Shown: in pieces, positions 1 through 64,000 of the stretch
Position numbering within the stretch: the stretch's first letter is position 1
Layout: every line of letters starts with the position of its first letter
NCBI GenBank assembly: GCA_041691135.1
Contig: JBEPVF010000007.1
Location: 13,377-77,376 of the forward strand
Length of the DNA: 64,000 nucleotides
Direction of reading: 5' to 3'
Source: Candidatus Peribacteria bacterium
GTDB taxonomy: Bacteria > Patescibacteriota > Gracilibacteria > Peribacterales > Peribacteraceae
The notes under the pieces: model-generated
Seen by the model: only the letters and a program-made list of their open reading frames with translations
Databases searched by the model: none
Told to the model about the DNA's origin: nothing
Made by a program: the position numbers and the translations under genes

Positions 1-377
1 ATCTGCGCAGCGCAGACGGCGTTGGCATACCAGGAATCTTTTTGCACATCGAAGAAGAAAATATGAATCTTGTCCGTCTCGTGATCCGACACGCAGTTAT
101 TGGTCACATCGGTGTTGAGGAAGAATGGATTCGTGATGAAGTACGCGAATTCAGCGCGATTGATTTGCTGGTCAGGCTTGAATGTTCCATCGGCGTAGCC
201 GCGAATTAAATTTTGCTGACGGAAGTATTCAATCGACGTGTAGAACGGTGATGTGGTCGGGACATCGGTGAACGGAGCATTCGAGAATGGTGTGGTGGCT
301 GCCAGAGTCGGTGCGGCGGTACACAGAATTGACAGCGCCGTCAGAAGGCCGAAGCCAGCGCGGAGATGCGTGGTCAT
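1..377 (-). CDS. S-layer homology (SLH) domain protein, 3' end runs off window
   Basis: Manual translation from ATG 377: signal peptide, then FTDVPTTSPFYTSIEYFRQQNLIRGYADGTFKPDQQINRAEF (SLH consensus) and the start of a second repeat FFDVQKDSWYANAV. Not in the ORF track because it is partial. Confidence 0.88.
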   Translation of the reverse strand, partial: MTTHLRAGFGLLTALSILCTAAPTLAATTPFSNAPFTDVPTTSPFYTSIEYFRQQNLIRGYADGTFKPDQQINRAEFAYFITNPFFLNTDVTNNCVSDHETDKIHIFFFDVQKDSWYANAVCAAQ

Positions 378-444
378 GGAAAGAAGGGGGAAAGGAGAGG
401 AAGGGAGATCCTCGGGGTGTTACAACGCATGTATACTCTTTTCC

Positions 445-1179
445 TTACAAGCCTGGGCTTGACGATGCCGGTCCGTGTTCGATGGCCGCATTGATTTTGC
501 CGCGTAAATCGGCGTATTCGGGCAGCCCCACTGCTTTATCTTCGTCAAGGACGAATGTGGGCACCAGCGTGATGCCCAGCTGTTTCAGAGAGTGATTCTG
601 CTCGTCGAGGGTTGCTTTGGTGGCGGCATCATGGAGACAGGCGGTGAAATCCTTCTCGTTCAGGGTCAATTGTTTTGCCAGTTTAACGACGGTTTTTTCG
701 TCACGTGGCTGCAATGAAAACAGGGAATTGTGGATGGCCAGTCCCTTGCCTTGCTTGGCACCACATAGCAAAGCGGCGGCGAACAGATTGCTTTCGGTGT
801 ACTTCAGAAGCGGCAGTGTCACCACTTGGTAACGCAGTAGTCCCGTATTGATGAAATCCTGTTTCAGGCGTGGAAAATCCTCCAGTTCAAATTGCCGGCA
901 GTACGTGCAGGCATGGTTTGTGACCAGCAGAAGGGTGTGCGGCGCGCCGCTCTTGCCTAGTTCCACAACACCGGAAGCCAAGAGAGATTCGCGCACGGCA
1001 CCGGTACCTGCCTTCACCGACGCAGGTATCTGGACGGCCGTCCCATCGTCGCTGCTCACGGACGAAGAGACCGAACTGCGGCTGGAACTGCTTAGAAAAG
1101 ATGTACTGGTTGGTCGTGGGGCGCAGGCAGCCAGCAAAAGCAGTCCCAGAACCAGGCCGACAACGTATGTCTTTTTCAT
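445..1179 (-). CDS. DsbA/thioredoxin-fold lipoprotein
   Basis: Lipobox LLAAC, Ser-rich linker, CTYC active site, cis-Pro loop LVPTF. Confidence 0.85.
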   Translation of the reverse strand: MKKTYVVGLVLGLLLLAACAPRPTSTSFLSSSSRSSVSSSVSSDDGTAVQIPASVKAGTGAVRESLLASGVVELGKSGAPHTLLLVTNHACTYCRQFELEDFPRLKQDFINTGLLRYQVVTLPLLKYTESNLFAAALLCGAKQGKGLAIHNSLFSLQPRDEKTVVKLAKQLTLNEKDFTACLHDAATKATLDEQNHSLKQLGITLVPTFVLDEDKAVGLPEYADLRGKINAAIEHGPASSSPGL

Positions 1180-1243
1180 GACGATCGAGAGGATAGCGGG
1201 AATCGCTGGCTTGTCGCTAGTAGCAGCTTGTAGGATCTTGGTT

Positions 1244-2008
1244 ATGGGACAGCTGCCTCTTTCTTTGCGTCAGCGCATTCAGTTGTTGGGCGTACCTATC
1301 GATGTTCTCACGCACACGGAGGCGATTCGCTGTCTGCAGGAATTTCTGATCGATGGCCATCAGCATCATGTGATGACACCCAACAGCGAGATGCTGGTTG
1401 CGTCATGTACTGATGCTGCATTTCGCGAGGTGCTCAAACACAGTGATCTGAACTTGCCCGACAGCAGTGGTCTGCTATTTGCCGCGCGCTGGACCGGTCA
1501 GCGTCTCCCCGAACGCGTGACAGGTGTCGATACGGTCACTCACTTGTGTGCCCAACTGGCGCCCGATCATCCGGTGTATCTGCTGGGTGCAGCACCGGGT
1601 ATTGCCGAGCGAGCGGCTGCGGCGTTGCAGACCGTCAATCCTCAGCTTCGCATAGGGGGCACCTTTGCCGGTTCGCCGCGTGCAGAGGCCGTGGCTGACA
1701 TTATCGAGCGCATCAATGCCGCCAAACCGCATGTATTATTTGTGGCCTATGGCGCACCGTCTCAGGATCAGTGGATCGCACGGTACCTCAGTCAGATGCC
1801 GAGCGTGCGCATCGCCATCGGCGTCGGCGGGACTTTCGATTTTTTGGCCGGTCATATCAAACGTGCGCCGTTGCTTCTCCGCCGGTTGCATCTCGAATGG
1901 GCATGGCGGTTTGGGCAGGAGCCATCGCGTTGGAAAAGGATAGGGCGGGCGGCGGTCGTGTTTCCCATCCTGGTTCTGCGGTATGGAAAAGAAGCACCCA
2001 GAAATTGA
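1244..2008 (+). CDS. WecB/TagA/CpsF family glycosyltransferase (GT26)
   Basis: TPNSE, LPDSSG, RVTGVD, VAYGAPSQDQW, GVGGTFD and LEWAWR motifs. Start moved from 848 to ATG 1244 to avoid overlap with the DsbA gene. Confidence 0.92.
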   Translation: MGQLPLSLRQRIQLLGVPIDVLTHTEAIRCLQEFLIDGHQHHVMTPNSEMLVASCTDAAFREVLKHSDLNLPDSSGLLFAARWTGQRLPERVTGVDTVTHLCAQLAPDHPVYLLGAAPGIAERAAAALQTVNPQLRIGGTFAGSPRAEAVADIIERINAAKPHVLFVAYGAPSQDQWIARYLSQMPSVRIAIGVGGTFDFLAGHIKRAPLLLRRLHLEWAWRFGQEPSRWKRIGRAAVVFPILVLRYGKEAPRN

Positions 2009-2064
2009 GGATGGAAAATTAGAGCAGTCACACTGACTCCTGAACTACCTCCGGCATTCTCAAT

Positions 2065-2376
2065 TTACTCGTGTAGCAACTCCCGGTCTGTCATTGCCCA
2101 TAGGCCATCCTCTTTTCGGATTTTGATCAATTCGTGTCCCTTGGGAGAGGTAACCAGATAGTCGCGTTGCGTCAGGCGTTCACGAAGGAGTTCGGCGTGA
2201 GTAATGGTCGGATCCAGTACGTATAAAGCGAGATCGGGTTTATCGATAAGAGCAGCGTTTAAATTCAGCGTCGCACGTGCGAGCGCAGCCGCCAAACTTA
2301 CGATGGCAATGCACAGAATCAATGTCCACACAGTGGCTTTGACGAAGTGCGGGCGAGGGATGGAAGAGAAGTCCAT
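2065..2376 (-). CDS. hypothetical single-pass membrane protein
   Basis: 103-aa ORF filling the gap, with one hydrophobic helix. Confidence 0.55.
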   Translation of the reverse strand: MDFSSIPRPHFVKATVWTLILCIAIVSLAAALARATLNLNAALIDKPDLALYVLDPTITHAELLRERLTQRDYLVTSPKGHELIKIRKEDGLWAMTDRELLHE

Positions 2377-2501
2377 AAATCATAGTATTATACCAGAAAA
2401 TTTGGTTGGAATCCAGGAATTAGGATTCTCACAGGTTCTGCGACCTCAATCCCGTTTCCGGACTCGTGGCTCATTGCAGTCGCTCATGCTAGATTCGTGC
2501 C

Positions 2502-3170
2502 ATGTCGACGCTCATCCTTCTCCGCCATGGCCAGTCGCAGTGGAATCTGGAAAACCGGTTTACGGGTTGGACGGATGTGCCGCTCACCGCCCAAGGCGAA
2601 GCGGATGCGGCTAAGGCGGGACAGGCGCTCAAGGAATATTCTTTTCAGCGTGCATTCACATCGAAACTGCAACGGGCGACCAAAACGCTCGAGATTGTTT
2701 TGCGTGAACTCGGTCAATTGCAGATACCAGTCGTATCAGATGTTGCGCTGAACGAGCGACATTACGGTGATCTGCAGGGGCTCAACAAAGCCGAGACGGC
2801 CGAGAAGTACGGGCAGGATCAGGTAAAGCTGTGGCGCCGGAGCTACGACACCGCGCCGCCGGGCGGCGAGAGCATGGCTGATTGTGAGAAGCGTACGAAT
2901 CCGTTTTTCCTCGAACAAGTGTTGCCGCATGTTGAAGCGGGCGAGAATGTCATCGTCGTGGCACACGGGAATTCCCTGCGCCCGATCATCAAATATTTGG
3001 ACAAACTGGAGCCCGAAGCAGCCGCGACGCTCGAGATCGGACTCTGCACGCCGTACATTTACACTTTCGAAGGAAAAAATCTGGTGAAGCGTGAAGTGCG
3101 TGAAGTGCCGGGGATTGTGACGAAAGGATCGAGTACGACCGAAAAGACGGTAGAAGGAGGAAGAGTTTAA
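2502..3170 (+). CDS. gpmA: 2,3-bisphosphoglycerate-dependent phosphoglycerate mutase
   Basis: LRHGQSQWNLENRFTGWTDV, LNERHYGDLQG, WRRSYD and AHGNSLR motifs. Confidence 0.96.
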   Translation: MSTLILLRHGQSQWNLENRFTGWTDVPLTAQGEADAAKAGQALKEYSFQRAFTSKLQRATKTLEIVLRELGQLQIPVVSDVALNERHYGDLQGLNKAETAEKYGQDQVKLWRRSYDTAPPGGESMADCEKRTNPFFLEQVLPHVEAGENVIVVAHGNSLRPIIKYLDKLEPEAAATLEIGLCTPYIYTFEGKNLVKREVREVPGIVTKGSSTTEKTVEGGRV

Positions 3171-3627
3171 GAGGTGAAAGCTTCGTGTGCTTGTATCGAG
3201 ACAATAGAACCTTTTTGTTTAAAACTAAGGCAAAGGAACACACCCAATCGTTCCTGCTTAACGAGTTCTTGTACCGCCATAATTTCGCTATCCAATCCGC
3301 GAATATCCAAGATAGATCCTTCTTGATTGGTAGGACGTATTGTCAGGGTTTCTTCCGGACGCTTGTACCAGCTACTACCGTGCTGATCGATGGCCATATC
3401 TGCGAAGTTGCATTGGCGTTTCAGTCTTGCCTGTACGTGTTCATATTGGTGGAAAACTCTGCTGCGGTATTTTGGTGGGATGGATCGATGATGAGGCGAA
3501 ACGCATAGTAAAAACCTGGCTCAATGATTGTGAATTCTTGTAAGAGAGAATCAGCTTTGGTCTCAGTGGTTGTTTGTAATACGCCATTCCGTTCAGTACG
3601 GGTAAGAGACATGATTGAATTCTCCAT
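3167..3627 (-). pseudogene. possible frameshifted or fragmented lower-GC ORFan (3421-3627 and 3167-3397)
   Basis: Two short same-strand ORFs in different frames fill a 490-bp gap; no family recognised. Confidence 0.25.
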
Positions 3628-3663
3628 TCCCTCTATCCCTGAGTCAAAGTATTCTACTCACCG

Positions 3664-5001
3664 ATGCAAGATATCACGTACCGCTCCGACAAATTTTTCG
3701 AAGAGACCGGCGATCATCCCGATCGTCATGTGCATATTATTCTGATTGCCACGAAGCCGGATATCATTAAGCAGGTGCCGCTCTATAAAGAACTGAAGAA
3801 GCGGGGCCATTTGGTGCTCCTTGGGCATACCGGGCAGCACTACGACGAGAACTTATCGGGCGGAATGCTCAAGGAATTCGGCGTCGAACCGGATTTCAAT
3901 TTGAATGTGCGCGGTGCGATGCATGAAGTGGTGAGCCAGATCATCGGACGGCTGGGACATGTGATCGACGAACTGAAGAAACGCGACAAGATCGTGATCC
4001 CATACGTGCATGGCGATACGACCACGGCGATGGCCGCATCGAATGCGGGATACTGTCATATGTTTGGATCGGTGCATGTGGAGGCAGGCATTCGCACGCT
4101 CACGCCGAAATATGGTGATGAAGCGCACCATGCGTGGGACAGCGAAGAGGCTTTCGATGTGAGCCACTGGTACAACTTTTTGCAGAAGGAAGAGAACTGG
4201 GAACGTGGCAGCCAGGAGCCGTTTCCGGAGCAGTTCAACACGCGTGCCAGCGAGGCGGCGACGGGGGTGCATCTGGCGCCGCACGAACTCGACCGGCATT
4301 TTTTGGAGAGTGAGGGCTACGCATCGGATCGGATTTTCGTCGTCGGCAATTCGGTTGCTGATGCAACGTTGGAAGCCGTGGCGAATTCTGGAAGTACCAA
4401 GATTTTCCAGGAATATCCGCTGCTCAAGACCGGTAACTTTGTGCGTTTCTGCATCCATCGACGCGAAAACTGTTTATCCGAGCTGCGCTTCCGTTCGATC
4501 TACGATGCGATGGTCGGTTTGGTACGTGACGGCAAAAGCGTCCTGCTCATTTCGATGTTTCAAACCGAACAAGCGCTCGATCGGTTTGGCATGCGCGAGG
4601 AAGTCGAGCGATTGCAGAATGAGTTTCCAAACTTCATCTACTCGCCGGTATGGTCGCAGTACACCGATGTGATCGCCGCTATGAGCAAGGCATCTGTCTG
4701 TGCCACCGATAGCGGATCGATGCAGGAGGAGATGAATATTCTCGGCGTGCCGTGCGTCACGCTCCGTTTCGGTTCCGACCGCAGCGAGTCCATCATGAAC
4801 GGCGGCAATATCATCGCACCGCCCGTCAGCTCCTCGCTCATCCGCTCAGTGATCGACTTCGCCTGGGACAATGAATATATGCGGCGGCGTCCCAAAATCT
4901 ATGGCGAGAATGTGAGTGCTAAATGTATCGATGCGGTGGTGAAAGTATTGGCAGAAGGGGAGGTGTTTCGGAGTGAAGAGGAGAGATTGGGATTGCGGTA
5001 G
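3664..5001 (+). CDS. wecB: UDP-N-acetylglucosamine 2-epimerase
   Basis: TKPDIIK, HTGQHYD, VHGDTTT, HVEAGIRT, PFPEQFN, HRREN and TDSGSMQEE motifs. Confidence 0.92.
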   Translation: MQDITYRSDKFFEETGDHPDRHVHIILIATKPDIIKQVPLYKELKKRGHLVLLGHTGQHYDENLSGGMLKEFGVEPDFNLNVRGAMHEVVSQIIGRLGHVIDELKKRDKIVIPYVHGDTTTAMAASNAGYCHMFGSVHVEAGIRTLTPKYGDEAHHAWDSEEAFDVSHWYNFLQKEENWERGSQEPFPEQFNTRASEAATGVHLAPHELDRHFLESEGYASDRIFVVGNSVADATLEAVANSGSTKIFQEYPLLKTGNFVRFCIHRRENCLSELRFRSIYDAMVGLVRDGKSVLLISMFQTEQALDRFGMREEVERLQNEFPNFIYSPVWSQYTDVIAAMSKASVCATDSGSMQEEMNILGVPCVTLRFGSDRSESIMNGGNIIAPPVSSSLIRSVIDFAWDNEYMRRRPKIYGENVSAKCIDAVVKVLAEGEVFRSEEERLGLR

Positions 5002-5051
5002 GCTTTCACCTTTACCTTGGGAGCGGATCTGTCACCCTTCACCCTCACCCG

Positions 5052-5327
5052 CAGCAGCAGCCGTCCCCGGCTGCGGTGTCTGAACTATTCTCCTACACGA
5101 ACAGTATCAGTCACCACTGGTGTTCTTTTTCTTGTCTCCCCGCGACAAGAAAAAGAACCAAAAAGAAGCGCACCGCCTATGACCCACCTCATGTCGATGG
5201 AGCGCCTATGGCTTGCTCCATCGACATTCGTACCCACTCATCCCCACCACATAGGCGGAGGGGGTCATTGTCTGGAATAGCGAGCAGGCGAAGAGGTTGG
5301 GCGGCCTCTAGCCGCCTGGGAGTAGTG
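5052..5327. repeat. structured dispersed repeat, family 1, copy A
   Basis: Core 5119-5327 shared with 23496-23738 and with the copy ending at 27535; 5' module CAGCAGCAGCCGTCCCCGGCTGCGGTGTCTGA shared with copy B; multiple hairpins. Confidence 0.92.
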
Positions 5328-5360
5328 GAGACAGCTTCATTAAACAGTACACAAATACAT

Positions 5361-5524
5361 CTCCCTCTCCCGGCAGGTTTCTGATGTTCCATGACGAACA
5401 GACGCTCACTACTTCCTTTGCGGTATGGGAAGGAGGGAGAGGGCCGGGGTGAGGGAGCACCCGCCAACGATGAATCGACCAGCTTCCACCGACCGCGTAG
5501 AAAGCGGCAGCGCCCTGCTGAAAA
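5361..5524. repeat. REP-like hairpin (CCCTCTCCC...GGGAGAGGG) plus flanking arm motif
   Basis: CTCCCTCTCCC at 5361 pairs with GGGAGAGGG near 5436, followed by CCGGGGTGAGGG; 5468-5524 resembles 20817-20874. Confidence 0.65.
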
Positions 5525-5648
5525 ATATCATCAAGCTCTTGATTCCCCTGCATCCTCTTCCTCTGTCCCCTCTGCCACCTCGGTCACTTCGGTCACCTCT
5601 CTCTTAAGACCCCGTGCCTCCTGCCTCTCAATCAGCTAGCATTGCTCT

Positions 5649-7130
5649 ATGCTTCAAAAAGCCCGTGAATCGCTCACGCTGATATTGATCACGTTGCTGC
5701 CGTTTCATGCCTTGTTTGTGACGGTTGTGACGAAGGTGCTCTTGGGAGAAGGACATGCTCCTTTGAGCGTGCTCGCACTGTGGAAGGAGGCATTGTTGGT
5801 CGTCATTGTCGGGTTTGCGTGCGTGGAAATTTTTCGAAGTGCATCTGCGCGGGAGATGCGGCGGGTCGATATTTTTGATGTGCTCCTGCTGGCATTGATT
5901 GCGATCGCTGTGCTGCTCACGGCAATGAATCAGGAATGGAAGCATGCGCTCTACGGTTTCAAATACGACCTGTTTGTGCCGGCGGCGTTTTTGGTTTTGC
6001 GACGCGTGTCGTGGTCCGAACAATTTCGCCATACCCTGGCGAAGTCCGTAATGATCGTCGGCGGGTTCTTGGCTCTGTATGGATTGCTCACGCTGCTCTT
6101 TCCCGAGTCGTTCTTCCATCTGCTCGGCTATTCGGATTTGCATTCACTGTATTTGCCGAATGGATCATTGGCGCCGTTCCAGCAAATCGGCGGCCTTGGG
6201 CTGCGTCGTATCCAGAGCACCATGAGCGGACCGAACCAATTTGGCCTATGGCTCCTCATTCCGTTTTCGATCGCCTTGTGTACGGCATGGAAAGGGGAAG
6301 ATCACCTGCGGTCTCCTATGCGCACTACCGCCGAAACGCTGCCGCAAGCTTATCGGCCACGCGAATATTTTCCTTACTTGCTGCTCCTGCTCCTCGCCAT
6401 TCTCTTCACCTTCTCGCGCTCGGCGTGGATTGCGGTAATCCTCATCCTCTTTGGTTTCTTGTTCCTCACGCTTCCGCAACGCGTATCGTGGTCCATCACG
6501 CTGAGCACGCTGATTTTTGCTCTCCTGGTCGGCACGGTTGTCGGCTCGCTGGCGCCGGGAGTGGTGTTGCGTGTCGCATCATCCAAAGGACATATCGACC
6601 GGCCGATACAGGCCATGGAAACCATGCGTGCCAACCCGTTGGGCCTCGGCCTCGGGACAGCGGGACCTGCCAGCAATCGCTTCAGTGATGCGTGTGTGGA
6701 TGTGGAAGCCGGCAGTGATCTGTCGTGGGCGAAGTACCATCCGGAGCTGTGCTTATTGTCCGATGGTCGTCAGTTGAAGCCGGGAAACCGCACGTGCCAC
6801 TGTCCGCTGCTCACCGAGAACTGGTATCTGCAGATCGGTGTGGAGCTCGGCATTGCGGGCTTGATCCTGTGGACACTCATTACCATTCTTATGTTGCTGA
6901 AAACCGGTCGCGTCGCGATCACTGCCACCCGACGTGTCTTCAATCCGCGGCTGATGCATCGTGGTACGCAAGAGGCGAATCAATTCATCATCGAACGCTC
7001 GGCATTCCTCATGTTTCTGGGTGTGAGCGTGGCTGCGCTGTTTCTCCATGCGTGGGAGGATAGTGCGGTGATGATGACGGTGTGGGTGCTGTTGGCGCTT
7101 TCTCTATCTCAGAAGGGAAATACACGTTGA
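5649..7130 (+). CDS. O-antigen ligase/polymerase-like polytopic membrane protein
   Basis: About 12 hydrophobic helices; RIQSTMSGPN, FTFSRSAW, PLGLGLG and ENWYLQIGVELG motifs typical of Wzy_C/WaaL-like proteins. Confidence 0.8.
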   Translation: MLQKARESLTLILITLLPFHALFVTVVTKVLLGEGHAPLSVLALWKEALLVVIVGFACVEIFRSASAREMRRVDIFDVLLLALIAIAVLLTAMNQEWKHALYGFKYDLFVPAAFLVLRRVSWSEQFRHTLAKSVMIVGGFLALYGLLTLLFPESFFHLLGYSDLHSLYLPNGSLAPFQQIGGLGLRRIQSTMSGPNQFGLWLLIPFSIALCTAWKGEDHLRSPMRTTAETLPQAYRPREYFPYLLLLLLAILFTFSRSAWIAVILILFGFLFLTLPQRVSWSITLSTLIFALLVGTVVGSLAPGVVLRVASSKGHIDRPIQAMETMRANPLGLGLGTAGPASNRFSDACVDVEAGSDLSWAKYHPELCLLSDGRQLKPGNRTCHCPLLTENWYLQIGVELGIAGLILWTLITILMLLKTGRVAITATRRVFNPRLMHRGTQEANQFIIERSAFLMFLGVSVAALFLHAWEDSAVMMTVWVLLALSLSQKGNTR

Positions 7131-7686
7131 ATGCCTGTTGATACGATGTATCGCCGGCCTTACTTTCCTGGCGCAAGAAACGTAACCGCTCTCGAAGATA
7201 TTTCCGCATTTCGCGAATGTCACTCGGCATTCCCACAGGGTCCTGTTCTACTAATGGCTTCGGACGCTGTTTCTTTGGAGCTGGTTGCCTAGTTTTCTTT
7301 ACGCCTTTCCTCAGACAAGCAAGATAGTGCTTGTTTCCCATTTTGTTTGGTTCGCAGTTCTTTTTAAACAAGTGCTCTTGGAAGATTGCCATCACTTTGG
7401 CAATATCGTGGTTTGTCATTACTTTCAGTACTTGGTCAGTATCATCGGCATTTCTTTCGGCATGTTCTATTTGCTCCGTTGCCAGTGTTGGTACACGTAA
7501 CTTCAAACCCTCCATTCGCTGCCGATAAGATTCCTGTTCGCTTAGAGCGACCACAATTGTGTAGATGCGACTTCGAAGTTGATTCCTTTGCGTGTTGGTT
7601 TGTATAGCTTCAAGTTCTTCGGCAGCGGTGATTCTTAGTACGTACTCGCACCATTCTTTTGGTGTAGCTGATGCAGAATATCCCAT
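7009..7686 (-). CDS. hypothetical protein (lower-GC ORFan)
   Basis: 225-aa ORF; TTGACA about 30 nt upstream of the ATG on the minus strand; 3' end overlaps the convergent gene by 122 nt. Confidence 0.55.
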   Translation of the reverse strand: MGYSASATPKEWCEYVLRITAAEELEAIQTNTQRNQLRSRIYTIVVALSEQESYRQRMEGLKLRVPTLATEQIEHAERNADDTDQVLKVMTNHDIAKVMAIFQEHLFKKNCEPNKMGNKHYLACLRKGVKKTRQPAPKKQRPKPLVEQDPVGMPSDIREMRKYLRERLRFLRQESKAGDTSYQQAFNVYFPSEIEKAPTAPTPSSSPHYPPTHGETAQPRSHPET

Positions 7687-7768
7687 GTGTATATAATGCG
7701 TTGTACAGCTTTTTTGTCAATTTTTTCGAGGCGTTGCCCTCGGAGCGCCTCTTACTTACACTGCACCC

Positions 7769-9592
7769 ATGGAGGCGCCCATTCATCCTCGCAGTATCGT
7801 CATTCTCGATTTTGGGGGCCAGTATGCTCATCTGATAGCCCGACGCGTACGGCAGTGCGGGGCATATTCGGAGATTCTGCCACCCGAGACGTCGGCTGAC
7901 AGATTGAAGGACGCTGCCGGAATCATTCTGTCTGGCGGGCCGCAGAGTGTGTACGACGCCGGGAGTCCAAAGGCGGATCCGAAGATCCTGGAGCTTGGTA
8001 TTCCTGTTCTTGGCCTGTGTTATGGCCTGCATTGGATGACACAAGCTTTGGGCGGACAAGTGAAAGGCGGCAACGTGAAGGAGTATGGCAAGACGCGTAT
8101 TATCATCGAAAACGGTGGGGGCGCGCTGCTCCAGGATTGCGGTGACAGCTGTACGGTGTGGATGTCGCACGGTGACGAGGCGGCGAGGTTGCCCGATGGA
8201 TTCACGCTTATCGCAAGCTCCGAGACATGCAAGCATGCGGCATTCTCGGACGAAGACCGACGCCTGTTCGCGCTGCAATTTCATCCCGAGGTCACGCACA
8301 GCGAACACGGTTTCGATATGCTTCGTCGCTTCGTCGCGTTGTGCGATGCGGCACCTTGGGCGATCGAGAACTATACGGGCTACGTCGGTGAGCAGGTGAA
8401 GCAAGAAGTCAGCAATAGAAAAGTCTTTATGCTTGTGTCCGGCGGAGTTGATTCGACAGTAGCATTCACGCTGCTCAATCAAGTGCTGGGGAAAGATCGT
8501 GTGCAGGGATTGCTCGTGGACACGGGCCTGATGCGCAAGAACGAAGTGGCATTGATCAAAAATGCATTCGATCATCTGGGCATCGATAACTTGCACGTGG
8601 TCGATGAGTCCGAGACATTCTTCGAAAAATTGAAGGGAGTCTACGAACCGGAGCAGAAGCGAAAAATCATCGGCGACACCTTCCTCGATGTGCAGAAGCG
8701 TGTGAGCGAAGAGATGGATCTGCGCGTGGAAGACGGATGGATGCTCGGACAGGGAACCATCTATCCCGACACGATCGAAACTGGCGGAACCAAACATGCG
8801 GACAAGATCAAGACACATCACAACCGTGTCGATGCGATTCAGCAGATGATCGAGAAGGGACTCGTGATCGAGCCGCTCAAGGAACTCTACAAAGACGAAG
8901 TGCGAGCGCTGGGCGAAGAATTAGGTCTGCCGCACGATCTGGTGTGGCGTCATCCATTCCCGGGACCGGGGTTGGGGGTCAGAATTCTTTGTGCCGAGCA
9001 GTCATCGCCTTTGTCGTGGGAGCAGGCAGTGCCGAATGGAGCGCAGCTGACTGACTTCATCCAAAGCGGCGTGATCCTTCCGGTCAAATCAGTGGGCGTG
9101 CAGGGTGATGGGCGCACCTACCGTCATGCGGTCGCATATTTCACAGATGATCTGCGACAAATCCATGATGTGCATGTGCTCGCCACGATGGTGCCCAATG
9201 CCGTACCGACGCTGAATCGTGTTCTCCTGTGTATAGATCCTGATAAGAAGCCGAAAAAGTTTACGTTCACTCCTGGTTACCTCACGCGCGCGCGAGCCGA
9301 TCTGCTACGCGAGGCCGATGCGATTGTGGATGACGAGATGCGGAGGGCCGAGCTGTACAAAGAGATTTGGCAGTTCCCGGTCGTTCTCTTGCCAGTCGGT
9401 GTACAAGACGGTGGTCAGTCCATTGTGCTGCGTCCCATTACGTCCATCGATGCGATGTCGGCGGACGCCAAGTTGTTGCCCGATGATGTTCTGCGGACGA
9501 TCAACGATCGGATCCTGGCCGAAGTGCCGGGGATCGATGCGGTATTTTTGGATCTGACGAACAAACCGCCGGGCACGATAGAATGGGAATGA
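7769..9592 (+). CDS. guaA: GMP synthase (glutamine-hydrolysing)
   Basis: ILDFGGQY, GLCYG, QFHPEV, SGGVDS, IKTHHN, RHPFPGPGL and C-terminal KPPGTIEWE motifs. Confidence 0.97.
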   Translation: MEAPIHPRSIVILDFGGQYAHLIARRVRQCGAYSEILPPETSADRLKDAAGIILSGGPQSVYDAGSPKADPKILELGIPVLGLCYGLHWMTQALGGQVKGGNVKEYGKTRIIIENGGGALLQDCGDSCTVWMSHGDEAARLPDGFTLIASSETCKHAAFSDEDRRLFALQFHPEVTHSEHGFDMLRRFVALCDAAPWAIENYTGYVGEQVKQEVSNRKVFMLVSGGVDSTVAFTLLNQVLGKDRVQGLLVDTGLMRKNEVALIKNAFDHLGIDNLHVVDESETFFEKLKGVYEPEQKRKIIGDTFLDVQKRVSEEMDLRVEDGWMLGQGTIYPDTIETGGTKHADKIKTHHNRVDAIQQMIEKGLVIEPLKELYKDEVRALGEELGLPHDLVWRHPFPGPGLGVRILCAEQSSPLSWEQAVPNGAQLTDFIQSGVILPVKSVGVQGDGRTYRHAVAYFTDDLRQIHDVHVLATMVPNAVPTLNRVLLCIDPDKKPKKFTFTPGYLTRARADLLREADAIVDDEMRRAELYKEIWQFPVVLLPVGVQDGGQSIVLRPITSIDAMSADAKLLPDDVLRTINDRILAEVPGIDAVFLDLTNKPPGTIEWE

Positions 9593-9596
9593 GGTC

Positions 9597-9780
9597 ACCC
9601 CATCCGCGCTGCGGGGCACCTTCCCCGGCCCTCCCATACGCCAACACGGGGAAGGGCGAGAGAACAAAACAGAAACATTCCCTTCCCCGTGAAAGCCTCT
9701 GAAGATGTGTCATTTAGAAAAAAAGTCTGATTTTCTCAGAACAAGAATGGAGGAGGCGGGGGAAGGGCTAGGGATGGGGT
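9597..9780. mobile_element. 184-bp MITE/REPIN-like element, family 2, copy 1
   Basis: Ends ACCCCATC...GATGGGGT; reverse complement of 20622-20805 with two differences by my alignment. Confidence 0.85.
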
Positions 9781-9816
9781 GCTTCCACTGGCCAACTAGT
9801 CTAGAATCAAACTCTC

Positions 9817-10401
9817 ATGGCGAATTCGTCTCTTGAGGAATCCGAGATTCAGCGGCTGGTCGTACAGGCGCAGGGTGGAGACACCGAGGCGTTCGGCCGT
9901 GTGTACGATCACTACTTTACTGCCGTGTATCGGTACACTGCGTTCCGGTCTCCGGCCGAGATGGCGGAGGATCTGGTGGCGGACATCTTCGTGAAAGCGT
10001 GGGAGAAGCTGCATCAGTACAAACCGCAAAAAGACGTGTCCTTCGGGGCTTGGATTTTCCGTATCGCACGCCACACGGTGATTGATGCCTATCGTACACA
10101 TCGGGCGTTTGAAGAAGTATCCGAGGATATCGTCGATCCAGATCAGTTTAACAGGGCTGATACGCGCATTAATAGTAAGGAACTTTTACAGACAGTTCGT
10201 CAAGCAGTAAGCCAGCTCCCCAAACGCTACCGGGAGGTGATTCTATTGTGCTTCGTCGCCGATCTACCCCATAGCGAAGTGGCCAGGGTGCTCAAAACCA
10301 GCGAAGGAAACGTCCGTACGCTCAAATTACGGGCTCTCCAGAAGCTCGAAACCCTTCTCCCCCGCGATGTGCACGAAAAACCGCCGTCTTACCCCTCCTA
10401 A
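9817..10401 (+). CDS. ECF sigma-70 factor
   Basis: GDTEAFGRVYDHY, AEDLVADIFVKAW, WIFRIARHTVID; region 4 HSEVARVLKTSEGNVR. Confidence 0.92.
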   Translation: MANSSLEESEIQRLVVQAQGGDTEAFGRVYDHYFTAVYRYTAFRSPAEMAEDLVADIFVKAWEKLHQYKPQKDVSFGAWIFRIARHTVIDAYRTHRAFEEVSEDIVDPDQFNRADTRINSKELLQTVRQAVSQLPKRYREVILLCFVADLPHSEVARVLKTSEGNVRTLKLRALQKLETLLPRDVHEKPPSYPS

Positions 10402-10440
10402 ATTGTAACAGCATGCCATTTTCTTCGTTATCTGCAGTGC

Positions 10441-12315
10441 ATGGATCGTAAGCGAATACCCTCTGGCAAGCCGTTTGAATCCTCTTTGGAGGGACATCTG
10501 CACCAGGTGCAGCAGCATCTCGATCCTCATCAGAGTGTGAAACAGAAAATTCATAGCCGTATTCAACAACGTATTCAGGAGCCGGCTGTTTTTGAGGATG
10601 TCCGCCGCGTTCTCTCGCCGAACGCAGCAACGAAGCTGCGTGTATGGCAGCGCGCGTGGGGTCGCATTGCGCCACTGGGCGATCTGAGTCTGTGGGATCG
10701 ATTGCGGGCACTTCTTTCACCACAGCATTCGGTGCAGGAAGCCTTGCGCGGTCGCGTCATGAATCGCCTGCAGCCGACGCCCGTCTACGTGTATTCGTCG
10801 CATCCCATCAAATGGGTGGCGGCTTTCGTTCTCGTGGCGTTGGTCACCACGACGGTTGCACCGTTCCTCGTTGCACCCCGTACGATTGCCGACTCACAAG
10901 TGCTCGTGCAGGGGCAGGTGTTCCTGCTCATGGATGGTAATCTCTGGCAACCGATGCAGACCGAATTCCCGCTGACCAAGAGCGCGTTCCTGCAAACAGG
11001 CAAGAATTCCGCCAAGATCATTCTGTACGACGATGCGGTGTTTCGTATGGCGCCCAATACGACAATCGCATTGCATGATTTAACAGACCGTCCGGCAATA
11101 CCGACCTATCCGACAACTCTCACCGTCTATAAGGGCAAAGTTTGGGCGCAGGGTTTTGTGGCAGATGGCGAAAGTCCGCTGACAATCGCGGTAGGTGATG
11201 AGACGGTTACGCTCAACGAAGGCAGCGTCTCCATCGACGAAACCGGTCGTGTGCAGGTGTGGAACCGTCGTGCGACGATTGCGCAGGCTGATCAGCAGTT
11301 GAACCTGCTCGCCGGAGAAGAAACGCATGCCGTGAAGAACAGTCCGCTCATCGCCCAGAAGATACCGTCGAACGATTACGACACGCCGTGGGTTACCAAG
11401 AACCTGGCATTCGATGCGGTGCACCAGCGCGAGATCGCGCAAATCCAGCAGGAGCGTCTGGCCGCGGCGGCGGGAATCCTACCCACCAGTCCTTTTTACG
11501 TCGTCAAACGTGCAGCCGAAGCAGTGGATCGCGCGTTTACCTTCACGCCGGAGCAGAAAACCAAGAAGATCCTGGCGCAGGCCAATACGCGATTGAAGGA
11601 AGCGGCGGCTTTGATCGTGGATGGAAGTTCGGATGTCTCCGCACCGCTTGCCGAGTACCGTGCAGCCGTGTTATCGGTAGCCAGCGGATCAACCGTAACG
11701 CAGTCGCTGGTTCAGGAAGACATCACCAATACGACGGCAGACTTATCGGCCGCACTGCCCAATGATGCCGGTTACCAGCTTAAAGAAACGGTGCTCGGGA
11801 CAGCGGCCGCACTGCCGAACAGTTCGATCAATGTTCAAGATGTGCTGCTCGCCGACAAACTGATGGCCGTGAAGCAGACGGTGGAGGAAGGCAAAGATGT
11901 GCAGCCGAATGTACTCAGCGATCTGGCACCGAATCTCGGCAACCAGGACAGTGCTTCACCTGAGCTGCAGGAAGCTGCAGCCTCGCTCTCGGTAGCGCAG
12001 AACGCCTTCGAGAATGTCGATGGCTTGGCCGGCACCGGTGCATCGAAAGACATGAAGAGCGTACGTCCATCGCATGCTCCCACGAGTCCAATCGCCGCCG
12101 ATATTCCTGCGGCAGTGGGCATGTTACTTGGAAGGATGAATACGTATCACTTGTCCGCTTCCATTACGGCGCAGGCTGTCACAGAAGTACGTAACCTCCA
12201 GGGAAATCCTGATCGCGATGCCATTATCCGCGAGGCGATCCGCCAGCTGGATGCACCGTACAATACGGCTTTGGCACATGCGTTGCAGAAAGCGAAGGGG
12301 AAGGGGCAGTGGTAA
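10441..12315 (+). CDS. membrane-anchored FecR-like + DUF5667-like protein, putative anti-sigma factor
   Basis: One TM helix, then a beta-rich FecR-like region (LQTGKNSAKIILYDDAVFRMAPNT) and AGILPTSPFYVVKRAAE (DUF5667-like); directly downstream of the ECF sigma gene. Confidence 0.72.
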   Translation: MDRKRIPSGKPFESSLEGHLHQVQQHLDPHQSVKQKIHSRIQQRIQEPAVFEDVRRVLSPNAATKLRVWQRAWGRIAPLGDLSLWDRLRALLSPQHSVQEALRGRVMNRLQPTPVYVYSSHPIKWVAAFVLVALVTTTVAPFLVAPRTIADSQVLVQGQVFLLMDGNLWQPMQTEFPLTKSAFLQTGKNSAKIILYDDAVFRMAPNTTIALHDLTDRPAIPTYPTTLTVYKGKVWAQGFVADGESPLTIAVGDETVTLNEGSVSIDETGRVQVWNRRATIAQADQQLNLLAGEETHAVKNSPLIAQKIPSNDYDTPWVTKNLAFDAVHQREIAQIQQERLAAAAGILPTSPFYVVKRAAEAVDRAFTFTPEQKTKKILAQANTRLKEAAALIVDGSSDVSAPLAEYRAAVLSVASGSTVTQSLVQEDITNTTADLSAALPNDAGYQLKETVLGTAAALPNSSINVQDVLLADKLMAVKQTVEEGKDVQPNVLSDLAPNLGNQDSASPELQEAAASLSVAQNAFENVDGLAGTGASKDMKSVRPSHAPTSPIAADIPAAVGMLLGRMNTYHLSASITAQAVTEVRNLQGNPDRDAIIREAIRQLDAPYNTALAHALQKAKGKGQW

Positions 12316-12501
12316 TAGACAGGATCGTGCAGTGGTTATCCTTCTTCAAGAGAAGCCGACGGCTGAAGGAGAGGATTATGAGGATTTTTTCACGATGATT
12401 TGAAATTGTAATTGTCGCTTCTATCGGTTCCCTCGACGCCGCCGGTTTCCTCTTCGTTGAAGTATTGACTAGCCTCCGGTCCCCCTGCACACTTTGCTCC
12501 C

Positions 12502-13065
12502 ATGTATACCATTACGGATCTCAAGCCCGGCCGCGCCATCAATATCGATGGCGAACCGTACCTCATTCTCAGCTCGCAGTTCGGCCGCAAAAGCCAGAGC
12601 AAGGCGAACATGCAGACCAAGCTGAAGAACCTGAAGACAGGCGCCATCGTCGCCAGGAACTTCCAGGGATCCGAAAAGATCGAGCCGGCCGATGTGGGCT
12701 ACCGCAAGGTGCAGTACCTCTACAACGACGGTTCCAATTACACGTTCATGGATCTGCAGACCTACGATCAGTACGAGTTATCGGCTGAGGTGATGGAAGA
12801 GACGGGCGGTTATCTGGTGGATGGTCAGGAAGTGGATGCGCTCATGTTCCAGGACAATCCTATCGGTATCAATGTGCCGTCTACTGTCACCTTGGTAGTC
12901 AAAGAGACGATCCCTGGCGTGAAGGGCGACACGGCCACCGGCGGTTCCAAACCGGCCACGCTGGAAACAGGCATGACGGTGAACGTTCCACTCTTCATCA
13001 ACGAAGGCGATAAAGTGAAAGTGAATACCGAGACGGGGGAGTATATGGAGCGAGTGAATTCTTAA
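12502..13065 (+). CDS. efp: translation elongation factor P
   Basis: QYLYNDG, PGVKGDTATGGSKPATLETG, VPLFINEGD and TGEYMER motifs. Confidence 0.97.
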   Translation: MYTITDLKPGRAINIDGEPYLILSSQFGRKSQSKANMQTKLKNLKTGAIVARNFQGSEKIEPADVGYRKVQYLYNDGSNYTFMDLQTYDQYELSAEVMEETGGYLVDGQEVDALMFQDNPIGINVPSTVTLVVKETIPGVKGDTATGGSKPATLETGMTVNVPLFINEGDKVKVNTETGEYMERVNS

Positions 13066-13071
13066 CTAGTT

Positions 13072-13359
13072 ATGCCAAGGGAAACCATAAGAGACTTCTT
13101 TGATTTTGGCGACGAGAATCCGCCGCCTCTTCGATCCTTGCGCGAAGAGCTCGGTCTGCCCGAGCCGGAGAATGTACCTGGCGGCCCTACTGTTTCAGAA
13201 GATTTATTGTTGAGCCTTATCCGAAAACAGCTTAGCCGAGAGTTGGCAGTAGTTCTGTACAGCTTGATTGAAAAATATATAGCCTGGAGGAAGGCCCATA
13301 TTCGATTGCTTCTTGAAGAAGCAGGACGAAGCGTGGCCAATCAAACAGAATCAAACTGA
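13072..13359 (+). CDS. hypothetical protein
   Basis: 95-aa ORF starting 7 nt after efp and filling the efp-gatB gap. Confidence 0.6.
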   Translation: MPRETIRDFFDFGDENPPPLRSLREELGLPEPENVPGGPTVSEDLLLSLIRKQLSRELAVVLYSLIEKYIAWRKAHIRLLLEEAGRSVANQTESN

Positions 13360-13377
13360 AAGGAGAAATACTGCTGT

Positions 13378-14805
13378 TTACGTAATTTTCTTCAACAATA
13401 ATTCATTCACTTTCTTCGGGTTCGCCTGACCTTTGGATTCTTTCATAATCCATCCCACTACCGGACCCAGTGCCGATTGCTTGCCTGCTTTGTATGATTC
13501 AATTGCTCCCTGATTCGCGGCTACGGCTTTGTCGACAAGTTCCTGCAGAGCGCCGTCATCCGAGATCTGTCCCATACCTTCTTCCTTGATGATGTCGTAG
13601 GCGGATTTGCCGGTGGTGACCATCTTTTCCAGAACATCTTTTCCGGCATTGCCGGAAATTGTGCCGTCTTCGATATTCGTAGCCAAATCCAAAAGTGCTT
13701 GCACATCGGGCGCATCGGCGAGGGTGTTGCCGTGAGCATTAAGGAAGCCCATCAGCTGCGTGAGCACGATGCTCGAGGCCTTCTTGGCGTCGTTCAGTTT
13801 GGTGTAGACGGCGTCGAAGCGCAGGCGCAGAGCCGCTTCATCGATGAGCATGGTAGCCTCAGCGTTGGAAAGCTTCAGATCCAGATATTGCTGCTTCAGT
13901 TCGCGGGGCAGCGGTGGTAAGGCGCCCTGTACTTGTTTGAGCATTGCCGTGTCCACATGCATCGGTGGAATATCCGGTTCGGGGAAGTAGCGATAGTCGC
14001 CGGCATTCTCTTTGTCGCGCAGTAGACGCGTCTTCTCTTCGTCATCCTGCCAGCCGACTGTAATGTCGCCCGTGAGCGGACCGCCTGTCTCTTCCCACAA
14101 TTTGCGCAGCCGTTTTTCCTCGTACTGCAGGGCTTTTTCGAGTGACTTGAAGGAGTTCAGGTTCTTGATCTCGCTACGTGGGTTCAGTTTCTCGGTTCCC
14201 TTTTCACGCAACGAAATCGACGCGTCGAAGCGCATCATGCCTTTGAACATATCGGCCTCGCTGCTGTCGACGGCCACGACGATGCGCCGCAGTTCCTGGG
14301 CAAAAGCCACGGCTTCGTCCGACGAACGCAAGTCTGGCTCAGTCACAATCTCCATCAAGGGCGTGCCGGCGCGGTTGTAATCGCACAGTGTTTTGCCGCC
14401 TTCGTGGCTCAGCTTACCGGCATCGTTCTCCATGTGCAGCCGCGTGATGCCGCAGCGCATTTCTTTGTTCGGCAGGTCGTAATGGACCTCGCCGTGCTGC
14501 GCCAGTGGGAAGTCGTACTGCGAGATTTGGAAGCCCGAAGGGAGATCAGGGTAAAAGTAGTGCTTGCGGTCGAAGTGGCTGTGCTCGTTCACTTTGCATT
14601 TGAGCGCCAGTGACGCCTTGATCGATTTGAAGAACGCTTCTTTGTTGGGCACCGGCAATGTTCCGGGGTGTCCCATACATACCGGACACACTGTCGTGTT
14701 CGGTTCTTTGCCAAACGCATCGTTGTCGCAATTGCAGAACATCTTCGTCTTCGTATTCATCTGTGCGTGCACTTCCAAGCCGATAATCACTTCCAATTCA
14801 GCCAT
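13378..14805 (-). CDS. gatB: Asp/Glu-tRNA amidotransferase subunit B
   Basis: IGLEVHAQ, FDRKHYFYPDLP, NRAGTPLMEIVTEP, EIKNLNSF and YRYFPEPD motifs. Confidence 0.97.
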   Translation of the reverse strand: MAELEVIIGLEVHAQMNTKTKMFCNCDNDAFGKEPNTTVCPVCMGHPGTLPVPNKEAFFKSIKASLALKCKVNEHSHFDRKHYFYPDLPSGFQISQYDFPLAQHGEVHYDLPNKEMRCGITRLHMENDAGKLSHEGGKTLCDYNRAGTPLMEIVTEPDLRSSDEAVAFAQELRRIVVAVDSSEADMFKGMMRFDASISLREKGTEKLNPRSEIKNLNSFKSLEKALQYEEKRLRKLWEETGGPLTGDITVGWQDDEEKTRLLRDKENAGDYRYFPEPDIPPMHVDTAMLKQVQGALPPLPRELKQQYLDLKLSNAEATMLIDEAALRLRFDAVYTKLNDAKKASSIVLTQLMGFLNAHGNTLADAPDVQALLDLATNIEDGTISGNAGKDVLEKMVTTGKSAYDIIKEEGMGQISDDGALQELVDKAVAANQGAIESYKAGKQSALGPVVGWIMKESKGQANPKKVNELLLKKIT

Positions 14806-14866
14806 GCCAAAAGATTACTTTTTTGCGCTCGCATATGCAATTATTCATAAGCTTGACAATACATAA

Positions 14867-14894
14867 TTGACATTGTTTAAAGCAAGAATACGAT
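14867..14894 (+). promoter_or_regulatory. sigma-70-type promoter, probably giving a leaderless transcript
   Basis: TTGACA-16 nt-TACGAT ending 6 nt before ATG 14901. Confidence 0.6.
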
Positions 14895-14900
14895 TTGTGT

Positions 14901-15491
14901 ATGATTCAACGAATCCGTCCTGAAGGCAGTGAACGGGCTGAAGAATCTGATGAGATACTCATGAGCCGATATAAGGGCGAAGGGAATCAAGAAGCCTTCG
15001 CACAACTTCTTGACCGTTATCAGGCGGAATTGCTTCGATATCTTACCAAATACACCGGTTCGTCCGAGCTGGGGGCCGATATTTTGCAAAATACATTTAT
15101 GCAGATACTTCTCAAAAAACATCTTTATAAAGATGGGGCTTTGGTAAGACCGTGGCTTTATTCTATCGCAACCCATCAGGCAATTGATGTGCTTCGCAAA
15201 ATAGGAAAACATCCAACTGTTAGTTTAGATCAGCCAATAAAAAGTGAGTTCATGGATCCTTTGGTTGTTGAAGAGCAAAAAGACTGCGTGAGAACTGCAA
15301 TAGCCGACCTTAGCCCTGTATTGCGTGAAGTTGTGGTGTTGGCGTACTTCCAAAATTTTAAATACCGAGAGATTTCTGATAGGCTTAAAGTTCCTATAGG
15401 TACTGTGAAATCTCGGCTGCACGCTGCATTGTTAAAGTTGCGAGAAGAAAGACGTCTATTGTTTGGTGAAAATGAAGTACCTCAAACTTAA
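14901..15491 (+). CDS. ECF sigma-70 factor (lower GC, apparently foreign)
   Basis: EAFAQLLDRYQ, DILQNTFMQ, RPWLYSIATHQAID and YREISDRLKVPIGTVKSRLH motifs. Confidence 0.9.
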   Translation: MIQRIRPEGSERAEESDEILMSRYKGEGNQEAFAQLLDRYQAELLRYLTKYTGSSELGADILQNTFMQILLKKHLYKDGALVRPWLYSIATHQAIDVLRKIGKHPTVSLDQPIKSEFMDPLVVEEQKDCVRTAIADLSPVLREVVVLAYFQNFKYREISDRLKVPIGTVKSRLHAALLKLREERRLLFGENEVPQT

Positions 15492-15499
15492 AATCACTT

Positions 15500-15937
15500 C
15501 TAATAATCCACGATCAACATCCCTTCCAAATGATCCACCTCGTGCTGCACCACGCGTGCATCAAAGTTTTGGAGTTGGCGCTCCTGGGGTTTACCTTTTT
15601 CGTCGAGATACTTGACTGTGATTTCGACCGAACGGGGAACCGGAATCCAGACGTGCGGCAGGCTGAGGCAGCCTTCTTCGTCGATGGCTTTCTCGTCGCT
15701 GCGAAAAGTAATTTCTGGATTGATCAGCGGTGTGATTTTGTCGTTGATGTAAGCCAGGCATACGCGTGATTCGTCGGCAATCTGCGGTGCGGCGAGGCCG
15801 ACGCCTTTGGCTTCTATCATCGAATCCTTCATGTCTTCAATCAGTTTGAGTATTTTTTTAGTCACCTTAGGCACGGGTTTTGTCTTCTTGCGAAGAATGG
15901 GGTTATCGGCGCCGAAGACAATTGGCAGGATAGCCAT
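15500..15937 (-). CDS. def: peptide deformylase
   Basis: GVGLAAPQI, EGCLS and QHEVDHLEG motifs. Confidence 0.96.
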   Translation of the reverse strand: MAILPIVFGADNPILRKKTKPVPKVTKKILKLIEDMKDSMIEAKGVGLAAPQIADESRVCLAYINDKITPLINPEITFRSDEKAIDEEGCLSLPHVWIPVPRSVEITVKYLDEKGKPQERQLQNFDARVVQHEVDHLEGMLIVDY

Positions 15938-16005
15938 GCTCAGATTCTACAACAGAAAATTTGAAGCACTAGATTAGATGCATTCGAATGTCGTGCTTCG
16001 TGCTT

Positions 16006-16587
16006 TTAGGCCACCAGTTGCTTCAGTCCGGCTTTCTTCCTCAGATCCTCCAAGGTCTTGATATTCCCCACTTCCATCATTTTCAAAACCGCTTGCGCCG
16101 CCAGGATCGTATCACCAAGAGCGCGGTGTCGTTCGACCGGCATCTGCAAATTGAATTTACGGCAGATGACATCCAGACTGTGGCGGAATTCCTGGGGGTA
16201 GAGGCTCTGGCTGAGGCGCATGCTGCACAGGCATTCGGGCAGGTCGACGTAGCCCCAGCAGAATTCTTTTTCGCTGGTCAGGAAGCCATGGTCAAATGCG
16301 GCATTGTGGGCGATGAGGATCGTGCCGCTGGCAAACTCCAGAAACTGCGGCAAGACGGCGTCGATAGTCGGCGCATCTTTCACGTCAGATTCATCGATCT
16401 TGTTCACTTGTTTGGCTTCCCAGGGAATGTCCCGCTCCGGATTCACGAACGAAACGAATGTTTTGTCTTCGCACAGCTTACCGTCTTGCACGCGTATACC
16501 GGCAATTTCGATAATGCGATGGCCTTTCTTCGGATCGAGGCCGGTCGTTTCCAGATCAAAAACGGTAAGAGGTGGCAGTGCGGACAT
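16006..16587 (-). CDS. DEDDh 3'-5' exonuclease (DnaQ/Pol III epsilon-like)
   Basis: FDLETTG, IIEIA, AHNAAFD and HRALGD motifs. Confidence 0.92.
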   Translation of the reverse strand: MSALPPLTVFDLETTGLDPKKGHRIIEIAGIRVQDGKLCEDKTFVSFVNPERDIPWEAKQVNKIDESDVKDAPTIDAVLPQFLEFASGTILIAHNAAFDHGFLTSEKEFCWGYVDLPECLCSMRLSQSLYPQEFRHSLDVICRKFNLQMPVERHRALGDTILAAQAVLKMMEVGNIKTLEDLRKKAGLKQLVA

Positions 16588-16756
16588 TGGGGGCTGACTA
16601 TAGTGATAGGCGGAGCGCGGCTCTAGCAATTTTTATTGACGTCAAAAGATCTCGTCTCTTCCAAGGATGACGCAGGATGAGAACAGATTCCAGCAGATAG
16701 TGGTTTTTCTTCTGTGGGTAGAGAATACAGCGAAGAGGATTTACACTCCTTCCATC

Positions 16757-17434
16757 ATGCTTTCCGTCGATACTGTTCTCCGCACGCTCAAGAAACTCTA
16801 TCAGCCGCCCAAGACTTTTTCGGAGTGGAAGACGCCGCTTGAGTTGGTGATCGCGACAGTCTTGAGCGCCCAGTGCACGGATGCACGTGTGAATCTGGTC
16901 ACCCGGGAGCTGTTTCGCAAGTACCGCTTACCGCAGGACTACCTGCGTGTTTCAATGCGGCAACTGGAGGACGATATCCGTCCGTGCGGCCTGTATCACA
17001 ACAAGGCGAAATTCATTCGTGCGCTGTGCGCGATTCTGTTGAAGGAGCACAACGGCGAAGTGCCGCAGACGATGAAGGAACTGACGGCACTGCCGGGAGT
17101 CGGGCGCAAGACAGCATCAATCGTGCTCTATGCGGGATTCGACAAACTTGAAGGGATCGCCGTAGACACTCACGTGCTCCGCCTCGCTTTGCGGTTGGGT
17201 TTCACCCGTTCCAAGGATCAGAAGCACGCGGAGGCGGATTTGATGCGTCAGACACCCAGGCGCGATTGGGGTGTGATCAATCCGCTGCTCATCAGTCATG
17301 GCCGGGCCGTGTGTACGGCCCGTGATCGGCGCTGCGAACGGTGTCCGTTTGCAGGGGAATGTCCGTCGTCGCGCATACTTGGCCATGACGATTTGGCGCG
17401 GACAGGCAAATCGGGGCCAAAAAAGAAAAAATGA
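16757..17434 (+). CDS. nth: endonuclease III
   Basis: LSAQCTD, HhH LPGVGRKTA, VDTHV and C-x6-C-x2-C-x5-C FeS motif. Confidence 0.95.
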   Translation: MLSVDTVLRTLKKLYQPPKTFSEWKTPLELVIATVLSAQCTDARVNLVTRELFRKYRLPQDYLRVSMRQLEDDIRPCGLYHNKAKFIRALCAILLKEHNGEVPQTMKELTALPGVGRKTASIVLYAGFDKLEGIAVDTHVLRLALRLGFTRSKDQKHAEADLMRQTPRRDWGVINPLLISHGRAVCTARDRRCERCPFAGECPSSRILGHDDLARTGKSGPKKKK

Positions 17435-17531
17435 CACAACAGTATTACGATGTTTTTGCTGTAGTTCCGCACGTTTCTTTTTCGACCTGTCGCTGTACCA
17501 TTCTCAGGTTGTATTCGTTTCTTTTGTCTCT

Positions 17532-17984
17532 ATGTCCAAGAAACTTTTTGCCCTCCTCGCTTTATCGACACTTGCTGTGGTTGCTTGCGGCACAGGTACG
17601 CCCTCCGCTCCGGATCAGACGTCGACAGATACCACCGCTTCGACCAACGAAAGCGCTGCTGCGCAGAACAACTGGCAGCCGGCGAGCGATGGTACCTGGA
17701 AAGACGGCGATGGCTTGACGATGAAAGTGCAGGACGGTTTTCTGATGTCGAGCCAGGATGGCAAGACATGGGCCGAAGTGCCCGACAATATGTGGCAGGG
17801 TACCGATGGCAATTGGTACAAGTTCGATGCGCAGGGGATGGTGTGGGTGAGTCATGATCAGGGGAAGGTGTGGGCTGCGGCATCCAACAACTCTTGGGCC
17901 GGTGGGAATGACATTTCTTTCACCATCAAAGACGGCCAGTTGATGCAGGGCAATACGACGGATCAGACGTCGAGCCACTCATAA
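17532..17984 (+). CDS. lipoprotein with Trp/Gly internal repeats
   Basis: Lipobox VVAC; Thr/Ser linker; repeated W-x7-W and S-x-D-(Q)G-K-x-W units. Confidence 0.78.
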   Translation: MSKKLFALLALSTLAVVACGTGTPSAPDQTSTDTTASTNESAAAQNNWQPASDGTWKDGDGLTMKVQDGFLMSSQDGKTWAEVPDNMWQGTDGNWYKFDAQGMVWVSHDQGKVWAAASNNSWAGGNDISFTIKDGQLMQGNTTDQTSSHS

Positions 17985-18040
17985 TTGTCTTGAAAGACCG
18001 GAAGCGCTACGGTTCGCGCAGTTTCCTTCTCTCGACGTTC

Positions 18041-18505
18041 ATGTCTACACCTCGTCCACTTCTCTTGATTCTGACGCTTTCGGCTCTGCTTGTCGCGTGC
18101 GGTAAGTCGCTCCCGCAGGCAACCAGTACTCCTCCGTATCCGGTCGATAATTTCGGGGCAACCAGCGGAACGGGTGCAATGGCGAGGTCGCTCTTGCCGG
18201 GAGAAACCGGTTACATTGATTTCCAAGATGGAGCGGTTGGAAATGGCGAGAAGTCACTCCTGTTTTTCTACGCCAAGTGGGATCCGTTCTCGAATGCCAA
18301 CGATGCGACCCTGCAAGCGTTGTATCAGCAACAACCTCTTCCCATTCGCATCTATAAGGTCGATTACGATACGCAGACTGATCTGAAGAATCGTTACGGC
18401 ATCACCCAGTCGAATACGTTTGTGTTGATTAATGCCAACGGCGATCCGCTCAAGATCATCAGTTATCCCAGCCAGGAGGATCTGAAGGTGCTGATTCAGG
18501 GATAA
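18041..18505 (+). CDS. thioredoxin-fold lipoprotein lacking CxxC
   Basis: Lipobox LVAC; LLFFYAKWDPFS at the WCxxC position; YKVDYD and YGITQSNTFVLI motifs. Confidence 0.8.
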   Translation: MSTPRPLLLILTLSALLVACGKSLPQATSTPPYPVDNFGATSGTGAMARSLLPGETGYIDFQDGAVGNGEKSLLFFYAKWDPFSNANDATLQALYQQQPLPIRIYKVDYDTQTDLKNRYGITQSNTFVLINANGDPLKIISYPSQEDLKVLIQG

Positions 18506-18595
18506 AACGTGTAATGACCAAATTCCAAGCCTCAATCAGCATGTTATTGGTAATTGAATTTTGGTGATTGGGATTTTAGCATCCGTTTTTATCTA

Positions 18596-18624
18596 TTGAC
18601 TAGAGATCCGTGCTAAGTTAATGT
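18596..18624 (+). promoter_or_regulatory. sigma-70-type promoter of the tandem-domain operon
   Basis: TTGACT-17 nt-TAATGT in an AT-rich stretch. Confidence 0.55.
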
Positions 18625-18838
18625 AATTATGTAACGGTACAAAGGTACAAATGACTATCCTCCTTTCACCCGTCGGCTTTTGGCGGCAGGGAACTCCCAA
18701 GCGGGGCTCTCTGAGGATCGTCTGATAGACAATTCAGGTCAGTAGGGAGCTCTGCTTCTTGTCGAAGCGGGGCATTTGGGTGGTTCCACAGGGAATTCGC
18801 TCGGCTGCTGATCTGTGAAAACATCGGAGGACGTAGAC

Positions 18839-19477
18839 GTGACTAACCAATTCTTGATTTTGACAGGCTTCTCGCCGTACAAGTTCCATCCTGTTACCGG
18901 TTGCGAGCTTGACGCTCTTGTCCTACTGGACCCCATCTATGGCGTGTTCGGTCAACCTGGAGACCCTCTGGATCCGATCATCTTTTTTGATGAAAAGGAC
19001 GAACCGGATATCAGGCACTGGAAGTTCGATCCTCGCACGCGACACCCGTGGAAGCATCCGGAACTCCGCTCGGATTGGCCCAAGTTTCCCAGTTGCTACA
19101 GTGCGGAGCAGTTGGATCGCGGCCAGGCGATGATCATTCATCCAATCACGGCAGTACTGTTGAATCTGTTGCCTCGGTGTTACAGGTGTATCAATGACTA
19201 CTCTGATCAGGAGATGAGAGTCGCGGAGCAGTTTCCCAACTTCCATGCACCAAGTTCTTTTCCTTGGGACCTCGACTACTGCGAAGAATCCATGCAGTTC
19301 GTCGAACACGAACATGGAGGGGGCAGGCAAAGAAAGCGTTACCACGGGCGCATTGGAACGGGATTCAATATGTACGAGCTGGTCAGTTCGTACCCGTACC
19401 ACTGGCTTTACGATCCGTTCACAGGCAGATACCTTCAAGAAGAGGAGGTCGAAGGTGACAAGCATCAAGCTGGTTGA
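18839..19477 (+). CDS. HPxTG/HWKFDP-domain protein 1 (two domain copies)
   Basis: GGAGGA SD before GTG 18839; FHPVTG...HWKFDPRT, then HPITA...YPYHWLYDPFTG. Confidence 0.8.
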   Translation: MTNQFLILTGFSPYKFHPVTGCELDALVLLDPIYGVFGQPGDPLDPIIFFDEKDEPDIRHWKFDPRTRHPWKHPELRSDWPKFPSCYSAEQLDRGQAMIIHPITAVLLNLLPRCYRCINDYSDQEMRVAEQFPNFHAPSSFPWDLDYCEESMQFVEHEHGGGRQRKRYHGRIGTGFNMYELVSSYPYHWLYDPFTGRYLQEEEVEGDKHQAG

Positions 19478-19823
19478 ACACGGTATCTTCCCGCGAGCAT
19501 ATCGCTCGTTCCAGCTCGACTGGGGCTTGGATATGCTCCGGCATCCGGTGACGGGTGATGTGCTGTCTCGTCAGATGCCGTACGATCACGATAAGCATGT
19601 TTGCTACATCCGTATCCTCCATACTCGTGGGGGATGGAAAGCGCCGACCGTCTCTTACCGATTCCTCCCACGAATCGGCTTGGGTCAGGACGTCTCTAAA
19701 GGCGATCTCTTCCCGGCACACTGGAAGTTCGATCCCTACGAGCAGGAAAGTACGGTGGCGGCAGTGTCGACAGTTATTGTGACCACGACTGCTGTGCCGA
19801 TGGGTGGTTGGGCGATGGACTGA
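19455..19823 (+). CDS. HPxTG/HWKFDP-domain protein 2
   Basis: GAGGAGG SD before GTG 19455; RHPVTG...FPAHWKFDPY. Confidence 0.8.
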   Translation: MTSIKLVEHGIFPRAYRSFQLDWGLDMLRHPVTGDVLSRQMPYDHDKHVCYIRILHTRGGWKAPTVSYRFLPRIGLGQDVSKGDLFPAHWKFDPYEQESTVAAVSTVIVTTTAVPMGGWAMD

Positions 19824-19839
19824 GAAAGGAGAATCCGCA

Positions 19840-20139
19840 ATGCAACGAGTCTTCACAGACTGGTATAGGCCTCGTCAGATGATCCAGGGAATCGGGCTTA
19901 CTTTCCATCCCATCGTGGGCTTGGAACTTAAGGACCTGGTCTATCATGCCATGGACGGTCGTTTGTCTCTTCGGAATCCAGGGAACTGGCTCATGAAGCA
20001 GGGCCTCTCTCCCTCAGCGTGCGAAGTCATCGAGGAAATCTACTTTCCATGCATCACCGACGGAAGGGATGACTACACTGTGGGCAGCCCATACCCGCAG
20101 CACTGGAAGTTCGATCCCTTCACAGGTGAACCTTTGTGA
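19840..20139 (+). CDS. HPxTG/HWKFDP-domain protein 3
   Basis: AAGGAG SD before ATG 19840; FHPIVG...YPQHWKFDPFTGEPL. Confidence 0.8.
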   Translation: MQRVFTDWYRPRQMIQGIGLTFHPIVGLELKDLVYHAMDGRLSLRNPGNWLMKQGLSPSACEVIEEIYFPCITDGRDDYTVGSPYPQHWKFDPFTGEPL

Positions 20140-20147
20140 GGAGAACA

Positions 20148-20459
20148 ATGCACAGACGACGTTTTCGTGTCCCCTATCGTGCTGCCGAGCTCAATGCCGG
20201 CGTCACCATGGCGTACCACCCGGTGACCGGGCGCAAGCTCCGGTCACTCAGCTACTGCGATCGATGCTGTTGTTACTACTTCATCGAGCGTGAGTATGAG
20301 CCCGGCCTTTCGATTTTCGGTCTTGATGCGACGGTTACCGAAACGAAAGTATATCTGCCGATGATTAGTGTCGGCCAAGGCGTCGATGCCGATGAGCTCT
20401 ACCCGGCTCACTGGAAGTTTGATCCGTTCCTCGGAGCATTGATCAATGACTCCGTGTGA
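20148..20459 (+). CDS. HPxTG/HWKFDP-domain protein 4
   Basis: GAGGAG SD before ATG 20148; YHPVTG...YPAHWKFDPFLG. Confidence 0.8.
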   Translation: MHRRRFRVPYRAAELNAGVTMAYHPVTGRKLRSLSYCDRCCCYYFIEREYEPGLSIFGLDATVTETKVYLPMISVGQGVDADELYPAHWKFDPFLGALINDSV

Positions 20460-20485
20460 ATCCTCCGATAACCCTTCAGTAGCCT

Positions 20486-20523
20486 ACCCCTCCCATTGTC
20501 CATTCGGACCGGGAGGGGTTTTT
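20486..20523 (+). terminator. intrinsic terminator
   Basis: ACCCCTCCC...GTCC-ATTC-GGAC...GGGAGGGGT followed by a T-run. Confidence 0.8.
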
Positions 20524-20621
20524 ATTGTGCATGCATACAGTAATTCTGTTTTAGCATTTGGGGCGCTGCTGCTTTCTGCGCGGTGGGTAGCCAGAAGCAT
20601 ATTCAGCATGAGTTTTGCCGT

Positions 20622-20805
20622 ACCCCATCCCTAGCCCTTCCCCCGCCTCCTCCATTCTTGTTCTGAGAAAATCAGACTTTTTTTCTAAATGACACATCTT
20701 CAGAGGCTTTCACGGGGAAGGGAATGTTTCTGTTTTGTTCTCTCGCCCTTCCCCGTGTTGGCGTATGGGAGGGCCGGGGAAGGTGCCCCGCAGGGCAGAT
20801 GGGGT
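20622..20805. mobile_element. 184-bp MITE/REPIN-like element, family 2, copy 2 (inverted)
   Basis: Near-exact reverse complement of 9597-9780. Confidence 0.85.
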
Positions 20806-20905
20806 ACACAAGCTGACGATGAATCGGATACCCAGGAACTCACCGCACAGAAAGCGACAGCGCCAATCTGAAAATTCAGAAGAGCACACGGCTATCAATC
20901 ATGAT

Positions 20906-20930
20906 AAAAAAGGACGGCGTTTACCGTCCT
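20906..20930 (-). terminator. glnA intrinsic terminator
   Basis: Minus strand AGGACGG-TAAACG-CCGTCCT followed by TTTTT. Confidence 0.75.
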
Positions 20931-20952
20931 GATTCACTACAGTGGTTTTGCC

Positions 20953-22365
20953 TTATACGTCGTAGTAGCGGAAGAATTCACTCGGGCTCGGACGCTTGCG
21001 CTCATCGGCCACTTCATCGCGTTTCACGTCGATGAAGTCGCGCAGATAGTCTTCGGTAAACACACCTGACGACAGCAGGAACTCATGATCCTTGTCGAGC
21101 GCATCCAGGGCTTTATCGAGCGTCTCTGGTGCATGTGGAATTTTGGTGAGCTTCTTCGGATCCATGTGATACAGATTCTCATCAGTGGGAGCGCCCGGGT
21201 CGATCTTGTTCTTGATGCCGTCCAGACCGGCTAACAGCATGGCCGAGAAGGCGACATATGGGTTGCAGGCGGGGTCTGGCGAGCGGAACTCTACGCGCTT
21301 GGCTTTGGGGCTTTGCGAATACATCGGGATGCGGAAAGCAGCACTGCGATTGCGGGCCGAGTAGATGAAGTTCACCGGCGCTTCGAATCCGGGCACCAGA
21401 CGCTTGTAGCTGTTGGTGGTGGGGTTACAGATGGCGCACAGCGCCTGAGCGTGTTTGAGGATGCCGCCCATGTAATGCAAAGCCATCTTGGACAGACCGG
21501 CGTACTCATTGCCGGCGAAGAGGGGTTTGCCTGCCTTCCATAGACTCATATGCGTATGCATACCGGAGCCGTTGTCGCCGTAGATCGGCTTGGGCATAAA
21601 GGTGACGGTCTTGCCATAGCGCTGGGCCACGTTGCGGACGATGTACTTGTAGCGCGTCAGCTTGTCGGCCATGCGGAACATCTCGTCGTACTTCATATCA
21701 ATCTCGGCCTGACCGCCGGTAGCGACTTCGTGGTGGAACGTCTCGATCTCGATGCCGGCCTTTTCCAATTCCATCACCATGGCGGCTCGTACATCTTGAT
21801 GCTTGTCGGCGGGCGAAGCAGGGAAGTAGCCTTCTTTGTGACGGATCTTGTAGCCCAAGTTTCCACCCTCGCAATCGTCCTCGCCGCAGTTCCATGTCGC
21901 TTCCTCGCTGTCCACGCGGTAGTGCGCATCCCCAATACCGGCGTTGTAGCTCACATGGTCGAAAATGAAGAACTCGGCTTCGGGCCCGTAGTACGCCTTA
22001 TCGGCCAAACCGGTTTTCTTCAGGTAGTCTATGGCCTTGCGGGCGATGGAGCGCGGGCTGCGGGCGTAGAGTTTATTGGTGATCGGTTCGTGTACGTCGC
22101 ACAGGAGCGAGAGCGTCGGTTCTTCGGTGAACGGATCGATCATGGCGGTGGCTAAGTCAGGGATCAGGAGCATGTCCGATTCCTGGATCTGCTGGAAGCC
22201 CCGGATACTGGAACCGTCGAATCCGGCGCCGCCGTCCAGCACATCTTCGAGCTGGTGGATGGGTTTGCTCGTGTGATGGAGCGTGCCGGGTACATCGACA
22301 AAAGTGAGATCCAGGACGGTGCACTTATTCTTCTTGGCGAAGGCGATGAGGTCTTTGCTGTTCAT
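20953..22365 (-). CDS. glnA: type I glutamine synthetase
   Basis: [56 protein letters not shown] and EFRSPD motifs; NLY adenylylation-site motif. Confidence 0.97.
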
Positions 22366-22597
22366 ACAATTGGAGAGAAGTAATGAAGTAAATACACATC
22401 TCTTTTCGCTTTTTTCGGCATTATTTTCAAGAGCACGGCGTTAAACTTTTTTGTTTTGTTCATTTTATTTACAACGAAGTGAAAGCATCACTTTTTGCCT
22501 TTGATAAGATCAAAATTAGATATCACGGCTGATGCATGTTTCGGATGGTTTCTTTTTCGTTGTTCAAAACAATAACGACTTGCTACACTCTTGAAGT

Positions 22598-23359
22598 ATG
22601 GCCACAGACCTCCACTATGTTCTCCGTTCAGTCGGGTTCGACGAAAAAGAAACGCAGCTCTATTTGGCAGGCTTACAGCTCGGTCCGGCGCCCGCATCGG
22701 ACTATGCCAAAGCAGCGACACTCAATCGTATCACTGCATACAACACGCTTGAGTCCCTAGCGCAGCGCGGGTACTTCACGATTCTCAAAAAAGCACGGGG
22801 CAAATGCTACGCCCCGGTGTCGCCGGAATATCTGGCATTGGAGGCGCGCAAGAACGTGGCGGCGCTCGATCGGGCACTGCCGGAACTGCGATCGATGCAG
22901 GGAGTGAAATACCGTCGTCCCAATGTGCGGTTTTTTGAAGGATGGGAGGGGATGCGGCATGTGTACGAAGACACACTGAGCGCCAAATCAGAAGTACTGA
23001 ACTTTGCAAACTCGGCGGTAGTACGTACTTTCTGGCCGCAATACGATGACGAATATGTAGCCGAACGCGTAAAGCGCGGCATTCGTCTGCGTGGCATTTG
23101 TCCCAACGATACGATCGGCCGTCAGGTGCATGGCGAGGACAAACAACATCTGCGCGAGATCCGCTTGGTCCCGGCCAGTGAGTTCGATTTCACCAACGAG
23201 ATCAACATTTACGATCACAAAGTGGCGATCTGTTCGTTCGCATCCGGACCGCGTGGCGACAGCGATATGTTCGGCGTCATCATCGAAAGCAAAGAAGTCG
23301 CCGAAACGCAGCGGCAAATTTTTGAAATGGCGTGGCGGTATGCAGGGAGGAAGAAGTAA
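22598..23359 (+). CDS. TrmB-family transcriptional regulator
   Basis: N-terminal HTH (GFDEKETQLYLAGLQLG...NRITAYNTL), VRFFEGWEG and EINIYDHKVAI; divergent from glnA. Confidence 0.88.
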   Translation: MATDLHYVLRSVGFDEKETQLYLAGLQLGPAPASDYAKAATLNRITAYNTLESLAQRGYFTILKKARGKCYAPVSPEYLALEARKNVAALDRALPELRSMQGVKYRRPNVRFFEGWEGMRHVYEDTLSAKSEVLNFANSAVVRTFWPQYDDEYVAERVKRGIRLRGICPNDTIGRQVHGEDKQHLREIRLVPASEFDFTNEINIYDHKVAICSFASGPRGDSDMFGVIIESKEVAETQRQIFEMAWRYAGRKK

Positions 23360-23371
23360 CTTTTCCTCGCC

Positions 23372-23738
23372 CAGCAGCAGCCGTCCCCGGCTGCGGTGTC
23401 TGATTGTTAATCAAACACATTCTTCACACGCAGAGCGCCGTAACTCGGCGCGGTGCTGAGGTGTTTGCCTGCACAAAATTTTTTCAATCGCTCAGGGTGT
23501 TCTTTTTCTTGTCTCCCCGCGACAAGAAAAAGAACCAAAAAGAAGCGCATCCGACTTCGCCTGCGGGCTACGCCGGACAGGCCGCCTCTATGACCCACCT
23601 CACTTCCTTGTCGCGCCTAACGGTTTGCGACAAGGAAGTTCGTACCCACCTATCCCCACCACATAGGCGGAGGGACTGTTCCCTGGAATAGCGAACGTGC
23701 GAAGAGGTTAGGCGGCCTTTAGCCGCCTGGGTGTAGTG
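23372..23738. repeat. structured dispersed repeat, family 1, copy B (longest; carries a ~32-bp nested insert)
   Basis: Contains all modules seen in copies A and C. Confidence 0.92.
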
Positions 23739-23830
23739 AAGGGGGTCCTCGGATTCATCGGCGCCCTCGGCACCGTCGGATTCCTCATTAACAAACCCTC
23801 TTCCACTCTGCTACCATCCCCTGAAAAACC

Positions 23831-25111
23831 ATGCCCCCCCGACGCACGAGTGGTTCATCGGCTTCAGTGTCTCGTCTTCAAGATGAGCTTTCCTTTACGA
23901 AGCCGGCGCCGGGACCACGCAAGAGCAGGGCGATGCCCTTACTTTTTCTGGTGGTAGGCGTGATGGGACTCACTTTTTTCGCTTCGCCGGCAACGCAGGG
24001 TGCCGTGCGCGGATGGGTGGGTGGTGAACAGGCGAAGACGGATCAGACGATTGATACCAGCAAGTTTCTGGCATCATTTTTACATTTCAAAAACCGTACG
24101 GCCGACGAAGGGCCGGTCATCACTGATCCGCCGGTCAATCCGTATAACAAACGCGGCGTGTATCTGGCGGCCAGCAGCGTGGCGAATCCGGTTTTCTATG
24201 ATCAGACGATCAAGAACCTACTCGACAGTGGTGGTTCCTCCTTTGTCTTCGACGTGAAGGGGCCGTTCGTATACTTCGAGAGCGACGCGGCGATTGCCAA
24301 GGAGCTCAAGCTCTCGTTGCCGCTCTACGATTTACCGGCAGTGATTAAGAAAGCGCACGACAAAGGCCTGTATACGATCGCGCGTTTTATCGCGCTCAAA
24401 GACCCGCTTTTTTCTCAGCGGGTACCGGAAGTGCAAATTCGCAATCCCAAGACGGGCCACAGTTTGGGTGATGTGTGGGTCGATGGAATAGCGCCGATCA
24501 CGCTTGAATTTAACAGGCAGATTCTGAAGAGCCTGCTCCAATCTGACGTCGACGAAGTGAACTTCGACTACATCCGCTATCCGAGCGAGTACGCACAGTC
24601 ATCCATCAATCTTACTGGCGACGAGAAGGCCGATCACGTCGAGGCGTTTCTCAAAATGGCCAAGGAAACGCGTGATGAAGTGAACCCCCACACCAAGCTC
24701 GGCATCAGTACATACGCAATTCTGGGCTGGTCGTTCAAGATCAATAAAGAGGCGATCGGTCAGGACTTCATCCGCTTCGCGCCGCTCGTGGACGTGATTT
24801 CGCCGATGGCGTATCCGCAAACATTCTCGGAGAATGCATACTACTACCCGGGTCGCGATCCAGGCAGCCGCGATTACTATTTGGTCTACCGCACGCTCAC
24901 CGGCTACCGCGACCTGCTGCCACCCGAACACCGCAACAAGATTCGCCCGTGGATCCAGGGATACTACACCACCGTGCAGGACATGAAGGACCAGATGCAG
25001 GCTGTCTACGATGCCGGCTACTGCGGATTCCAGGTGTGGAATGCGAATAATCACTACGATGTTACATATCCGGCGATCAAGGCCATGAAGGTGCCGGCAG
25101 AGTGCCAATAG
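23831..25111 (+). CDS. putative glycoside hydrolase (DUF4015-like TIM barrel), membrane anchored
   Basis: RGVYL, VFDVK, IARFIALKD, DEVNFDYIRYP, ISPMAYP and IRPWIQ motifs. Confidence 0.85.
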   Translation: MPPRRTSGSSASVSRLQDELSFTKPAPGPRKSRAMPLLFLVVGVMGLTFFASPATQGAVRGWVGGEQAKTDQTIDTSKFLASFLHFKNRTADEGPVITDPPVNPYNKRGVYLAASSVANPVFYDQTIKNLLDSGGSSFVFDVKGPFVYFESDAAIAKELKLSLPLYDLPAVIKKAHDKGLYTIARFIALKDPLFSQRVPEVQIRNPKTGHSLGDVWVDGIAPITLEFNRQILKSLLQSDVDEVNFDYIRYPSEYAQSSINLTGDEKADHVEAFLKMAKETRDEVNPHTKLGISTYAILGWSFKINKEAIGQDFIRFAPLVDVISPMAYPQTFSENAYYYPGRDPGSRDYYLVYRTLTGYRDLLPPEHRNKIRPWIQGYYTTVQDMKDQMQAVYDAGYCGFQVWNANNHYDVTYPAIKAMKVPAECQ

Positions 25112-25196
25112 TTCGCGTAATTATTGACTTATTATCATTTTTGTTTAAAAATACGTTTAGTGGTCATTGAATTCAGTGTCTAGAGGAGAGAAAAGG

Positions 25197-25460
25197 ATGT
25201 CGGATGTCCAATTGGTTCTCGTTCTGTGTGTTGTGGCGAGTACAGGGATGTATTTTCTCAACAGACATCGGGCGAAAAAGTATCCTTCGGGCTCAGAACT
25301 CCGAGCAAAGCTGCGAAAAGCGCGACACTCCAGTGAGGCAAACTTGCTCAAGTATGAGCGTGCCGTTAAGGCCCCAGAAAGAGCGAGCTTGGCAATGAAG
25401 TTTGCGATCGGCTTTCTCATGATTCTTGCACTGACTTACGTTCGAAGCGTGCTCCCATGA
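25197..25460 (+). CDS. small two-TM hypothetical protein
   Basis: AGGAG/AAGG upstream of ATG 25197; TTGACT at 25124; GC-rich palindrome GGGGGCGACGTCGCCCCC downstream. Confidence 0.6.
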   Translation: MSDVQLVLVLCVVASTGMYFLNRHRAKKYPSGSELRAKLRKARHSSEANLLKYERAVKAPERASLAMKFAIGFLMILALTYVRSVLP

Positions 25461-25542
25461 TGCTCGCCGATGACTGCACGCGGGGGCGACGTCGCCCCCT
25501 TCTTTATCGATTTTTGTCGCGTGTTCCGTGTATCATAGTCGC

Positions 25543-26388
25543 ATGCGCCAGTACCTCGATCTCCTCCAAACCGTTCTCGACAAGGGCCAGAAGAAAGACG
25601 ATCGAACCGGTACGGGGACACTGAGTATGTTTGGCTATCAGATGCGGTTTCATTTAAATGACGGATTTCCGCTGCTGACGACTAAAAAGCTCCACACACG
25701 TTCGATTTTCCACGAACTGCTCTGGTTTTTGAAAGGCGAGACAAAGATCAATTACCTGCGCGAGAATGGTGTGACGATTTGGGATGAGTGGGCGACGGCC
25801 GAGAAGACGGGAAAGTTCGAACGGTCGGAAGGAGACTTGGGTCCTGTCTACGGTCATCAGTGGCGCAATTTCGGAGCGACGCTCAAGCCTGATGGATCGT
25901 ACGAACAGGATGGCGTCGATCAAGTTAGTCGATTGATTGAGGGACTGAAGAAGAACCCGAGCAGCCGTCGGCACATCATCTCGGGCTGGAATCCGAAGGA
26001 AGCGGATCAGGTGGAGCTGCCGCCGTGCCACACGTTGTTTCAATTCTATGTATCAGCGGATAAGAAGCTGAGCTGTCAGCTGTACCAGCGCAGCGCCGAT
26101 ATCTTCCTGGGCGTGCCGTTCAACATCGCCTCGTACGCGCTGCTCACACATATGATCGCGCAGGTGTGCGACTACGGCGTCGGGGACTTCGTACATACAC
26201 TGGGTGACGCACATCTGTATTTGAATCATCTCGATCAGGCGAAGGAACAGCTCAGTCGTGGAGCACGGCCTTTGCCTCAACTGAAATTGAACCCGGCAGT
26301 GAAGGATATTTTTGACTTCAAGTTCGAGGATATTGAGATCATTGGCTACGACCCGCATCCGAGTATCAAGGCACCAATTGCCGTTTAG
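25543..26388 (+). CDS. thyA: thymidylate synthase
   Basis: [44 protein letters not shown] and GDAHLY motifs. Confidence 0.97.
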
Positions 26389-26455
26389 TAGACAAAAATT
26401 TACTTTGTTAGTAGCGTAACTCTGTCTTCCCACTTGGTCCTTTTGGAGAAAGCAC

Positions 26456-26683
26456 GTGAGAAATCCTTTGTTCAAGGCGGTGTTTACGCTGATCTTTGCA
26501 CTCGCCCTCCTGGGCGATGCTGGATCGGTGACCGCCCAAATGATCATTGTGGCGCTTCTGTGCACCATCTATGGATTGATGGCGCTTGCTCTAGTTCTAA
26601 CGGTTCTTATGAGGCCCCTCGATCGCCTAGTCGACCTCGTACAGGACTGTCGGTACGGAGATTACCGTTACTGGCCTCGGTGA
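26456..26683 (+). CDS. small two-TM hypothetical protein inserted between thyA and folA
   Basis: GGAG before GTG; two hydrophobic helices; own terminator. Confidence 0.6.
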   Translation: MRNPLFKAVFTLIFALALLGDAGSVTAQMIIVALLCTIYGLMALALVLTVLMRPLDRLVDLVQDCRYGDYRYWPR

Positions 26684-26698
26684 GTCCGAAGACGTCCG

Positions 26699-26733
26699 TC
26701 CCTGTCGTCGCGCGAGCGGCGACAGGGATTTTT
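26699..26733 (+). terminator. intrinsic terminator
   Basis: 13-bp stem TCCCTGTCGTCGC/GCGGCGACAGGGA, GCGA tetraloop, TTTTT. Confidence 0.85.
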
Positions 26734-26759
26734 CTCAGGAGGTGTGGCAAGATGGAGAC

Positions 26760-27266
26760 GTGATCCTCTCGTTGGTGTTAGCGGCATCGGAAAACAACGT
26801 GATTGGCGACAGCCAGGCAGCGAACCATGCTATTCCGTGGCATCTGCCGAACGACTTCAAACATTTTCGTGATCTCACCAAGGGTAAGCCGGTGATCGTG
26901 GGACGCAAGACGATGGAGAAGATTGGACGATTACTTCCAGGGCGGCGAAACATCGTGATCACCCGCGGCGATGCAGTGCCGTTCGAAGGAGCGGAGCGCG
27001 CAGGTTCATTAGAGGAGGCAATCGAGTTGGCCAAGCAGGGGAACCCCGAAGAGATCTGTGTGATTGGTGGCGGCGAAATTTACCGTCAGGCGCTGTCGAT
27101 TGCGGATCGGGTGTATCTGACACGGGTGCATGCGACAGTGGAGGGTGATACGACTTTTCCGGGGTTAGATGATGCGTGGAAGGAAGTTTCTCGCGAAATG
27201 CATAGTGCCGATGAGGAGCACAAGTATGCGTATACGTTTTTGGTGTTCGAAAAAAGAGAAAAGTAG
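26760..27266 (+). CDS. folA: dihydrofolate reductase
   Basis: NNVIG, IPWHLPNDFKHF, GRKT, LPGRRNIV, IGGGEIY and GDTTFP motifs. Confidence 0.96.
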   Translation: MILSLVLAASENNVIGDSQAANHAIPWHLPNDFKHFRDLTKGKPVIVGRKTMEKIGRLLPGRRNIVITRGDAVPFEGAERAGSLEEAIELAKQGNPEEICVIGGGEIYRQALSIADRVYLTRVHATVEGDTTFPGLDDAWKEVSREMHSADEEHKYAYTFLVFEKREK

Positions 27267-27535
27267 AGCGCCGTCTCTCGGCGCGGCTCTGAGGTCTTGG
27301 CCTGCACAAACTTTTCCAATCGCTCAGGGTGTTCTTTTTCTTGTCTCCCCGCGACAAGAAAAAGAACCAAAAAGAAGCGCACCGCCTATGACCCACCTCG
27401 CCCTGCTGTCGCGCCTGTGGGCTGGCGACAGCAGGGCTTGTAACCACTCATCCCCACCACATAGTCGGAGGGGTGTTTGCCTGGAATACCGAACGTGCGA
27501 AGAAGTTAGGCGGCTGTAGCCGCCTGGGAGTAGTG
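27265..27535. repeat. structured dispersed repeat, family 1, copy C
   Basis: Begins at the folA stop codon; shares the AGAGCGCCG...CTCAG module with copy B and the core with A and B. Confidence 0.92.
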
Positions 27536-27693
27536 AATGGGTCCTCGGATTCCTCGGCGCCGTCGGTTCCCTCGGGTTTCTCCTACTTCAAAATAGTCGA
27601 CTTTCTCTCTTGAATTAGAGGGAAAGCGAAATTTTTCTGTCATCGAAGGTCCTTTTACTTTTCTTCCAGATTTTCACTTCTATTATTGTTGCC

Positions 27694-27975
27694 ATGGCAT
27701 TAGAAGCACCACCACAGGCATTGCCTTACGAGCTGCCCCCTATCGAGCAGATTGAGGCAATAAAAGAGCGAGAAGCCGCAAGGGCGACCACGATTGATGA
27801 GTACACTCGGAATGTAGAGGCACTTGCCGCGCAGCTGATGCAACCGGGGTTCGGTCCTCGTGTCGTTACCACGACAGAGGTACAACCCCAGCCGACTGCC
27901 GCACCAGCTCCTGCTCCCACACCAGGCGGAGAGGGGGCAGGTAGAGGTGGAAGCGCTGGAGGTGGAGGCGCCTAG
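27694..27975 (+). CDS. hypothetical protein, Pro/Gly-rich tail
   Basis: 93-aa ORF with a helical middle and low-complexity tail; shares an upstream motif with the next gene. Confidence 0.6.
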   Translation: MALEAPPQALPYELPPIEQIEAIKEREAARATTIDEYTRNVEALAAQLMQPGFGPRVVTTTEVQPQPTAAPAPAPTPGGEGAGRGGSAGGGGA

Positions 27976-28085
27976 AAATCTCCCTCTCAAAATACTCGAC
28001 TTTATCTATTGCCTTAGATGTAAAACAGGAGTTTTCTAATCTCTAATTTAATTAGTTCAAGCAAAATTGTAATTCCCAAAACACT

Positions 28086-28958
28086 ATGGCACCACTACAC
28101 GAATCTCGGCAGGTCTATAAAGAAATCGCTCGCGAGAGCGAGGGACAAAGTGGCCACCAGCTTGCTGAAAAATTGCGCCAGCGAGGTGCGCAACTGAAAA
28201 CTATGCAGAGCGATACAAGTACTCGGTTAAAGCTGGTCGTTCCCGAAGCGCATTCATCGCAAGAATTACAAGATGAAGCGGGACAGACAGTGGAACGCAT
28301 GAGCGATGCAGACCGTCTCAAATATATGCGGCTCGTTGGAGTGGATGAGCAGGCACCTGCATCGACTGAAAAGATAGAAGCGGTAGCTGATGATCTAACG
28401 GAAGCGGCAGAGGATATTGACGACACTGTAGGCGACGCGACCATGGCGAAGTTGCCGGAGGGTGTCGCCGGTCAGGCGAACTTGGAACGACGCGGAAGCA
28501 AGCAAGTAGATCCGCTTAGTACACAGGGTCAAGACAGGTTGGTAAATCGTGAATTCGCCACAGGGGTGAATGTTCACGAAACATTCCATGAGAATCAAAC
28601 AGCTCCCAATGCCAATGCTGTCTCGATCGACGCTGCTGCTCAGGCTATAGAGTATGAACGTTTCCAAGCCAAGGTATTTGATGCCTCTCCAATCCCCAAT
28701 GATGAATTTGCCAATCATATCGAGTCGACTTCTCAAACATCGGATGATGTAGTCGATGCACATGAATTCATTGAGGCAGGGGCTATTGCGGCACAGATCG
28801 ACGCGGCGCCGCAGAGCTTTGATGGGCTGTCTAGCGAATACAAGACTCTCTACAGCAAAGTGACAGGGATGCTCGATCACAATCAGGTGCGTGATTTTTC
28901 CAAAGAAGGGGATATGGTTGGTTTTGCACAGGCAGTCGCTGAAAAACGAGCAGCGTAA
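28086..28958 (+). CDS. hypothetical acidic protein with HExxH motif (zincin-like?)
   Basis: 290 aa; NVHETFHENQ and downstream EFIEAGA. Confidence 0.65.
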   Translation: MAPLHESRQVYKEIARESEGQSGHQLAEKLRQRGAQLKTMQSDTSTRLKLVVPEAHSSQELQDEAGQTVERMSDADRLKYMRLVGVDEQAPASTEKIEAVADDLTEAAEDIDDTVGDATMAKLPEGVAGQANLERRGSKQVDPLSTQGQDRLVNREFATGVNVHETFHENQTAPNANAVSIDAAAQAIEYERFQAKVFDASPIPNDEFANHIESTSQTSDDVVDAHEFIEAGAIAAQIDAAPQSFDGLSSEYKTLYSKVTGMLDHNQVRDFSKEGDMVGFAQAVAEKRAA

Positions 28959-28968
28959 CCGGATTGTT

Positions 28969-29508
28969 TTATCTCACCAGATCCAAAAATTCCTGCCGGG
29001 TGCGGGCGTCGGATTTGAAGTTGCCGCGGACGTGGCTGGTCACGGCCTGGCTGTGCTGCTTCTCCACGCCGCGCATCATCATACATAAATGATTGGCTTC
29101 GATCACAACACCGATGCCCTTAGGCTGCAGAATCTGGTCCAAGGCGTCGCAGATCTGCTGACCCAAACGTTCTTGTACTTGGAGCCGGCGGGCGAACATG
29201 TCGACGATGCGGGGGATTTTGCTGAGGCCGATCACTTGTTTGCTTGGGATATAACCCACGTGCACTTTGCCGAAGAACGGCAGCAGGTGGTGTTCGCACA
29301 GCGAGTAGCATTCGATGTCCTTCACGATCACCATGCCGTCGGTATCAACTGGGTACAGGGCGCCGTTCACAAGTTCATCGAGGTTCTGCGTGTAGCCGGA
29401 GGTCAGAAACTTCATTGATTCTGCCGTGCGTTTAGGCGTGCCTTGGAGGCCGTCGCGGGACGGATCTTCGCCGATTTGCTCTAACAGCTGACGGTAGAGT
29501 TCTTCCAT
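28969..29508 (-). CDS. folE: GTP cyclohydrolase I
   Basis: [41 protein letters not shown] and HLCMMMRGV motifs. Confidence 0.97.
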
Positions 29509-29566
29509 AGGTCGGAAAGTATGAGGGATACTGCGTATGGAAGCCAGACTATTCACCGCCAATCCT

Positions 29567-30832
29567 TTATCGCCCCGCTGCCCCCAATGCCGCTTTTACC
29601 AGTGAATCCAGTGTCTCGAACGGCACTGCGCCGCCGATTTCCTGTATATCACCGGTATTATTATTGATCAGGAAACTGGTGGGTGCACCGGCGATGTTGG
29701 CGTTGTCTGCAGCGCGCAGGGCGGTTCTGATTTTAAGGCCAAAGCGATGGTTCCCGATGCAGCTTGCGAGGGCGGCAGGATCTATAGTGGCTGCCAGTGC
29801 AGCTTCCTTGGCATCAAATTGTTCCTGGGCGTGGGCAGCGAACAGGAAAGCCCAAAAACCGTCGTCACCTTTTTGTGCTGCGGCACATTCAGCCGCTTCG
29901 GCCGCCACCGCGTCCGATGGGTACAGCATGGTCAGCGGAAAATGACGGAAGACCCAACTGACGTCATGTGGGTAGGCAGCCACTAATTTTTTCATATCGG
30001 GAGTGAAGTGCTTGGAGAACGGTTCGGTCATGCCGCCGTACTCGACAATCGTGATGGCGGCATCCGCCGGGCCGTAGCGGTGCTCAGTCGCCCGGACGGC
30101 TTGTATGAGTGGCTTGTCGGAGGTGGCCGGGACGACAGGGTTTGATGGGGTCGGTGGCACGGGAAGCGGCTTCTTCGGGGGTGTTTTGCTGGGAATGAGC
30201 GGGTCGATTCGCTTCTCCATTTCTTCCAAAGGCAGGGAGCCGTCTATTTCCAGCTGAGTTCCTGTTCTGTTGTTTACCAGGAAGCTGGTAGGTGTGCCGT
30301 TGATGCCGGGCTGAAGATGATCCGTGATAGCGGTTTGATTCTTCGTGTCAGCGATGCAGGCAGCGAACATAGTCGTATTCAACTTCTGGTCGGCAGCGAG
30401 TTTGCCCATATCAATGGTGTCCAAGGAATCAGCAGCGAAGAGTGCGTCGGCCATTCTCCAGTACGCACTGTTCCCTCCCTGGGCCACTGCGCATTCGGCA
30501 GCCACTGCAGCCGGCAGTGCCTGCGGGTGAATGCTTGTGAGGGGATAGTTGCGATACACCACGTTCAGGCGTCCGCGGTAATGACGGATCAGCTGTTTGA
30601 CAGTTGTGTGGTGGATTTTGCAGAACGGACATTCGAAATCCATGTACACAACCAGGCTCAATGGCGCTTCTTTGTTTCCCAGGATGTGATCCTTTGTCAG
30701 ATCCACTGACGGAACTGTAGTTGTCTGTTCGATGGCCGGCTTGGTCGCAGGGACTGTGGGTAACTGACGTGCGTAGCTCACAGTGGGCAACAGGCTCAGG
30801 GCGACGAAGGCGGAGAGAGGGAAGAAGCGCAT
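29567..30832 (-). CDS. exported protein with two DsbA-like domains
   Basis: Signal peptide; domain 1 DFECPFC...GTPT; domain 2 MTEPFS...GAPT. Confidence 0.88.
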
Positions 30833-30916
30833 GAGAAAAGTATACGTCAGAAAAGCACGAAATCCGAAATTCGAAAAGACGTACCTTATTTTTTCGAGTT
30901 TCGTGCGTCGGATTTC

Positions 30917-31381
30917 CTATAAGACTATCTCTGTTTTTTCCAACTCCTGATCCTTCACGGTCGCAAGGAGCTCACTATAACCGGTGTCTTCTGGTAGGAG
31001 TTCTGTGAGCGGCTCGAGCACAAAGCGGCGCTCGCCCATACGTGGATGAGGAAGCTGCAAGCCCGGTTCGTTGAGCATAACATCGCCGTACAGGAGGAGA
31101 TCGAGATCGATCGTCCGGGGTCCGTCTTTGAATGGTGTTGCTTTGCCGAGTTGCCGTTCGATCTGTTGGAGCCGCGACAAGACATCGGCTGTTGTTTCGT
31201 CTGACTCAAAACCGGCCACGGCATTCAGAAAATCCGGTTGGTCCGTATAGCCTACCGGTGCTGTGCGATACACTGACGAGAAGCGAATAGCGGGCCAGTG
31301 GTCGCGCAATAAACCGGCCGCTGCATGCATGTTTGCTTCGGAATCGATATTGGAGCCGAGAGCGATGAAAATAGAAGTCAG
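30917..31381 (-). CDS. folK: 6-hydroxymethyl-7,8-dihydropterin pyrophosphokinase (HPPK); start codon non-canonical
   Basis: IALGSN (upstream of the first ATG), SSVYRTAPVG, QPDFLNAV, GPRTIDLDLLLY, LPHPRM and RRFVL motifs. Confidence 0.92.
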   Translation of the reverse strand: MTSIFIALGSNIDSEANMHAAAGLLRDHWPAIRFSSVYRTAPVGYTDQPDFLNAVAGFESDETTADVLSRLQQIERQLGKATPFKDGPRTIDLDLLLYGDVMLNEPGLQLPHPRMGERRFVLEPLTELLPEDTGYSELLATVKDQELEKTEIVL

Positions 31382-31391
31382 TGTTCAGAGG

Positions 31392-31745
31392 TCAGTGCTC
31401 AGTTGGACGAAAAATAGTTGCGGCGACAGAGCGGACGCCGGGGATCGGGAACTTCCAGACGGATACTTTGACCCCGCCGGCCGGTGTAAATTGTTTGAGG
31501 ATCATGGCTGCGATGTCTTCGGCCAGTGCTTCGATGGTCTTGCGTTCGGTTTTGGCGAGTTCCCGCACCTGCTGCGTCACGGCCAAATAGTCGATGCTTC
31601 GGGTAAGATCATCGTTTGTTCCAGCCGGAGACAGGTCCAAAAAGAGCTCGATGTTCACTGTCAGGCGTTGCTCCTTTTCGCGTTCCTCGTCGGCGATGCC
31701 GATACGAGTCCAGAGTTCGAGGCCGTCGATGAAGAGAGAATCCAT
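31392..31745 (-). CDS. folB: dihydroneopterin aldolase
   Basis: IGIADEEREKEQRL, DDLTRSIDY and TIEALAE motifs. Confidence 0.93.
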   Translation of the reverse strand: MDSLFIDGLELWTRIGIADEEREKEQRLTVNIELFLDLSPAGTNDDLTRSIDYLAVTQQVRELAKTERKTIEALAEDIAAMILKQFTPAGGVKVSVWKFPIPGVRSVAATIFRPTEH

Positions 31746-31812
31746 CTTGGAAAAGCACGAAGCACTCAATCCTAATGCTCTCCATAGGCTTCTACAACAG
31801 CAGTTGAGCGAA

Positions 31813-34245
31813 TTAGGACTTCGTCTCGTCGTCTCGCTTAATCCCGAACAGCTTGGGCTTTTCCGCCCAATGCGTCACCGCAAGGTGCCGTAGCATCCAG
31901 CGGGTGATGACGATGGCGGTGAAGAGGGACAGGAGCACGCCCAGAGCGAGGGTGACGGCGAAGCCACGGACGATGGAGGTGCCGATCGTGAACAGGATGA
32001 AGCAGGTGATGAGCGTCGAGACGTTGCCATCGCGGATGGCAGGCCAGGCGTACTGGAAGCTGGTTTCGACGGCCGTCTTGACCGACTTGCCTTTGCGAAG
32101 CTCTTCGCGCATGCGTTCGAATACGAGCACGTTGGCATCCACGGCCATGCCGATGCTAAGGATAATACCGGCCATGCCGGCTACGGTGAGCACGACGTAC
32201 GTGTGTGTGACAAGCAGCAACGGCAGCTTGAGCATCGCGAAGAAGATCATGGCGTACATCAGCAGTCCTACGTCGGCGACAAGGCCGAGCAGGCGGTAGC
32301 GCAGAATCATGTAGAGCATCAGGATTACCAGACCGATGAGCGCAGCATGCAATGAGGTGGCCAGAGCTGCGGAGCCGAGCGTGGCCTCTACCGTGTGCTG
32401 ACCGACCAGGTGGATCGGAGCGGGGATGGCGCCGGTATTCAGATCCTGGGCCAGGCTCTTGGCCTCGTCGAAGTTGCCGTTACCGGTGATGATGGCTGTG
32501 CCACCGGCGATTTCCGTCTGCACACGTGGGGCAGACACCAGCTCGCCGCCGACGAAAATGGCGATCTGCTTGCCGATGTTATTCTTGGTCAGTTCCTGGA
32601 ATAACTTGCCGCCTTCGGTGTCGAAGATGATCTGGACGACCGGAACTCCCGTTACCTGGTCGACAGTCACAGTTGCCGTGCGGAAATGTTTGCCGTCGAG
32701 CTGCGTGTCTTTCCAACCGGTGGGCTTGAGCGAGAAGAATAGCGTGCGCAGGTGGATGGCTTCCTCTTGATCGCGTACCTCGCCGGCCTGGAGCTTTTTA
32801 ATCAGGGCATCCGCCGTCTTGAGCGGCTCTTTGCCGGACAAAAGGAGGTCGTCATAACTCACGACATCAGGCGATTTGGTGGCAGCCTTATCAAGGCGAA
32901 TGATGTGGTAGCCGAATTGTGTTTCGAGTACCGGCGAGAGATCGCCGGGCTTCACCAGTTTGTACGCCGCCTGTTCGAAGGCCGGCACCATCACGCCGTG
33001 ACCGAAGGCTCCCAGTTTGCCGCCCTGCGCTTTCGATGGACCGTCGGACTCCGTCCGGGCGATCTGATCAAAACTCTCGCCCTTATCCAATCGCTGCTTG
33101 ATATCATTGATCTTCGCGAGGGCCTCCTGTTTGGTGCGGGTTACCGATTTGTCGGCATTTTCGGCGCCTTTGTACTGGATCAGGATGTGGCTTGCCTCGA
33201 TCTGCTCATCGCCCTTCGCGAACTCACGTTCGAATAGAATGTGTCCCTTGCCATCTTCCGTCTGCACGGACTTAAGGTCGCCCGGCTTCATGGCACGCAG
33301 AGTGCCGGTGATGCGTGCGCCCACTTTTTCGTCCAGCTTCTCTTTATCGTGGTACACGTACGATGCACCCGACTGCGCCTTAGTGAGGTAGGCGAATGCT
33401 TTAGGTGCTTCGGAGATCAAGCGGCCGGTCATGGTCTTGGGCTGCACCACTTCGGCGATGAAAATGCCGTCTACTGTTTCTTCCGTGGGCTTACCAGCGC
33501 TATCGGTCTGCGATACCTGTACCGATCCGTCATGCATCACGACCTTGCCAGGTTGCATGGTCCACAGATCCTCAAGCCCCTTTGGCAACGTATCCTGATA
33601 GAACATGCCATTATCGTTGTAGGCCATGCCGAGCTGTGTGCCGATATCCTGGCCTTCTTTGTTCAGTGTGGATCCGCTTTGCGTGATCGCTTTATAGGTG
33701 GCATCTGCTTTGGCACGAACGCCCGCTTTGTACTCATCCGTTGCCTGAGTGAATTCTTCTTTAAATTCAAGTTGGATCGTTTTGCCGACAACCTTGATGC
33801 ATTCCTGTACGTCCACGACGCCCGGACATTCTACGAGCAGGTGCTTCTCGTTGCCGAAATACGAAGGCGTAATTGTGGCTTCGCTCACACCGAGACCGTT
33901 GATACGGCGCTCAAGCACAACGCGGATCGCTTCCATCAGGTTCTGTTTCTGATCCTGAATGCTCTGGCGCTCAGCCTGCAGCTGCGCGAGGGCATTGCCA
34001 CCACCCTCTTGCTGGGCTGCGGCGATCTGTTTATCGAGGTCGGCCAACTGGCTGGTAATTTCTTCCTCGGAGATACGGAAATCGAGTTGCGTACCGCCGG
34101 CGAGATCCAATCCCAAATGCAGGCTGGGAGCCTGGATGAACGACGGCGCCCACTTCTTCCATTCCTGCGGCATGGCAACAAGCATCACTGCGATCGCCAC
34201 GATCACAGTAACAATAGGCCACAGAGGGGAACGACGCGCTGCCAT
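31813..34245 (-). CDS. secD: protein translocase subunit SecD with inserted parvulin (PpiC-type) PPIase domain
   Basis: LGLDLAGG, RRINGLGVSE, GMAVDANVLVFERMREE and VRGFAVTL; internal ASHILI...SDGPSKAQGGKLG...MVPAFEQAAY...TQFGYHII. Confidence 0.95.
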   Translation of the reverse strand: MAARRSPLWPIVTVIVAIAVMLVAMPQEWKKWAPSFIQAPSLHLGLDLAGGTQLDFRISEEEITSQLADLDKQIAAAQQEGGGNALAQLQAERQSIQDQKQNLMEAIRVVLERRINGLGVSEATITPSYFGNEKHLLVECPGVVDVQECIKVVGKTIQLEFKEEFTQATDEYKAGVRAKADATYKAITQSGSTLNKEGQDIGTQLGMAYNDNGMFYQDTLPKGLEDLWTMQPGKVVMHDGSVQVSQTDSAGKPTEETVDGIFIAEVVQPKTMTGRLISEAPKAFAYLTKAQSGASYVYHDKEKLDEKVGARITGTLRAMKPGDLKSVQTEDGKGHILFEREFAKGDEQIEASHILIQYKGAENADKSVTRTKQEALAKINDIKQRLDKGESFDQIARTESDGPSKAQGGKLGAFGHGVMVPAFEQAAYKLVKPGDLSPVLETQFGYHIIRLDKAATKSPDVVSYDDLLLSGKEPLKTADALIKKLQAGEVRDQEEAIHLRTLFFSLKPTGWKDTQLDGKHFRTATVTVDQVTGVPVVQIIFDTEGGKLFQELTKNNIGKQIAIFVGGELVSAPRVQTEIAGGTAIITGNGNFDEAKSLAQDLNTGAIPAPIHLVGQHTVEATLGSAALATSLHAALIGLVILMLYMILRYRLLGLVADVGLLMYAMIFFAMLKLPLLLVTHTYVVLTVAGMAGIILSIGMAVDANVLVFERMREELRKGKSVKTAVETSFQYAWPAIRDGNVSTLITCFILFTIGTSIVRGFAVTLALGVLLSLFTAIVITRWMLRHLAVTHWAEKPKLFGIKRDDETKS

Positions 34246-34434
34246 GCGGAAAGGGGAGGAAGTATCTCCTTCGGCTGGGTCATCGGCAAGATGACAATCC
34301 GAAAGTAGGTGGCACAGTAGCAGGAGAAGGGGTGAGGTCCAAGGCCAAGACGCCTAAAAATTTGAAACCTCATAGACAAGGAAAGCAATGAAACCGAGGA
34401 CAATTCCTTGGTTTCTTCGATTACGTCGGTTTCC

Positions 34435-35124
34435 TTATTTAGTCACCGGCACGTACTGCACGTGCAATCCTCGATTCACATCATCGGCAAAGATGGTGGC
34501 TATCTCCAGCGACGGAATGCCCGAGATACTGATGACGTCCATGGGCTTGTCGCTTTCCACCTGCATCACCGAGATAAGCTTATTGCGGACAAAGATTCCC
34601 AGTGTCTTGCCTTTATTATCCTTGAATACCTGGCTGAGCTGATCGCGGCCGGCCGGAGTGAAGTCCAAGCGTACTTCGGCTTTCGTATCGCCTGCAATGG
34701 GCGAAGCGGTTACCCAATCGAGCGACTTTTCGGTGATGCCGGTTTCGCTGAAACCCAGTTGCTTCCCGGTTCCCTGTACCGTTATATCCGCCGTCTTCGT
34801 ATCGTCATGTTCGGCCATGACCCGCAATTTGAAAGGAGACGTCAGAATATCGGTGAGGGTGGCAATGGCCTTGGGATCATCCAGTTTGATCTGGAGGACC
34901 GGATCGGTTGAGCTGGTGTCGATCGAATCTGCCACTATTTTCTTCTCCATACTTTCCACCACACGTTCGGCTACTTTCTTGGCTGCTTGCGTCAGCTCCG
35001 TTCGCTTTGCCGCATCTGTCGCATCAATTTTGAGGGTATAGCGAATAGTATCGCTGGAGGTCGCTGCTTTGGAGCAGGCGGTGACGAGTAACAGTGAACA
35101 GAAAAGGAGGGAGAGGCGTTTCAT
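34435..35124 (-). CDS. lipoprotein resembling the SecDF periplasmic P1 head domain
   Basis: Lipobox VTAC; VRLDFTPAGRDQLSQVFKDNKGKTLGIFV parallels SecD VQIIFDTEGGKLFQELTKNNIGKQIAIFV. Confidence 0.75.
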   Translation of the reverse strand: MKRLSLLFCSLLLVTACSKAATSSDTIRYTLKIDATDAAKRTELTQAAKKVAERVVESMEKKIVADSIDTSSTDPVLQIKLDDPKAIATLTDILTSPFKLRVMAEHDDTKTADITVQGTGKQLGFSETGITEKSLDWVTASPIAGDTKAEVRLDFTPAGRDQLSQVFKDNKGKTLGIFVRNKLISVMQVESDKPMDVISISGIPSLEIATIFADDVNRGLHVQYVPVTK

Positions 35125-35178
35125 CTGAGGAAGTGTAGGGGCCTCGGTCAGGGGATGCAATTTGATCCGGAGCCATCG

Positions 35179-36135
35179 TCAATTCGTCAGCACGGTTCCA
35201 GCCCGGATCATCTTTCCTGTCAGATCGACACCCTTCAGCCGGCAGTTTTCGTCAATCACACAGTTGCGGAGGACACAGTCGTCGATGTGGCAGTTGCTGA
35301 AGATGACGCAGTCCGTCAGTTCGCTCTTGGCCACTACGCTATCCCTGCCGACAAAAACGCAGCCATTGGTCTGTGTCTCCACGAGGGATGCCTGCGGATG
35401 GACGATGGTTTGTTGATCGATGAGCAATCTGTGCGCTTCCAAATACGCGGCGAACGAGCCGATGTCGAGCCATGGTTCGGTGAATCGGAAGCAACGGAGT
35501 GGAATGCCGCGGCGCAGAAACTCCTCAAAGATGCCGCCGACGTTATCGGGATGCTTGCGTGAAAATTCCACGAGGATAGGCAGATGTGCTTTGGGAATGA
35601 TGCAACAGCCGCTGCTGACCAGGCTTGTCTTCGGGTCTTTGGGCTTCTCCTCAAAACCCGCGATTGTGTCAGGATTACTGTCGTCAGTCAGCACCGTGCC
35701 GAAAGCTGCCGCTTTTTCCTTGCTGCCAATATCGAAGGCGGCAAGCAGCGGAGTGCCGTCCTGATAGGCATTCAAAAATTCTTCCATCGAGAAGCCCAGG
35801 TAGTTGTCGCCGGTCAGCAGGAGAATATCATCATCGATTTGTTTCGATTCGATCCACTCGCGCGTTGCGCCCAGCGCGCCGAGTTTATGGTCATCATGTT
35901 TGGTGTCTTCGATAATCAGCTCAATATCTTTGCGAGGTAAAAGAGCGAGCCATTCCTTAAAGTCTGTTTCGAAAGAAGCATTCGTACTGATACTGATGGG
36001 AATCTGTGCAGGGATTTTTTCCACCAGATATTCAATGATCGGTTTACCGGCAATAGGGAGAAGTGGCTTTGCTCGTTTCTCTGTTAATGGCCACAAACGA
36101 GTGGCAAAACCGCCGGCCAAAATAAATGCGTGCAT
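35179..36135 (-). CDS. NDP-sugar synthase / sugar-phosphate nucleotidyltransferase
   Basis: ILAGGFATRLWPLT, KPLLPI, FEEKP and WLDIG motifs; C-terminal left-handed beta-helix. Confidence 0.92.
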   Translation of the reverse strand: MHAFILAGGFATRLWPLTEKRAKPLLPIAGKPIIEYLVEKIPAQIPISISTNASFETDFKEWLALLPRKDIELIIEDTKHDDHKLGALGATREWIESKQIDDDILLLTGDNYLGFSMEEFLNAYQDGTPLLAAFDIGSKEKAAAFGTVLTDDSNPDTIAGFEEKPKDPKTSLVSSGCCIIPKAHLPILVEFSRKHPDNVGGIFEEFLRRGIPLRCFRFTEPWLDIGSFAAYLEAHRLLIDQQTIVHPQASLVETQTNGCVFVGRDSVVAKSELTDCVIFSNCHIDDCVLRNCVIDENCRLKGVDLTGKMIRAGTVLTN

Positions 36136-36142
36136 GAGAGAA

Positions 36143-36946
36143 TTATCGGAAAAACCACATCCATGGGTTTTGCTTAGGACTCACCATTGTCACTCCTTTT
36201 CCTTCGAGCGATTCAATTCGTTCATCACGTTCCACAATGCCCATGACTGACGGCAGAATTCCGTACGTGATTCCTCTGTTTCGACAGGCGGATAGCAGAT
36301 TGAGAGATTGCTCCAGATCGCTGCACTGGATCAGGTGAGTAATCTTTTTTGAAGTGAGTGTTTCTTCCAGCTTGTTCAGTTTTCCAAGCACCGGAACACC
36401 ATCGATGTCATTTTCCTTTGTACCCATGCCATCGAGTACAGCAACCGGACGCAGCGGATTTTTATGGCGGTTGAGTTGATGGATCAACTCTTTCGATTCG
36501 CGCGTCACGCCCACGATGAGCGTGGGAAACGTCGGAGGATCGCTCCACAGAGTAAGGCGCAGAATTTTCTCGTACACGATGTGCCAGAGCATGGTCAGCA
36601 GAAAGCTGAAGACCAGTGCTTCCAACAGCAACAGTCGGCTGAACGATGCTTTGTAGAGGAAGTAATACGCGAGGGCAAAGAAGGCAGTTCCGACGACTGT
36701 TGCGTACGCGACGTAGGCGGCATTGCGCGGTGTGGCCTGCCTTCGTGTGAGGGCGAACGTGCGGGTCGTCGCCAGAGCGAGGAGCCATAGCGGTGCGATG
36801 ACGGCGGCAATACCGATGTACTGCGAAAAGGGAAAATCAGTCGATACGAACGAACCGAGACGCAGGTAATAGGCGAGGGCGTACGAGGCCACGAACAGCA
36901 GCGCATCAGTGAGTAACCAGAGGAAAAGCATCATGTGATACCGCAT
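36143..36946 (-). CDS. N-terminal module of polyprenyl-phosphate sugar transferase (4 TM + Rossmann-like), no catalytic domain
   Basis: D..L in TM1, FSRLLL, TLIVG and GVPVLG motifs; ends at WFFR where the KR..D catalytic domain would start. Confidence 0.75.
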   Translation of the reverse strand: MRYHMMLFLWLLTDALLFVASYALAYYLRLGSFVSTDFPFSQYIGIAAVIAPLWLLALATTRTFALTRRQATPRNAAYVAYATVVGTAFFALAYYFLYKASFSRLLLLEALVFSFLLTMLWHIVYEKILRLTLWSDPPTFPTLIVGVTRESKELIHQLNRHKNPLRPVAVLDGMGTKENDIDGVPVLGKLNKLEETLTSKKITHLIQCSDLEQSLNLLSACRNRGITYGILPSVMGIVERDERIESLEGKGVTMVSPKQNPWMWFFR

Positions 36947-36994
36947 GGCGAAAGGATAGCCGAAGCGCACATCATCAAGAAGATGGTTTCTTCC

Positions 36995-37933
36995 TCAGTT
37001 CATGACCACCATATCTTCCTTCGCCGGCAATTTGGTCGCATCCCACGGGCGATTGTCTCCATCGGCGACATACGTGCCCTGCAGGACGGGGGTTTGCTCC
37101 GGCAGATACGTCTGCATCCAGCTCAGTTTTTGAGCGATGGCAACATTGTGTTTGGCCATCTCCTCAAATGCATCGGGCTGCGACAGGTACATGGCGACCG
37201 TGTCGGCGAATTCTTCTTCTTCGTCGGTGGCCGCGTAGCCGGTGACGAAGTCGGCATTCGTCGTGCCGACTTTCCATACTTTATTGGTGGACCACGAGAT
37301 CTGGAGGAACGACACAAGCGGCGCGTCGGCGGGGATCGGTGTGTTACCGTCCTTGAATGCACTCGGCGCGCTGCCGGATGTGCCGGCCAGACACGTCAGT
37401 CCCTGGAAGTGTCCCAGTGCTTCGTGCAGGAGAATTTTCTGGAGTTCACTCTTCGGCAGTGTGCCATCGATCATCACGACGCCTTTGCCGGCGAAACCGC
37501 GACTGGTAAGCGAGTGATTGTAGACGACGTAGAAGTTATCCAACTTAGCCAGACAATCGGGCGGTAACAGATTCAAAACCCGGGCGATCAGTTGTTGATC
37601 TTCGGGATGGATATCGGGTTGGTTGATGACCGCGGGGATGGATGTTGGATTGAGGAGCGATGCAGTGAGAGGAACAGGCGACGGCGTAGGTGCAGATGCA
37701 GGTTGCTCCTGGAGCGTGGCATTGCTGATGGGTAACGGAAGAATCACCTGTGGGTTTGGCTTGAGAACAAACGCGACCCGTATCAGCTTGGGATTTGTGG
37801 CCGCTTGGAGCAGAGGAGAAGCCGCGACTTCCCTTGATCCGTGCGTGCTGTCTGCTACGATAAGCAGTACCTGCAGCGAGAGCGTGACAACTCCAAGGAG
37901 GAAACCGGCAAGGACAGTCTGAGAGCGTTTCAC
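36995..37933 (-). CDS. putative zinc metallopeptidase-like exported protein
   Basis: N-terminal TM helix; LLHEALGH; FVTGYAATDEEEEFADT. Start uncertain (GTG 37933 avoids overlap with rlmD). Confidence 0.7.
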   Translation of the reverse strand: MKRSQTVLAGFLLGVVTLSLQVLLIVADSTHGSREVAASPLLQAATNPKLIRVAFVLKPNPQVILPLPISNATLQEQPASAPTPSPVPLTASLLNPTSIPAVINQPDIHPEDQQLIARVLNLLPPDCLAKLDNFYVVYNHSLTSRGFAGKGVVMIDGTLPKSELQKILLHEALGHFQGLTCLAGTSGSAPSAFKDGNTPIPADAPLVSFLQISWSTNKVWKVGTTNADFVTGYAATDEEEEFADTVAMYLSQPDAFEEMAKHNVAIAQKLSWMQTYLPEQTPVLQGTYVADGDNRPWDATKLPAKEDMVVMN

Positions 37934-37980
37934 GAATTTGGCTGATGGAAAGTATGAATTTATACTATAATCCTTATTAA

Positions 37981-39438
37981 ATGTCAATAGACTCCACTGC
38001 GCCTCTTGCCCCAGGGCAGGAGCACAAAGTTACGGTCGAGAAACTCACCTTTGGTGGGTCAGGATTGGCTCATATCCAAGGTTTGCCGGTATTTATTCCC
38101 GACAGCATTCCGGGTCAGCAGCTCACAGTTGTCCTTACCAAGCTCAAAGATAACTATGCCGAAGCCAAGGTGGTGAAGGTCAATCGTAAGGCGAAAGACG
38201 AAATCCCGGCCCGTTGCCCCCATTTCCACGACTGCGGCGGCTGTATATGGCAGAACCTGCCCTACAATAAGCAAATTGAATATAAAGAGGAGATCGTGCG
38301 CGAAACATTGGGGCATCTGACGCCTGTTGATGAAGATGTGCGCAAAACGCTCGTCGGCCGGGTGCTGAACATTGTCCCCAGCCCGCAGGTGTTCTATTAC
38401 CGCAACAAAATGGAGTTCAGCTTCGGCTACCAGATCATGCGCAATGAGGAGCGCAACGGAAAGCGCATCTACCTGGATGAAAACCCGACCATCGGCCTGC
38501 ATCAGCCCGGTCAGTGGTCGACGGTGGAACCAATCACGGAGTGTCATCTGTACGACGAACAAGTGATGACGTTGCTGGCCGATGTTCGCCGCTTTATGGA
38601 GCAGACGCGTCTGTCGGTCTACAACCCCAAGACGCAGAAGGGGATGCTCCGCACACTGCTCCTCCGCCGCGGTATCCACACCGGCGAACAGATGATCTGT
38701 TTCCTGGTGCAAGCCCGCAAGAAAGAACTGGAGCCGCTCTTCCAACACTTCCTGCGCGCTTTCGGCGGCCGTCCGCATTTGGCATCGCTGCTCATTGTTG
38801 AACACATGGGTGCCAACGATAAGCCGGAAATGCCGAAGATCCACACGCTCATCGGTAAGCCGACGATCAGCGAGCGGCTGTTCGATCTCACGTTTGATAT
38901 TTCGCCGTTCTCGTTCTTCCAGACGAATACACTCGGAGCCGAGAAGCTCTATCGCGCAATCGCCGAGGCAGCGGATCTGTCCATGCGCGATACGGTTCTG
39001 GATTTGTACTGCGGCATGGGAACGATCGGACAGTACCTGGCGCGCTTCTGCCAAAAAGTAGTCGGCGTCGAGAGCCATCCGTCGGCCATCGAAGACGCGC
39101 TCAAGAGCGCTGGCAAGAACAAGATCGGCAACATCAGCTTCTACAAAGGCCGCGCCGAGCAGGTGCTTCTGCAGCAGCTGAAGCCGGGTGGCAAATACAA
39201 ATTTGACGTCATCATCCTCGATCCGCCGCGGGCCGGTCTGCATCCCAAAGCGCGCGAGACGGTGCTCGAACACAAGCCGAAGAAGATCGTCTACGTCTCG
39301 TGCAACACGTCCACGTTCGCCCGTGATTTGGGCGAGATGCTGAAAGCCGGCTACGAACTGCGCACGGTGCAGCCGGTGGACCTGTTCCCGCACACGGCGC
39401 ATATCGAAACGGTGGCACTTCTGCAACGAAAGGATTAG
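37981..39438 (+). CDS. rlmD: 23S rRNA (uracil1939-C5)-methyltransferase
   Basis: TRAM domain, CPHFHDCGGC, YRNKMEF, SFFQTN, LDLYCGMG, DPPRAG, YVSCN and DLFPHTAHIE motifs. Confidence 0.95.
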   Translation: MSIDSTAPLAPGQEHKVTVEKLTFGGSGLAHIQGLPVFIPDSIPGQQLTVVLTKLKDNYAEAKVVKVNRKAKDEIPARCPHFHDCGGCIWQNLPYNKQIEYKEEIVRETLGHLTPVDEDVRKTLVGRVLNIVPSPQVFYYRNKMEFSFGYQIMRNEERNGKRIYLDENPTIGLHQPGQWSTVEPITECHLYDEQVMTLLADVRRFMEQTRLSVYNPKTQKGMLRTLLLRRGIHTGEQMICFLVQARKKELEPLFQHFLRAFGGRPHLASLLIVEHMGANDKPEMPKIHTLIGKPTISERLFDLTFDISPFSFFQTNTLGAEKLYRAIAEAADLSMRDTVLDLYCGMGTIGQYLARFCQKVVGVESHPSAIEDALKSAGKNKIGNISFYKGRAEQVLLQQLKPGGKYKFDVIILDPPRAGLHPKARETVLEHKPKKIVYVSCNTSTFARDLGEMLKAGYELRTVQPVDLFPHTAHIETVALLQRKD

Positions 39439-39471
39439 GGTTTGCCTCCGGACATTTTCTCTTCCTCTGAT

Positions 39472-39975
39472 ATGTCAGTTGAGACGGAATCTTTGATCGA
39501 TCCTCTTCGGTTGCACATAATCGATAAGAATGCAGAGTTATGGGTTCGCCAGCTGCAATTGCTTGAAGATTTCCCGGAGCGGAACAATGCCCCCTTGCTA
39601 AGGCAAAAACTTAAGCGCCCCGAAAACGACGCCATTTTGATATCGCATTATGAAGGAGGGTTTCTCTCTCGTCATGTTCTTGCTGCACTTATCGGCCATC
39701 GTCGTTCTGACTTATTCCATATTACGATGACGGGTGTGGACGTTCGTATGACTGGTGATCGCGAGCTCAGCAAAATCGCCGACGAATTGAGGAACGAACT
39801 TCGCAGATTACAGGAATATCGAGGATGGGAGGCTGTGTCGGTAGATCTGCATCCAGAACATCCATGTTTACGTCGTTTGTACGACATGATGGGTGCCGAT
39901 ATAAAGCATGAATCTGAAAGTGGAGTAAGGACCGCGGTTTGGAATCCATCGCTTGTGGACGCATCGGACTGGTAA
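39472..39975 (+). CDS. hypothetical protein, possibly GNAT-fold
   Basis: ORF filling the rlmD-rlmH gap; C-terminal LRRLYDMMG resembles GNAT motif B. Confidence 0.5.
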   Translation: MSVETESLIDPLRLHIIDKNAELWVRQLQLLEDFPERNNAPLLRQKLKRPENDAILISHYEGGFLSRHVLAALIGHRRSDLFHITMTGVDVRMTGDRELSKIADELRNELRRLQEYRGWEAVSVDLHPEHPCLRRLYDMMGADIKHESESGVRTAVWNPSLVDASDW

Positions 39976-39984
39976 GCTGCCCGT

Positions 39985-40452
39985 ATGCAAAAAATCATCT
40001 TCCTCACGGTGGGCAAAGTGAAGACGGCGTGGATCGCCGAAGGATGTACAGAGTTTGCGCGACGTCTGGGATCAGCCATCGATCTGCAGCGCATCGAACT
40101 GACACCCAGCAAGAACCTGGATCCAAAGAAGTACGCGGCCGAAGAATCGGCGACTATTCAGGAAAAACTGACGAAGTACACGGATGCCGATATCTGGCTG
40201 CTCGACGAGAAAGGCAAGACGATGACATCGCCGGAATTTTCGTCGACGCTGTCGAAAGCAGAAGACATCGGTCGCACCCTGGTGTTCGTTCTTGGCGGAT
40301 CCTACGGCACGACAGATGAGTTGAAGAAGGCGCTGCCACGTCAGTTGAAACTCAGCGACATGACCTTTCCGCATGAGCTGTGTCAGGTGATTTTTCTGGA
40401 GCAGGTGTACCGGGCGATCGAGATCAAGAAGGGGACGGGATATCACCATTAA
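39985..40452 (+). CDS. rlmH: 23S rRNA (pseudouridine1915-N3)-methyltransferase
   Basis: VGKVK, LDEKGK, FVLGGSYG, LSDMTFPHEL, EQVYRA and terminal GYHH motifs. Confidence 0.96.
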   Translation: MQKIIFLTVGKVKTAWIAEGCTEFARRLGSAIDLQRIELTPSKNLDPKKYAAEESATIQEKLTKYTDADIWLLDEKGKTMTSPEFSSTLSKAEDIGRTLVFVLGGSYGTTDELKKALPRQLKLSDMTFPHELCQVIFLEQVYRAIEIKKGTGYHH

Positions 40453-40506
40453 ACGGTGACCGATGTGACCGAGGGGGGCAGAGGTGACAGAAGATACGGC
40501 TTTTTC

Positions 40507-40550
40507 AAAACGCCGGCGTCTCCTCTTGCGAGGGTGGGCCGGCGTTTTTT
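40507..40550. terminator. bidirectional terminator-like hairpin
   Basis: AAAACGCCGGC...GCCGGCGTTTT between the convergent rlmH and response-regulator genes. Confidence 0.8.
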
Positions 40551-40635
40551 CCGAAACAATGTCTCGGAAGTGTGCGCACCGAAGTGCACGAGGTAGCTCT
40601 TTGGCATCCGTGTTCACTCCACGTTCCATTGAAGA

Positions 40636-41211
40636 TCAGGGTTCGTCAGCCTTTTTCTGGCTGATAAGACGGCGCACTCGCTCAGCGAGGAGGGCGCCGT
40701 CGAATGGCTTCTTGAACGCGTCGTTGAATCCGAAGCCGTACAGTTCCTCGCTCGGCTCGTTGCTGGTGAGGGCGACGATGATCGTGGTCTGGTAGGCCTC
40801 ATTCTTACGCAAGTTCTGTGCGATCTGGCCGGCTTCGATCCGGCCGATCGTCAGGTCGATCACGATGCAGTCAGGATGGAAACTCTCGGCACGAACGCCA
40901 GCCTCAAAACCCGAGGTGGCCGTCTCGATCCGGAAGTCGTCGGTTTCCCGAAATTGCTCGCGGAGACTGGCCAGCAGGGGCGCGTCGGCCCCCACGACTA
41001 GAATCTTGCCGTAAGCCGCCGTTTCGAAATTCCCGAGTGGCATTCCATGCTCCTTGAGAAATTGAAGCAAATTCTGTCGAGGAATTCGGCGATCCTGCGA
41101 CCCGGGGATGCGATACCCGCGCAAGCGGCCTGAGTCGAACCACTTGCTGACGGTACGTGGCGCGACCTTACAGATCGCGGCCACCTGCCCGGTTGTAAAC
41201 ACTTTTTTCAT
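40636..41211 (-). CDS. excisionase-like HTH + receiver-domain response regulator
   Basis: FTTGQVAAICKVAPRTVSKWFDSGRLRGYRIPGSQDRRIP; REC motifs PDCIVID, IVALT and KKPF; strong GGAGG SD. Confidence 0.92.
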   Translation of the reverse strand: MKKVFTTGQVAAICKVAPRTVSKWFDSGRLRGYRIPGSQDRRIPRQNLLQFLKEHGMPLGNFETAAYGKILVVGADAPLLASLREQFRETDDFRIETATSGFEAGVRAESFHPDCIVIDLTIGRIEAGQIAQNLRKNEAYQTTIIVALTSNEPSEELYGFGFNDAFKKPFDGALLAERVRRLISQKKADEP

Positions 41212-41437
41212 GGTGTTTACAACCTCCTTTCTTTGGAAAGAAAAGGAATTGTCCTCCCGCCTAGGGCCAACACGAAAGAACCCGTGATGCGGAAAGAGCT
41301 GAAAGTACTGAATTGGTTTTGAGAGAGTGCGTCAATAATCTCATACGCTCATCACTGTAACAGCGCTGTAGCATTCACAAGAAGGCTGGTGAATGATGTG
41401 AATGTCCGTAGACTGATTTCACTCCTTCTCCTTCATC

Positions 41438-42220
41438 ATGCGTCGATTGGTCCTCTCTTTCTTGTCGGTTTTCCTGATGGTACCGGCGGTACAAGCTGCC
41501 ACTGTTAAGGCACCGAAATGGGATGGTGTTCTCCTCCACGGTATACATCCGGTGATTCTTCACACGACGAAAGGAGATATCACCATCGAACTCGATGCCA
41601 CGGCCGCACCGAAAACGGTGACGAACTTCATCACGCTCGCGAAGGCTGGTTACTATGACGGGCTCACGTTCCATCGGGTGATTCCCACGTTCATCATCCA
41701 GGCCGGTGATCCCAATGGCGATGGCACCGGTGGCGACAGTATCTACGGGCCGACGTTTGAAGATGAGATCAATGCCAACAGCTATGGGCTCGATACGCAA
41801 AAATTGAGTGATAGGGCGCAGGGGCAATTTATGCCGGATGCATTGAAAAATATGACTCTGAAGCAGTACAACGAACAGAATGGGTACACCTACAACGATG
41901 CGCTTCCGTCACTTCGCCTGACGCAGGGTTCTGTTGCGATGGCGAATCGCGGTCCCAATACCAATGCCAGCCAGTTCTTCATCACTCTAGGTCCTGATTT
42001 GCAAGAACTTGAAGGTAAGTACACGGTCTTCGGTCGTGTAACAAAAGGCATGGATGTCGCTACCAAGATTGCAGCGGTTGATACTGATGAAGCCACGAAT
42101 AAACCCAAGACACCCATTACCTTCACGGTCGAGGTGCACAAAACAAAGGCAGATAGTCTGCACCAGAATGCACTCAAGCGGCGTCAGAAGCGGATGAGTG
42201 TTGGCGGAAAAGGGAAGTGA
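41438..42220 (+). CDS. cyclophilin-type peptidyl-prolyl isomerase, exported
   Basis: Signal peptide; APKTVTNF, YYDGLTFHRVI, IQAGDP, AMANRGPNTNASQFFI and YTVFG motifs. Confidence 0.94.
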   Translation: MRRLVLSFLSVFLMVPAVQAATVKAPKWDGVLLHGIHPVILHTTKGDITIELDATAAPKTVTNFITLAKAGYYDGLTFHRVIPTFIIQAGDPNGDGTGGDSIYGPTFEDEINANSYGLDTQKLSDRAQGQFMPDALKNMTLKQYNEQNGYTYNDALPSLRLTQGSVAMANRGPNTNASQFFITLGPDLQELEGKYTVFGRVTKGMDVATKIAAVDTDEATNKPKTPITFTVEVHKTKADSLHQNALKRRQKRMSVGGKGK

Positions 42221-42289
42221 TAGTGTAAGCGGTATTTTAAAAAACCCGCGCGCAGCCCGGAGGCAACGCACGGGGACCGTCGTCGATCA

Positions 42290-42484
42290 TTATGCAGCGA
42301 CCACGTTCGAGGCCTTGGGGCCCTTCTCGCCTTTTTCAAGGTCGAACTGCACCGTCTGGCCGATCTGCAAACTGTCATACTGACCGTTGCAGGCGCTGTT
42401 GTGAAAAAATACATCGTCGGATCCTTCGACGGAGATAAAACCGAAACCCTTATCGGTCTTCGTTTTGATAGTTCCTGTTGCCAT
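42290..42484 (-). CDS. cold-shock domain protein
   Basis: RNP1 KGFGFI, RNP2 VFFH and KGPKASNV motifs. Confidence 0.95.
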   Translation of the reverse strand: MATGTIKTKTDKGFGFISVEGSDDVFFHNSACNGQYDSLQIGQTVQFDLEKGEKGPKASNVVAA

Positions 42485-42737
42485 GGAGTAGAAATAAAAG
42501 ATAAAAATGTCTGTAAGACAAGTGATCGTACCCTGTTTCTGTCGATAAAGCTATCGAATATTTGTCAATCTGGGGCGATGGGATTTTTGGGTCGCTCGGA
42601 CCTTCCTCTATCTCCGTTCTCCTCGTGGAGCGAGAATTACTACTTTTTCCCAAGAAAAAGCAGCTTCTCGTCGCGAAGAAGAGAAAAATGGAGTACGGTC
42701 GCTGTACGCATGTTGCGGGTTCTTCCTCTCCCTCTTT

Positions 42738-42974
42738 ATTCAAAAACGACGCGATGTTTGCCTGGTGGGCGGATGCGGCAAGGCTACTAACGGAAAACAC
42801 TACTGCGACAAGCATATGACGCCCGGACAGCGGAGGCAATTGACGAGCGAACTCAGCGCGCTCATTCGGTCGGATTGCTGCGACGAAAAATGCGTGGCGG
42901 GCAAACTACACGACAACGGCGAGCAATATTGCAGCAAGTGCAAGGAGCCGTGCTGCTGGAGGACGGCAAAGTGA
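42738..42974 (+). CDS. small Cys-rich zinc-finger protein (start uncertain)
   Basis: In-frame CLVGGC-x8-CDKH, then CC..C and CSKC..CC; the first Cys lies upstream of the track's GTG 42765. Confidence 0.6.
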   Translation: MQKRRDVCLVGGCGKATNGKHYCDKHMTPGQRRQLTSELSALIRSDCCDEKCVAGKLHDNGEQYCSKCKEPCCWRTAK

Positions 42975-43052
42975 GAATGACCAGAAAATCCGTCACCTGT
43001 TTGTCGGTGCGTCGGGCGCCCAGTACAATTTTACGTATTCTTCCCATTACGT

Positions 43053-43445
43053 ATGACTGAACTGAAGAGCAACTCCGTCGGCTGGTTCGAAATTCCGGTT
43101 GAGGACATGGACCGCGCAACTACATTTTACGAAGCGGTCTTCGCCTGCACTCTCGAGCATCACGATATGGGGCCGCTGCAGATGGCGTGGTTTCCGTCGG
43201 TGGAGAACGGCAAAGGTTCGGCCGGTGCACTGGTGAAGCACAGCGACTGGTATCGTCCCTCCGATTTTAACGGTGTGATGATCTATTTCACCGCGCACTC
43301 GGGAGATGTGGCTACCGAACTCGGACGCGTCGAACAAGCAGGTGGCAAGATTCTGCAGCAGAAAAAATCCATCGGCGAATATGGCTTTGTCGCCTTCTTC
43401 CTGGATTCCGAAGGCAATCGCATCGGGTTGCATTCCAGGGTCTGA
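43053..43445 (+). CDS. VOC/glyoxalase family protein
   Basis: WFEIPVEDMDRA..FY, AGGKI and DSEGNRIGL motifs. Confidence 0.93.
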   Translation: MTELKSNSVGWFEIPVEDMDRATTFYEAVFACTLEHHDMGPLQMAWFPSVENGKGSAGALVKHSDWYRPSDFNGVMIYFTAHSGDVATELGRVEQAGGKILQQKKSIGEYGFVAFFLDSEGNRIGLHSRV

Positions 43446-43459
43446 TATATCGGTCGCTG

Positions 43460-44218
43460 CTAGCGGATCAATGACTTGATCGTCGGTAGCATGGCGTTGG
43501 CCCACAGCTGGTAGCCCAATCCTGTCAGATGCAGGCCGTCAAACAGAATGTCCGGCCCCACATTTCCGTTTGCATCAAGGAAGGCCGATCCCACGTCTAG
43601 GTACGTGATGTTCTTGTCGGCCATTGTTTTGATCCGATTATTGATGGCGGTGATTTTTGAACGAACGGGATCGTATGCTTTTCCGCCTCGCGGGAAGATT
43701 CCCAATAGTAGAACTTTTGCCTGAGGTCGCTTCTGCCGGAGCTGCGCGATTACGGCGCCTATTTGTTCGACGATGTCATCATCCGATCTCAGCATTAGAT
43801 CATTCGTGCCTATCAGCATGACAAAAAGTTTGGGATCCATACTTCCCAGTAGCTTTCCTTTCTCCAAATGCCACTGCAATTGTGCAGCCTGCTCGTTGTT
43901 GATGCCGAAATCGGCTGCATTAAGCGGCGCTAACGCCGTATCCCAGGTCTGTTTTCCGAATGTTTCCCATCCCTGCGTGATCGAATCGCCCAGAAACACA
44001 ATAGTGGGTTTGATCGTCGCACTTGCCTGGATCAGAGAGGGAAAACGGCTGCTGTCCTTCTCCGTATAGGCAACATATTTTATGATCGGCGGCGATTGAA
44101 CGGGCGGCAGCTGCACGGGGATTGATCGCATCAATATCAGCGCTAAGACCAGATTTTCGGCGCTCACTACAAAAATGATGAGCAGGGGATCCAGTAGTGA
44201 GTGTTTGTGCAAATTCAT
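43460..44218 (-). CDS. SGNH/GDSL hydrolase (PAF-acetylhydrolase-like)
   Basis: FLGDSIT, IGTND, GIFPRG and DGLH motifs. Confidence 0.9.
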   Translation of the reverse strand: MNLHKHSLLDPLLIIFVVSAENLVLALILMRSIPVQLPPVQSPPIIKYVAYTEKDSSRFPSLIQASATIKPTIVFLGDSITQGWETFGKQTWDTALAPLNAADFGINNEQAAQLQWHLEKGKLLGSMDPKLFVMLIGTNDLMLRSDDDIVEQIGAVIAQLRQKRPQAKVLLLGIFPRGGKAYDPVRSKITAINNRIKTMADKNITYLDVGSAFLDANGNVGPDILFDGLHLTGLGYQLWANAMLPTIKSLIR

Positions 44219-44311
44219 TGGCGGCTGATGACGAGAGAAGGATGATCGTCATCACGTATCGTATCTTCTGCCTTTCCGTGCGTCACTGGAAGTCGTTGGA
44301 CAGAGAGCCCA

Positions 44312-44890
44312 CTACCATACGAATGGAATGAGGGCCTTCGTCCGTGCTTTGTATGCCGGGTAGGCATCGGGGAAATGCTGCGTCAGAAGTTTCTCTTCAT
44401 CTTTTGCTTTGAGCGAAAAGCCGATGGCCACGAATACGAGAACAAGAAAAAAGCTCGCTGAGCCATACCAAATTGCTTCGCCCAGAAACAGGAGCAGCAG
44501 ACCGGAGTAGATGGGATGACGGACAACGGCATACGGACCGCGTTGAATAAGTTCATGGTCCTGTTTGAATGTGACAGAGGCGCTCCAATTGCTGCCCAGT
44601 ATCACGCGCGACCAGAGCATCAGCAGCAGACCACACCCGGCGATGATATCGGCGATGATGCCGACTGTGAGCGAGTAGGGCCAAAGTCTGAGATTCGTAA
44701 ACGAGAAGAAATGGCCCAGGATCAGCACGGCAAAAATGGCAATACACATGCGAAACAAAATCTGCTTACTCGACCGACTTACTTCCACCGTTTGCTTTAC
44801 CGAAAATGAAGCGATGATCCAGAAAATGAGGAAGACCGCCCAGCAGCCGAGAATGAATTGGCCGGTGGAGACACTGGTGATGGGAGGCAT
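44312..44890 (-). CDS. ICMT/PEMT-family membrane methyltransferase
   Basis: LGSNWS, HELIQRGPYAVVRHPIYSG and EEKLL motifs. Confidence 0.92.
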   Translation of the reverse strand: MPPITSVSTGQFILGCWAVFLIFWIIASFSVKQTVEVSRSSKQILFRMCIAIFAVLILGHFFSFTNLRLWPYSLTVGIIADIIAGCGLLLMLWSRVILGSNWSASVTFKQDHELIQRGPYAVVRHPIYSGLLLLFLGEAIWYGSASFFLVLVFVAIGFSLKAKDEEKLLTQHFPDAYPAYKARTKALIPFVW

Positions 44891-44984
44891 GACTCTATTG
44901 TACGTCTGGAAAGATGTGAGTCAGCGGAATTGCCGAGAAAATGGCTATTATGCATTCTTACCGTCTTAACCTATACTTATTCCT

Positions 44985-45482
44985 ATGAATGTTGAGACGA
45001 TCATTATCCGGCGCAGCCCTGTGATGGCGATTTTTCGATTGGTTGTGGTGCTCGTCGTGCTTTCTCTCATCTTTGCTGCCGCTTTTTCATTCATCGGAAA
45101 TGACACTACCGATAGCAGACAACTGCAGATGTTGCATGTGCAACTGCTTGCCATCTATTCCATCCTTTCCATTCTGTTGGCGATTGTCATTCTATGGCAA
45201 TGGGCGTTTGAATGGTTTGAAGTACGCGAGGGATTAATGGTGCATCACAAAGGGATCATCTTTCGCCGCACAACCGGGACATCGCTCCAGCATTTGGAGG
45301 AAATCAGCGTACGCGAAGGACTCTTTGGTCGAATTCTCAAGTATGGCACTCTTGTATTGCACAATCCGATGCTTAAGCAGCAGGTTACATTGCATGATGT
45401 GCTGGATCCGCTTGTGCAAGCACGAGCGCTCAGAAGCGCGATTGGTAAACAGGGAGAGAGAATTGTGCCTTTGGCACAGTAG
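44985..45482 (+). CDS. bacterial PH-domain (bPH_2-like) membrane protein
   Basis: Two TM helices, then KGIIFRR...GLFGRILKYGTL. Confidence 0.8.
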   Translation: MNVETIIIRRSPVMAIFRLVVVLVVLSLIFAAAFSFIGNDTTDSRQLQMLHVQLLAIYSILSILLAIVILWQWAFEWFEVREGLMVHHKGIIFRRTTGTSLQHLEEISVREGLFGRILKYGTLVLHNPMLKQQVTLHDVLDPLVQARALRSAIGKQGERIVPLAQ

Positions 45483-45610
45483 ACAGGAATCAGTAAAAAT
45501 TGGGGCAAAAAATTGCAAACTATGCAGCACTGTAATGCGCACTAAAACAAAAAAGGCCCGATGGATATTCCATCGGGCGGCCTCGTTCTCGTTGGCTGTC
45601 CAAACTCCTT

Positions 45611-46153
45611 TTAGCAGGTGAAGTTGGCAACCAGGAATTGTCCGTATGCGCATGTTTCCGGCCCCAGCCAGCCACGCTTTCTGGTGAGCTGTGCGAAGTA
45701 CTGCTGCACAGCAGAGGACTTGCCGCTGAGGCTGAATATCAGTCCGCTGCCACGCACATGGTTTGCGTGGATAGACAGTGGAAGCTGACGGTAGACGGAC
45801 ATCTCGGTCACGTCGGTTTTGAGGAAGAGGTAGAGCCCGTCATTTTCCATGTGACGGGGGCCGTGGAAGTAGGCCATTTCCTGGCTTGCTTCCTCTCTCA
45901 CTCGATTGTCTTGTGGACCAAAACCTCTGGCGGTCCAATACAAGTCGAAGTACCGACTGAGGAAGGCAATCCGTTGCCTTCGGGATTCCTCTTTTAGCAG
46001 TTGTTTGACTTCATTGCTTGTTCCGTCAGTGCTCGACGGAATAATGAGCGCCACCTCCGTATCTGTGCGCTCTTTATTACGACGAGCAAGGATTTGCTGC
46101 AACGTGACGTTCTTGCCTTTGCCCCACACGGGTTTTGCCCTCAAAACTAACAA
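45611..46153 (-). CDS. hypothetical protein
   Basis: About 180-aa ORF followed on the minus strand by a hairpin plus T-run (about 45549-45582); start uncertain. Confidence 0.5.
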   Translation of the reverse strand: MLVLRAKPVWGKGKNVTLQQILARRNKERTDTEVALIIPSSTDGTSNEVKQLLKEESRRQRIAFLSRYFDLYWTARGFGPQDNRVREEASQEMAYFHGPRHMENDGLYLFLKTDVTEMSVYRQLPLSIHANHVRGSGLIFSLSGKSSAVQQYFAQLTRKRGWLGPETCAYGQFLVANFTC

Positions 46154-46432
46154 ACGACGAGAAAAAGAACGAGCCCCCCTAGGGGGTATCGGACTCTACC
46201 AATAGGAAACAAGAGAAGCCATTAAATTGATGCATCTTAGTGGCAGCCCAAAGGCTCGTGATAACAAACTCTGTGCTTTGGGAGGTGATCGATTGGTACA
46301 AAGTCCTGAATGTCTTATTGAAGCCAGAAACGGAATTCGTGATCTGAGAGAAGGACTTGAATATCCGAAAACTATCGGGCGTCAACAGACACTTCTTCGT
46401 TTTTTTACGGAAGAAGCGATAGACTGGCGTTT

Positions 46433-47518
46433 ATGACTTTCAAAATTTTCGTCGTACTCTTGCTCGTTCTTAGTGCGGAATTTATCAATGGATACACTGA
46501 TGCTCCGAATGCAACAGCCACCGCTGTTGCCACCGGGCTTCTCTCACGAAAACATGCACTCTGGTGGGCTGCTATTTCGAACTTGCTCGGTTTGTTTCCT
46601 TCCCTCATCTTCGGTGCCGCTGTTGCGAACACCGTCGGCAAAGGGATTATCGATCCTGCAGCTGTGAATTTGGATCTCATTGCAGCAGCCATGTGCGGCG
46701 TGATCATATGGGGAAGAATCGCCTCGCTCGTCGGTCTTCCTGTCAGCAAGTCTCATGCACTCTTTGCAGCCCTTGCCGGCGCTGCCTATATTGGCGGTGG
46801 CATGCACGCACTTTTGGCTTCGGGGTGGACAAAGATTGGAGAGGGCGTCATTATCTCGATCTTCTTGGCGTCATCGTTCTCGTGGCTACTCGGTCGTTCC
46901 ATAATAGAACTACAGAAGTACAAACACATACCCGACTCCTCATGGCGGCGCATGCAGCTTGTTACGCTCACGCTGGTTGCAGGCATGCACGGCTGGAATG
47001 ACGGTCTCAAGTTCGTTGGTGTCTTCTCCTTAGTGCTGTTACTGGGCGGTGTGACGTCCAGCTTTGTGGTGACGCCGCAGATCATTCTTATCTGTGCCAT
47101 GGTAATGGGCGCAGGAACTCTCTGCGGAGGTTGGCGTATCGTCGCTCGTATCAAGAAGATGACACATAATGATTGCAAACCATGGCAGGGAGTGACGGCT
47201 GAAACAATTTCTGCGCTGTGCATCGGAGTCTCCGCGTTTGGCGGCGTACCGATGAGCACGACACATACCGTCGTCTCTTCCATCGCCGGAGCAATGGCTT
47301 CTCGAAGCGTGAAAAACGTACACTGGCAAACCGCTCTGCTCATTGGTTGGGGCTGGCTGCTTACCATCGTATTCTGCAGTATTGGAACCGGAGTGATTGC
47401 GATGATCGGATGGAAAATCGTGGCTGTCCTTTACTTCATCTGCGAAATCGTCATCCAATGGCTGGAAAGCAAGGCACGCAAAGCAGTGCCCGAAGCAACA
47501 AGTATACTTGCGTACTAG
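46433..47518 (+). CDS. PiT-family inorganic phosphate transporter
   Basis: FINGYTDAPNA, GLPVSKSHAL, HGWNDG, GGWRI and GVPMSTTH motifs. Confidence 0.92.
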   Translation: MTFKIFVVLLLVLSAEFINGYTDAPNATATAVATGLLSRKHALWWAAISNLLGLFPSLIFGAAVANTVGKGIIDPAAVNLDLIAAAMCGVIIWGRIASLVGLPVSKSHALFAALAGAAYIGGGMHALLASGWTKIGEGVIISIFLASSFSWLLGRSIIELQKYKHIPDSSWRRMQLVTLTLVAGMHGWNDGLKFVGVFSLVLLLGGVTSSFVVTPQIILICAMVMGAGTLCGGWRIVARIKKMTHNDCKPWQGVTAETISALCIGVSAFGGVPMSTTHTVVSSIAGAMASRSVKNVHWQTALLIGWGWLLTIVFCSIGTGVIAMIGWKIVAVLYFICEIVIQWLESKARKAVPEATSILAY

Positions 47519-47589
47519 CGATACACTACCCGCAAGACGATAAATATATATTGACAAACGATAAGCACTAAAATTAAGATGGAATCACT

Positions 47590-48069
47590 ATGAAAAGAAG
47601 CTCAACCATATTTCTCCAGATCGTCATCGTTCTCCTCGGCATTGGTGCTCTTGCTCTGCTGCTTTGGGAGCCTCAAATCGAGGGCGTGAATGCGCATGCT
47701 ACGAACTTTAAGATTTACTTCCAAGATCCCTTTATAGCGCTTGCATACATAGGATCTATTCCTTTTTTCGCAGCACTCTATCAGGCATTCAAGGTATTGG
47801 GATATGCCGGACACGATAAGATATTCTCAAAAGAGGCGGTTAAAGCTCTGCGGACTATAAAGTATTGCGCAATAGCCATCGTTGGTTTTGTTGTGGCGGA
47901 AGAAATTTTTATTATGTCGGCCAATAGTAGTGATGATCGTGCCGGCGGAGTTTTTATGGGCATCCTCATTACCTTCGGCTCGATCGTTATCGCCACAGCG
48001 GCCGCGATGTTTGAACGGATTTTGCAAAATGCCGTCGAGATGAAGTCCGAAAACGATTTAACGGTTTAA
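47590..48069 (+). CDS. DUF2975-like membrane protein
   Basis: 4 TM helices; FSKEAVKALRTIKYCA; terminal KSENDLTV; TTGACA-18-TAAGAT upstream. Confidence 0.88.
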   Translation: MKRSSTIFLQIVIVLLGIGALALLLWEPQIEGVNAHATNFKIYFQDPFIALAYIGSIPFFAALYQAFKVLGYAGHDKIFSKEAVKALRTIKYCAIAIVGFVVAEEIFIMSANSSDDRAGGVFMGILITFGSIVIATAAAMFERILQNAVEMKSENDLTV

Positions 48070-48073
48070 TACT

Positions 48074-48274
48074 ATGGCAATTATCATCAACATCGATGTC
48101 ATGCTGGCAAAAAGAAAAATGAGCGTCACTGAACTTGCGGAGAAAGTTGGGATTACGATGGCTAATATTTCTGTGTTGAAAAACGGAAAGGCAAAAGCAA
48201 TCCGCTTCTCTACACTAGAAGCCATCTGCAAAGCTTTGGAGTGTCAGCCTGGTGATATTTTGGAATATAGATAG
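48074..48274 (+). CDS. YozG-like XRE helix-turn-helix regulator
   Basis: IDVMLAKRKMSVTELAEKVGITMANISVLKNGKAKAIRFSTL...CQPGDIL; canonical partner of DUF2975 genes. Confidence 0.93.
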   Translation: MAIIINIDVMLAKRKMSVTELAEKVGITMANISVLKNGKAKAIRFSTLEAICKALECQPGDILEYR

Positions 48275-48703
48275 GACTGGTTTCCGTTCACGAAGTATTG
48301 GCAGAACGACGGGGTCTGACACCAAAAAAGTTGAGTCCCAGACAAGGTTTTTGAGGGGGTCATTTTGAGTACTCGAAGGCCAAAGGGTCTGTGGGTCAAA
48401 TGAGACAAATGAGACAGTACAATAGGGGGTGTCTCATACTGGACAATATGACTTATTTTGGCTTATATAAGGCATTTATAAGCAACTATTGACTCAGGAT
48501 ACTTTTTGTAATCTGCCATCCCATTTTTCCAAGTCGCGGACCAATTGTGCAGAATGTGGGTCTCTACTTATCGGCGTTTGCATGAAATATATCGACAGAG
48601 GATGAGCGTTTTTTCTCAGAAAAAAATTCCTAATATATTATTAAGAAACTATTTCATATAAAAGAGAATGGTTCCCAACCACGTTTGAATTGTGTTAAAG
48701 TCA

Positions 48704-48734
48704 TTGACTATATATCCGTTACGGATATATAGTC
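48704..48734 (+). promoter_or_regulatory. promoter overlapped by perfect palindromic operator (PadR autoregulation)
   Basis: GACTATATATCCGT-T-ACGGATATATAGTC (14-bp arms, 48706-48734) overlaps TTGACT-18-TATAGT; ATG follows 6 nt after the -10. Confidence 0.85.
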
Positions 48735-48739
48735 TGAAC

Positions 48740-49072
48740 ATGCTCCATCCCGATCCTACCGTTCCCCTCACTCCCGCCGTCTTTCATATCCTTTTGGCAT
48801 TGCTGCCGTGTGAACGGCATGGATATGACATTATGCAGCAGGTGAAAACGGACTCTGAAGACACCGTGACCATGGGGCCGGGTACACTCTATGGCTCTAT
48901 TGACCGCATGATTGATGCGGAATTGGTGGAAGTGACACCTCATCGTCCCGAACATCGGCGAAGGATCTATTACAAGCTCACACAAAAAGGAAGGTCTACG
49001 CTGAACGCGGAAATACAGCGCCTTGAGAACGCCGTACACGTCGCTCGTAAACGCAATACCCAGCCCGCTTAG
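48740..49072 (+). CDS. PadR-family transcriptional regulator
   Basis: FHILLAL, HGYDIM, GPGTLYGSI and RRIYYKLTQKG motifs. Confidence 0.93.
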   Translation: MLHPDPTVPLTPAVFHILLALLPCERHGYDIMQQVKTDSEDTVTMGPGTLYGSIDRMIDAELVEVTPHRPEHRRRIYYKLTQKGRSTLNAEIQRLENAVHVARKRNTQPA

Positions 49073-49074
49073 TT

Positions 49075-49551
49075 ATGGAACACATCGGGAACTCCATCGG
49101 CTTTTCGCACCGACTGTACATATTATTGCTCCGGCTGTATCCGAGTTCGTACCGTAAGCGACACGGTGACGAGATGATTCAGATATTTGAAGACCTGGAA
49201 CGGGAAAACGACTCTTCAGTTGCCCTGTGGCTCTTTCTTTTGAAAGACCTTTGTATCAGCTTACCTCTTCAATATATGGAATATTTTAAGCGCTCTAAAA
49301 AACTCCAATTATCCATTCCGGCCGTGCTCATAGCCATATTAGGGTTAGGATCGTATCAGGTGCTTACGCTTAATAAAGCTCATAGTACATTCACCAACTA
49401 TGCCGCTTTTCGAGGGTGTACGCAGATAGTCAGCCGTAATACGACATCGGGAACGTGTAAAACAGCCGATGGCAACACGGTGAATATCGTAAATTTTAAA
49501 GACAAATGGTATCTGGCTGGCGACTTGCCATGTGGTTTTCTATGTTTTTAA
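49075..49551 (+). CDS. PadR-associated membrane protein
   Basis: LLRLYPSSYRKRHGDEM motif typical of genes following PadR; one TM helix. Confidence 0.72.
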   Translation: MEHIGNSIGFSHRLYILLLRLYPSSYRKRHGDEMIQIFEDLERENDSSVALWLFLLKDLCISLPLQYMEYFKRSKKLQLSIPAVLIAILGLGSYQVLTLNKAHSTFTNYAAFRGCTQIVSRNTTSGTCKTADGNTVNIVNFKDKWYLAGDLPCGFLCF

Positions 49552-49595
49552 GTTAACTAATGGGAGTCTGCGGCAATGGTATATCTCTGAATCCA

Positions 49596-50039
49596 TCACA
49601 CGTCAGCAGCCGGTTTCGATGCGACCAATCCTGCCGCGCTCATCAACTGCATAAGGTCGTTCGGATTGGCATAGAAGCAAATCACGGGCTTGTCTTTCAT
49701 AGAAAGGATATAGGTTGCTTGCTGGCGTACTTCAACGGGTTTCCTATCTTTGTGAAACAGCATCGTGACCTGCGCTTTCACAAGGGTATAAAAATCATCC
49801 AAGGCTACTTCCTCCACCGGTACTGTTTCTGAAGACTGTAAACCGAATGTATTGAACATCTCTTTTTGCTTTGTGACGGCAGCTGCGAAGTGCTCTTTTT
49901 TGATGACCTGTGTCCCTTTCGCATTGGCATACAGGAAACTCTCTGTGAACTCCGACAGAATGACTGGCAGGTCCAAGGCATTGCTGGCACGTGTGAACTC
50001 TGTAAAAAATTTCTGGACTGCGGGAGTGATGCTAATCAT
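49596..50039 (-). CDS. NTF2/SnoaL-like protein
   Basis: 147 aa with alpha-then-beta pattern (FF..F..A...LD...; FLYANAKG). Confidence 0.6.
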   Translation of the reverse strand: MISITPAVQKFFTEFTRASNALDLPVILSEFTESFLYANAKGTQVIKKEHFAAAVTKQKEMFNTFGLQSSETVPVEEVALDDFYTLVKAQVTMLFHKDRKPVEVRQQATYILSMKDKPVICFYANPNDLMQLMSAAGLVASKPAADV

Positions 50040-50240
50040 AGTGTTATGATATATCCGAAATATAATAATTTGTACACTCCATCGATATCACAATCGGTAG
50101 TGGATAGAGCGGCTGCTTTCTTACACGTTTCGTTTGCATAAATTGCAGAGTACAGTTGGGAATTATGAACCTTACGGCAACTGGACACTCGCCATTTTCT
50201 CACTTTGCAAGGCTGTTTATGAAAAATCCACACTAGCAAC

Positions 50241-50669
50241 ATGAAAAATATTTCACGAATCCTGTTTTGCATCATCATTGCTAACTATCTGGCTCAGATT
50301 GTTTATGCACAGCACGTCTATCATAACGTAATAGGGAAAAATCTGAGTGGCTTGCTTTTATTGGGTGCCACATTTTTCCTGTTCATTATTCCCTATTTTC
50401 TTCTTCAAAAAGGCATACGAGGCGGGTATGTCGGCATGATCTTCTTCTTGAGCGCCGAATTTTTGTTCTACTTCATGAATCTTATTTTTTCAATGATTCA
50501 CGGCTATCCGCCGTTCTTCCAATTGGCAAATCCTGACCGGATTCTTTTCATGGTTTTCCTCATTGGCTATATCAATCTTTTTGCTTCTGCTTATTATCTC
50601 TATTACCTGCTCAAAAATAGAAAAAAATGGAAAGCCCTGATGAAGCTGGGTAATGAGTCTCTTGTCTAA
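50241..50669 (+). CDS. four-TM hypothetical membrane protein (AT-rich)
   Basis: Four hydrophobic helices. Confidence 0.65.
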   Translation: MKNISRILFCIIIANYLAQIVYAQHVYHNVIGKNLSGLLLLGATFFLFIIPYFLLQKGIRGGYVGMIFFLSAEFLFYFMNLIFSMIHGYPPFFQLANPDRILFMVFLIGYINLFASAYYLYYLLKNRKKWKALMKLGNESLV

Positions 50670-50863
50670 TTATGCTCTGCATTTGCAATATGACGGTTCA
50701 TCGATTTTCAGGAATACAATTTATTCCTCCTCCTCTTCTGATTTCTGCACCACAAACTTCTTATTCATATATTTACTGAACTTTTGAGCTCCTTGCCTAT
50801 TTGCATTATCAAATATGACATACATGGACAACGTCGTCTCAGAGGTGCCTACTGATTGATGAT

Positions 50864-53800
50864 TTAGCGATGAGCAATGGGCAGAGAGAGCATGAAAGTG
50901 CTGCCGCTGCCTTTTCCCTCCTTCGAGACAAAAGAAATTTTCCCGCCCAGCAAATTGGTAAGAAGAGAGACCAGATAGAGACCTAGCCCCGTGCCGTCCG
51001 TGTCCTTGTCTACCACATTATCTCCGCGAAAAAACTTCTTGAAGATCTTTTTCTGCTGGTGGGCGGGAATGCCATAGCCGAAGTCCTGGACTGCTATCGT
51101 CAGCCCTTCCTTTTGTTTCTTTACGCGTATGACAATCTTGCCCTTTTCCGGAGAGTACTTCCGGGCATTGCTCAGCAGGTTTTTGATAATTTCTTTGAGA
51201 AATGCAGGATCGGTATGAATGGAGATTCTAGGAGGACAAACCAATGACACGGATTGCTCTTTGATGTCAGATTCCTTTTCTTCTGTGAACACTTTTTTCA
51301 GGAATGAACGCAAAGCGATTTTTGATAGTGTCATTTTCATCTCGTCTGACTCGATACGCGCGATGTGGAGCATTGTATCGATTGTTGCGGACATACGCTT
51401 TGCCGCATCCTTGCCCTCTTCCGCAAGCTTCCTATCCTCCGCATCACTTCCCTTTGTGGCCATATTTTTACTGAGCCGACCCATTCCCCAGCGCATGGCA
51501 GTGAGGGGCGTGCGCAATTGATGGCTGGCGAGCGACATAAATTCTGATTTTACTATGTCAATGCGACGCTCTCGGCTGATATCCCTGTACAGGAGCAAAT
51601 GTCCCGCCTGTGCTCCAGCATGAAAAACAGGAGCATAGTCGCAGAGCAGCACGCGACCGTCTTTTAGGAGTACTTCCTGTCCCAGAAGCGGGGTTGTCAT
51701 ATGCCATATTTCTTCAAGCTTCTTTTCATAGGCTTTCGGATCGATCACCTGCTTCAAGAGCACGTCGATAATGTCCGGCAACCGAAGCTCTTTGTCGCTG
51801 TAGTGTGCGTGATCCAGATTGAACAGCAGGCAGAGCTGTTCATTGACGTGCAACGTGCCCTGTTTGGCAGAGACAGCGAGTCCGGCCATGGGAATATTCG
51901 ACAGCATGTCTTTCATGATTTGCAGATGCGTTCGTTCCTCCTTTTCCTCTTTCTCGGTGACATCTTCGAAGGCCAGTAAAATGAGCCGTTCGCTGCTTTT
52001 ATCCAGCGGATCAATGGTACATGCGTTGAGGAGCATCGATTTTCGGCCAATAGAGGGAAATGTATGCTCCACCCTAAAATCATCGAATTGCGTATTCTGG
52101 GGAATAATATGCTCAAGAAGCTGCCGGAGTTCGGGGATATTCCACTGACCGTTGCCCAGATCGTAGATGAGCCGTCCGATTGTCTTTTCTTCGTTCGTTT
52201 TAAAGGCGCGATAAAACGTTCTATTGGCAGTCTGCACTCTCAATTCACTATCAAGAACGATCAGCGACTCGCGCACCGTTTTAAAAATCGCTTCTTTATA
52301 ATCTTTGGAAAATGTCAGTGCGCGGTTGAGCTCCGTCATTTCGATATTGCGGTTCTGCAGTTCGTCATTGACGGTGCTTAATTCCTCGTTGGTGGATTGC
52401 AGTTCTTCTTTTGAGGTTTCCAATTCTTCATTCGTGCTCTGGAATTCCTCATTGCTGGAGAGTGCTTCCTCATTTGCCGCCTGGAGTTCGTCGGTTGCCA
52501 TCTCGTGATCATGAATGACCGTTTGCACGTACTCACGCGCGAGTGCGAGTTCTTGCTCCAGTTGAATGATCAGCTTGTCGCCAGCCGAAATTTTTTCCTT
52601 GTTCTTGCCCTCCGGGGTGCCTTTCACAGCAGGAAGGAGTCCGCTATGGAACAGAATAAGAAAGCAGCGGGGTTCAGAGGACGTATCGAGGGGCAATATT
52701 TCAAAAGAAACATGCTCATCGTCAGCAATGCGAATACGTTCACTGCGTAGCGGCTCATTGTTTTTAAGCACGGTCTTTATGGCCGAATGGAGTTCTACCA
52801 ATAAACTCTCGCGTACCATCTTCAGCAGATTCAAACTGGCTTTTCCCACGGCTGGTTTCAGATACGGACTCGTATCGCCTCGGAATTCCAAAATTTCCAT
52901 ATCCTCATTGATGATCACTCCGGCGAGCGCGAAGCGGGCGAGAGTGGCCCTGTCCGCCTTTTCACCAAAGGACAGAGCGGACGCCGCGCTCTCCCGATCG
53001 AGTTGGCGTATCGCCAGACGTGATGGAATTTTGCCATCGGGCTGAGGAGTCGAGAACTTTCGGTGTACCCGGCTCGGCGCGACTTTACGGGAATAGATCT
53101 TCGCTTTTTTCTCTATCAAACCCAGAAGATCAGCGCACGATCCAACGGTCTCGGATTTACCAAGCATGAGGTATCCTTTTGGCTTCAGTGCATAGTGAAA
53201 TGTGGAGAGCACCTTTTTCTGCAGTTCCGGGGTAAAGTAAATGAGCAAATTACGGCAGGAGATGAAATCCAATTGGGAGAACGGCGGATCTTGGGCGACA
53301 TTTTGCTTGGCGAACACACAGAGGTCGCGGATTTCTTTGTTGATCTGGTATGTGTCACCCACTTTGGTAAAGAACTTTTTCAGACGCACGGGTGAAACAT
53401 CGAGAGCGATATTTTCGACGTAGATTCCTGCCCTCGCTTTTTCCAGAACCGGCTCGCTGATATCCGATGCAAATATTTGTATAGGGAATCCGGCGGCACG
53501 TTTTCCCATGTATTCTTTTAGACAAATGGCCAGAGAATAGGCTTCCTGCCCCGTGGAACAGCCGGGTACCCAGATACGCAGAGGGGCAGTTGCAGGGCGA
53601 TTTTTGAGGAGAAGCGGGAATACTTCTTTTTTCAGAGTTTCAAAGGCCTCCGCATCGCGGAAGAAACTCGTCACCGGGATCAGGAACTCCTGAGACAAGG
53701 CTTTCACTTCTTCCGGTTTTTTTCGCAGGAACGTCACATATTCGCTCATTTTTTTCATGCCATGCAGCGCAAGCCGCCGCTCAATGCGCCGCTGCAATGT

Positions 53801-54718
53801 CGAGTGCTTATATTGGCTGAAATCAATGCCGGTGCCGGTGCGCACCAGGCGGAAAATCTCTTCCAGGCCCGGATCCTTTTCGGGGAGTATCGCGGCCTGT
53901 GGCTGCACTATAGGTACCGCAAGCAAACGGGGCGCAAGGAGCGAAAGCTCGCGGGCGATCTTCTCGGGGGGAAGCACGAAATCCATATGGCCGGCGACGG
54001 CGGCACTGCGCGGCATGTCGCTGAATTTGGCTGAGGATTCGTCCTGGGCAAAGGTAATGCCGCCTTCGCTCTTGATCTCTTCCATGGCCAGCGTGCCATC
54101 CGATCCTGTTCCGGAAAGAATCACGCCAATGGCCATATTTTTCCGTTCACGCGCGAGGGAACGGAGAAAATAATCGATGGGCATATGCAATCCCTTCGTC
54201 GCTGAACGTGGCATCAATTTCAATTTCCCACGCCTTGTCGCCATATTGGTATTGGGAGGGATCACATACACGCGGTTCGCTTTGATACGCGTGCCGTTCT
54301 TCACGGTCTCCACCGACATGGCAGTTGCTTTCGACAGGATTTGCGTGAGCATGCTCTGGTGCGTCGGATCAAGGTGCTGCACTAAGACAAACGCCATACC
54401 CGTATCGACGGGCAGATGCTTGAGCAGGCGTATGAACGCGTCCAGTCCTCCCGCCGAAGCACCGATGCCGACAATGGGGATGTGCCGTGAGACCTTCCGG
54501 GAAATGCTCCGTGCAGGCTGGCCCTGCGCACGGGCAACCCGGACTTTGGCCGGGTTCTTTTGAAATCGAACTCCGGCTGCATGTGCTGGTGAAGCCTTCC
54601 CGGACCGTCTCCGCCGCTCACCGTGTGCCATCCCACGGATTTTTGAAGACAGGACGGATTCCACAGTCACTCCTTTCTGATCGGCAGCTTGCCGATGGTC
54701 CTTTTGTATGGGCTTCAT
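50864..54718 (-). CDS. CheB methylesterase-CheR methyltransferase-PAS-histidine kinase fusion
   Basis: CheB triad GASAGG/VQHL/SGTGSDG; CheR RIWVPGCSTGQEAYS and ISCRNLLIY; EELQSTNEEL coiled coil; PAS domains; SHQLRTPL, NLLSNARKY and GTGLGL. Start uncertain. Confidence 0.93.
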   Translation of the reverse strand: MKPIQKDHRQAADQKGVTVESVLSSKIRGMAHGERRRRSGKASPAHAAGVRFQKNPAKVRVARAQGQPARSISRKVSRHIPIVGIGASAGGLDAFIRLLKHLPVDTGMAFVLVQHLDPTHQSMLTQILSKATAMSVETVKNGTRIKANRVYVIPPNTNMATRRGKLKLMPRSATKGLHMPIDYFLRSLARERKNMAIGVILSGTGSDGTLAMEEIKSEGGITFAQDESSAKFSDMPRSAAVAGHMDFVLPPEKIARELSLLAPRLLAVPIVQPQAAILPEKDPGLEEIFRLVRTGTGIDFSQYKHSTLQRRIERRLALHGMKKMSEYVTFLRKKPEEVKALSQEFLIPVTSFFRDAEAFETLKKEVFPLLLKNRPATAPLRIWVPGCSTGQEAYSLAICLKEYMGKRAAGFPIQIFASDISEPVLEKARAGIYVENIALDVSPVRLKKFFTKVGDTYQINKEIRDLCVFAKQNVAQDPPFSQLDFISCRNLLIYFTPELQKKVLSTFHYALKPKGYLMLGKSETVGSCADLLGLIEKKAKIYSRKVAPSRVHRKFSTPQPDGKIPSRLAIRQLDRESAASALSFGEKADRATLARFALAGVIINEDMEILEFRGDTSPYLKPAVGKASLNLLKMVRESLLVELHSAIKTVLKNNEPLRSERIRIADDEHVSFEILPLDTSSEPRCFLILFHSGLLPAVKGTPEGKNKEKISAGDKLIIQLEQELALAREYVQTVIHDHEMATDELQAANEEALSSNEEFQSTNEELETSKEELQSTNEELSTVNDELQNRNIEMTELNRALTFSKDYKEAIFKTVRESLIVLDSELRVQTANRTFYRAFKTNEEKTIGRLIYDLGNGQWNIPELRQLLEHIIPQNTQFDDFRVEHTFPSIGRKSMLLNACTIDPLDKSSERLILLAFEDVTEKEEKEERTHLQIMKDMLSNIPMAGLAVSAKQGTLHVNEQLCLLFNLDHAHYSDKELRLPDIIDVLLKQVIDPKAYEKKLEEIWHMTTPLLGQEVLLKDGRVLLCDYAPVFHAGAQAGHLLLYRDISRERRIDIVKSEFMSLASHQLRTPLTAMRWGMGRLSKNMATKGSDAEDRKLAEEGKDAAKRMSATIDTMLHIARIESDEMKMTLSKIALRSFLKKVFTEEKESDIKEQSVSLVCPPRISIHTDPAFLKEIIKNLLSNARKYSPEKGKIVIRVKKQKEGLTIAVQDFGYGIPAHQQKKIFKKFFRGDNVVDKDTDGTGLGLYLVSLLTNLLGGKISFVSKEGKGSGSTFMLSLPIAHR

Positions 54719-54930
54719 GTGACTTGCAATCCTACACCTACTATTGCTTTTCGCATAATAGGTGAGGCGTGGAATGCGATCTTGAAAAAGGGAGAGGCAA
54801 GGTATGCCAGATGGCCTGTATGAAACACTTTTCGGCAAGGACAAGCGGTAAGCTCTGTTGCCCCTCAATCGTCATCACTATTGGCGTCACTCTTGCTCTT
54901 CGACCTCCACCCCCTTTCGCTCCTCTTTAG

Positions 54931-55201
54931 CCGCGGCAGCGTAAACCGCGGGGGCTCTGCCCCTTCGTAGTTAAGGCATTCAGGAACATGGCGGCTGCCG
55001 TGATCTTTCAATTGCTCGGCGTTGCCATCTTCGCCATCGGACTCAGTCGGTATCCGGCTTCCATCATTCTCGCCCATCTCTTCGACGTATCCGTTCGTGA
55101 CGATCTTGCTTGCCGTCGCGGTACTGAAAGAACGACCCCGCTGGCAGCAGTACCTTGGTGCGGGACTTATTCTTGGCGGCTTGGTGGTCTTGGCACTCTA
55201 A
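54931..55201 (+). pseudogene. EamA/DMT transporter C-terminal fragment with frameshift
   Basis: AAVIFQLLGVAIFAIGLSRYPASIIL in one frame continues as SSTYPFVTILLAVAVLKERPRWQQYLGAGLILGGLVVLAL* in another; shift near 55070-55080. Confidence 0.75.
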
Positions 55202-55398
55202 GAACAGGATCAGACAGATGGCCTTTTGCGAAGCACATAGAAAGGTGCTGCAATTTTAATTGCCGGATAACCGGAGACGCACCGGCCTTGAAAAGAACAC
55301 CGAGGATGAATTGCAATCGGTGAAGATTAGAAGCCGTTTTTCGGAGATGGAAGATATTCATCGAGAAAGGGAAGAATGAATGCGGTTATTTGCTTGGA

Positions 55399-55671
55399 TC
55401 AGGTCCGATCTTTAAAAAATGCCTCCGCTTCCTTCTCCATCTTCGCGAGGCGGGTGTAGTAGTCCGGGTACTCACGCAGATGAGCAAGGGCGATCTTGCC
55501 TGTCATGAGAGGATCATTATTCGTCACGTTCGTTTGCGGGTCATGCGCTCCGTGCTCTATCTCGACATTGATTCCCATAAGGAACTGCTCAATATCGAAT
55601 GGAGCAGTATTCTCGGAAATTCCGATTTTTTTAGCGATCTCTTGTGCTTGCTCCAGAGTGAATTGATGCAT
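55399..55671 (-). CDS. DUF5661-like small protein
   Basis: EQFLMGINVEIEHG...KIALAHLREYPDYYTRL. Confidence 0.8.
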   Translation of the reverse strand: MHQFTLEQAQEIAKKIGISENTAPFDIEQFLMGINVEIEHGAHDPQTNVTNNDPLMTGKIALAHLREYPDYYTRLAKMEKEAEAFFKDRT

Positions 55672-55716
55672 CGAATAATGAGGAATGAAGATAAAAAAGG
55701 TAAAAAGTCTGAGAGT

Positions 55717-57963
55717 TTATGCAGCTTTCAAAGTAAGTTGCGACTCGACGCGCTTCAGTAGCACCGCATTTGTTGCGACGATAATGGAAGAGACGGACAT
55801 GAGGAGGGCTGCAATTTCTGGTGCCAGAGAAATACCGAACGATGGATAGAACACGCCCGCAGCTACAGGAATGGCCAGGACATTATAGATCGCCGCCCAG
55901 AAAAGGTTTTGTTTCATCTTCCGAACCGTCGCCTTACTTAAGATGATGGCGCTGAGAATATCTGCTGGATCGGATTTCATGAGAACGATGTCGCCCGTCT
56001 CGATGGCTACATCCGTCCCTGCACCAATGGCGATACCTATATCCGCCTGTGCGAGTGCGGGTGCATCGTTGATACCGTCACCGACCATCGCGACGAACTT
56101 CCCTTCCTGCTGCAGCTTCTTTACATGCTCGGCTTTGTTCTCGGGAAGTACTTGAGCGAACACTCGGTCGATACCGAGTTCCTTTGCGACCACGTCTGCC
56201 ACCTTCTGATGATCACCTGTCATCATGACTACTTCGATACCCAGTGCCTTGAGTCCATCGATAGCCTTCTTTGCGCTCGGTCTGGCCGTATCGGCGACTC
56301 CGATGATACCTTGGATCTTTCCATCGACAGCAAGAAGGCTCAGTGTCTTCCCTGAAAGACCTTCAAGCGCTTTTGCCGCACTGGAGATATCAACTTTACT
56401 GTCCTGCATCAATTTCTCCGTACCCACGAGCACAGTCTTGCCATTGATGATCGCTTTCAGTCCGTGCCCGGCGATGGACTCGAATTTCTCGACGGGCAGC
56501 TTCTGTATCTTCTTCTCTTCCGCTTGGCTGACAATGGATTTGGCAATCGGATGATTTGATCCGGCTTCAATGCTCATTTCGTACTGAAGAACGTCGGATT
56601 CACTGAAGCCATTGAGAGGAACAATATCCGTGACCTTCGGTTTCCCTTCCGTGAGCGTCCCCGTCTTGTCGAGCACGATGGCTGTGAGGCGCGAAGTATT
56701 TTCGAGCGTGGCAGCATTCTTGATGAGGATATTATGTTTCGCGCCGATGCCCGTACCAACGGCGACGGCAGTGGGCGTCGCCAATCCGAGCGCATCGGGA
56801 CAGGCGATGACCACAGCGGAAATGGCGAAAGTGAGTGCAGTGATGATCGAGGCGTTACCGAACAGATACCATGCAAAGAACGTCAGAATTCCTGAGCCAA
56901 CAGCAACGACCACAAGGATGGCAGCGGCCTTGTCGGCAATGCGCTGTCCTGGAGCCTTGGAGTTCTGCGCGGTCTCCACGAGTTTGATGATTTGCGCGAG
57001 GACGGTATCTGATCCGACCTGCAGCGCTGTGAACTTCAAAGTTCCAGTGAGGTTCACCGAACCACCCACCACCTTCTCACCTTTCGCTTTGGAGACAGGA
57101 ATGGATTCACCTGTGACGAGGGATTCATCGATGGAAGATTCGCCCTCTATAATCTCGCCATCCACCGGCACCTTATCTCCGGGCTTCAAGACAACAATAT
57201 CGCCCTTCACGATCTCGGCGCTAGAAATGGTCACTTCCTTTCCATCTCGGATGATCGTTGCCTGCGGCGGGATCAAATCAAAGAGTGCCCGGAGAGCCTC
57301 CGAGGTGCCCCGCCGTGATTTCATCTCCATCCAGTGGCCAAAGAGCACGAACGTGACGAGCATTGCAGCTGCGTCGAAGAACGTCTCACCGCCGACGGTG
57401 AGGAGCAGGATGATGCTGCCGATATAAGCCGCCAGCACTCCGGTTGCGATGAGCACCGACATGTTGAGCTTCCGTGCCTTCAGCGAGTAGTACGTTCCCG
57501 TGAGGAAGATGGAACCAGCCCAGAGCACGACGGGAGTCGAGAGAATCAGGAGAAGCCAATTGACGGGAATCGGTGTCGGTAACTGCAATCGCAGGAGTTT
57601 CTGTCCCAGAGGGGAATATAAGATGATAGGCACAGTCAGGATCAGGGAGAGCCAAAAGCGTTTACGCATGTCAGCTTCCATTTGCTTGGCCATGCTGGGA
57701 TCAGTCATTGCGGCTTCGTGATCGTGATGGCTCATGGCTTTCATGTCATGACTCTCGTGCGGCTGAGAATCACCATGACTTTCATGTGTCTCATGTCCTG
57801 TCTTCTCCTTCACTTTGTATTCGTATTGCTTCGCTTCCATATCACAGCCGGAGGAGATACAGAGGGCTTGTGCACTGCAGCTCAGACATACCTTCCCGCA
57901 AGAGCAATGGGAATCTACATCCTGGGGGATGTCCTGCTGGGACGCATGTATGTGCTGTGCCAT
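55717..57963 (-). CDS. P1B-type heavy-metal (copper-type) translocating ATPase
   Basis: TGES, CPDALGLATP, DKTGTLT, HP, GDGINDAPAL, YN and MxxSS motifs; Cys/His/Met-rich N-terminus. Confidence 0.95.
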   Translation of the reverse strand: MAQHIHASQQDIPQDVDSHCSCGKVCLSCSAQALCISSGCDMEAKQYEYKVKEKTGHETHESHGDSQPHESHDMKAMSHHDHEAAMTDPSMAKQMEADMRKRFWLSLILTVPIILYSPLGQKLLRLQLPTPIPVNWLLLILSTPVVLWAGSIFLTGTYYSLKARKLNMSVLIATGVLAAYIGSIILLLTVGGETFFDAAAMLVTFVLFGHWMEMKSRRGTSEALRALFDLIPPQATIIRDGKEVTISSAEIVKGDIVVLKPGDKVPVDGEIIEGESSIDESLVTGESIPVSKAKGEKVVGGSVNLTGTLKFTALQVGSDTVLAQIIKLVETAQNSKAPGQRIADKAAAILVVVAVGSGILTFFAWYLFGNASIITALTFAISAVVIACPDALGLATPTAVAVGTGIGAKHNILIKNAATLENTSRLTAIVLDKTGTLTEGKPKVTDIVPLNGFSESDVLQYEMSIEAGSNHPIAKSIVSQAEEKKIQKLPVEKFESIAGHGLKAIINGKTVLVGTEKLMQDSKVDISSAAKALEGLSGKTLSLLAVDGKIQGIIGVADTARPSAKKAIDGLKALGIEVVMMTGDHQKVADVVAKELGIDRVFAQVLPENKAEHVKKLQQEGKFVAMVGDGINDAPALAQADIGIAIGAGTDVAIETGDIVLMKSDPADILSAIILSKATVRKMKQNLFWAAIYNVLAIPVAAGVFYPSFGISLAPEIAALLMSVSSIIVATNAVLLKRVESQLTLKAA

Positions 57964-57990
57964 GGCTATGCGAGGAAAAAAATGAAAGCC

Positions 57991-58281
57991 TCAATCTTTC
58001 TGGCAGTGGTTAAGGCAGAACGAGAGCGTGCCACCGAAGAGGAATCCCCATACATAACTGATCACGGTACCGAGGATGAGAGTGAGCCAATTCATCCCAG
58101 CACCGCTCCAGCCGAAAAGGAAAGAGCGAAGGAGATTTCCATGGAGATCCCTGAGCGTAGGATCGGTTTGCAGAAAGAGATAGCCGTAGAGCATGCAGAG
58201 AACGAAGATGACCGCAAAGGTACGGCTGAAACCATGCGCCCATTGCAGTGGCGCGTACGGTGTGAAACGGAAGATGGACAT
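57991..58281 (-). CDS. DUF5676-like membrane protein
   Basis: Two TM helices with conserved-looking C and H; copper-cluster context. Confidence 0.65.
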   Translation of the reverse strand: MSIFRFTPYAPLQWAHGFSRTFAVIFVLCMLYGYLFLQTDPTLRDLHGNLLRSFLFGWSGAGMNWLTLILGTVISYVWGFLFGGTLSFCLNHCQKD

Positions 58282-58336
58282 AGAAGGAGGAGGAGGAAGA
58301 TGAAAAATAATAATATGGAATCAAGCCTATTCCCTC

Positions 58337-58558
58337 CTATCCATGGTGCGAGGAAGAATCGTCCTCCGATGCCTTACTCTTTTTTTCCGAATGAGAGTGA
58401 CTATCGCCGTGACTACCATGCATTCCCATCATCATGAGCGGACAGAGAAGAATGAGCAGAAATGGCCAGTAAGCGAAGATCGGCCAGTGAAGGATATAGG
58501 ACAGGAGTGTGAGGCCGATGAGGAGAGGGATGATGATGTAGAGCCAAGAGGTTTTCAT
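58337..58558 (-). CDS. DUF2933-like protein
   Basis: PFLLILLCPLMMMGMHGSHG with His-rich tail. Confidence 0.85.
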   Translation of the reverse strand: MKTSWLYIIIPLLIGLTLLSYILHWPIFAYWPFLLILLCPLMMMGMHGSHGDSHSHSEKKSKASEDDSSSHHG

Positions 58559-58646
58559 GCAAGAGCAAGGAAAGGGTGGGGAGGCTGCCCGTATTTTTGC
58601 CCACTTGAGGAGCATGCTTCGTTGAATTCTGAGGTTGTATTTCTTT

Positions 58647-58672
58647 AAAAAAGAAGGGGCCCGAAGGCCCCT
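58647..58672 (-). terminator. intrinsic terminator
   Basis: Minus strand AGGGGCC-TTCG-GGCCCCT-TCTTTTTT. Confidence 0.85.
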
Positions 58673-58676
58673 ATTT

Positions 58677-58811
58677 TCATTTCTTCATTCCAGCCGTGGC
58701 ACAGGCATTGCACTTGTAACACTTAGTACAAACTTGGCCTTGTGCCTTGCAAACGGCACAGCCGCCTTCCTTCATTGGCGCCGCGCAGGCGGGACAGTTC
58801 GTATTTTCCAT
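58677..58811 (-). CDS. 44-aa 4xCxxC metallothionein-like protein (below ORF-track cutoff)
   Basis: MENTNCPACAAPMKEGGCAVCKAQGQVCTKCYKCNACATAGMKK*; pyrimidine-rich leader and own terminator. Confidence 0.8.
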   Translation of the reverse strand: MENTNCPACAAPMKEGGCAVCKAQGQVCTKCYKCNACATAGMKK

Positions 58812-58933
58812 AAATATAGGGAGGGAATGAAGCAAAAAACAACGGTACCTCGTATGACGATTTATTGACAGCAGCCTTACTTAATTGTCCTTGCATATAA
58901 TGAGGTTACTACGGGTCTACTGAGGGAACTTTA

Positions 58934-60562
58934 TTACGGAAGAACTTTCAGTAGCCCCATCATCCCGTTACTCAGGTGTTCTGCGATATGGCAGTGGAAC
59001 ATCCAGTCACCGGGGTTACTGACATCGAGCAGAATATCGACGGTATGTCCTGTTGGAATGAGAACGGTATCCTTCCAAACGAGATCTGTGTTCGTTACCC
59101 CATTATCGGACAGCACAAGGAAGCGCTGCCCGTGGAAGTGAATGGGGTGCTGCATCGGGTGAGGTGAATCCTTCTTATTGATGATGCGGATTTTCAGTTT
59201 GTCGCCGACCTTTGCCGTGTACACAAGATCTTTGTTTGTAGCGCCAGTAGCCTGATCCACCATTTTCCATTTGATCATGTTTCCCATCGCGCTCCCGTTC
59301 ATCATTCCCATCGTGTCTTCCCACTCGATGCCATCCTTTGGAGCATCAGCCATCATGCCTCCGTGACCGCCCATCATCGTGTTCCCCATCATGCTCAAAT
59401 CCAGCACGAGAGTATGGTCTGGCGTTTTGCTGAAGAATGGTCGGAAGGCATCGATATCCTTGATGATGTCCTGATTCGCAGAGAGCGTACCGAAGCTTTG
59501 GGAATAGGAGGGGGAAGCGGGTGCGGTACCGACTGTGACTATGCCCAGGGGATAGGAAGTGTCGGGGGTGCGATGCATGATCGTGTAGGTACCCGGCTTC
59601 TCAAAGAGCACATCGATAATCGCACGCTCCGAAGGAGCGAGGATTGTTGAATCCACGAACTGCTCTTTTTCGTAGCGTCCGTTATCGCCTCCGACAAGCT
59701 TCATCTTCGCTCCACCAAAGTCGATCTTGAAAGTGCGGGTATTGGCTGTATTTGTCAGATAGAAGCGGACAAGTTCGCCTTTGGAGACATTCAGTTTGTA
59801 ATCAGTCATCCCGTTCACAAGCATCGTATTGCCGAAGCGCCCCATGAGCGTGTGATCAGCTGTCTTGGCATTGAAAGGAACAGGAAGACCCTTCTCATCG
59901 AGCAAGAGATCACTCACTGCAAGAACTTGCTCCTGATTCACAGGACTATATGCCTTCGGGTCTTTCGGAGTGACCAAGACATTGCCGTAAAGACCCATCG
60001 GCTGCTGAAGATCCTCACGAACATGCGTGTGATACCAATAGATACCCTCGTCGGGCACTTTCACTGTGTACTTGAAGCTGCTACCGGGTTCGATGGCTTT
60101 CTGCGTGAGTCCATCGGTTCCGTCATTGGCATTATCGAGGCGAATCCCATGCCAGTGAACGGTCGTCGGTTGATCAATGTTGTTTGTGACATTGACCGTG
60201 AATGTGGAGTCCTGCTTCACCCGAAGAAGCGGACCGGGAATCTCGCCGTTGTACCCGTACATGGCAAACTCCTTCCCATTGATCGTTTTTCGGACAATAG
60301 TTGGATTGAGAATGATCGCTGCGCCATCGGCAACGTCGATTGTTTCCGTTGGCTTGGCTTCGGGTAAGGAGGTGATGTCTTCGTTTTGGGCTGGCAGGAA
60401 GCCGGCTGTATCTGAAGATTGTTGACCCATCTGCATCCCTCCATGGTTCATGCCCTGCATGCCGCCATGATCCATTTGCATACCAGACGGCTGCTGTGAG
60501 GAGGCACAGGATGCGAGGAGAAAAGTGCCGAAGAGAAGTGGAACAATGCGATGGGATTTCAT
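58934..60562 (-). CDS. multicopper oxidase lipoprotein
   Basis: Lipobox LASC; HWHG, WYHTH, HPIHFHG and HCHIAEH..GM copper motifs; Met-rich inserts. Confidence 0.95.
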   Translation of the reverse strand: MKSHRIVPLLFGTFLLASCASSQQPSGMQMDHGGMQGMNHGGMQMGQQSSDTAGFLPAQNEDITSLPEAKPTETIDVADGAAIILNPTIVRKTINGKEFAMYGYNGEIPGPLLRVKQDSTFTVNVTNNIDQPTTVHWHGIRLDNANDGTDGLTQKAIEPGSSFKYTVKVPDEGIYWYHTHVREDLQQPMGLYGNVLVTPKDPKAYSPVNQEQVLAVSDLLLDEKGLPVPFNAKTADHTLMGRFGNTMLVNGMTDYKLNVSKGELVRFYLTNTANTRTFKIDFGGAKMKLVGGDNGRYEKEQFVDSTILAPSERAIIDVLFEKPGTYTIMHRTPDTSYPLGIVTVGTAPASPSYSQSFGTLSANQDIIKDIDAFRPFFSKTPDHTLVLDLSMMGNTMMGGHGGMMADAPKDGIEWEDTMGMMNGSAMGNMIKWKMVDQATGATNKDLVYTAKVGDKLKIRIINKKDSPHPMQHPIHFHGQRFLVLSDNGVTNTDLVWKDTVLIPTGHTVDILLDVSNPGDWMFHCHIAEHLSNGMMGLLKVLP

Positions 60563-60590
60563 AATGAAAATCGGAAAGAAGTGCGAAAAA

Positions 60591-60734
60591 TCACATATTA
60601 TTCATATTATGTTGCATGCCGTTTGTATTGTGCTGCATGCCATTCATACTGCCATTGTTTGCGGAACCCGAAGATGAACAAGCTGTAAGGAAGAGTGTTC
60701 CAAGAGCCAGTAGGAGAAGAGAAATATTTTTCAT
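60591..60734 (-). CDS. 47-aa Met/His-rich lipopeptide
   Basis: MKNISLLLLALGTLFLTAC-SSSGSANNGSMNGMQHNTNGMQHNMNNM. Confidence 0.7.
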   Translation of the reverse strand: MKNISLLLLALGTLFLTACSSSGSANNGSMNGMQHNTNGMQHNMNNM

Positions 60735-60798
60735 AAGAGGAGAAAGAAAAAAGATGAGGACAAACAAATGAGCAACCATTTGTTGATTCTTTCTTCCT

Positions 60799-61173
60799 CT
60801 AAAGTCTTAACACGGTTGTGCCAATGTGAATGTTAATAGGTGGCGATGCTATTGGAGGATCTTCAAGTGGCAAGACCCGTGACAATTCGAACACGTACAT
60901 CGGTGGCAGCACCAATGCGATGGTGGGTGCTGATCCTAGAGACGAAGTGCACGTCATTGTCGCGGATGCTTGCGATAGACGTTGGCCGCAACAAGTAGCA
61001 GGATTGGACACGGAGGAAGCCTCCTGTACATGTGGCTGTCCTGCAGAAGTAGACGTGGCAATCTCGTTATGGTGCATTGGCATGGCTTCGGCGTGCGCCA
61101 TTGGAATCATGCACATATTCCCTATAACCGTGTTCATGATGAATGCGCCGACGATGACTATCTTCATGCTCAT
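60799..61173 (-). CDS. Cys/His/Met-containing exported protein (DUF2946-like leader of metal operons)
   Basis: Hydrophobic N-terminus, MCM..MAH..MHH, CC and Pro-rich end ...TVLRL. Confidence 0.5.
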   Translation of the reverse strand: MSMKIVIVGAFIMNTVIGNMCMIPMAHAEAMPMHHNEIATSTSAGQPHVQEASSVSNPATCCGQRLSQASATMTCTSSLGSAPTIALVLPPMYVFELSRVLPLEDPPIASPPINIHIGTTVLRL

Positions 61174-61263
61174 TTGACAGGAAGCATATCAAGGATGCGA
61201 ATATAAGGCCAATTTCGGTAGACGATGCATGTCTGCCGTTTATCAAGATTTTCTGAAAGGAAA

Positions 61264-61800
61264 TTACTCGTGGAACGTGTACATCTCATCAAGGGGCTTG
61301 CGCTCATGACCGTTATTCCCTTTTTCTTCACCGCGTTTGTAGTGGCCGAGCATGAGGCCTCCAACTACAATCTCATGAAGTGGAAGCCCTAGAACTTCAT
61401 GCGCGTTGCCACGATAGAGGGATACCCAGCAACTTCCGATCTCCATGGCAGTTGCACCAAGCAGGACATTCACCATCGCAGCCATGCAGGAATATTCAAG
61501 CTCCTTTTCGTTCCAAACGGGTTCCTTCGCCGCATTTGCCAACGAACGGTTGGCCGTCACGACTATGAAAACGCTGGCTCCTTCCACGAAATTGCCGTAG
61601 CAGCATGTTTCAGTGAATTTGTGGCGAAGGTCTTTATTGAAAATGACATGAAAATGCCAAGGCTGAAGATTCTCAACACTGGGAGCAAGTTGTGCAAGTT
61701 CCAATAACTTCATCACGTCTTCCTTCGAAACGCGCTTATCATCGAAGTACCGGATACTGCGACGGTTCTGGCAGAGGGATTTAAAATCTTCGTAAGTCAT
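61264..61800 (-). CDS. nitroreductase family protein
   Basis: RRSIRYF, APSVENLQPWHF and LLGATAMEIGSCWV motifs. Confidence 0.92.
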   Translation of the reverse strand: MTYEDFKSLCQNRRSIRYFDDKRVSKEDVMKLLELAQLAPSVENLQPWHFHVIFNKDLRHKFTETCCYGNFVEGASVFIVVTANRSLANAAKEPVWNEKELEYSCMAAMVNVLLGATAMEIGSCWVSLYRGNAHEVLGLPLHEIVVGGLMLGHYKRGEEKGNNGHERKPLDEMYTFHE

Positions 61801-61881
61801 GGATTTTAGTGAGCAAGAATACAACAAGAAGTATAGAGAGATGATAGCCTTTCACATAATAGTTGGGCTAAGATATGTATC

Positions 61882-62775
61882 ATGGATTCCCCGAGTAAAA
61901 CCATCTCGCTGCACCTCCCTCCCGTCGATGTTGTTCCTTTCGCCGTATCAATGACAAAGGCAAAGCGCGACTGGCAGGATACGGTTGACGGAGTAGTGGC
62001 AATCCGCGCCGAGGCCATCGAAGCCGCACTTTCTGTCTCCGCTACTTTCACTGCCCTTCAGAAAGATCTCACAGCTTTCTCCGAAGGTGTGCGGCAGATA
62101 CACCAAGATGTACAACCAATGTATGAGGGGGCAAAAGTCATCATTCAATTCATCCAAAGCAATCCGTCGATTCTTTCCATCTTCGGCACGCAGATCGAAG
62201 GGAAGAAGCCACTTTCTGTCATAGATGTAGGGAGAATCGCATCGACGCCAGTGTTATCCCCCAGCGCCTCCCTGCAGCAAATGCCTGCCGAAATTGATGC
62301 CATCAGGAAGAATAGGATTCTTGAGCCGCGGGTCTTTGGGATGCAGGTGAATGTTGCGGTTTTCGACAGTCCCTACCTAACTCTCCTTCCCGACGGCGCA
62401 GACTATCTCGACAGGGAAATTGGCATACAGGTCAATGGACAGCCGCGACTGTTTTTTCTGACAGAGCACAATACTTGGTTTCGAGTGGATGTTCGCCCTC
62501 AGATAATTCGGCTAATCCTCTTACTTTGGAACTTACGGATCAATGAACCGCAGGAAGCATTTAAGCGAACTCAAGATATCGGCATGGCCCTGGCCACGCG
62601 CACTAAAAATCCCAGACACGCCAGCTCAAATGCCTGTGAATGTATCGCAGACATCAATGATCTCTGTGACACACATGACGTAAAGCCGATTCTCCTCAAG
62701 CGTACGGGTAAATGGGGTCTCAACCCCTTCCTCACTCATTGGCACGAGCGGCGCAAGGGGTGGAGTGTTCGGTAA
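61882..62775 (+). CDS. hypothetical protein, possible C-terminal winged helix
   Basis: 297-aa ORF; C-terminal helices followed by ILLKRTGKWGLNP. Confidence 0.6.
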   Translation: MDSPSKTISLHLPPVDVVPFAVSMTKAKRDWQDTVDGVVAIRAEAIEAALSVSATFTALQKDLTAFSEGVRQIHQDVQPMYEGAKVIIQFIQSNPSILSIFGTQIEGKKPLSVIDVGRIASTPVLSPSASLQQMPAEIDAIRKNRILEPRVFGMQVNVAVFDSPYLTLLPDGADYLDREIGIQVNGQPRLFFLTEHNTWFRVDVRPQIIRLILLLWNLRINEPQEAFKRTQDIGMALATRTKNPRHASSNACECIADINDLCDTHDVKPILLKRTGKWGLNPFLTHWHERRKGWSVR

Positions 62776-62796
62776 GATGTTCGGTAACGTTCGGTA
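62767..62796. repeat. three direct GTTCGGTA repeats
   Basis: Copies at 62767, 62779 and 62789. Confidence 0.8.
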
Positions 62797-62955
62797 GGAT
62801 GAAACCTGTTCATCTATCCATGTATAAATTTAAAAAATGCAATAAATAATGCGAGGCTCTCTGAAGCCGCGGAGACCGTTTTTTCGTGAACAGAGCGTTG
62901 ACATCTTCCTTCACCGAACGGCAGGCCAATGGGTACCTACTTTCTTCCGCCCCAC

Positions 62956-64000
62956 ATGCCTGCCCATCCCGCTCCGAAGATCCCCGCCACAATCAAACTT
63001 GTTTCTGTCTCCATAGATAAGCTCCGTCCGGCTCCCTACAACCCGCGTACCCATACGGACGCCCAGAAAGCGCAGCTGCGAGAGAGTATCGAAGAGTACG
63101 GTCCCGTCGATCCGATCATTGCTAACAGCGCCAAGGGCAGGGAGAACGTCGTGATCGGTGGACACTTCCGCGTGGAAGTCCTCAGAGAGATGGGTTTTAC
63201 CGAAGTGCCCGTCATTTTCGTTCATATCCCTTCGATCAAGCGGGAAAAGGAATTGAACCTCCGCCTCAATCGCAATACCGGCGAGTGGGATTTTGAAAAA
63301 CTCAAAGCCTTCGACATGGATCTGCTCCTCCATGTGGGCTTCGATGACGGCGACCTCTCGGGGATCTGGGACGGGATGCTCGAAACGGAGGATGATCAAT
63401 TTAACATCGAGAAGGAGCTTGAGCAGATCAAGAAACCTAAAACAAAAGCGGGAGAGATCTTCCAACTCGGCAGTCACCGTTTGATCTGCGGGGATGCGAC
63501 TGATCCGGCAATCGTGAAACGGCTTGTTGGGAAGTACCGGATCGATATGGTTTACCTCGACCCTCCGTACAACATCGGTCTCGACTACGACAAAGGACTG
63601 GGAAACGCGATGCGTTACGGCGGGAAGACGAAGGATAATAAGAATGACGTGGAGTACGGCGCATTCCTGAAGACGGCATTCCAGAATGCGCTCAGTGTCG
63701 CCAAGCCCGACTGCCACTTCTTCTGCTACTGCGATCATGGCTACATCGGACTCCTCCATACGCTCTACAGGGAGATCGGTATTGAACCGCAACGCACCTG
63801 CCTCTGGATCAAGAACAATCTGAATGTGACGCTGCAAGTCGCATTTTCCAAATGCTATGAGCCCTGCATCTACGGAGCCCGCGGAAAACCCTACTTATGT
63901 GATTCGATTCGCAACCTCACGGAGATTTTGAACAAGGAGATCGGCAGCGGCAACCGCGCAATTGACGATATTTTAGACCATCTCGACATTTGGTTGTGTA
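62956..64000 (+). CDS. ParB N-terminal domain + N4/N6 DNA methyltransferase, runs off window
   Basis: Manual translation: LRPAPYNPR...DPII...VIGGHFR (ParBc), LNRNTGEWD, LGSHRLICGDAT and YLDPPYN. Confidence 0.9.
   Translation, partial: MPAHPAPKIPATIKLVSVSIDKLRPAPYNPRTHTDAQKAQLRESIEEYGPVDPIIANSAKGRENVVIGGHFRVEVLREMGFTEVPVIFVHIPSIKREKELNLRLNRNTGEWDFEKLKAFDMDLLLHVGFDDGDLSGIWDGMLETEDDQFNIEKELEQIKKPKTKAGEIFQLGSHRLICGDATDPAIVKRLVGKYRIDMVYLDPPYNIGLDYDKGLGNAMRYGGKTKDNKNDVEYGAFLKTAFQNALSVAKPDCHFFCYCDHGYIGLLHTLYREIGIEPQRTCLWIKNNLNVTLQVAFSKCYEPCIYGARGKPYLCDSIRNLTEILNKEIGSGNRAIDDILDHLDIWLC

Follow-up and report, generated by a model that had tools for sequence, protein, structure and literature searches.

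A modular, structured repeat occurs three times in the window (the whole 64,000-nucleotide stretch of Candidatus Peribacteria DNA analysed here, which belongs to contig C7 of its assembly) and ~26-30 times in the genome as a whole. With a probability of roughly 0.5, these three copies (A, B, and C) represent a mosaic repeat that acts at the level of DNA, is non-autonomous, and folds on the template of the lagging strand while single-stranded, and not an RNA gene. The initial annotation, made from the window's sequence, had named two candidates: a multi-copy ncRNA with a variable, guide-like stem, and a non-autonomous element mobilised as single-stranded nucleic acid. The latter fits best, given that the 5' modules of the copies are REP hairpins and that their orientation follows the replication strand.

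The old part of the repeat, which over half of the sampled family genomes contain, is a discrete unit composed of a hairpin (P1), an A-rich linker, and a second stem (P2) whose loop may carry a variable domain. In this genus, the unit is fused on its 5' side to REP hairpins, the recognition sites of three RAYT (REP-associated tyrosine transposase) single-strand DNA transposases. The repeat would be mobile as single-stranded DNA, and these enzymes may have a role in its movement here. Its top strand, as lagging-strand template, would be single-stranded at the fork, as would fit replication-coupled insertion or maintenance. The variable stem (P3) would be an arm in which only pairing matters; its alleles may reassort among copies by recombination, along with other variable blocks, and its two arms would be kept complementary by hairpin-templated correction (template switching), by selection for a Watson-Crick single-stranded DNA hairpin, or by both.

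Copy number and anatomy of the repeat

The genome searched comprises 1.74 Mb in 35 contigs and is an estimated ~92% complete. A profile search with nhmmer returned 31 core hits, which correspond to 30 loci spread over 14 contigs; 22 of these loci are full length, six are ended by a contig edge, and two are internally deleted or fragmentary. Many contig ends are located inside repeat copies. The summed depth of contigs from the source run is 520-560 across the core as compared to 18-19 in the unique flanks, a ratio that agrees with roughly 27-30 copies. CPR bacteria are regarded as streamlined, yet repeat islands occupy ~32.5 kb of this 1.74-Mb genome, and the assembly is broken by them.

A covariance model (model R1) built from 23 copies detects exactly three copies in the window, at 5119-5330, 23496-23741, and 27328-27538, all on the + strand. 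Together with reading of the sequences, this bears out the number, positions, and common orientation of the copies as first reported. The ORFs upstream of A, B, and C, originally labelled wecB, trmB-like, and folA, indeed correspond to a UDP-GlcNAc 2-epimerase, a TrmB-family transcriptional regulator, and dihydrofolate reductase (DHFR), respectively. The TrmB-family protein upstream of copy B is a transcriptional regulator and not a tRNA methyltransferase.

From 5' to 3', the core consists of the P1 hairpin (15 bp, with a pyrimidine-rich 5' arm and a purine-rich 3' arm), the A-rich linker, P2, a 3' domain, a terminal GGCGGC/GCCGCC hairpin, and GTAG. P2 is a 9-bp GC stem (CCGCCTATG/CATAGGCGG) that encloses two unpaired C-rich strands, and between these strands lies P3, a 13-bp inverted repeat with a conserved GCC/GGC apex. 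Reading of the sequences confirmed the scaffold described at the outset (the 15-bp P1, the CCGCCTATG/CATAGGCGG stem, and the terminal hairpin), and likewise the exact 13-bp inverted repeats of A, B, and C around loops of 11-12 nt beginning GCCT. The stems of the earlier description therefore stand, but its extent does not: the element is longer and more modular, with REP hairpins on its 5' side and two alternative tails on its 3' side. The modules of the three copies are as follows.

5051..5076, + strand: copy A, REP hairpin of type R1 (stem 5057-5063/5068-5074, loop TCCC; sequence reading)
5077..5118, + strand: copy A, linker between REP and core (alignment of 24 copies)
5119..5330, + strand: copy A, core (model R1, 248.9 bits; DNA fold z = -6.5)
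5122-5136/5144-5158, + strand: copy A, P1 (sequence reading)
5159-5172, + strand: copy A, A-rich linker (sequence reading)
5173-5181/5250-5258, + strand: copy A, P2 (sequence reading)
5191-5203/5215-5227, + strand: copy A, variable stem P3 (apical GCC/GGC at 5204-5206/5210-5212)
5300-5305/5311-5316, + strand: copy A, terminal hairpin (GTAG at 5322-5325)
5331..5470, + strand: copy A, 3' tail module belonging to a second repeat family (CTCCCTCTCCC...GGGAGAGGG arms; BLAST against the genome)
23371..23396, + strand: copy B, REP hairpin of type R1 (tetranucleotide degenerate, CCAG)
23430..23453, + strand: copy B, second REP hairpin, of type R2 (stem 23435-23440/23446-23451)
23496..23741, + strand: copy B, core (model R1, 234.8 bits)
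about 23550-23583, + strand: copy B, extra hairpin insertion of ~34 nt, 5' of P2
23602-23614/23627-23639, + strand: copy B, P3 (commonest allele, 9 copies)
23742..23795, + strand: copy B, TCGG-periodic tail with a period of ~9 nt
27263..27286, + strand: copy C, REP hairpin of type R2 (stem 27268-27273/27279-27284)
27328..27538, + strand: copy C, core (model R1, 252.1 bits)
27400-27412/27425-27437, + strand: copy C, P3 (second commonest allele, 7 copies)
27539..27590, + strand: copy C, TCGG-periodic tail

The linker between REP and core is common to all copies and exists in two variants (alignment of 24 copies). The type R1 hairpin of copy A has GCAG in place of GTAG, and the type R2 hairpin of copy C has a canonical GTAG (27263-27266) within which lies the TAG stop codon of the DHFR gene. 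The ~34-nt insertion is present in six of 23 aligned copies, namely B and five others. The 3' side of a core often carries either of two alternative tail modules. One of them is a repeat family in its own right: when searched against the genome with BLAST, the CTCCCTCTCCC...GGGAGAGGG tail was found to follow many cores and also to occur alone, in either orientation. Between P2 and the terminal hairpin, the 3' domain comprises several allelic blocks, and no pairing scheme fitted all of these alleles. The A-rich linker covaries with the 3' arm of P1 as a direct or mirror repeat, which may equally be explained by alternative pairing with the 5' arm of P1; a triple helix of the linker with P1 was considered and set aside, as a purine-motif triplex looks sterically unlikely. 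When folded as DNA, the 212-nt core of copy A has z = -6.5 on the + strand and z = -6.6 on the - strand, with 0 of 200 shuffles folding as well, and because both strands fold alike the folding energy gives no strand preference. A protein-coding reading was also rejected, since ORFs over the copies occur on either strand and differ by copy, and the stem loops vary by 1 nt.

The central stem had been described as rewritten in every copy and always perfectly paired, neither of which holds genome-wide. Only five P3 alleles are present in the genome (with 9, 7, 2, 2, and 1 copies), the three commonest being, as it happens, those of A, B, and C. Pairing is perfect at 19 of 26 scorable loci. Among the others, two copies of one allele share a single C.C mismatch, one copy has two mismatches, and another has three, all A.C; additionally, a copy at the end of contig C23 is a chimera whose left and right arms derive from different alleles, and the hairpin is truncated in one copy and deleted in another. 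One congener carries a sixth allele, which is again perfectly paired. Any two alleles differ at 5-6 of 13 positions, and the flanks differ by ~5-15%; the stem is thus one of several cassette-like variable blocks. The others (a P1 variant, the 34-nt insertion, and blocks of the 3' domain) are combined differently among copies. This mosaic reassortment, together with the arm-chimeric copy, was counted in favour of a DNA-level mosaic repeat.

REP hairpins, RAYT genes, and distribution of the core

Four Y1-type HUH proteins are encoded in the genome, three of which are RAYTs. Their genes, on contigs C1, C11, and C5, score 86.3, 96.9, and 93.3 bits, respectively, against the NCBIfam REP_Tyr_transpos equivalog, for which the cut-off is 80 bits. 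The HxH and Y motifs are visible in the RAYT translations, and the RAYT of C1 (the one searched) matches PDB 4er8, the E. coli TnpA-REP. Each of the three RAYT genes sits between an inverted pair of GTAG-preceded GC-rich hairpins of the same type in the same genome, an arrangement that is called a REPtron in the relevant passages of PMC6006769. The 5' modules of the copies ("CAGCAGCAGCCG..." and "AGAGCGCCG...") are the hairpins that flank RAYT genes: type R1 (GTAG, 2 nt, a 7-bp stem, and a 4-nt loop) flanks the gene of C1 as an inverted pair, and type R2 (GTAG, 1 nt, a 6-bp stem, and a 5-nt loop) flanks that of C11. The definition given in the same passages of PMC6006769 is GT[AG]G located 0-2 nt 5' of a GC-rich hairpin with a stem of 7-20 bp and a loop of 2-5 nt. 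The 5' modules agree with it, with the R2 stem one pair under the published minimum and the tetranucleotides of A and B degenerate. The 5' modules are canonical REPs of resident RAYT transposases, and this part of the repeat is already known biology.

Sixteen good R1 hairpins are present in the genome, of which two flank the RAYT gene, 11 precede a core of the same strand by 45-125 nt, and three are at contig ends. REPs hence hardly exist apart from cores in this genome, and the repeated unit is therefore one or more REPs, the linker, and the core. REPs beside cores are single and co-oriented, in contrast to the inverted doublets of REPINs. Up to 12 RAYT matches per genome were found in the family, whereas one RAYT per REP type is described as usual in the parts of PMC6006769 that deal with this subject. 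These data demonstrate REP/RAYT systems in a CPR lineage, with several RAYT genes per genome. No description of REP/RAYT in this lineage was present among the top-ranked literature matches, and the taxon tables of PMC6006769 may already include CPR RAYTs.

The 212-nt core itself is not a REP or REPIN, as no GTAG lies 5' of P1, P2, or P3 and its occurrence is uncorrelated with that of RAYT. Among 101 genomes of the taxonomic family, 38 have both core and RAYT, 17 core only, 33 RAYT only, and 13 neither, and the two thus co-occur no more than by chance. Five genomes with 5-13 core copies have no Y1_Tnp match, and three of these five are also without a reverse transcriptase (RT). No enzyme is tied to the core, which counts against the preferred reading of a non-autonomous repeat.

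BLAST found the full core only in this genome and in one congener, and exact-pattern scans of genome and metagenome collections gave real matches only on two contigs of congener G004; the other 18 loci were chance matches without a core. A covariance-model scan, as had been proposed, recovers relatives in 55 of the 101 sampled family genomes (1-23 matches each, 80-275 nt in length), with 46 having no match. At the level of the class, model R1 has matches in 13 of 15 genomes of the family, and the 135 genomes of 33 other families yield a single weak hit. The core predates its association with REPs and is more widely distributed.

All relatives follow one plan: P1, an A-rich linker, a short GCGCAC-like motif, and a P2 that encloses conserved C-rich strands. 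The pyrimidine arm of P1 is always 5' across the family, and the sequence of P2 changes from genome to genome. Minimal forms have nothing in the middle of the P2 loop, whereas other genera have a three-way junction there and this genus has a simple 13+3-bp hairpin, the one that contains P3. The helices of the three-way junctions differ among copies of one genome, with loops and junction strands fixed. The single-stranded C-rich motifs and the sequence and polarity of P1 are conserved across genera whose proteins are 51-71% identical. To judge from these sequence comparisons, such conservation looks like sequence-specific function and not only selfish spread, and the conserved motifs and P1 polarity argue for sequence-specific recognition of the core by something.

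In genomes without adjoining REPs, the boundaries with unique DNA fall precisely at the P1 foot and ~8 nt past P2. Flanks of 18 copies from three genomes, read by eye, have neither terminal inverted repeats nor target-site duplications, and the repeat was thus rejected as a classical MITE. Turnover is evident between relatives. For instance, the site downstream of DHFR carries REP and core here and only a REP doublet in two congeners, and the site downstream of TrmB carries a core in two of four congeners. Similarly, one genome has 16 R1 matches and its congener has one, and in a comparison of congeners G014 and G107 the element is absent from two orthologous sites in G107. The intergenic DNA of this pair is only 67-71% identical, such that ends and target are not definable. 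Neither this comparison nor the source-run contigs at copy A, which break at the repeat and never bridge an empty site, provided a nucleotide-exact empty site. Of the empty sites suggested for sister strains, presence and absence at orthologous sites was therefore found, but an exact empty site was not; like the missing terminal repeats and target duplications, this counts against the preferred reading. One low-depth contig joint at copy A skips 5179-5239, and may be another copy without the stem.

Covariation, replication-linked orientation, and the RNA alternative

An alignment of 79 distinct family copies was fitted to the structure of the model, which favours pairing. In it, standard pairs fill 97.7% of cells as compared to 74.8% in shuffles (none of 500 reached 97.7%) and 47-59% in slid controls, and 41 of 46 pairs have changed on both sides. 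In an ungapped, model-free count, P1 has 1133 Watson-Crick pairs, one G.T, no A.C, and six others, mostly at helix ends. P3 (this genome and the congener) has 298 Watson-Crick pairs, no G.T, three A.C, and four others. Wobble pairs amount to ~1% in the helices of the repeat and ~9% (G.U) in the genome's own tRNA helices, by the same folding approach. Such near-absence of wobble is not what an evolving RNA helix usually shows. Changes from one Watson-Crick pair to another without wobble intermediates fit arm-to-arm copying or a strict requirement for a DNA hairpin, and near-pure Watson-Crick covariation therefore favours a DNA-level process. The initial suggestion, that either selection on a folded strand or the copying of one arm from the other keeps the structure intact, is thereby supported. 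Precedents exist: compensatory changes in REPIN spacer hairpins are reported as common in passages of PMC3116915, and template switching that homogenises inverted-repeat arms is described in literature abstracts. For RNA discovery the case is cautionary, since double changes in 41 of 46 pairs can arise in DNA-level palindromic repeats; missing wobble pairs and replication-linked orientation are simple discriminators between DNA and RNA.

All copies on any one contig share a strand. At 26 of 30 loci this strand is the one indicated by local GC skew, and there is no exception among the 20 loci with |skew| of at least 0.03; scored in this way, agreement is 612 of 1171 for ORFs (at least 150 aa) and 22 of 50 for tRNAs. 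Passages of PMC4736985 describe GC skew as a marker of origin and terminus in Peribacteria. When skew is taken over the surrounding 20 kb, 40 of 46 copies in seven other family genomes also agree with it, as do 26 of the 29 for which |skew| is at least 0.02. The fit is poor in three genomes that have few, minimal copies (2/4, 2/3, and 2/3). With respect to genes, eight copies between tandem genes in this genome are co-oriented and seven are anti-oriented (by crude ORF calls, some of them doubtful); at 28 loci in the family, six are co-oriented and four anti-oriented between tandem genes, and 15 lie between convergent genes. Orientation follows replication, not neighbouring genes or transcription. 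The top strand of the repeat is on the G-rich strand, the one that serves as template for the lagging strand, and this template is the substrate of Y1 transposases as described in passages of PMC6006769. The bias could instead come from selection, for example against a single-stranded G-rich complement. In unculturable organisms, the repeat provides a sequence-level handle on replication-coupled single-strand DNA processes.

The less likely of readings that are still serious rivals include a family-specific structured ncRNA, acting as a multi-copy small RNA or in cis within mRNAs. Conserved C-rich loops with CCUCC-like anti-Shine-Dalgarno motifs would then bind G-rich targets or a protein, with the helices, the variable stem among them, as scaffolding. 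Conservation of the architecture with massive covariation in 55 of 101 family genomes would be expected of such an RNA, as would single-stranded motifs that are more conserved than the helices, and the variable central domain resembles RNA expansion segments. Additionally, the top strand, co-directional with replication, would be transcribed sense. However, wobble at ~1% against 9% in the tRNAs is opposed to it, as is an orientation independent of neighbouring genes, and because tRNA genes are not themselves co-oriented with replication (22/50), selection on transcription direction only weakly explains the 86% bias.

Searches for the hallmarks of an RNA gene gave little. The one sequencing run listed as containing the stretch is a DNA metagenome, probably the source, and no RNA run is among those listed. 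Rfam has no match at the gathering threshold in the whole window; below threshold, six matches to unrelated families (four of them eukaryotic, E up to 10) are listed over 4900-5600. Of described families, Rfam provides none and REP covers the 5' modules only. No sigma-70-like promoter is present beside copies A and C (B lay outside the scan), no canonical terminator (GC hairpin and U tract) is present on the + strand at A and C, and in other genera the DNA upstream of P1 shows no sequence conservation. The terminator scan gave only a weak 5-bp pattern, on the - strand. The repeat was rejected as an intrinsic terminator on the same grounds, namely that none is found on the + strand of A or C and that orientation is independent of neighbours. 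Some copies, such as those between thyA and folA in two genera, lie inside operons and point the same way as the genes, and these copies are compatible with an mRNA element.

Further alternatives and comparison with known systems

A bolder proposal, and a doubtful one, is that P1-linker-P2 belongs to an unrecognised class of folded single-stranded DNA, confined to one CPR family and read, as template of the lagging strand, by machinery that is neither Y1/HUH nor RT. Its helices would be kept perfectly Watson-Crick by arm-to-arm copying, and RAYT/REP would have hitch-hiked secondarily in this genus. If true, this would mean either a new replication-coupled mobile DNA with an as yet unrecognised enzyme, or a host fork signal.

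Somewhat less probable again, but also a serious rival, is an element that serves the host as single-stranded DNA on the lagging-strand template, for instance by signalling priming or primosome assembly or by providing a site on which a protein lands, with its single orientation kept by function and not by the mode of insertion. Single-strand origins of rolling-circle plasmids could offer an analogy for such a priming signal. The orientation bias is family-wide and independent of known transposases, the helices are strictly Watson-Crick as expected of DNA hairpins, genera share the sequence and polarity of P1 as well as the loop motifs, and the unit is discrete and has no transposon hallmarks. 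Nevertheless, close relatives may have as few as 0-2 or as many as 16-30 copies, and no match is present in 46 of the 101 family genomes, which is hard to reconcile with a core replication function. Furthermore, 1-30 copies per genome are too few for general lagging-strand priming, and in one closed genome only 2 of 4 copies follow local skew.

A guide-type RNA (bridge-RNA, omega-RNA, or retron-like), in which the variable stem would programme a nuclease, recombinase, or reverse transcriptase, is largely refuted and very improbable. A variable segment within an invariant scaffold does suggest a guide, and the genome has one RT gene (the only clear one) and one IS200-like TnpA, both on contig C8. 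However, this segment is fully self-paired and thus not free for target pairing, it has only five alleles, the genome encodes no TnpB domain and no IS110 DEDD domain, and the RT gene adjoins no copy. The initial annotation had suggested looking for copies next to a nuclease, HUH/RAYT, IS110, or RT gene; the 101 ORFs beside 29 family loci include no recurrent transposase, nuclease, RT, or recombinase, and the neighbours are housekeeping genes. With no promoter at A or C, no terminator, no Rfam match (including omega-RNA or HEARO-type families), and no partner gene, the proposed guide-like ncRNA is not sustained, and an IS110 bridge RNA and a TnpB/IscB omega-RNA were specifically rejected.

For the preferred reading, a DNA-level mosaic repeat, several known systems offer comparisons. 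Integron attC sites would share recognition or maintenance as folded single-stranded DNA, conserved flanks around a varying yet paired central stem, and a dependence on orientation relative to replication. However, the copies here are dispersed singly beside housekeeping genes on 14 contigs and not in cassette arrays, and the P1 arms (GTTCTTT...) do not fit the attC R-box consensus GTTRRRY; on these grounds the repeat was rejected as an attC site. Modular intergenic repeats include pneumococcal BOX, enterobacterial ERIC/IRU and RU, Neisseria Correia, and Rickettsia RPEs. By description, these have in common with the present repeat a length of 100-300 nt and a multi-copy, structured, modular, transposase-free, and intergenic nature, but no known sequence similarity. 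To our knowledge, none has been reported with both replication-strand orientation and a cassette-like variable stem free of wobble pairs. The core family appears to be undescribed, as do the link of its orientation to replication, its lack of dependence on known transposases, and its covariation without wobble: the top-ranked literature matches include no paper on such repeats in Peribacteria or CPR, and the passages of the Peribacteria genome paper (PMC4736985) contain nothing on them.

Other likenesses are found among elements of single-strand transposases. As in the non-autonomous PATEs derived from IS200/IS605, whose expected end geometry would be that of IS608, hairpins lie at or near both ends, inverted terminal repeats and target duplications are absent, the top strand is the lagging-strand template, and the 3' boundary is ~8 nt past the last hairpin. 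In contrast to PATEs, the left hairpin is not subterminal but starts right at the boundary, tetranucleotides for cleavage or guidance were not identified, and several copy-bearing genomes have neither TnpA nor TnpB; this genome has one IS200-like TnpA and no TnpB, and five other copy-bearing genomes have no Y1_Tnp. REP/BIME/REPIN sequences and RAYTs of E. coli and Pseudomonas differ from the 212-nt core, which has no GTAG guide before its hairpins and occurs without any Y1 transposase. The 5' modules, however, share with them GTAG 0-2 nt before a 6-7-bp GC-rich hairpin with a 4-5-nt loop, and the REPtron layout in which each REP type flanks its own RAYT gene as an inverted pair. The repeat as a whole also has the same extragenic location, enrichment between convergent genes, mosaic clusters, and paired-but-variable hairpin segments as REP/BIME/REPIN.

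Modules around the core

Hairpin-rich cores can be accompanied on either side by further repeats, located as follows:

Window 5331-5470; C2:257887-258082 and C12:22868-23050 of the Candidatus Peribacteria genome G000; others: second repeat family, its arms reading CTCCCTCTCCC / GGGAGAGGG
Window 23742-23795 and 27539-27590: low-complexity tail with TCGG every 9 nt
Upstream of cores in G000 (e.g. loci L071 and L079), its congener G004 (L025) and G087 (L134-L137): hairpin module …CCTGAGC…GTCGAAGG…

The second repeat family comprises approximately 15-20 copies, which are often positioned 3' of the core, and also occur as solitary copies in both orientations. Several cores are followed by the TCGG tail, and in congeners the counterpart position is occupied by ATCGCT-rich tails. 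The upstream hairpin recurs in three genomes, is kept across genera, and is one more of the modular repeats of this family. In addition, the DHFR gene ends in a stop codon that the GTAG of the adjoining REP supplies (window 27263-27266), and the C-terminal DHFR residues of G000 differ from those of its congeners.

Within the core, the A-rich linker that follows the opening hairpin, P1, is a direct or mirror repeat of the 7-8 nt that end the 3' arm of P1 (in copy A, window 5159-5168 vs 5150-5158). This likeness is also present in other genomes, and the linker and the 3' arm change together between genomes. The linker could thus act as an alternative pairing partner for the P1 5' arm.

RAYT gene number

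This CPR family has unusually many RAYT genes. Matches were found in 71 of the 101 family genomes, with a maximum of 12 in a single genome, and three intact genes are present in G000 (L002, L003, and L004). The usual number given in PMC6006769 is one RAYT gene per REP type.

Other repeats and a possible retroelement locus in G000

Further repeats and two genes are located in G000 as follows:

Window 9590-9780 and 20619-20864: two repeat islands of families other than the core, from genome self-comparison
C9:49052-60591, outside the window: array of approximately 11 repeats of 410-790 bp each
C8:7989-8106, 9111-9227, and 9645-9762: three repeats of approximately 118 bp, just upstream of the reverse-transcriptase/Y1 transposase pair
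C8:10387-11010: reverse-transcriptase gene (80 bits)
C8:12924-13289: IS200-like Y1 transposase gene, strong match (120 bits)

In the same self-comparison, the two islands have at most 12 matching segments elsewhere in G000. The C9 array, where GC skew is strongly negative, is probably a repetitive gene. On C8, the IS200-like Y1 transposase gene adjoins the reverse-transcriptase gene (approximately 7989-13289; L005 / L001), and together with the repeats these genes may represent a diversity-generating retroelement or another retroelement.

Follow-up and report, generated by a model that had tools for sequence, protein, structure and literature searches.

What is encoded by four adjacent genes that carry repeated copies of an unfamiliar domain in a tiny-genome Candidatus Peribacteria bacterium, and what might their products do? 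The genes lie on the forward strand at positions 18839-20459 of the window, the 64,000-nucleotide stretch of DNA analyzed here, between a gene for a thioredoxin-like protein upstream and a convergent glnA downstream; an earlier reading of this DNA (the original prediction) had likewise placed them among housekeeping genes. The answer we favor, with a probability of roughly 45%, is that they encode five copies of a soluble cytoplasmic domain of ~95 residues, confined to Peribacteria, that would form a zinc-ribbon-like double knuckle and act as a small binding module with a role outside defense.

All four open reading frames have a Shine-Dalgarno (SD) site 4-8 nt upstream of their start, and together they contain four clear domain copies and one degenerate copy (Table 1), which agrees with the original count of four SD-bearing genes and five copies, the first of them incomplete. 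The copies were scored with an independent HMM built from 134 homologous domains, the window's own proteins excluded. The entire g1 protein scores 71.7 bits and g2 84.0 bits (E 3.5e-25), and g1 unit 1 yields only a pair of weak, fragmentary matches (6.0 and 8.6 bits), one per motif, which identifies it as a degenerate copy. The g2 gene overlaps g1 by 23 nt, and its product has a partly degenerate second knuckle (HWKFDPYEQ, with the TG lost) and a mildly hydrophobic tail (hydropathy 1.37, below the threshold applied). Applied to all 952 six-frame ORFs in the window, the same HMM detects no further family members. This array is the largest seen for the family. Its paralogs are 25-47% identical to one another and, judging by their sequences, are old and not the product of recent amplification; domain trees of 40 and of 139 domains are largely unresolved. 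An own promoter and terminator had also been proposed, and only the second is borne out: a terminator-like hairpin follows g4, and none of 200 shuffled sequences folds equally well, but a consensus scan upstream of the array gives no sigma-70-like promoter on the + strand. Rfam returns nothing credible between 18300 and 21000, where its single match has an E of 0.87.

Table 1 Features of the domain array and its immediate flanks, in window coordinates
Feature	Position	Strand	Description
Leader	18506..18838	+	333-bp intergenic region upstream of the array; unique in the genome
g1	18839..19477	+	212 aa; GTG start; GGAGGA 7 nt upstream; two-unit protein
g1 unit 1	18839..19090	+	shortened, degenerate; retains FHPVTG and HWKFDP only (alignment)
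g1 unit 2	19091..19477	+	full domain with a long insert; 54.6 bits, E 5.5e-16
g2	19455..19823	+	122 aa; GTG start; AGGAGG 6 nt upstream; one domain
g3	19840..20139	+	99 aa; ATG start; AAGGAG 8 nt upstream; one domain; 76.1 bits
g4	20148..20459	+	103 aa; ATG start; GAGGAG 4 nt upstream; one domain; 80.3 bits
Intrinsic-terminator-like hairpin and U-run	20486..20527	+	after g4; dG -27.7 kcal/mol, z -3.0
MITE-like dispersed repeat	20620..20807	+	immediately downstream of the array; 10-bp inverted repeats at its termini

The two motifs first described for the domain, HP[VI]TG..L and HWKFDP[FY]TG..L, are both present in the alignment and represent one repeated element, F-[H/D]-P-x-T-G-x-x-L, with one copy on either side of a variable middle. 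Aligning the N-terminal half of the family with its C-terminal half (hhalign) gives a probability of 81% (E 1.2e-5) over 14 columns. That the ends are conserved and the middles variable holds across the family, with low-information HMM columns at 38-62 and as many as 25 inserted residues. Over 139 domains, motif 1 retains H25 in 97%, P26 in 100%, and G29 in 84% (family numbering), and motif 2 retains H81 in 89%, W82 in 100%, P86 in 95%, T88 in 80%, and G89 in 90%; the acidic residues D17, D68, and D76 are conserved as well. At position 85, which corresponds to the first Cys of knuckle 2, 75% of domains have D, 7% H, 7% N, and 6% C, a residue pattern compatible with a metal ligand. The positions equivalent to zinc ligands are H25/T28 and D85/T88, not Cys. 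Thr is an unusual metal ligand. Cys is found at column 28 in 11/139 domains and at column 85 in 9/139, and it recurs in subsets of members at columns 27, 28, 43, 45, and 85; 19 of the 139 domains are entirely free of Cys, and no four-ligand set is consistent across the family. Mean-field covariation, applied to contacts between the motifs, gave a signal dominated by gap artefacts.

These domains constitute a real, conserved, and tiny protein family whose range is limited to a single family within Candidatus Peribacteria (CPR/Patescibacteria). The family profile has 137 matches among 1.84 billion (1.84e9) protein representatives. At E<=1e-3, the family occurs in 25/200 genomes of one Peribacteria family, this genome included, and in 0/389 sampled genomes from other families of the phylum. 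The 24 other genomes with credible matches carry one copy (15 genomes), two (5), or three (4); among the 32 genome matches in all, seven at E 0.004-0.07 were left uncounted, four of which lie in 850-aa ORFs. A locus search with a 12-row sub-alignment of the 40-row family alignment placed all nine named loci with the family in Peribacteria/Peregrinibacteria. Single sequences are poor probes: a word-indexed homolog search with g3 retrieved g3 alone, and single-protein searches of 40 relatives gave marginal matches only, so a profile search was needed to reveal the family. Members are mildly acidic (median pI about 6) and predicted to be soluble, with a TM-like stretch in 2/136 proteins, and 10/136 are two-domain fusions. 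Three further proteins were rejected as members: P0100 and P0136 are beta-propeller repeat proteins with many short partial profile matches, and P0135 is a low-complexity repeat protein in which short parts of the profile matched repeatedly; we judged these matches spurious. Family statistics leave out all three, together with P0133, which has the C-terminal motif only.

The original prediction knew no named family with this signature, and our searches of Pfam, NCBIfam, PADLOC, PHROGs, and PDB sequences bear this out. Pfam identified no family and none of its zinc-ribbon models matched, and NCBIfam and PDB sequences gave no match (best PDB E 0.53). Nor did we find a description of the family in the literature, where the motif itself is not searchable and supplementary files lay outside the search. 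We use "new" only in the sense that the searches turned up neither a related family nor a related fold, and we imply no new mechanism.

AlphaFold confidently predicts a compact structure that appears to be unlike any solved one. The models of g3 (pLDDT 92.1, pTM 0.80) and g4 (pLDDT 93.0, pTM 0.80), two paralogs that are ~31% identical, have a bridge pattern in common: in both predicted models, DSSP assigns single beta-bridges that bracket each motif in a hairpin-turn-like manner (22/29 and 91/98 in g3, 23/30 and 91/98 in g4). The variable middle of g4 is modeled as a long beta-hairpin. Foldseek finds no look-alike among solved structures, zinc ribbons included (best E 3.5 against the PDB), and no match in BFVD (best E 1.1). 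The shortage of structural neighbors may be due in part to the irregular, loop-rich character of the model, and a missing match is not equivalent to proof of a new fold.

How far does the likeness to a zinc ribbon go? Like a zinc ribbon, the domain has two X-P-x-X-G..L elements near its ends, predicted to lie in hairpin-like turns, with a variable region between them. It differs in having H/D and T at the ligand positions, where zinc ribbons have Cys, and in placing its knuckles ~60 residues apart, compared with 15-30 in zinc ribbons. The spacing of [H/D]-P-x-T-G is identical to that of the zinc-knuckle consensus CPxCG (PMC5906684), which lends the analogy partial support. Neither sequence nor structure searches matched the domain to a zinc ribbon. 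A language-model search of the ESM Atlas with P0138, an atypical member with five Cys, placed zinc-ribbon clusters among the nearest rows at the level of a lead (features 0.83-0.85, structure TM 0.29-0.41); the nearest clusters, Trm112-like, BsaP, HVO_2753, and Zn_ribbon_6, all score below the kinship bar, and the Atlas model of P0138 is itself poor (pLDDT 0.45). The same search with g3 gave no such neighbors (best 0.77). From the motif spacing, the internal repeat, and these lead-level neighbors of one Cys-rich member, we infer a possible derivation from a zinc ribbon. Loss of ligands from zinc ribbons or RING-like fingers has precedents in Cren7/Sul7 and in the C-terminal ZnR of nicotinate phosphoribosyltransferase (PMC5906684) and, reportedly, in alpha-COP (PMC4678705).

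The position of the array in this genome is unusual for the family. The family was not found in any of four genomes of the same genus (0/4), and a congener carries the ammonium transporter gene amt in the slot occupied here by the array. The MITE-like repeat directly downstream is bounded by the terminal inverted repeats GTACCCCATC/GATGGGGTAC and is present in at least seven near-full copies in the genome; an inverted copy that is 99% identical lies at 9597-9780 of the window. Elsewhere the family resides in a core operon. In 12/12 loci of other genomes a family gene lies between rpsO (S15) and pnp (PNPase), on the same strand in 11, usually last before pnp and usually downstream of a gene of the TrpR/YerC(HisR) type (PF01371, E 2.2e-22). 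Four further named loci (L053, L058, L059, and L061) have the same context as far as their contigs extend. Here the rpsO-yerC-pnp synteny is broken: rpsO-pnp is found on another contig with no family member in its interval, and neither of the two TrpR-like genes shares a contig with the array. The 114-aa ORF that this genome has between rpsO and pnp was considered as a hidden member and rejected, as it has neither the motif nor an HMM match; it is weakly related (E 1.1e-4) to a different small ORF that occupies the same interval elsewhere.

The usual address just upstream of pnp would be explained if the domain served PNPase, RNA decay, or S15 as an accessory factor, modulating RNA turnover by binding to PNPase or to the leader or a target RNA of PNPase. 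We regard such a role as unlikely, since the array here sits on a contig apart from rpsO-pnp and has a terminator-like hairpin of its own, the proteins are acidic and not basic, and only 25 of the 200 related genomes have the family although rpsO-pnp is kept in all bacteria examined. In genome G066, moreover, the family gene and pnp are ~220 nt apart and have a hairpin between them, which argues against tight coupling, and synteny among kin, a non-independent sample, may reflect inheritance and not function. The neighboring regulator offers another candidate partner, for which the domain could be a ligand sensor or anti-repressor within an accessory cassette between rpsO and pnp. In B. subtilis, YerC is a TrpR-family protein predicted to be the histidine repressor HisR (PMC9413887). 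A YerC-like gene occupies the interval in 11/12 family-bearing loci versus 1/5 family-less genomes, and a weak, possibly divergent member in G010 adjoins such a gene; these samples are nevertheless small and non-independent, genome G109 has the family but no YerC in the interval, and the TrpR-like genes of the present genome are distant from the array. This partnership strikes us as quite unlikely.

A genuine metalloprotein, binding zinc or iron through His/His/Asp with assistance from Cys in some members and serving a redox, chaperone, or catalytic role, would account for the near-invariance of H25 and H81, the D, H, C, or N at position 85, the recurrent Cys, and the conserved acidic residues. 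The inconsistent ligand set and the Cys-free domains count against it, no metal-binding family was matched, and we find it an improbable account. The original prediction instead took the genes to be consistent with a diversified array for recognition, immunity, or effector functions, whose conserved clasp would display a hypervariable insert, and several observations do point that way: the paralogs are tandem and divergent, the middle varies in sequence and length as well as in its predicted secondary structure, the distribution across related genomes is patchy, and a derived site beside a MITE, with the family not found in four of four congeners, is what accessory mobile cargo would be expected to show. 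The wider data nevertheless speak against this reading and leave it very unlikely. The usual site is a housekeeping operon (rpsO-pnp in 12/12 loci), the proteins are soluble and acidic with no signal peptides or TM segments found, the annotated flanks contain no toxin, nuclease, or reverse-transcriptase gene, and the paralogs appear ancient rather than recently diversified. PADLOC defense models matched 0/40 members, PHROGs gave only two weak single-member matches (E 0.04-0.09), IMG/VR held no relative, and tblastn found no match in phage records. Single-copy and uniform homologs had been named in advance as evidence against an array of this kind; the homologs are indeed mostly single-copy (15/24 other genomes), but they are not uniform, as their middles vary. 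That the ORFs are spurious, or decaying pseudogenes without function, might be suggested by the degenerate first unit of g1 and the TG lost from g2, yet it is extremely improbable given four tightly spaced, SD-equipped ORFs, strong profile matches in 24 other genomes, residues conserved over 139 domains, and high AlphaFold confidence.

In the reading we favor, that of a double-knuckle binding module, the domain would be derived from, or convergent on, a zinc-ribbon-like double knuckle that dropped its cysteines. The near-invariant His25, His81, and Asp85 could come together as a His/His/Asp metal site or, alternatively, as a clasp held by hydrogen bonds. The resulting small module would bind a protein or a small ligand, and the variable excursion would tune its specificity. 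The existence of two-domain fusions and tandem genes suggests that the domains may work in pairs. Such a module would probably serve the regulatory or RNA-metabolism functions of its usual neighborhood and not defense. A bolder version, which we consider rather unlikely, would make the domain a new fold in which two Cys-free knuckles clasp each other through the His/His/Asp site or through hydrogen bonds, in effect a zinc ribbon freed from its need for cysteine. For Peribacteria the domain would then be a modular, pair-forming binding unit with its choice of partner set by the variable excursion, and the array would be a hetero-oligomeric set gained by transfer and inserted beside the MITE.

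CPR bacteria encode many lineage-specific small proteins of unassigned role, few of which have a confident structural prediction. The present family combines a strikingly conserved pair of motifs with a fixed address, in other genomes, within the core operon rpsO-pnp. If the double knuckle is correct, it would provide a clean natural case of a metal-stabilized mini-domain rebuilt without cysteines, of relevance to fold evolution and protein design. Should a connection with the YerC/HisR-like regulator or with PNPase prove true, RNA turnover or amino-acid regulation in these uncultured organisms would appear to be controlled in a lineage-specific way.

Two other kinds of repeat resemble the hairpin element. 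The hairpins of RHS/YD repeats follow the consensus xYxYDxxGRL, to which F-D-P-x-T-G-x-x-L is superficially similar; the family differs in having two elements per domain within a small cytoplasmic protein, and a Pfam scan of 40 members at E<=5 brought up no RHS or YD model. The other is P0133, an unrelated 673-aa membrane protein with no Pfam match, which repeats WKFDPxTGxPL about six times in its N-terminal region, before a TM helix. The other parts of the domain, namely the N-terminal motif and the PRIGDG segment, are absent from P0133, and its stand-alone repeats show that the hairpin element is able to occur independently.

The array belongs to a real, narrowly distributed family of soluble small proteins that has a duplicated knuckle-like element with a variable excursion, a confident predicted structure without a match, and a conserved position within the rpsO-(yerC-like)-pnp interval, from which the window's genome departs with a derived, expanded location. 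The four genes (g1-g4) are packed closely on the forward strand (window 18839-20459), and 4-8 nt ahead of each start there is a Shine-Dalgarno site of the GGAGG type, as read from the sequence. Both motifs, the N-terminal HP[VI]TG..L and the C-terminal HWKFDP[FY]TG..L, are visible in the alignment of the five units, in agreement with the original prediction. We built a non-circular HMM from 134 homologous domains of other organisms, none of them from the window's proteins, and applied it to all 952 six-frame window ORFs of at least 40 aa. The HMM recovers g2 with 84.0 bits (E = 3.5e-25), g4 with 80.3 bits, g3 with 76.1 bits and, with 54.6 bits (E = 5.5e-16), the second unit of g1. For the first unit of g1, it gives just two weak partial matches, of 6.0 and 8.6 bits, one over each motif; none of the remaining ORFs matches. 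Because of these scores, four of the five tandem copies predicted can be described as intact and the first, predicted to be incomplete, as degenerate and shortened. The second motif of g2 has lost its TG, and at its C-terminus this protein has a mildly hydrophobic tail rich in Thr, Val and Ala (…STVAAVSTVIVTTTAVPMGGWAMD), absent from the other units.

Coordinates of the array genes, their surroundings and related features in other contigs and genomes
Feature	Coordinates	Strand	Remarks
g1	18839-19477	+	212 aa, GTG start
g2	19455-19823	+	122 aa, GTG start, 23-nt overlap with g1
C-terminal tail of g2	19740-19823
g3	19840-20139	+	99 aa
g4	20148-20459	+	103 aa
Hairpin with U-run, 3' of g4	20486-20527		dG -27.7 kcal/mol, z -3.0
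MITE-like repeat	20620-20807	+	188 bp, 10-bp terminal inverted repeats (GTACCCCATC)
MITE-like repeat, second window copy	9597-9780	-	99% identical to 20620-20807, inverted
Protein with DUF5667 domain	10441-12315	+	624 aa, domain E 2.4e-14
Ammonium-transporter slot of congener G001	L069:1685-3106		corresponds to window 18506-20950 (array)
amt of the window's genome	C19:9321-10583
PabAB/TrpEG-like fusion, G200	L043:8368-10281	-	638 aa, chorismate-binding + glutamine-amidotransferase (GATase)
Spacer stem-loop, G066	L038:7490-7545	-	AAAGCCCCATT...AATGGGGCTTT, between family gene and pnp
ORF adjoining YerC-like gene, G010	L005:1474-1833	-	119 aa, C-terminal end YPTHWIRCPFTGYEL

Across 139 domains (family numbering), the N-motif region conserves G19 (94%), M22 (85%), H25 (97%), P26 (100%) and G29 (84%), the mid-region I66 (96%) and G75 (80%), and the C-motif H81 (89%), W82 (100%), P86 (95%), T88 (80%), G89 (90%) and L92 (83%); position 85 is Asp in 75% of domains, His in 7%, Asn in 7% and Cys in 6%. 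Columns 38-62 are poor in information and accept inserts as long as 25 residues, and the picture of conserved ends around variable middles is thereby confirmed. AlphaFold2 models of g3 and g4 (~31% identical), computed from a 40-row alignment, have pLDDT values of 92.1 and 93.0, respectively, and a pTM of 0.80 each. They share a sparse arrangement: a short helix after residue 11, single β-bridges flanking each motif (22/29 and 91/98 in g3, 23/30 and 91/98 in g4) and additional bridges at 4-5, 9-10, 79 and 84. For the variable middle, the models differ, with a helix in g3 and a long β-hairpin in g4. Foldseek returned no structural neighbour for these models in the PDB (best E 3.5) or BFVD (best E 1.1), a result that is no proof of a new fold; the models are rich in loops, and this may lower scores.

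An hhalign comparison of the family's N-terminal third with its C-terminal third (probability 81%, E = 1.2e-5, 14 columns) pairs 'gM.fHPvtG..l' with 'HW.fDP.TG..L'; one element, F-[H/D]-P-x-T-G-x-x-L, is thus present twice, as the two motifs. It is spaced like CPxCG, the zinc-ribbon knuckle consensus, a motif located in hairpin turns. Ligand-less zinc ribbons have been recorded (the change from Cren7 to Sul7, and the ZnR at the C-terminus of nicotinate phosphoribosyltransferase; PMC5906684). Unlike in zinc ribbons, the ligand-equivalent columns carry Cys in few domains only, sporadically (column 28 in 11/139, column 85 in 9/139), and 19 of the 139 domains are wholly without Cys. A language-model look-up with P0138, a family member with five Cys, placed several zinc-ribbon clusters among the nearest rows (0.83-0.85, below the tool's bar), and its weak structural rows (BsaP, Trm112 and recombinase ZnR; TM 0.29-0.41) also fell below the bar; all these rows depend on a poor Atlas model. 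The look-up with g3 gave nothing. The analogy of the Cys-free motifs to zinc knuckles is thus plausible but unproven, and the family does not qualify as a zinc ribbon.

Neither the four array proteins nor 40 family members have a credible match in Pfam, NCBIfam, PADLOC or PHROGs, and a profile search of PDB sequences was empty (best E 0.53). A word-indexed search of 5.8 billion proteins with g3 returned g3 as the sole match, and no published description was found in the literature, where the motif itself is not queryable, or in the family libraries named. An exhaustive HMMER search with the 40-row alignment against 1.84 billion representatives retrieved 137 proteins at E<=1e-3, 122 of them at E<=1e-10; of ten matches checked for names, one is annotated 'hypothetical protein' and nine are without a name. 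Each of the nine loci that come from named genome records belongs to Candidatus Peribacteria or Peregrinibacteria, and the family was not found in IMG/VR or phage records. Four matches were left out of the statistics: P0100 and P0136 (β-propeller repeat proteins), P0135 (a low-complexity repeat protein) and P0133, an unrelated 673-aa membrane protein with no Pfam match that bears ~6 stand-alone WKFDPxTGxPL copies in its N-terminal region, preceding a TM helix, without the remaining domain. The knuckle-like element therefore occurs as an independent repeat outside the family. The 136 retained proteins have one domain (126) or two (10), a median domain of 93 aa and a pI of about 6, with a TM-like stretch in only two.

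Within the same GTDB family, the five-unit profile matches 32 of 200 genomes at E<=0.1, and 25, including the window's genome, were accepted at E<=1e-3; the other seven are weak (E 0.004-0.07), four of them lying within ~850-aa ORFs. The 24 other accepted genomes carry one copy (15), two (5) or three (4), and the largest array seen is that of the window's genome. None of four same-genus genomes matches. In an even sample of 401 phylum genomes, matches are confined to the window's genome and two of 11 further genomes of its GTDB family, with 0 of 389 in other families. The G010 ORF, in which Cys replaces Asp, matches weakly (E 0.006-0.03) and may be a divergent family member.

We surveyed 16-kb regions around family genes in 12 other genomes, in which profile or phmmer matches located S15, PNPase and the family. 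The family gene(s) lie between rpsO and pnp in 12/12 loci, counts that are non-independent among these kin genomes; the strand is the same in all except L045, where it is inverted. Five further loci from named records (L053, L055, L058, L059 and L061) show the same arrangement to the extent that their contigs cover it. In 11 of the 12 surveyed loci, a TrpR/YerC-like gene (PF01371, E 2.2e-22), followed by variable small ORFs, separates rpsO from the family gene; this gene is absent in G109. In five family-less genomes of the same GTDB family, the interval measures 0.6-1.5 kb and holds a YerC-like gene in one of the five. Viewed across L038-L049, the rpsO-pnp interval is a variable slot: besides the family gene, it holds a TrpR/YerC(HisR)-like gene and small ORFs of at least two types, about 120-140 aa long, that vary between lineages; in G200, the PabAB/TrpEG-like fusion lies inside it, with the TrpR-like gene on one side and the family gene on the other. 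PMC9413887 gives yerC of B. subtilis as the predicted histidine repressor HisR. In G066, the family gene is not translationally coupled to pnp, and the stem-loop in the ~220-nt spacer may serve the pnp leader as terminator, attenuator or processing site.

We favor, with a probability of about 0.45, a composite reading of the domain as a Cys-free double-knuckle binding module in a regulatory or RNA-metabolism cassette, the mechanism being its most uncertain part. The domain would either descend from a double-knuckle mini-domain or be an analogue of one, in both cases without Cys, and would serve as a binding module within that cassette; domains possibly work in pairs, because ten proteins are two-domain fusions and tandem genes occur. 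The conserved address also brings to mind an accessory factor of PNPase or S15, or a partner of YerC. In the window's genome, rpsO and pnp lie on contig C8 with an unrelated 114-aa ORF between them, and contigs C1 and C5 carry its two TrpR-like genes; we consider both readings unlikely. A true metalloprotein seems similarly improbable. The recognition, immunity or effector array originally proposed from tandem copies with diversified middles is likewise improbable and the least supported, because homologs are mostly single-copy, the context is housekeeping, partner genes are missing and there are no defence-model or viral matches.

The array genes are, as first described, set among housekeeping genes: upstream lie efp, gatB, a sigma factor, def, an HhH-GPD glycosylase and a thioredoxin-like protein, and downstream a convergent glnA. 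The hairpin with its U-run would be the proposed terminator; the proposed promoter was not recovered, a consensus scan finding no sigma-70-like site on the + strand. The 333 bp upstream of the array occur once in the genome and match no Rfam family, and the array has the base composition of its flanks. Upstream of efp lies the DUF5667 protein.

Between glnA and the thioredoxin-like gene, the congener G001 has an ammonium transporter (PF00909, E 7e-117); the window's genome carries amt on contig C19 and has the array and a MITE-like repeat in this slot. The best identity of array units to any homolog is about 40%. Among themselves, the five units are 25-47% identical (local alignments), share DNA stretches of 17-46 nt only, and do not cluster in trees except for weak g2+g4 support (SH-aLRT 84). 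These sequence comparisons indicate that the array is old, not a recent local amplification; acquisition or relocation in one block is probable. The MITE-like repeat has at least seven near-full and about 20 partial copies in the genome. Its two window copies flank about 11 kb including efp, gatB, def and the array, and another copy lies on C8, 4.3 kb upstream of rpsO-pnp.
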